DNA of 32,000 bases from Promethearchaeota archaeon (GTDB lineage: Archaea > Asgardarchaeota > Lokiarchaeia > Sigyniarchaeales > SOKP01). The notes under the pieces were generated by a model. It ran no database searches and was not told the origin of the DNA. It was given only the letters and a program-made list of their open reading frames with translations. Below are positions 1 to 32,000 of the stretch, piece after piece (positions within the stretch are counted from its first letter, which is position 1; every line of letters begins with the position of its first letter). Made by a program: the position numbers and the translations under genes. The stretch lies in assembly GCA_030606485.1 (NCBI GenBank), contig JAUWGH010000002.1, forward strand, positions 180,001 through 212,000, given 5' to 3'.

Positions 1-7808: not shown

Positions 7809-10718
7809 TTATATAATTTGATTTATTTTTTTCAATATTTTGGGGATTTCTTTAGAATAATCAACTATTTTTTCTTTATAGGTATCTCTAAGTTCAGTAA
7901 AATCATCATATTTTTTATTTTTAATTTTATTCACGAAATTAACACCTAATTCAGATAATTCCCCAAATAATTGATTTATCTGTCTATCCTTCTCAATTAT
8001 GGTTGAATCAATCTTCTTCCTTTTCTTTCGTATATAATTTCTTAACTTACCTCGAGGAATCCGCAAATCTTCAATCATTTTATCACAATGGATAAGTAAA
8101 TTATACGCAAGAACTTTTTCTCCCTCCTTTAACGAGTCTTCGATTACTTCAGTTCTCCAAGTTAAAATTCTACCTCTAGCGTAAGTATCAGGGTTCAAAG
8201 ATATACTATCTATTTTTTGTTTAATTAAAAATTTTAAAAACTCTGGATAATCACTAGGAGCCTGGCCGCAAATCCCCACGTATTTTCTGCGTTCGTGAGC
8301 AACTTTTATTAAATGTTCAATAGCTCGCTTAATTGCTTCACTATTGGCGATATAATTATATTTTTCCGCAAGAGGGAATAATTTTTGATTATCTCTACCA
8401 CAACCAAAGACTAACTGTGTTAAATCATTTGAACCAATTGAAAATCCATCAAAATAATTACAAAAAATGTCAGCTAGAAATATGTTTGATGGAATTTCTG
8501 CCATCACATAAACTTTTAATCCATCTTGACCTCTTACAAGTCCTTCCACTTGCATTAATTTAATAATTGCTTCTGCTTCATCTGGGGTTCTACAAAATGG
8601 AACCATAGGAGTAATATTTGTCAAACCCCATGATCGAGCTCTTTTCATAGCACGTAATTCCAAACGAAATGCTTCCTCGAAATCTTCAGAAACATATCTT
8701 GAACCACCTCTAAATCCTAGCATTGGATTATTTTCATCATGTTCGTATAACCAGCCGCCAATAAGATTTTTATATTCATTTGTTTTAAAATCGGAAAGCC
8801 TTACCACAGCTTCAGCAATAGAACCATCGTGTAAAGTTTTCCAAACTCCAGCAGCTATTGTTGCAATACCCTCAGCTAACTTTTGAACATAGTATTCCTC
8901 TTTATTATCATATCCAGCTGTAAGTTCTGCAATTTTTTCTAAAGTATTTTTTAAATTCTCGATTTTTTGTACGAATGGATCTTTTTTTGTTAAATCACTC
9001 TTTTTTAATGATTCAATTTGTTCTTTTTTTTCTAATAATTCATGCATATAAATAATTAAATCATCAAAATGTAATAATGCATTAGGATGAATTTGGATCA
9101 AATCATTGATAATAAATTCTAATCTTGCAAGACCTGTTCCATCGGGATATTTTCCGGATGATAAGGCTCCTTTTGGAATCCCAAGATTTACTAAAATTTT
9201 GGTTTTAGTTCTTGGTAAGTTATTAAACTCTATTGTATCATAATCAAACTCAACTTCTCCGCCCCAGATTCTTGCTTCTCCTTCAGAACAATCAATAGTA
9301 ATCGAAAGATTCCCTTTTCTTGCATATTCCTTAAGAATTTGGACAATATTATCAGCACCTACAATTGAAGCTAGTTCTAATTCACGTGAAACAATGGCAG
9401 CATGACACGTTGGTCCACCTCTTTCAGTTATTACTCCATTTAGATTTTGCATATAAGAAGTCCAATCAGGATTAGTTTCTAAAGTAACTAATATATCTCC
9501 CTCCTCCAGAAGATGAGCATAATTAATATCTTCAATTACTTTTAATCTACCAATTGCGATTTTACGACCAATAGCAGTACCATTTGAACTTATCAATTTG
9601 TTATTTTTTTTTAAATCTTGAGTATTTTCAATCAAATAATAGATTTCTTCTTTATCCCCCTTTATCGAATGAACTGTTTCTGGACGCGCTTGGACAATAT
9701 AAATCTTATCATTATTTCCTATAGCCCATTCTATATCCATACGCTTTCCATAATGTTCTCGAATTTTCATACCATATTTGGCAAGTTCAATTGCTTGTTC
9801 TCCAGTCAAGCAGAAATGATTTTGCAATTCAACAGGAACGGGAATTGTTTTTGTTCCGCCGATTTCTGTATCGAATACTAATTGATTCTTTTTAGTAACA
9901 AGATCACTGGCAATTATTGTAAGACCTTTTGGATTATGTTTGAAAATAATATTTTCATCTCCTTCTTCTGCTCCCTGGACAATTAATTCTCCTAAACCCC
10001 ATACGCCTCTTATAACAATAACATTTTCGTTTCCTGAATCTGGATCTTCTGTAAACATTACTCCTGATGACTTTACTCCACCTAAGCCACCTGCCATTTC
10101 TTGAACTCCAACAGCTAATTTAACATCAAAATGATCATAACCCGATCTCTCTCTATAAGCTGTAGCACGCGTAGTGAAGATTGAGGCCATATCTTTTAAA
10201 ATATATTTTAAAATATTTTCTTCGCCACTAATATTTAAGTGAGTATCTTGTTGCCCTGCAAAACTTGATTCTGGTAAATCTTCTGCAGTTGCACTGGAAC
10301 GGATTGCAAATGATGTATCTTCTCCAATTTTTTCTAGTAATTTATGATAAGCATCTAAAATTTCATCTTGCATACTATCAGGTATTTGGGATTGTTCAAT
10401 TGCAGTTCTAATGCTTGCACAAATCTGATCTACTCTCTGTATTGCCGAAATATCCTCACTTTGTAGTTCTTTTTTTATTGAACCAATTTGTCTTCGAATA
10501 TATTCTTTTAGTGTAATTTCTTCATTTTTTATTGTATAATAATTATTTTCCAAAATGTAGTCAAATGCACTAGCACTTACTGCAAATCCTAATGGAACAG
10601 GTATACCAAAACTTAATAATTCACCTAAACTTGCGTTCTTACCTCCTACGAGGTCAATATCAGAGGTCCTTACATCCTCAAAAAACTTAATAAATCGATA
10701 ATTGCTTAAAGACGACAT
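7809..10718 (-). CDS. ppsA: Phosphoenolpyruvate synthase (pyruvate, water dikinase)
   Basis: VGGKNASLGEL, AIRSSATAEDL..SFAGQQDT, DIEWA, IVQARPET, phospho-His GGPTCHAAIVSRE, MAEIPSN, FSIGSNDLTQ, GICGQAPSD. Confidence 0.96.
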   Translation of the reverse strand: MSSLSNYRFIKFFEDVRTSDIDLVGGKNASLGELLSFGIPVPLGFAVSASAFDYILENNYYTIKNEEITLKEYIRRQIGSIKKELQSEDISAIQRVDQICASIRTAIEQSQIPDSMQDEILDAYHKLLEKIGEDTSFAIRSSATAEDLPESSFAGQQDTHLNISGEENILKYILKDMASIFTTRATAYRERSGYDHFDVKLAVGVQEMAGGLGGVKSSGVMFTEDPDSGNENVIVIRGVWGLGELIVQGAEEGDENIIFKHNPKGLTIIASDLVTKKNQLVFDTEIGGTKTIPVPVELQNHFCLTGEQAIELAKYGMKIREHYGKRMDIEWAIGNNDKIYIVQARPETVHSIKGDKEEIYYLIENTQDLKKNNKLISSNGTAIGRKIAIGRLKVIEDINYAHLLEEGDILVTLETNPDWTSYMQNLNGVITERGGPTCHAAIVSRELELASIVGADNIVQILKEYARKGNLSITIDCSEGEARIWGGEVEFDYDTIEFNNLPRTKTKILVNLGIPKGALSSGKYPDGTGLARLEFIINDLIQIHPNALLHFDDLIIYMHELLEKKEQIESLKKSDLTKKDPFVQKIENLKNTLEKIAELTAGYDNKEEYYVQKLAEGIATIAAGVWKTLHDGSIAEAVVRLSDFKTNEYKNLIGGWLYEHDENNPMLGFRGGSRYVSEDFEEAFRLELRAMKRARSWGLTNITPMVPFCRTPDEAEAIIKLMQVEGLVRGQDGLKVYVMAEIPSNIFLADIFCNYFDGFSIGSNDLTQLVFGCGRDNQKLFPLAEKYNYIANSEAIKRAIEHLIKVAHERRKYVGICGQAPSDYPEFLKFLIKQKIDSISLNPDTYARGRILTWRTEVIEDSLKEGEKVLAYNLLIHCDKMIEDLRIPRGKLRNYIRKKRKKIDSTIIEKDRQINQLFGELSELGVNFVNKIKNKKYDDFTELRDTYKEKIVDYSKEIPKILKKINQII

Positions 10719-10902
10719 AAGTATATCAAAATTTAATTATTGATTTGATAAAATTAATTTATTAGTATTTTAATAAACAATTTGATTATAAGATTGTTTT
10801 GATTTTTATATTTAATTAGTATAGTTAAAATTTAATCATTTAGTTTAAAATTTTTAATATAGATAAAAAATAAAAATTACTCATAAATAAGAGATGGTAT
10901 AG

Positions 10903-11832
10903 TTAACAGAAAATTCTAAAAAAGAAATAAAATATAATCATTTAACTCTTTATATTATTATTGTACTATGTATTTCCTTTAGTGTATTTGGAGTATTTTA
11001 TGTTTTAGGACTTATTTTCCAATTTTTATCCAGTGAAATAATTAACATTTTCGTTTTAGCATATATGTTTCTGCCAACTTTAACAGCAATTTTTATCCAA
11101 AAATTTATCCGAAAGGAAAAGATTTTAAATATTAAGGGGTTAAAATTTGGAAGATTCACTTATTATTTAATTGCAATTGTTTTAAGCTTTATAATTGTAT
11201 TTTTAGCATTATTTATTGCTCTCTCCTTTCCTGGAGTAGAGTATGATAAAAACTTAGAGATCTTGCAACAATATGCAGATTTACCAGCATATTTATTATC
11301 GCTGCCAGACCCCGCCAAGATTTATATTTTAATAAATATTCCCAATGCAATTATTATTGGTGCTACATATAATGCATTTTTTGCATTTGGTGAAGAGCTA
11401 GGTTGGAGAGGATTTATGTTAGATTCATTGTATAAAAAAAAAATTGGATTTTGGAAGGCATCAATTTTAATTGGAATTGTGTGGGGTTTTTGGCACGCAC
11501 CTTTAATTTTATTTTTTGGACTTAATTATCCCGAACACCGAATTGAAGGGGTTTTTATGATGGTTGGTTTTACAGTATTACTATCACCAATTCTAACGTA
11601 TTTAACACTAAAGGGTGAATCAGTTTTCATTGCCTCAGTTTTCCACGGAACACTTAATGCAATTGCCGGAATTTCTATAGTCCTAAAAGGTGGAAATGAT
11701 TTAGTAAATTCTGTGGCTGGATTATCTGGATTCATTGCTTTAATCATTCTTAACATAATAATGGTAACTATTGATAGGTTTCTCATAAAGAATCCAATAA
11801 TAAAACAAAAAGAGAAGTCTAGTGTAAATTAA
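10903..11832 (+). CDS. CPBP/Abi (CAAX type II) intramembrane metalloprotease; start uncertain (frame open from 10903, first ATG at 11065)
   Basis: GEELGWRG, WGFWHAP and HGTLN motifs in a multi-TM protein. The frame extends 54 codons upstream of 11065 and encodes a further TM helix. Confidence 0.85.
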   Translation, partial: LTENSKKEIKYNHLTLYIIIVLCISFSVFGVFYVLGLIFQFLSSEIINIFVLAYMFLPTLTAIFIQKFIRKEKILNIKGLKFGRFTYYLIAIVLSFIIVFLALFIALSFPGVEYDKNLEILQQYADLPAYLLSLPDPAKIYILINIPNAIIIGATYNAFFAFGEELGWRGFMLDSLYKKKIGFWKASILIGIVWGFWHAPLILFFGLNYPEHRIEGVFMMVGFTVLLSPILTYLTLKGESVFIASVFHGTLNAIAGISIVLKGGNDLVNSVAGLSGFIALIILNIIMVTIDRFLIKNPIIKQKEKSSVN

Positions 11833-11897
11833 TTATTCTTTTCAGAAATAATATTGCAAAAAAATTGGAAATAAAATAAGAAAATTAAATTAGACTC

Positions 11898-13532
11898 TTA
11901 TTTTTGCTTTTCTATATCTCTTAATTCTCGATGAAGGACTTTTCCGACTATTGTTTTTGGTAATTCTTCAATGAATTCCACGTATCGCGGATATTTATCA
12001 AAACCCATATTTTCTTTAGCCCAATCAATTATATCTTGCTCAGAAATTTTACCTTTAAATTCTTCCTTTAAAACAACATAAGCTTTTATGTTTTCATTAC
12101 CATCATCATCGATAATCCCAATTACACCACATTCTTCAATTACTTCGTTATGATACAATAGATCTTCGACTTCTGCGGGATAAACGGAATGCCCTTTATA
12201 TTTTATCAAATTTTTAAGTCTATCTTTTATTACAAAATATCCATCTTCATCCATTAAGGCTAAATCACCTGTCCATAACCACCCATCTTTTATCGTATCA
12301 TTTGTTTCTTTTTCTCTCTTATAGTAACCTTTCATCATTTGTGGACCTCTTACAACCAATTCTCCTACTTCATTAATTCCAAGAGTATTTCCTTCAGGAT
12401 CACAAATCTTTATATCAGTGTTAGGTACTGGCATTCCTATTGTATCATTTTTAAATATTCCTTCAAATGGGTTTGCTGTAACAAGAGGAGACATTTCTGT
12501 TAGCCCATATGCATTACGGAGCTTAGCACCTGTTAATTCTTCGAATCTTTTTCCTATCTCATCTGGAAGTGGACCTGCAGAACTAACACAATATTTTATG
12601 TAAGATAAATCATGTTTTTCTATTCCTTCATAATTATTTAAATTATTATATAACGCAGCAACACCAGGAAAGAACGTTACTCTCGCACCCTCAATAACCT
12701 CCAATACTTCATGAGATTCCCGAGGATTAAATACACAAGCAAGTTTCCATCCACAATGAATGGCAATATTCATCATAAATCCCATATAAATATGATAAAA
12801 AGGCAAAGCGGCAAGTAGAACTTCTTTTCCAAGTTCCTTCTCAGGAAACCATGCTTCTCCTTGAAAGACATTTGCTACTATGCTTCCATGAGTTAGGATT
12901 GCACCTTTTGGATAACCCGTAGTTCCTCCTGTATATTGTAACATGGCAATATCATCTTGAGTTAGTTTAACATCCGGAGGATTTGGCTTAGTCTCACGAA
13001 GTATGTCTTCAAATGTAGGTTCACCACTAGTCGGATATTCAGGCTTTGCCATTGGGTCTGGTGATAAATAAGGACCAAGATTACTAAAAAATTTATGTTT
13101 GACCCCTGTTTGATCAATAATTGGATTAACTATCGAGTTAAAACCCTCCCAACCAATATAGACTTTAGCTTCACTATCATTTAATTGCCTTTTAATTTCC
13201 AAACTTTTAAATAATGGAGAGATAGTAGTAACAATGGCTCCGATTTTTAAGATACCATAATAATACGCAACAAATGCCGGATTATTAGTAAAATGTATTG
13301 CTACACAATCACCTTTTTTAATACCAAGCTCAGTTAATTTTGTGGCTACGCGAGATACAATATCCCGTAATTGAGTATATGTAAGCTCAAAACCCATAAA
13401 GTAAGTTACAAAATTATTAGGATAAGTTTTAACTGAATCTTCAAAAAAGTCTACAAGTGTTTTATTTGGAATATTGACTTCTTTAGGAACACTTTTAGGC
13501 CAATGTTTGTAATATATTTTTTGATCTGACAT
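11898..13532 (-). CDS. Long-chain fatty-acid--CoA ligase / AMP-binding enzyme
   Basis: YTGGTTGYPKG, YGLTE, WTGDLA, DRLKNLIKYKGHSVYPAEVE, PKTIVGKV. Confidence 0.93.
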   Translation of the reverse strand: MSDQKIYYKHWPKSVPKEVNIPNKTLVDFFEDSVKTYPNNFVTYFMGFELTYTQLRDIVSRVATKLTELGIKKGDCVAIHFTNNPAFVAYYYGILKIGAIVTTISPLFKSLEIKRQLNDSEAKVYIGWEGFNSIVNPIIDQTGVKHKFFSNLGPYLSPDPMAKPEYPTSGEPTFEDILRETKPNPPDVKLTQDDIAMLQYTGGTTGYPKGAILTHGSIVANVFQGEAWFPEKELGKEVLLAALPFYHIYMGFMMNIAIHCGWKLACVFNPRESHEVLEVIEGARVTFFPGVAALYNNLNNYEGIEKHDLSYIKYCVSSAGPLPDEIGKRFEELTGAKLRNAYGLTEMSPLVTANPFEGIFKNDTIGMPVPNTDIKICDPEGNTLGINEVGELVVRGPQMMKGYYKREKETNDTIKDGWLWTGDLALMDEDGYFVIKDRLKNLIKYKGHSVYPAEVEDLLYHNEVIEECGVIGIIDDDGNENIKAYVVLKEEFKGKISEQDIIDWAKENMGFDKYPRYVEFIEELPKTIVGKVLHRELRDIEKQK

Positions 13533-13691
13533 AAATTTAGTTTAAATATTATTATATTTAACTTTAATTTTTCCCATAAAAGTAAAACATTAAGGGGGAC
13601 TACTTTTATTTATAAAATTCTCAAAGAGCTTAATTCTTAGTATTATTTACAAAAAAATTTGTAAATATATATTTATTTTTAGATGACAATT

Positions 13692-14219
13692 TTATCCAAA
13701 ATTGTCTAATACTCGCTTGAAAATATCATAAGCGTCTTTAGTGTATAAGCAAAATATTACTTTAAGATTTTGAGTTTCTGATTTAAGATATTGGTTAGTG
13801 GAAGAAATCATTATTTTTGCGCATTTATCAATTGGATAACCGAAAATTCCTGTAGAGATCGCTGGAAATGCAATTGATTTCAACTTATGCTTATCCATTA
13901 GTTTAAGACTATTTAAAGTGGCATTTTTCAGCTTCTCATCTTCATTTCCTTCTCCCATTCGAGGACCTACAGCATGAATAACAAATCGTGATTTCAAGTT
14001 TCCACCAGTAGTAATGACTGCAGTGCCAACTCGAGTCCCACCGATTTTATTACATTCTTCTTGAATTGTAGGACCTCCTTTGCGACGTATAGCTCCAGCA
14101 ACACCACCACCTAGTATTAATTGAGAATTAGCTGCATTTACTATTGCATCAGTATTACATTCTGTAATATCGCCTTGTTTTAATTCAATAACCGAATTTT
14201 TTATCTTTAAACTGTCCAT
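13692..14219 (-). CDS. MacroD-type macrodomain (ADP-ribose/O-acetyl-ADP-ribose hydrolase-like)
   Basis: GDITE, AIVNAAN, GGGVAGAI, HAVGP, AFPAISTGIFGYP. Confidence 0.95.
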   Translation of the reverse strand: MDSLKIKNSVIELKQGDITECNTDAIVNAANSQLILGGGVAGAIRRKGGPTIQEECNKIGGTRVGTAVITTGGNLKSRFVIHAVGPRMGEGNEDEKLKNATLNSLKLMDKHKLKSIAFPAISTGIFGYPIDKCAKIMISSTNQYLKSETQNLKVIFCLYTKDAYDIFKRVLDNFG

Positions 14220-14305
14220 ATTTTTATTTATTTTAAATAATATTGATTTTATACTGATTATTAGTTAATCTTCAATTTGGTTTTGAACATATCTTGCGAA
14301 AATGG

Positions 14306-15037
14306 TTATTTTTCAGAAACGTCGCGAGATTTGCCAAAAACTTCATTAATTTTCTTTTTATCTTCTTCGCTCATACTTTCCATTGCTTCTTTATTTTGTT
14401 TGATTAATTCCATCATTACATCTTTTTGAATAATTTGATGCAATACGGGAATATTAATCCTTATCCTTGTAAGTTCAGTAAACATCAGTTTGGCAGTTTC
14501 TCTCATTTTTTCTAATTCTTCTTTCGTCATACCCTCTTGACCTACTCCGGGGCAATCCACATCAACAATAGAATAATTTTTTCCGTCAAATTCCAATGGA
14601 TAAGTCCTGCAACTGAGCGGTCTATTCTCATAAATTAAACATTCCTTTTTCTCTAGATTATATAAAGGGCATTTTTCATCCAACAATTCTTCAATTGGAG
14701 TAGATGCAAACGGATCTAATGAAGTTGCTTTTTGATCTGCATCATCTTTTGGGATTGGGATTGGTTTAAGTATAAGATCCAAATTTCCAGCGGGATTCTT
14801 ATACAGTTCTAAATATGGCATAAAGTTGATCAAAACTCCGTTTCGAGCCCACATTTCTAAATCCCAAAATGTCAGAGGAACAGGACCTCTTTCAGCGCAA
14901 CATTTATTACATCTTGTGCAATTAAAAGTAAATTTCGCTTTCTTCTTTTCTTCCTGTTTCACTTCAGTTTCTTTACTTTCATTAGTATTTATTTCTTCAT
15001 TTTCTTCTTTTTTTTCATTATTTAAATCTTCAGACAT
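14306..15037 (-). CDS. YkgJ family Cys-cluster (putative Zn/Fe-S chelating) protein
   Basis: CTRCNKCC, KCPLY, CLIYENRPLSCRTYPL, CPG. Confidence 0.9.
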   Translation of the reverse strand: MSEDLNNEKKEENEEINTNESKETEVKQEEKKKAKFTFNCTRCNKCCAERGPVPLTFWDLEMWARNGVLINFMPYLELYKNPAGNLDLILKPIPIPKDDADQKATSLDPFASTPIEELLDEKCPLYNLEKKECLIYENRPLSCRTYPLEFDGKNYSIVDVDCPGVGQEGMTKEELEKMRETAKLMFTELTRIRINIPVLHQIIQKDVMMELIKQNKEAMESMSEEDKKKINEVFGKSRDVSEK

Positions 15038-15166
15038 TTAGAATAACTCCTCAATTATTATAAATAAGAAAAAATAACATCAAAAAAAAATTTTGCCTTT
15101 AGATTTATTTTTAAAAATAAATACTATGTTAATTTCAATAAATTAATACTATTTGAGGTTTGTAAA

Positions 15167-16255
15167 ATGAATTTTGAAGAAGATTTTAAAATTATAAAAA
15201 ATCTTACTGAAATCCAAGGATGCTCAGGAAATGAAGGTAAAATAAGAGAATATATTAAAAAAATAATTACACCGTATTGTTCGAAAGTAGAGATTGATTC
15301 TATTGGTAATTTATTTGGTTTCATTAATGGAGAAAAAATAGGAGACACTAAGACAAAATTAAATATCTTATTAGATGCACACGCGGATGAGATTGGGTTT
15401 ATGGTAAGGTTTATTGACAAAAAAGGTTTTATCAGATTTTCCCAAGTAGGTGGCCAAAATCCACGAATTCTTCCTGGGCAAATAGTTACTGTTCATTCGA
15501 GTTCGGGACAAGATATTATTGGAATTATTGGAGAAAAACCGTTACATCTTCTTAAACAAGAAGAAAAAAAAAAAATAAGTAAGATAGAAGATCTATTTAT
15601 AGATATCGGCACTAAAGATGAACAGGAATGTAAAGAATTGGTTTCTGTAGGGGATTACATTACATTCAAGCAAGAGTGTTCAAGATTGATAAAAAATCAG
15701 AGAATCTTTGCAAAATCATTCGACGACCGAGCAGGCTGCTTTGTCCTTATGAAATTAATTATGGAAATTTCTCAGATTTCCGATAAATTACCTCATAATT
15801 TAATATTTTTATTTTCCAGCCAGGAAGAAATTGGAACAAGAGGGGCAACTGTTGGATCATATAAGATTTCTCCTGATATTGGATTAGCGGTTGAGGTAAA
15901 TCACGCAATTGATTTTCCCGGAATTGATAAGGAAAAATATTTTGAATGTTCATTGGGATCCGGAGTAGCAATAAGAGTAGGCCCAAATATGCATTCAAAA
16001 TTAAGTAAAACGTTAATTGATCTAGCTAAAAAAGAGAATATTCCTTTTACTTTAAGAGCAGAGCCAAATATAACCCCTACAAATGCACGAGTAATTCAAA
16101 TGACTAAATCTGGTGTTCCATGTGCGCTAGTTGGAGTCCCACTAAGATATATGCATACAAATGTAGAAACAATTCAATATTCAGATATAATTCATACAGT
16201 GAATTTATTGAAATCTTTTCTATTAAATGATCTAACGGGAGTATTAATCTTGTAA
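15167..16255 (+). CDS. M42 (TET-type) aminopeptidase
   Basis: LDAHADEIG, DDRAGC, QEEIG.RGA, PLRYMHT.VE. Confidence 0.93.
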   Translation: MNFEEDFKIIKNLTEIQGCSGNEGKIREYIKKIITPYCSKVEIDSIGNLFGFINGEKIGDTKTKLNILLDAHADEIGFMVRFIDKKGFIRFSQVGGQNPRILPGQIVTVHSSSGQDIIGIIGEKPLHLLKQEEKKKISKIEDLFIDIGTKDEQECKELVSVGDYITFKQECSRLIKNQRIFAKSFDDRAGCFVLMKLIMEISQISDKLPHNLIFLFSSQEEIGTRGATVGSYKISPDIGLAVEVNHAIDFPGIDKEKYFECSLGSGVAIRVGPNMHSKLSKTLIDLAKKENIPFTLRAEPNITPTNARVIQMTKSGVPCALVGVPLRYMHTNVETIQYSDIIHTVNLLKSFLLNDLTGVLIL

Positions 16256-17740
16256 AATTCTTGAGATTTCTTGATTAGCTCTTTCATAGGTTTCTTTTGA
16301 TATAATTTGGTGCTCATATAAAGTATTAAATAACTCCTTATCAATAACCTCTTTTCTACCATCATTGAACTCAACAACATCGACTTCTAAGTCTAAATAA
16401 TGAATTTCCGTAGGCCGAATTTCAATAGGTGTATTAATATTATAATATGCACCCTTAAAGGAATCATTACGATCAAAATATTCGTTCTTATAACTCCATT
16501 CTCCTTCGATGAAATGAACTAAAGCATAATCTCCTTTTTCAATTGGAATATTTAAACCATCATAATGTCCTCCCGATTTAAATCCCCTTTTTACCTTGAG
16601 TTCGAATGGAGTTTTCTCACTTTTTTCAATTATTTTCCCTGGCGATAAAGATTCAACCTTAAATAAAATTTTTTGATGATTTATTGGAATATATATGTCT
16701 TTTTGAAAATATTTCTCATGAATAAATTCAATAAATGAAGAATTAATTCTTTGTTCTTCTTCAGGAAATTTTTCCAATAAATATTCATTGAAATCAATAA
16801 TCATTTCAAATTTTTGAGATTGAAGGTTAAAGCTTGATTTAAATGAATGATGGTATTGAATAGTTTTACATATTTTACGCCTAAATTCATCCATTTTTAG
16901 TTTTAAATTTCCAGAAAATAAGTAATGAAATGAAATTGTATCTCGATATACAAGTCCAATATCTTGCTTTTGCTTCATTTTTAATTCTATTGATTTCTTT
17001 AATTCTAATATCTCATCAAATTCATCTCGAAGATCTTCCTCATTAGCATGCATAGCAGCAGTCCGAAAAATGATATCAATTCCTGTTAGTTCAAATGATT
17101 TTCCTAAATTAAACAATTTTGATTTAAGATTTGATGATTGAATCTTTTTGCTAAATAAGATTCTTGAATTACCTTTTAATAATAATACAAGATAATTTCC
17201 ACTTAAAGAGTTAAATGGCATTAAAATAGGAGGATTTCTTCCAGAATCTTCCTGAATTACTTGAAAAAAACCTTCGAAATTTTTATCGTAATAGGAATAA
17301 ATAATTCCATAATCTGGTTTATAATCATTTGTTGAGAGAAGTTGATTATCTTTACCGTAATCATTTTCCGTCTTTAAATCTACAATTGAATAACCCCGAT
17401 TTTTATATGTTCTTATAACCTTTCCTTTATATATTGAATTACGTGAATATTTTGAAATGAGAGTAACCAAATCTGGAAAAATTTTTTGATTTAAAGGCAA
17501 TTGTGAGATCAATTCTATAGGATATTCAATGTGTTTTTTAAATAAAAAAATATAAACAATTATCCCCTGATTATCATCGCGATCTTGAATAGTTACTTCC
17601 TTTATTTTATTTTCCTTGTCCGGTGTTAAATTAAATCTTCTCTGAATTAGTGGAGATGGATAGATTATATTATATCCCGCGTTTAGAAAAAGGTCGGTTA
17701 AGGCGGTTGAATATATACCACGAAGAAAAACATTTTTCAT
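16244..17740 (-). CDS. fau-1: FAU-1 family RNA-binding protein/ribonuclease (RNase E/G-like plus DUF402)
   Basis: N-terminal VFLRGIYSTALT; C-terminal YYNINTPIEI and YLDLEVDVV. Start placed at MKNVF rather than 17755. Confidence 0.85.
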   Translation of the reverse strand: MKNVFLRGIYSTALTDLFLNAGYNIIYPSPLIQRRFNLTPDKENKIKEVTIQDRDDNQGIIVYIFLFKKHIEYPIELISQLPLNQKIFPDLVTLISKYSRNSIYKGKVIRTYKNRGYSIVDLKTENDYGKDNQLLSTNDYKPDYGIIYSYYDKNFEGFFQVIQEDSGRNPPILMPFNSLSGNYLVLLLKGNSRILFSKKIQSSNLKSKLFNLGKSFELTGIDIIFRTAAMHANEEDLRDEFDEILELKKSIELKMKQKQDIGLVYRDTISFHYLFSGNLKLKMDEFRRKICKTIQYHHSFKSSFNLQSQKFEMIIDFNEYLLEKFPEEEQRINSSFIEFIHEKYFQKDIYIPINHQKILFKVESLSPGKIIEKSEKTPFELKVKRGFKSGGHYDGLNIPIEKGDYALVHFIEGEWSYKNEYFDRNDSFKGAYYNINTPIEIRPTEIHYLDLEVDVVEFNDGRKEVIDKELFNTLYEHQIISKETYERANQEISRILQD

Positions 17741-17887
17741 TTTAATATATCTCAAAAAGGAAAAATACTTTATTTTATTTACTACATTGATTTAAAAAAA
17801 TTTTTCATTAATAATAAATAAGTTCAAAAACTTTTAATTAGAAAAATAAATCTTAAATAAATTAAATAAAAACAGAATTATTCATTC

Positions 17888-18550
17888 ATGAAGCCACCAG
17901 AAATTGAATTTGAAGGAAAAAAATATATTTTTTCAATAAAATCATTGATTATTTTTGCAATAGGAACTCCATTAATTTCAATTTTAATTTATTTTAGTCA
18001 TGATTGGGTTTGGCTTCATGAAATTGTTATAAAACAAACCGTTTTTTTTATGAACCTTCTGACAGAGATGGGAGCTGAAGCCGTTTATAACCCCTATGGG
18101 CCTTATTATTGGTATTTTGTGATCCCTGGAAAGCCGAATATTGGCTTCGAGACATTCTGCACAGGGATTCAAGCAATCGCTATATTTGCAGGAATTATTA
18201 TCTCAATTCCACACTCAAAAGATCCAATCACAAGTAAAAATATATGGTGGAGAAAACTTAAAGCTCTAATTATCTCTTCTATAATATTTTATGTTGTAAA
18301 TATTATCCGGATGGTTATACAACTCTATTTATATTATATTGGCTATGCTTGGGATGATATACACTACTCTATTTCTGCAGCAAGTTCATTTATTGCGGCA
18401 ATTATTATTTTATTGCTTCATAAATGGATTCCGGAATTTATCATATCAATTATTTATGCGGGAATATTAATTAAAAGAAAAATTAAAGGTTCTAAAGAGA
18501 TTGAATCAAGTACTTTATCAAATGAACAAAATAAAATTGAAAAGAATTAA
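17888..18550 (+). CDS. Exosortase/archaeosortase family transpeptidase
   Basis: Multi-TM protein with the Cys-Arg-His catalytic set: ETFCTGIQ, VNIIRMV, DIHYS. Confidence 0.85.
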   Translation: MKPPEIEFEGKKYIFSIKSLIIFAIGTPLISILIYFSHDWVWLHEIVIKQTVFFMNLLTEMGAEAVYNPYGPYYWYFVIPGKPNIGFETFCTGIQAIAIFAGIIISIPHSKDPITSKNIWWRKLKALIISSIIFYVVNIIRMVIQLYLYYIGYAWDDIHYSISAASSFIAAIIILLLHKWIPEFIISIIYAGILIKRKIKGSKEIESSTLSNEQNKIEKN

Positions 18551-18567
18551 TCTTTGTGAATTGAAAT

Positions 18568-19476
18568 ATGATAGAATTTGAAAAAGAACAAAAAGTATTA
18601 ACGATAGGAAATATTAAAATTGGTGGTCAACCAGGAGAAAATCCGAATGTATGTATCGGTTCTGTTTTTTATGAGGGACATTCTGCTCTTCTTGATGAAA
18701 AAACTGGTAAAATTGATAAAAAGTTAGTTGAACAAGAGCTTAATGAATTTGTTGATGTTTGTGAAAAAAATTCAATCCCATTTATCATTGATATTGTTGG
18801 CTCTTATGAGGAACCATTATATAAAGAATGTATATACATATCGGATTTGGTGGATTGTCCATTTTTAGTGGATGGAATAAATGATTCATCAAGAGTTCCA
18901 GTTATGGAAAAATTGGCTGAGAATGGACTGTTAGATCGGGCGATTTTAAATAGCATAGATGAAAGCACTAAGGATGAATCTCTTGAAAAATTTAAAGAAA
19001 TAGGTGTAAAAAATACTGTTATTTTAACATTTGGGAGTCGTTATGTTTTTCCAAAGCAGAAATTAAAATTTTTACGGGAGACTCTATTACCAAAAGCAAA
19101 TAAAGCGGGAATAGAAAATTGTCTTATTGATACTGGAGTATTAGATTTACCCTCTATCTCTATAAACGCAAATACTTCATTTATGATAAAAAATGAATTC
19201 GGATTGCCAGCCGGATGCGCGCCAGCCAATGCTGTTTATGCATGGAAATCAGTCAAACAATTTGGGAAAGAAGCAAGGATAAGTGCAATTACATCCGCTT
19301 CGATATATTGTATAGTTTCAGGAAGTGATTTTGTTTTATTTGGACCAATTAAATTTGGAAAATATATAGTTCCATCAGTTGCTTTAATTGTATCAATGAA
19401 TTCTTATTATAGAAAAAGAGTTTTACGAAAAGAGATAGCAGAAAATAATCCATTATATAAAATCTTTAGAGATTAA
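18568..19476 (+). CDS. mtrH: MtrH/MtgA-family pterin-binding methyltransferase (stand-alone)
   Basis: KIGGQPGENP..IGSVFYEGH, RAILNSI, LIDTGVLD, GCAPAN, SDFVLFGPI. Confidence 0.88.
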   Translation: MIEFEKEQKVLTIGNIKIGGQPGENPNVCIGSVFYEGHSALLDEKTGKIDKKLVEQELNEFVDVCEKNSIPFIIDIVGSYEEPLYKECIYISDLVDCPFLVDGINDSSRVPVMEKLAENGLLDRAILNSIDESTKDESLEKFKEIGVKNTVILTFGSRYVFPKQKLKFLRETLLPKANKAGIENCLIDTGVLDLPSISINANTSFMIKNEFGLPAGCAPANAVYAWKSVKQFGKEARISAITSASIYCIVSGSDFVLFGPIKFGKYIVPSVALIVSMNSYYRKRVLRKEIAENNPLYKIFRD

Positions 19477-19481
19477 GATAA

Positions 19482-20993
19482 TTAGGAAATATATCGAATA
19501 ATTAAATCCTGAGTTTTTTCTAAAAGTAAAGGTAAGAACTCATCAATTTTTTCATTTTTTTCTTCATTATCCACGAAAAAAAGAAAGAACATTGGATTAT
19601 TTTCAATTATTGTCTTTTTTATTATTATTATATCATCAGGACTTATTTTATAAATTGCTTCATTTATATCCGTTTCTCTAAACCTTTCAAAAATCTTATA
19701 TAAATTAGTTATTTGTGGTGCCAAAATTTCAAAAACACTCTTAACAGAGGCTTTTAAAGGTTGTGATTCAGAGAAAATATATTTTATTTCACCAAGTAAT
19801 GAAGGACTATAAAAGTCAGCAAGTACTAGCCCTTGTTCATTCATTAACATTGAGATTTTTATGCCAATATCTTCAGAGAATCTACTTAAATTAAAGTTTA
19901 TTAATTTCCTGTTAGGAGATAATAATGATAATCCATGAGAATATGCTCTCAATATCGTATATACTGAAAAAATACTTGTTAAGAAATATTCAATATTTAA
20001 TTGTTTTTCTTGATTTATCTCTTCAATTTTTTTGACAATTTGATAAACTACATCCTTTATTTCAGTTGTTTCTTTTATATCTGGATCAACTTTGGAAATT
20101 ATGATTAACACTGGAATTTCTTGTTCATATTTTTTAATATTTTCGAGAATTTGGTTAAAAAATTGAAGACTTTCATCGATTCTTTTGGGATCTCTAATAT
20201 CTATGAAGTAATAAATTAAATCCGCATCATACAAATAGATTGGAGCCCTATTAAGAAATTTATCTCTTGATTTTTCTTGGCCAGATAAGTCCCACGTGAA
20301 AACATGACTGCCGAATGTTTCAAGATGTTTAATTTCTGCTCCTAATGTAGGTTTTAAACCTAATAATTTGGAATATTTTCGATCAATAGTTAATAAAAAG
20401 GATGTTTTTCCGGAATTATCTAGTCCAGTAAGAATAATTTTTAACTTTCTTGAAGAAGTTAGAGGTAAAGTGGGGTTTTTCTCAATTTCTAGCAAATTAT
20501 TGGTTAATTTTAAAAAAGTTGGTTCTAATATCTTGTTATCTACATAACCATTATTAATTTTTTCGTCAATTTCGGCTACAACTTCCAATATAAATGGTTT
20601 TAGCCTCTCAATATTATTATAAATAAAACTTCTTTTATTTTCATCAATTAGTATTGATAATGTTGAGGCAATTGGTCTCTCTAAAAAGCTGGTTTTTATA
20701 AAATGAAAAAACACTAAACTGGAAATCCGGAAATCAGGAAAGGGTATAATTCCGAAATAATTATAATCGGAAATTTCATTATCAGTAAATAATAAAGAAA
20801 GACTTTTAATCGAAATTTGATAAATATCTCTTAAACTCTGCTTAAATGCCCCACCTTCATTTTGGTTAGTATCACATTCATCTAAATTGGATAAGATTGA
20901 TTCAGGAAATATATATTTAGGCTCAGGTCCACGGTCACCATAAACAGAAAGTACAACTCCTTTTATACAACTTTCTTCGGGTATCTCTCTCAT
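19482..20993 (-). CDS. Longin(uDENN-like)-Rag-type GTPase-roadblock fusion, paralog B
   Basis: N-terminal VVLSVYGDRGPEP and YFGIIPFPD. G1 GLDNSGKTS, G2 PTLG, G3 WDLSGQ, G4 SKVD, G5 TSIF. C-terminal LLSPN..MLMNEQGLVLA roadblock-like domain. Confidence 0.85.
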   Translation of the reverse strand: MREIPEESCIKGVVLSVYGDRGPEPKYIFPESILSNLDECDTNQNEGGAFKQSLRDIYQISIKSLSLLFTDNEISDYNYFGIIPFPDFRISSLVFFHFIKTSFLERPIASTLSILIDENKRSFIYNNIERLKPFILEVVAEIDEKINNGYVDNKILEPTFLKLTNNLLEIEKNPTLPLTSSRKLKIILTGLDNSGKTSFLLTIDRKYSKLLGLKPTLGAEIKHLETFGSHVFTWDLSGQEKSRDKFLNRAPIYLYDADLIYYFIDIRDPKRIDESLQFFNQILENIKKYEQEIPVLIIISKVDPDIKETTEIKDVVYQIVKKIEEINQEKQLNIEYFLTSIFSVYTILRAYSHGLSLLSPNRKLINFNLSRFSEDIGIKISMLMNEQGLVLADFYSPSLLGEIKYIFSESQPLKASVKSVFEILAPQITNLYKIFERFRETDINEAIYKISPDDIIIIKKTIIENNPMFFLFFVDNEEKNEKIDEFLPLLLEKTQDLIIRYIS

Positions 20994-21020
20994 TAGTTAA
21001 TATTATACAAACAATGGCTA

Positions 21021-21105
21021 AAAAAAATTTGTATTGTAATAAACATAAAAATAAACATAAAAACATAAAAACATAAAAAAATTTGTATTGTAATAAACAT
21101 AAAAA
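21021..21105. repeat. 31-bp exact direct repeat (period 54) with internal AAACATAA tandem units, in a divergent intergenic region
   Basis: AAAAAAATTTGTATTGTAATAAACATAAAAA at 21021-21051 and 21075-21105; AAACATAA at 21041, 21053, 21061, 21069 and 21095. Confidence 0.9.
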
Positions 21106-21114
21106 AAAATAGGT

Positions 21115-22071
21115 ATGATTGAGAAATTAGCTGAAAATATAAGAAATAATGTTGAGATAATCCAAAAACAATCATTAAATCATATTGTAGATTTTGTTAG
21201 GGCAAAATCATATAAAAGTGAAAGGATCTACAGCGATTACGGGGAAGATAGCGCTTCTATTAAAGAAAATGAGAAGTTATTATTATTCACAACTGATGGA
21301 ATTCGTTCCGAATTTGTCAAAAATTTTCCTTATGGGGCAGGATTTAGTGCAATAATGGTAAGTGTTGACGATATTTATGCATGCGGAGGAACTCCTCTAG
21401 CAGCGAGTTTAGTGGTCAATTATAATAAAGAAAAAATTGGTAACGAAATATTTAGAGGAGCTTGCGAAGGTTCCCGAAAATTTAAAGTTCCAATTATTAG
21501 GGGACATACTAATCAAAACTCAGCGATTTGTTCTCTAGCAATAAGCATGGTTGGAGAAATAAAAAAAGAGGATTATATTTCTGCCGGAAATGCTCAAATT
21601 GATGACGACATAATATTAATTGCTGACTTTGATGGAAGACCAGGAAGGGCCAGTAAATATTATTGGGATACGGCTACGTTTAAGACTTCTGAACAAATAT
21701 TGTATTCAAGAAAAAGTTTGAATGAAGTTGCCTCTAAACATCTATTAAACTCCTCTAAGGATATATCAAACGGAGGTATATTTGGCACATTGTATCAATT
21801 ACTATCATATTCAGAAGTAGGAGCTAAGATCGACATAGATTTAATTATTCTTCCAGAGCTTCTGAAAGATTTAAATTATTCAATTTTTGATTATTCTAAA
21901 ATGTACTTAACTACTTCTTTCATAACTACATGCAAGGAGAGAAATACAGAAGAGGTAATTAATTTATTTAAACGATATAATCTAGAAGCACATAAAATTG
22001 GAATAGTAATTAAAAAAAAAAAATTATATATATATAATAATAAGGAAGAAACTATTTTATTTGATCTATAG
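21115..22071 (+). CDS. AIR synthase/PurM-like ATP-binding protein (methanogenesis marker 2 / sll0787-like)
   Basis: YGEDSA, LLFTTDGI, DDIYACGGTP, IRGHT, KDISNGG. Confidence 0.8.
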   Translation: MIEKLAENIRNNVEIIQKQSLNHIVDFVRAKSYKSERIYSDYGEDSASIKENEKLLLFTTDGIRSEFVKNFPYGAGFSAIMVSVDDIYACGGTPLAASLVVNYNKEKIGNEIFRGACEGSRKFKVPIIRGHTNQNSAICSLAISMVGEIKKEDYISAGNAQIDDDIILIADFDGRPGRASKYYWDTATFKTSEQILYSRKSLNEVASKHLLNSSKDISNGGIFGTLYQLLSYSEVGAKIDIDLIILPELLKDLNYSIFDYSKMYLTTSFITTCKERNTEEVINLFKRYNLEAHKIGIVIKKKKLYIYNNKEETILFDL

Positions 22072-22085
22072 GTATAAAGTTATTT

Positions 22086-22850
22086 GTGAAAATTCGTATG
22101 CAATTTAATATCTCAAAAAGAGAATTATCGATCTTTATTATTCTTCTTTTCTCATTTAATTTGATAAATTTATTATTTCTCAATTTTAATAATGTTAATT
22201 CATATGAAATCAATTTTGAAACTAAGAAAATACCGAAAATTTCTCAATCTGAAGCGAGTGAAAACATAAGTGTGGAAATTAAAAGTTATAGTCAATTAAT
22301 TTGGTTTAGTGGCAATATTGTAATAGAAACATCCAGTAATATAACAGGATTCTTAAAAATTGATTTATCAGACGGTTTAGGAGGAAGTTATTTTCAAAAT
22401 TTTCAGCATATTATTCCAATTTCCAATACTTCTGAAAACGAAGTTTTTGAGATTCCAATAATCCCTCAGGTTTATATATTCCCCGGAATGTATAATCTAT
22501 CACTTATTATTAATTATATTCCAGTAATAGATTCTATAGATGAAGATATAATATTATCTAGCCATTTACAGATTAATGTTGGATTAGGACCTCCAATACT
22601 AATAATATTGATTATTATATTTGGAATATCATTTACATTAATTCTTACAAAAAGAGAAACGATAAAAGAAGAGATTTTAACCTATGAACCAGAAAAACAA
22701 ATCGAAGCTGCATTAGATGCACCTCAAGGTAAGATTAAATGCCCAGAATGCAAAAAAATAATAAATGAAGGTTTAACATTTTGTCCAGAATGTGGGAATA
22801 GGATTCCAGAATTTTTTAGATATCATCCGGAAACCCCTGGTCCTAGTTAG
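22086..22850 (+). CDS. Membrane protein: N-terminal TM/signal, extracellular beta domain, TM helix, C-terminal Zn ribbon
   Basis: Hydrophobic segments near residues 14-32 and 168-187; CPECKK...CPECG at the C-terminus. Confidence 0.75.
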   Translation: MKIRMQFNISKRELSIFIILLFSFNLINLLFLNFNNVNSYEINFETKKIPKISQSEASENISVEIKSYSQLIWFSGNIVIETSSNITGFLKIDLSDGLGGSYFQNFQHIIPISNTSENEVFEIPIIPQVYIFPGMYNLSLIINYIPVIDSIDEDIILSSHLQINVGLGPPILIILIIIFGISFTLILTKRETIKEEILTYEPEKQIEAALDAPQGKIKCPECKKIINEGLTFCPECGNRIPEFFRYHPETPGPS

Positions 22851-22923
22851 CTGTCTATGCAAATTGAATTATAAGCATTATTTTTAATTTGAAATTTAAA
22901 AAAATTTGTAATGTATATTAAAA

Positions 22924-23439
22924 ATGAATTTTAATTACAAAGGAATTATCTCCGTAATAGGGAGTAGTGAAATAGATTCTGAAACCGCTGAAAAGGCTCG
23001 AAAAATTGGTCAATTAATTGCAAAGAATAGATATATTCTTGCATGTGGGGGAATGGGAGGAGTAATGGAAGCTGCATGTAAGGGATGTAAAGAAGAGAAT
23101 GGTTTAACTATCGGAATTTTACCGACAGGAAATAAATATAATGCCAATCCATATGTTGATATTAAAATTCCAACAGCGCTTGGACATGCAAGAAATACAA
23201 TAGTTGCTTTAACAGGTGATGGAATTATAGCTGTGGCTGGAAATGCTGGTACTTTAAGTGAGATCTGTTTTGCATGGGTATATAATAAACCAATTTGTGT
23301 ATTAACTAATGTGAAGGGATGGTCATCTAAAATGGCAAATCAAAAATTAGATCATAGAAGAAAGGAAAAAATTCATGGAGCTAATACTCCGGAAGAGGCA
23401 GTAAAAAAGATAATTGAACTAATTGAAACTCATGAATGA
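22924..23439 (+). CDS. LOG family (TIGR00725-like) putative nucleotide phosphoribohydrolase
   Basis: CGGMGGVMEAACKG, TIGILP, GHARN, GNAGTLSEI. Confidence 0.9.
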   Translation: MNFNYKGIISVIGSSEIDSETAEKARKIGQLIAKNRYILACGGMGGVMEAACKGCKEENGLTIGILPTGNKYNANPYVDIKIPTALGHARNTIVALTGDGIIAVAGNAGTLSEICFAWVYNKPICVLTNVKGWSSKMANQKLDHRRKEKIHGANTPEEAVKKIIELIETHE

Positions 23440-23467
23440 AACATTCCAAAAATAAATTTGTAAAGTC

Positions 23468-24244
23468 CTAGGTATGATATTCCTTCTTTTTCTTTTTTTT
23501 ACCTGACGAAGACCACCCACCAGAACCTCCAATAGCATCAGCACCTGCAATTGCTGCAGCAATAATGAGAACAACAATTAGAATTATAACAACAAATATC
23601 AATAAAAAGCATAAGATTCTGAATGCAATAAATATCCAGAAATCATCTTTTATTTTTTTTGTCATTATTGTACCATATAACATAATGATTAAGGATATAC
23701 TAATTAAATATATCATAGAAATTAGAATTACAATCCAATTAGTGATTGCCATGACAAAAATATAAAATAGTAACACCAATATTATGCCTATTGCTATTAA
23801 AAGGAATTGAAGCCAAAAGTATCCAGCTGTAAGAAATTTATCCTTTAAGATAAGCCCTATTATTAATATAATTGCTGTTCCCCATACTGCTAAACTCACA
23901 AAAACATGAACATATATCGAAAAATCCGAAAGCCATATGAATATAGGAACGCTAAGGACTCCGGCAGTAAAAGCGAACATAAAATAAATAATGAGTCCAG
24001 AAATATTTTTTCCTTTCCGGGAAACAACATAAAATATAACGAATAAAATAGCATTTAGGATAACCATTATAACATATATGGCACCAATATCCAATAATGG
24101 CGCTATTTCTGTGAAAACTATGCCAAAAAGGATTTCACTAATTAACCAAATTAAAGATCCAATAAATATTGTTGGCATTACTTTTTGTAAAAATACTGTA
24201 CGTTTAGAATCAGTAAGAATATATTTAGAGGTCATTTTTAACAA
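23468..24244 (-). CDS. Seven-TM membrane protein, Bax inhibitor-1/YccA-like
   Basis: R.VFLQKV at the start of TM1, FMFAFTAGVLSVP in TM3, about seven hydrophobic helices. Family call is by resemblance only. Confidence 0.55.
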   Translation of the reverse strand: MLKMTSKYILTDSKRTVFLQKVMPTIFIGSLIWLISEILFGIVFTEIAPLLDIGAIYVIMVILNAILFVIFYVVSRKGKNISGLIIYFMFAFTAGVLSVPIFIWLSDFSIYVHVFVSLAVWGTAIILIIGLILKDKFLTAGYFWLQFLLIAIGIILVLLFYIFVMAITNWIVILISMIYLISISLIIMLYGTIMTKKIKDDFWIFIAFRILCFLLIFVVIILIVVLIIAAAIAGADAIGGSGGWSSSGKKKKKKEYHT

Positions 24245-24431
24245 TCCTAAATATCTATTAAATTGATAATTAAATTATTATCATTCATGGATTTAAAAAG
24301 TTATTGATAAAAAGATTTTAAATTAATTTTTTTTAAAAAATATCAGTCAATAATTTAAATTTGTTTTTTTTATTATATATAAGCGAAATTGTTTTATTAA
24401 AAATATATAGTTAAAAATTATAAAATTCAAT

Positions 24432-25376
24432 ATGCAATATCTAAAAACCGAAGAATTAGCTAAAAAAATTTTGTTTACAGGTTTAGACTTCGCAGGAAAG
24501 AGCTCAATTATTCTTGCTCTACAGAAAGAATTTTCAAAGATAGCTATACTCAAACCTACTCGAGGCGCAGAGAGGAGTGTATTCACATTTTTAGGATATG
24601 AATTTAGTACTTGGGACCTCGGAGGTCAGCAGGCTTACAGAATTAATTATTTGCGAAATCCGAGTAAATTTTTTGATAAGACTGAAATTGCAATTTATGT
24701 AATTGACATTCAAGATTCAGCACGCTTTGATGATGCAATTAGATATTTGAAGGATGTTATTAAGCAATTTAAAGAACTCGAAATTGCACCTCCAATCTAT
24801 ATTTTCTTCCATAAAACTGATCCAGCATTAATTAAAGAATCAAGGACAGATTTAAACAATTTAATATTAGATCTTACTGAAAAAATTAATAATACAATAG
24901 AATATGAGAAAATTAAATTTTATGAAACATCTATTTATGATTTATATTCTATTATAGAAGCTATTTCAGAAATTTTACTTAATCTTTATCCAAAATCCAA
25001 CCTTATTGATAAGACTCTTTTTGAATTTGGGAAAAAAATTGAGGCAGAAGGACTTATGATCTTAGATGATAATTCATTACTTGTTGGGAGGTATTATTCG
25101 AATGATGAAATTAGGCAGATTTTAAGTGCGAGTTCTCCATATTTCCTAACATTACACGATAGGTTCAATGAAGCAGACATTGAAAAATCATCAAAAAAAG
25201 AGGATAAAGGTATGGTTGTGCAAAGAATGGGGAAATATTTTATGTTTAATGAAATTAAATTCCGTTCTGATCCGGGGGGACGATATTATCTGTTGGTTGC
25301 GAAAAATACTCCTTGGTTCGATCCAAATTTAATAAATGAATTTGTTGAAATTTTCCAAGATATTTTTATAATTTAA
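24432..25376 (+). CDS. Rag/Gtr-type small GTPase with C-terminal roadblock-like domain
   Basis: G1 GLDFAGKSS, G2 PTRG, G3 WDLGGQ, G4 HKTD, G5 TSIYD, then LYP..LMILDDNSLLVG. Confidence 0.88.
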   Translation: MQYLKTEELAKKILFTGLDFAGKSSIILALQKEFSKIAILKPTRGAERSVFTFLGYEFSTWDLGGQQAYRINYLRNPSKFFDKTEIAIYVIDIQDSARFDDAIRYLKDVIKQFKELEIAPPIYIFFHKTDPALIKESRTDLNNLILDLTEKINNTIEYEKIKFYETSIYDLYSIIEAISEILLNLYPKSNLIDKTLFEFGKKIEAEGLMILDDNSLLVGRYYSNDEIRQILSASSPYFLTLHDRFNEADIEKSSKKEDKGMVVQRMGKYFMFNEIKFRSDPGGRYYLLVAKNTPWFDPNLINEFVEIFQDIFII

Positions 25377-25553
25377 AAAAGTAAAAACTCGGTTTTTTAT
25401 AAATTCAACATATCTACATTTTTATTAGATTATTGAAGAAAAAATATTTAACTTTTAATTATTATATTTCAGTTAGAGAAATTTTGTTTCTCCTTCATGA
25501 AAGTGTTCCATAATAAAAGAACGACAGGAAAACTAAAGATTAGTGAGATTTGA

Positions 25554-26495
25554 TTGATTATATGCCCAAATTGTGGAAGCACCAACGAAAATAAGTCCCA
25601 ATATTGCCGAAAATGCGGTTCATCAATTTCGAATGTGTTTTCTCCACCAAAAGTAAAAATTCCGATCTTTAATTCTGTAAATAAAGAAATTATTGGGGAT
25701 AAACGAAAGAATAGAAATGATTTAAAATCCATTCAGAGAGATACTAAAGTACCTCTAAAACAAGTAGAGCAAAATAATATATGGACTCCAGATATTCCTG
25801 ATAATGAGAAACGTGATTTTAATCTCAAAGAAATACCAAAGATTTCAGAGATTGATGGACCTTCAATAAAAGAAGGAAGACCTACTTCAATATTACAAGA
25901 AATACCTCCACAACCCTTTTCACTTCAAAGTATTCCATTAACTTATAATAAAAAGCAATCTTCCCAAGTTCAAAATATACAATCTCCAAAAAGAGAAGAG
26001 ATATCTTCGGCAATGACGAATGCAATGCAAGCCCTTACAAAAAATCTTTCATCTAAAAAAAAGCCAATGAGAACTTTACCAGAATCTCTTAAAACTCAAC
26101 AGGAAATAAAATATGAGGAAATCAGCTCCAACAATTTGGATGAAATATTAAAAAATATATCAAGATTAGATAAGAATATAGAAGCTTCGGCAATTATTAA
26201 CCCTGATGGAGTGATATTATCTTCCGCACTTTCAGGAAGAGTAAATAACTCGTTGTTTGCCTCAATTGGAAAAACATTATCAGTATTAGGTAATGATATA
26301 GTTAATGCATTAAATACCGGTGCTTTAAAATCCGTTACAATTAATGGAACTCATGGAAAATTTAGTTTATCGCCAATAGTCAGTGATGTTCTTCTTTTAA
26401 TTTTAAGTGGTCCGAAAGTGAAGGCAGGAATCATACATTTAGCTGTTAGCTTATTTAAAAAGAAATTTAAATCATATACGGAAAAGAAAAAATAA
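25554..26495 (+). CDS. Zn-ribbon, low-complexity linker and roadblock/LAMTOR-like domain protein
   Basis: TTG start; CPNC...CRKC; P/Q/S/K-rich linker; C-terminal IEASAIINPDGVILSS...LKSVTINGTHG roadblock pattern. Confidence 0.85.
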   Translation: MIICPNCGSTNENKSQYCRKCGSSISNVFSPPKVKIPIFNSVNKEIIGDKRKNRNDLKSIQRDTKVPLKQVEQNNIWTPDIPDNEKRDFNLKEIPKISEIDGPSIKEGRPTSILQEIPPQPFSLQSIPLTYNKKQSSQVQNIQSPKREEISSAMTNAMQALTKNLSSKKKPMRTLPESLKTQQEIKYEEISSNNLDEILKNISRLDKNIEASAIINPDGVILSSALSGRVNNSLFASIGKTLSVLGNDIVNALNTGALKSVTINGTHGKFSLSPIVSDVLLLILSGPKVKAGIIHLAVSLFKKKFKSYTEKKK

Positions 26496-26515
26496 TAATC
26501 TCTAATTGCTGAATT

Positions 26516-27343
26516 TTAAAATTTATTTGTTAAATTTTTTTGAATTGTTATATTAGTGATTATTTCATAAATAAAAAATTTTTCGTTGAAATCAAATTCT
26601 TGGATGAATCTGTTTAAATGAAAAATAGATACAATAGGAACTTGAATGTAACTTAATTTAACTTTATTCTCAATTAATGTTACAATCATTGGAATAAGTT
26701 TAAAGGGCATAAATGCTTTTATTTTTTGGAGCTCATTCTGATTTAAAAGTTTAGTTATTAATTTGGATATTACATCAGGATTTTTTATTAAGGCATGCAT
26801 TCTTCTTGATTGGAGCTTTGATGCTTTATTAATTGCTGATAAATTATTTGTTCTACAATTCCAATGTTTTGCATCAATTAAAAGAATCAGTCTTCCTAAC
26901 ATGGCAATTACATCTATTTCATATCGTTTTTGATTAGTTTTTCGACTATAATTTGAATGGTCAGTAAATCTAAAGTTCTTAATAACTCTAAATTCATATT
27001 TATCAAAAATTTTTGAAACTAAGTCTTCAAATTCTTCCCAGTTTAGTAATTTTGATAATTTTGAAATATCTATATCTAAATATTTTACAGCTTCTAAAAT
27101 AAAAAGAGATTTTTTAACTTCAATATGACTTTTCCGGAATGTAAGCCCACAATTAGTAGATGTTAAAAAAATTTTTATTAATTCGATATCATTTTGTGAA
27201 AAATCCTCAAAAAAACCATAATCGATATTGATATAAATACCAAGATCTTGAAATTCAGAAGGCTCAAATTTACGGATATGATTATATATATGTCGAATAA
27301 ATTTAGTTAGTTTTTCATACTTATCAGAAATTGAATTAACCAT
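26516..27343 (-). CDS. PD-(D/E)xK nuclease (restriction endonuclease/NERD-like)
   Basis: LNWEEFEDLV..IF, EIDVIA, LIDAKHW. Confidence 0.8.
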   Translation of the reverse strand: MVNSISDKYEKLTKFIRHIYNHIRKFEPSEFQDLGIYINIDYGFFEDFSQNDIELIKIFLTSTNCGLTFRKSHIEVKKSLFILEAVKYLDIDISKLSKLLNWEEFEDLVSKIFDKYEFRVIKNFRFTDHSNYSRKTNQKRYEIDVIAMLGRLILLIDAKHWNCRTNNLSAINKASKLQSRRMHALIKNPDVISKLITKLLNQNELQKIKAFMPFKLIPMIVTLIENKVKLSYIQVPIVSIFHLNRFIQEFDFNEKFFIYEIITNITIQKNLTNKF

Positions 27344-27478
27344 TAAATCTCAGAGATTAATTTTTAGAATAATAATTTAAGGATTAATTTTTTTAACTTT
27401 TTAATAATTTATAATACCAAGAGCTAAAACATTTATTAAATTTTTATCAAAGTTCTATTGATTGAAAAGGAGTAAAAC

Positions 27479-32000: not shown

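What the first reader, a model, noticed from the sequence alone, without database searches (positions are those of the whole stretch)
19482..20993. Paralogous longin-GTPase fusion that lacks the arginine-finger motif (catalytic/non-catalytic pair?)
Seen: same architecture and shared YFGI.PFPD and T..IL.DE blocks as 28112-29554, but the loop reads FHFIKTSFLERPIAS (20684-20676 encodes L-E-R). DxxARG is absent and the nearest Arg is displaced by 1-2 residues. Established: eukaryotic longin GAPs work as catalytic plus non-catalytic heterodimers (FLCN-FNIP, SMCR8-C9orf72, NPRL2-NPRL3), and Rags heterodimerise through their roadblock domains. Inference: paralogs A and B may form an asymmetric heterodimer reproducing both pairings at once.
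Basis: partly seen in the sequence, partly recalled or inferred. Interest (0 to 1): 0.72.

Follow-up and report, generated by a model that had tools for sequence, protein, structure and literature searches.

The report
Finger-less longin–Rag GTPase paralogue
This Asgard-archaeal gene encodes a Rag-like GTPase fused to a folliculin-type longin domain that has lost the catalytic arginine still kept by its neighbouring paralogue, so the two resemble the catalytic/non-catalytic pairs of eukaryotic longin GAPs, although their pairing has not been shown.

Summary
ORF 19482-20993(-) ("B", 503 aa) and ORF 28112-29554(+) ("A", 480 aa) are full-length paralogues (32% identity). Both have the order longin, Rag-type GTPase, roadblock. 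In 121 A-clade proteins the longin loop reads D-x-x-A-R-G, with Arg and Gly invariant. In 121 B-clade proteins that column is Arg in 2. The column of B's own Arg106 is Arg in 11, so Arg106 is not a displaced finger.

Related longins outside the pair carry the R-G motif, so the finger was lost once, on the B stem. B keeps the GP motif, the fold and all GTPase motifs. Its longin domain evolves faster than A's (49% versus 66% identity across the same genomes).

A and B occur together in 38 of 44 sampled genomes of one order, inside a syntenic block. They were not found elsewhere in the phylum sample.

The heterodimer idea remains unproven. The complex prediction gave only weak support. One 99%-complete genome deleted B cleanly and kept A. 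The nearest solved relative is a homo-oligomer.

The architecture, including orthologues in the cultured strain MK-D1, is already published. The finger asymmetry was not found in the papers searched.

The parts
19482..20993 (-). Gene B: longin-RagGTPase-roadblock protein, 503 aa, finger-less paralogue
   Evidence: (PF04670 Gtr1_RagA, 83.6 bits against cut-off 22)
20469..20975 (-). B longin domain (residues 7-175), beta-beta-alpha-beta-beta-beta-alpha-alpha
   Evidence: AF2 model. VIA match to the Lokiarchaeal longin 8yqg_B: Z 17.7, rmsd 2.5, 145 residues aligned. HHalign to the A longin: 99.7% probability.
20925..20930 (-). GP motif (G22-P23), invariant in the B clade
   Evidence: The motif is described for GAP longins in PMC12290439.
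20838..20885 (-). B-clade-specific insertion between beta2 and alpha1 (residues 37-52, low pLDDT), followed by the conserved R55-D56
20673..20696 (-). beta4-beta5 loop KTSFLERP (residues 100-107), the place of the arginine finger, with no conserved Arg
19920..20447 (-). B Rag-type GTPase domain (residues 183-358) with G1-G5 motifs intact
   Evidence: VIA matches spanning the GTPase and roadblock domains: 8yl2_A Z 27.3, RagC 6nzd_G Z 24.2.
19488..19913 (-). B C-terminal roadblock domain (residues 361-502)
28112..29554 (+). Gene A: paralogous longin-RagGTPase-roadblock protein, 480 aa, with the D-P-E-A-R-G finger motif at 28412-28429 (Arg105 codon 28424-28426)
24432..25376 (+). Rag-type GTPase-roadblock protein without a longin domain. 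It lies between B and A and is an orthologue-level match to LokiRagO (PDB 8YL2).
   Evidence: synteny
25554..26495 (+). Zn-ribbon plus roadblock/LC7 protein, always directly downstream of the GTPase-roadblock gene

Best explanation
Shown: B is a conserved, intact Rag-type GTPase. All G1-G5 motifs and the switch-II Gln are kept. It sits between an N-terminal folliculin/SMCR8-family longin domain and a C-terminal roadblock domain. The longin domain keeps its fold and the GP motif. It lost the catalytic arginine once, on the stem of the B clade, before the two families of the order split. Since then it has evolved faster than A's longin. B therefore cannot act as an arginine-finger GAP in the way folliculin does.

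Inferred: B is most likely the non-catalytic and/or regulated partner of the finger-bearing paralogue A. The two would pair through their roadblock domains, as RagA-RagC do, and through their longin domains, as SMCR8-C9orf72 or FLCN-FNIP do. The complex would then hold two GTPase domains and a single arginine finger. That asymmetry would let the two nucleotide pockets be set differently. Odds: about 0.9 for the shown part and about 0.4 for a stable A-B complex.
For: Finger status and ancestry: the finger is invariant in A and absent in B across 121 proteins of each clade. The same holds in the sister family f2. The Pfam Folliculin model matches 48/49 A longins at E <= 0.1 and 0/43 B longins. 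In the longin tree B is monophyletic (99/94), A lies on the sister side (95/81), and the outgroup longins and most longin-GTPase (L-G) proteins carry R-G. The loss is therefore derived.

B is still functional: the GP motif is invariant in both clades, as in SMCR8, C9orf72, FLCN and NPRL2 but not FNIP2 or NPRL3 (PMC12290439). The G motifs of B are conserved in 109-121 of 121 proteins. Over 9 shared genomes, domain identities are 66/66/67% for A (longin/GTPase/roadblock) and 49/63/55% for B.

Linkage with A: both genes occur in 38/44 genomes of the order. Synteny of B ... GTPase-roadblock gene, Zn-ribbon-roadblock gene ... A holds over 8 genera.

Predicted complex: complex prediction on A+B gave ipSAE 0.33 (median of three runs) against a best control of 0.00, a verdict of weak support. 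That mark was reached by 58 of 80 solved complexes and 2 of 110 mismatched pairs. Scores of 0.60 or under were reached by only 7 of those 80 solved complexes and by both mismatches that passed. The runs agree in at least 84% of contacts and the partner pLDDT is at least 73. Because Rag heterodimers are solved, the pass may reflect resemblance to known structures.
Against: Genome G138 (99% complete) keeps A and the whole syntenic block. It has only 717 bp with no B remnant where B should lie, so A can exist without B. A and B are not in one operon. They are 7 kb apart, in opposite orientation, with unrelated genes between them, and in family f2 they lie on different contigs. Co-occurrence and synteny are also shared by unrelated genes of the block. 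The closest solved relative, LokiRagO (8YL2), is titled a homo-tetramer. Tran et al. 2024 obtained AF2 homodimers for longin-containing GTPases of MK-D1. A+A and B+B were not tested here. Distance-matrix correlation does not single out A-B: r is 0.954, against 0.92-0.94 for unrelated neighbouring genes.
Confidence: 0.42

Rival explanations
1. B works independently of A. It would be a homo-oligomeric longin-GTPase-roadblock protein whose longin domain has become a non-catalytic platform for dimerisation, effector or membrane-partner binding, or a GEF-like role, as in most longin and roadblock proteins. Co-occurrence with A would only reflect that both are old core genes of the order.
For: B was lost with A retained in G138. 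The genes are not in one operon. The homologous LokiRagO is a homo-tetramer, and the Lokiarchaeal longin 8YQG is a dimer, by their entry titles. AF2 homodimers for longin-containing GTPases of MK-D1 were reported in PMC10933270. B has clade-specific conserved residues (R55, D56, H97) and an insertion that suggest a new interface.
Against: The GP motif, which PMC12290439 reports only in the longin subunits that form a GAP pocket, stays invariant in B. Complex prediction on A+B gave weak support, not none. All eukaryotic relatives work as heterodimers, which is established knowledge.
Confidence: 0.33
2. There is no stable heterodimer. B's GTPase domain would be a transient substrate of a finger supplied in trans, either by A or by the finger-bearing ~350-aa longin-GTPase (L-G) paralogues. 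B would then be a client GTPase that has given up self-regulation.
For: B keeps the catalytic Gln and all G motifs but has no finger. Tran et al. note that the MK-D1 longin GTPases lack the switch-I Arg and may need GAPs. Several finger-bearing longin proteins exist in these genomes.
Against: No specific evidence links B to any of them. The own-genome longin-GTPase paralogue also lacks the Arg and reads YPGG.
Confidence: 0.15
3. B's longin domain is still a GAP and uses another basic residue, such as the clade-specific R55, the invariant R121, or a loop Lys, in place of the canonical finger.
For: R121 is invariant and R55 is at least 90% conserved in the B clade. A Lys or Arg occurs somewhere in the loop in 98/121 proteins.
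Against: R121 has a K/R counterpart in A, so it is not a replacement. No loop position is conserved. The Folliculin profile signal is lost in all 43 B longins, and the domain evolves faster.
Confidence: 0.08

Closest known systems
Asgard longin-GTPase-roadblock (LGR) Rag-like GTPases of 'Ca. Prometheoarchaeum syntrophicum' MK-D1 (Tran et al. 2024, PMC10933270; WP_147663364.1 and WP_147663355.1)
   Same: The domain order and Rag-like GTPase core are the same. The G5 segment printed for WP_147663364.1 nearly matches the f2 B-like proteins, and that of WP_147663355.1 resembles the f2 A-like proteins. The cultured strain therefore very likely has both.
   Different: That paper treats them as architectures and models homodimers. 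The passages retrieved here do not mention the arginine finger, its loss in one paralogue, or an A+B pairing.
SMCR8-C9orf72 (CSW), FLCN-FNIP and NPRL2-NPRL3 (GATOR1) longin GAP heterodimers
   Same: The fold is the FLCN/FNIP-type longin. A's longin matches the Lst4 longin 4zy8_C at Z 13.1, rmsd 3.1, over 131 residues. The GP motif is present. One paralogue carries the loop Arg and one does not. B with GP but no Arg is most like C9orf72 (PMC12290439).
   Different: There is no DENN domain; the longin is instead fused to its presumed client-type GTPase and a roadblock domain. Heterodimerisation and GAP activity are untested. B shows no sequence-level match to Pfam Folliculin.
RagA/B-RagC/D and Gtr1-Gtr2 heterodimers
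   Same: The GTPase plus C-terminal roadblock domains match RagC 6nzd_G at Z 24.2 and Gtr 8fw5_E at Z 23.1. Pfam Gtr1_RagA scores above its cut-off. There are two diverged paralogues per genome.
   Different: An N-terminal longin domain is added. The pairing is not shown. The nearest solved archaeal relative, LokiRagO 8YL2, is a homo-tetramer by its title.
Lokiarchaeal Roadblock-Longin protein, longin domain (PDB 8YQG)
   Same: It is the best structural match of both longin domains: Z 17.7 for B and 18.2 for A. Its sequence also has a GP motif and no Arg in the aligned loop.
   Different: Its architecture differs: roadblock-longin with no GTPase. Sequence similarity is insignificant (E 0.76).

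Membership tests
Rag/Gtr GTPase family (Pfam PF04670) | Profile score above the curated cut-off | tested here: met
   83.6 bits against cut-off 22 for B; 86.7 bits for A
Rag/Gtr GTPase family (Pfam PF04670) | Intact G1-G5 nucleotide-binding motifs and switch-II Gln | tested here: met
   In the B clade the key positions of GLDxSGKTS, PT, WDLGGQ, SKxD and TSIF are kept in 109-121 of 121 proteins
Rag/Gtr GTPase family (Pfam PF04670) | C-terminal roadblock domain | tested here: met
   The AF2 model shows alpha-beta-beta-alpha-beta-beta-beta-alpha at residues 361-502. Full GTPase-plus-roadblock matches: RagC Z 24.2, LokiRagO Z 27.3.
Rag/Gtr GTPase family (Pfam PF04670) | Obligate heterodimer of two paralogues through the roadblock domains | tested here: inconclusive
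   Complex prediction on A+B gave 0.33 against a best control of 0.00, weak support only. Homodimers were not tested.
FLCN/SMCR8-type GAP longin (Pfam PF11704 Folliculin) | Longin fold | tested here: met
   B residues 7-175 match 8yqg_B at Z 17.7. The homologous A longin matches the Lst4 longin at Z 13.1. HHalign A against B: 99.7%.
FLCN/SMCR8-type GAP longin (Pfam PF11704 Folliculin) | GP motif before beta2 | tested here: met
   G22-P23 are invariant in 120 B-clade sequences
FLCN/SMCR8-type GAP longin (Pfam PF11704 Folliculin) | Catalytic arginine finger in the beta4-beta5 loop | tested here: not met
   The finger column is Arg in 2/121 B-clade proteins and 121/121 A-clade proteins
FLCN/SMCR8-type GAP longin (Pfam PF11704 Folliculin) | Sequence match to the family profile | tested here: not met
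   0/43 B longins match at E <= 0.1. 48/49 A longins match, best E 5.8e-6; P0002 itself scores 20.8 bits against the cut-off of 23.3.
FLCN/SMCR8-type GAP longin (Pfam PF11704 Folliculin) | C-terminal DENN domain | tested here: not met
   The longin is followed by a GTPase and a roadblock domain
Non-catalytic longin partner (C9orf72 / FNIP / NPRL3 type) | Lacks the finger and binds a finger-bearing longin paralogue | tested here: inconclusive
   The lack of the finger is shown. Binding has only weak support. B was lost with A kept in G138.
Asgard LGR architecture (Tran et al. 2024) | Longin, Rag-like GTPase and roadblock on one chain, in that order | tested here: met
   literature

The most novel reading that the evidence does not exclude
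A and B form an asymmetric heterodimer. Paired roadblock domains, paired longin domains, two Rag-type GTPase domains and a single arginine finger would sit on just two polypeptides. It would be a prokaryotic, fused forerunner of both the Rag heterodimer and the catalytic/non-catalytic longin GAP pairs (SMCR8-C9orf72, FLCN-FNIP, NPRL2-NPRL3). The catalytic/non-catalytic division of labour would then have arisen in archaea before eukaryogenesis.
Probability: 0.35. Interest if true: 0.8.

Novelty: new variant of a known kind. Interest (0 to 1): 0.55.

Why it matters
All three eukaryotic longin GAPs for Rag and Arf GTPases are heterodimers with one catalytic and one non-catalytic longin. How that asymmetry arose is open. 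This work shows an archaeal order with two old paralogues of a folliculin-type longin fused to a Rag-type GTPase. One has an invariant finger. The other lost it once and was then kept for a long time under selection. Both orthologues appear to exist in the cultured strain MK-D1, so the question of whether asymmetric longin GAPs predate eukaryotes can be tested at the bench. If the two do not pair, the result is still a clear case of a GAP-type longin turned to a non-catalytic role inside a GTPase.

Tried and rejected
- **Arg106 as a displaced finger:** rejected. Its column is Arg in 11/121 proteins and differs even in 73% and 59% identical relatives.
- **Sequence searches of the longin domains against PDB:** tried with a single sequence and with profiles. 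No significant hit was found for A or B. The link to FLCN/FNIP rests on sub-threshold Pfam hits, motifs and structure.
- **Mirror-tree correlation of pairwise distances over 9 genomes:** A-B ranks first of 28 gene pairs (r 0.954). Unrelated neighbouring genes reach 0.92-0.94, so this is not informative.
- **RNA evidence:** no RNA holder was listed for the gene.
- **Literature on PDB entries 8YL2, 8ZLA, 9M28 and 8YQG:** no paper was found in the library.
- **Position of the finger relative to the GTPase pocket:** model coordinates are not returned, so this position and those of R55 and R121 could not be measured.

Full report
**Observation.** The ORF at 19482-20993 on the minus strand encodes a 503-aa protein, B. 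It aligns end to end with the 480-aa product of 28112-29554(+), A, at 32% identity and E 7e-85. Both score well above the Pfam cut-off for Gtr1_RagA. Bases 20684-20676 do encode L104-E105-R106. A reads D-P-E-A-R-G where B reads K-T-S-F-L-E-R-P.

**Architecture.** AF2 models built on about 120-sequence alignments gave mean pLDDT 78 for B and 74 for A. Both show a longin-type domain (beta-beta-alpha-beta-beta-beta-alpha-alpha), a GTPase domain, and a roadblock-type domain (alpha-beta-beta-alpha-beta-beta-beta-alpha).
- The exhaustive structure search matched B residues 7-175 to the solved Lokiarchaeal longin domain 8yqg_B (Z 17.7, rmsd 2.5, 145 residues).
- B residues 183-498 matched LokiRagO 8yl2_A (Z 27.3), and residues 184-499 matched human RagC 6nzd_G (Z 24.2).
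- A gave the same picture, and its longin also matched the longin of Lst4, the yeast FNIP orthologue (4zy8_C, Z 13.1, rmsd 3.1, 131 residues).
- The two longin domains are homologous by profile comparison (99.7%, E 3e-26).

**The finger difference is a property of two clades.** Searches returned more than 120 cluster representatives for each protein. B relatives are about 45% identical to B, and A relatives about 60% identical to A. Sources label them mostly Promethearchaeota.
- In the joint alignment the A clade has Arg 121/121, Gly 121/121 and Ala 118/121 in D-x-x-A-R-G.
- In the B clade the finger column is Arg in 2/121. The column of B's Arg106 is Arg in 11/121. No Arg occurs anywhere in the loop in 70/121. 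Arg106 is therefore not a shifted finger.
- The Pfam Folliculin model gives sub-threshold matches over the finger region in 48 of 49 A longins (best E 5.8e-6) and in none of 43 B longins.
- The GP motif is invariant in both clades. The 2025 Traffic paper reports this motif only in the pocket-forming longins SMCR8, C9orf72, FLCN and NPRL2, and in Asgard FLCN/SMCR8-type longins (PMC12290439).
- B's GTPase motifs, including the switch-II Gln, are kept in 109-121 of 121 sequences. B is not a pseudo-GTPase.

**History.** A profile of the A longin found further relatives in the phylum sample. These include proteins of about 350 aa with a longin and a Rab-like GTPase, as well as stand-alone and other longin proteins in different families. 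They read R-R-G, K-R-G-G or A-R-G-G at the finger position. The one exception is the longin-GTPase (L-G) paralogue of this genome itself, which reads Y-P-G-G.
- In a maximum-likelihood tree of the longin domains rooted on the distant longins, the B clade, including the B-like genes of the sister family, is monophyletic (99/94). A and the remaining sequences form the other side (95/81).
- The sister family's B-like proteins also lack the Arg, and its A-like proteins keep it. The finger is therefore ancestral and was lost once on the B stem.
- Over nine genomes that hold both genes, mean pairwise identity for longin/GTPase/roadblock is 66/66/67% in A and 49/63/55% in B. Constraint was relaxed, or changed, mainly in B's longin domain.

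**Distribution and context.** In 201 sampled genomes of the phylum, full-length A and B were found only in the window's own order: 41 genomes of family f1, counting the window's own, and 3 of f2.
- Both genes are present in 38 of 44 genomes.
- A alone is found in four. In G049 and G109, A lies at a contig start. G138 is discussed below. G162 has a divergent A-like gene that keeps the finger.
- B alone is found in G195, which is 81% complete. Neither is found in G077.
- Across eight genera the gene order is conserved: MtrH, B (opposite strand), AIR-synthase-like gene, SLOG gene, GTPase-roadblock gene, Zn-ribbon-roadblock gene, NERD gene (opposite strand), ATP-cone gene, A. Variable insertions occur within it.
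- In family f2 the half of the block from B to the GTPase-roadblock gene is kept, and A lies on another contig.
- This linkage is real, but unrelated genes share it, so it is weak evidence for a joint function.

**Tests of the heterodimer idea.**
- That mark was reached by 58 of 80 solved complexes and 2 of 110 mismatched pairs. Scores of 0.60 or under were reached by only 7 of those 80 solved complexes and by both mismatches that passed.
- The runs agree in at least 84% of contacts and the partner pLDDT is at least 73. Because Rag heterodimers are solved, the pass may come from resemblance.
- Against an obligate pair: G138 (99% complete) keeps the whole block and A. Between the AIR-synthase-like gene and MtrH it has only 717 bp, with no trace of B.
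- The GTPase-roadblock gene between the two is an orthologue-level match (E 1e-82) to LokiRagO, deposited as a homo-tetramer.
- Tran et al. obtained AF2 homodimers for the longin-containing GTPases of MK-D1.
- Distance-matrix correlation ranks A-B first, but barely above unrelated neighbours.

**What is known already.** The longin-GTPase-roadblock (LGR) architecture was described for MK-D1 (PMC10933270). The G5 segments printed there for WP_147663364.1 and WP_147663355.1 match the B-like and A-like proteins of family f2. The accession numbers are nine apart, so the cultured strain very likely carries the pair in the same neighbourhood. Asgard longins with the GP motif and the finger were noted in 2025 (PMC12290439). 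In the papers searched I found no description of a conserved finger-less paralogue, its single origin, or the A/B pairing.

**Verdict.** B is a functional Rag-type GTPase whose folliculin-type longin has lost the catalytic arginine. The reading as the non-catalytic half of an A-B pair is the best single explanation, at about 0.4. It competes closely with an independent, homo-oligomeric role. I class it as a new variant of a known kind, of moderate interest, and testable with the proteins of a cultured organism.

Noticed in passing
window 24432-25376 (+): This Rag-type GTPase-roadblock protein is an orthologue-level match (E 1.2e-82, residues 4-308) to PDB 8YL2 'LokiRagO', deposited as a homo-tetrameric RagA-like GTPase. 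It lies between B and A in every genome of the family examined.
   Followed up: partly
window 25554-26495 (+); L007:152-1243: A Zn-ribbon plus roadblock/LC7 protein always follows the GTPase-roadblock gene on the same strand. In genome G162 its homologue sits 54 bp upstream of the divergent A-like LGR gene. It is a candidate MglB- or Ragulator-like partner of these GTPases.
   Followed up: partly
L019:992-2050 (G000 contig C10, outside the window): The genome's ~350-aa protein with a longin and a Rab-like GTPase reads Y-P-G-G where its homologues in G141 read R-R-G-G and R-R-G-K. This is a second, independent loss of the longin arginine finger.
   Followed up: partly
window 28802-28804 (A residue 231): A of this genome has Glu in the G3 motif (W-E-L-G-G-Q), where 115 of 121 A-clade proteins have the canonical Asp.
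   Followed up: no
window 27479-27916 (+): The ATP-cone ORF upstream of A is 145 aa here and 162 aa in G138 and G144. In most other genera a ~600-aa gene with the ATP-cone homology occupies this position, so this may be a shortened or split form.
   Followed up: no
L022:56-1309 (G123) and L021:677-1438 (G020): Other families of the phylum carry finger-bearing (A-R-G-G, K-R-G-G) GP-motif longins fused to other C-terminal regions, giving proteins of 417 aa and 253 aa. They are possible folliculin-like proteins. Their C-terminal domains were not analysed.
   Followed up: no
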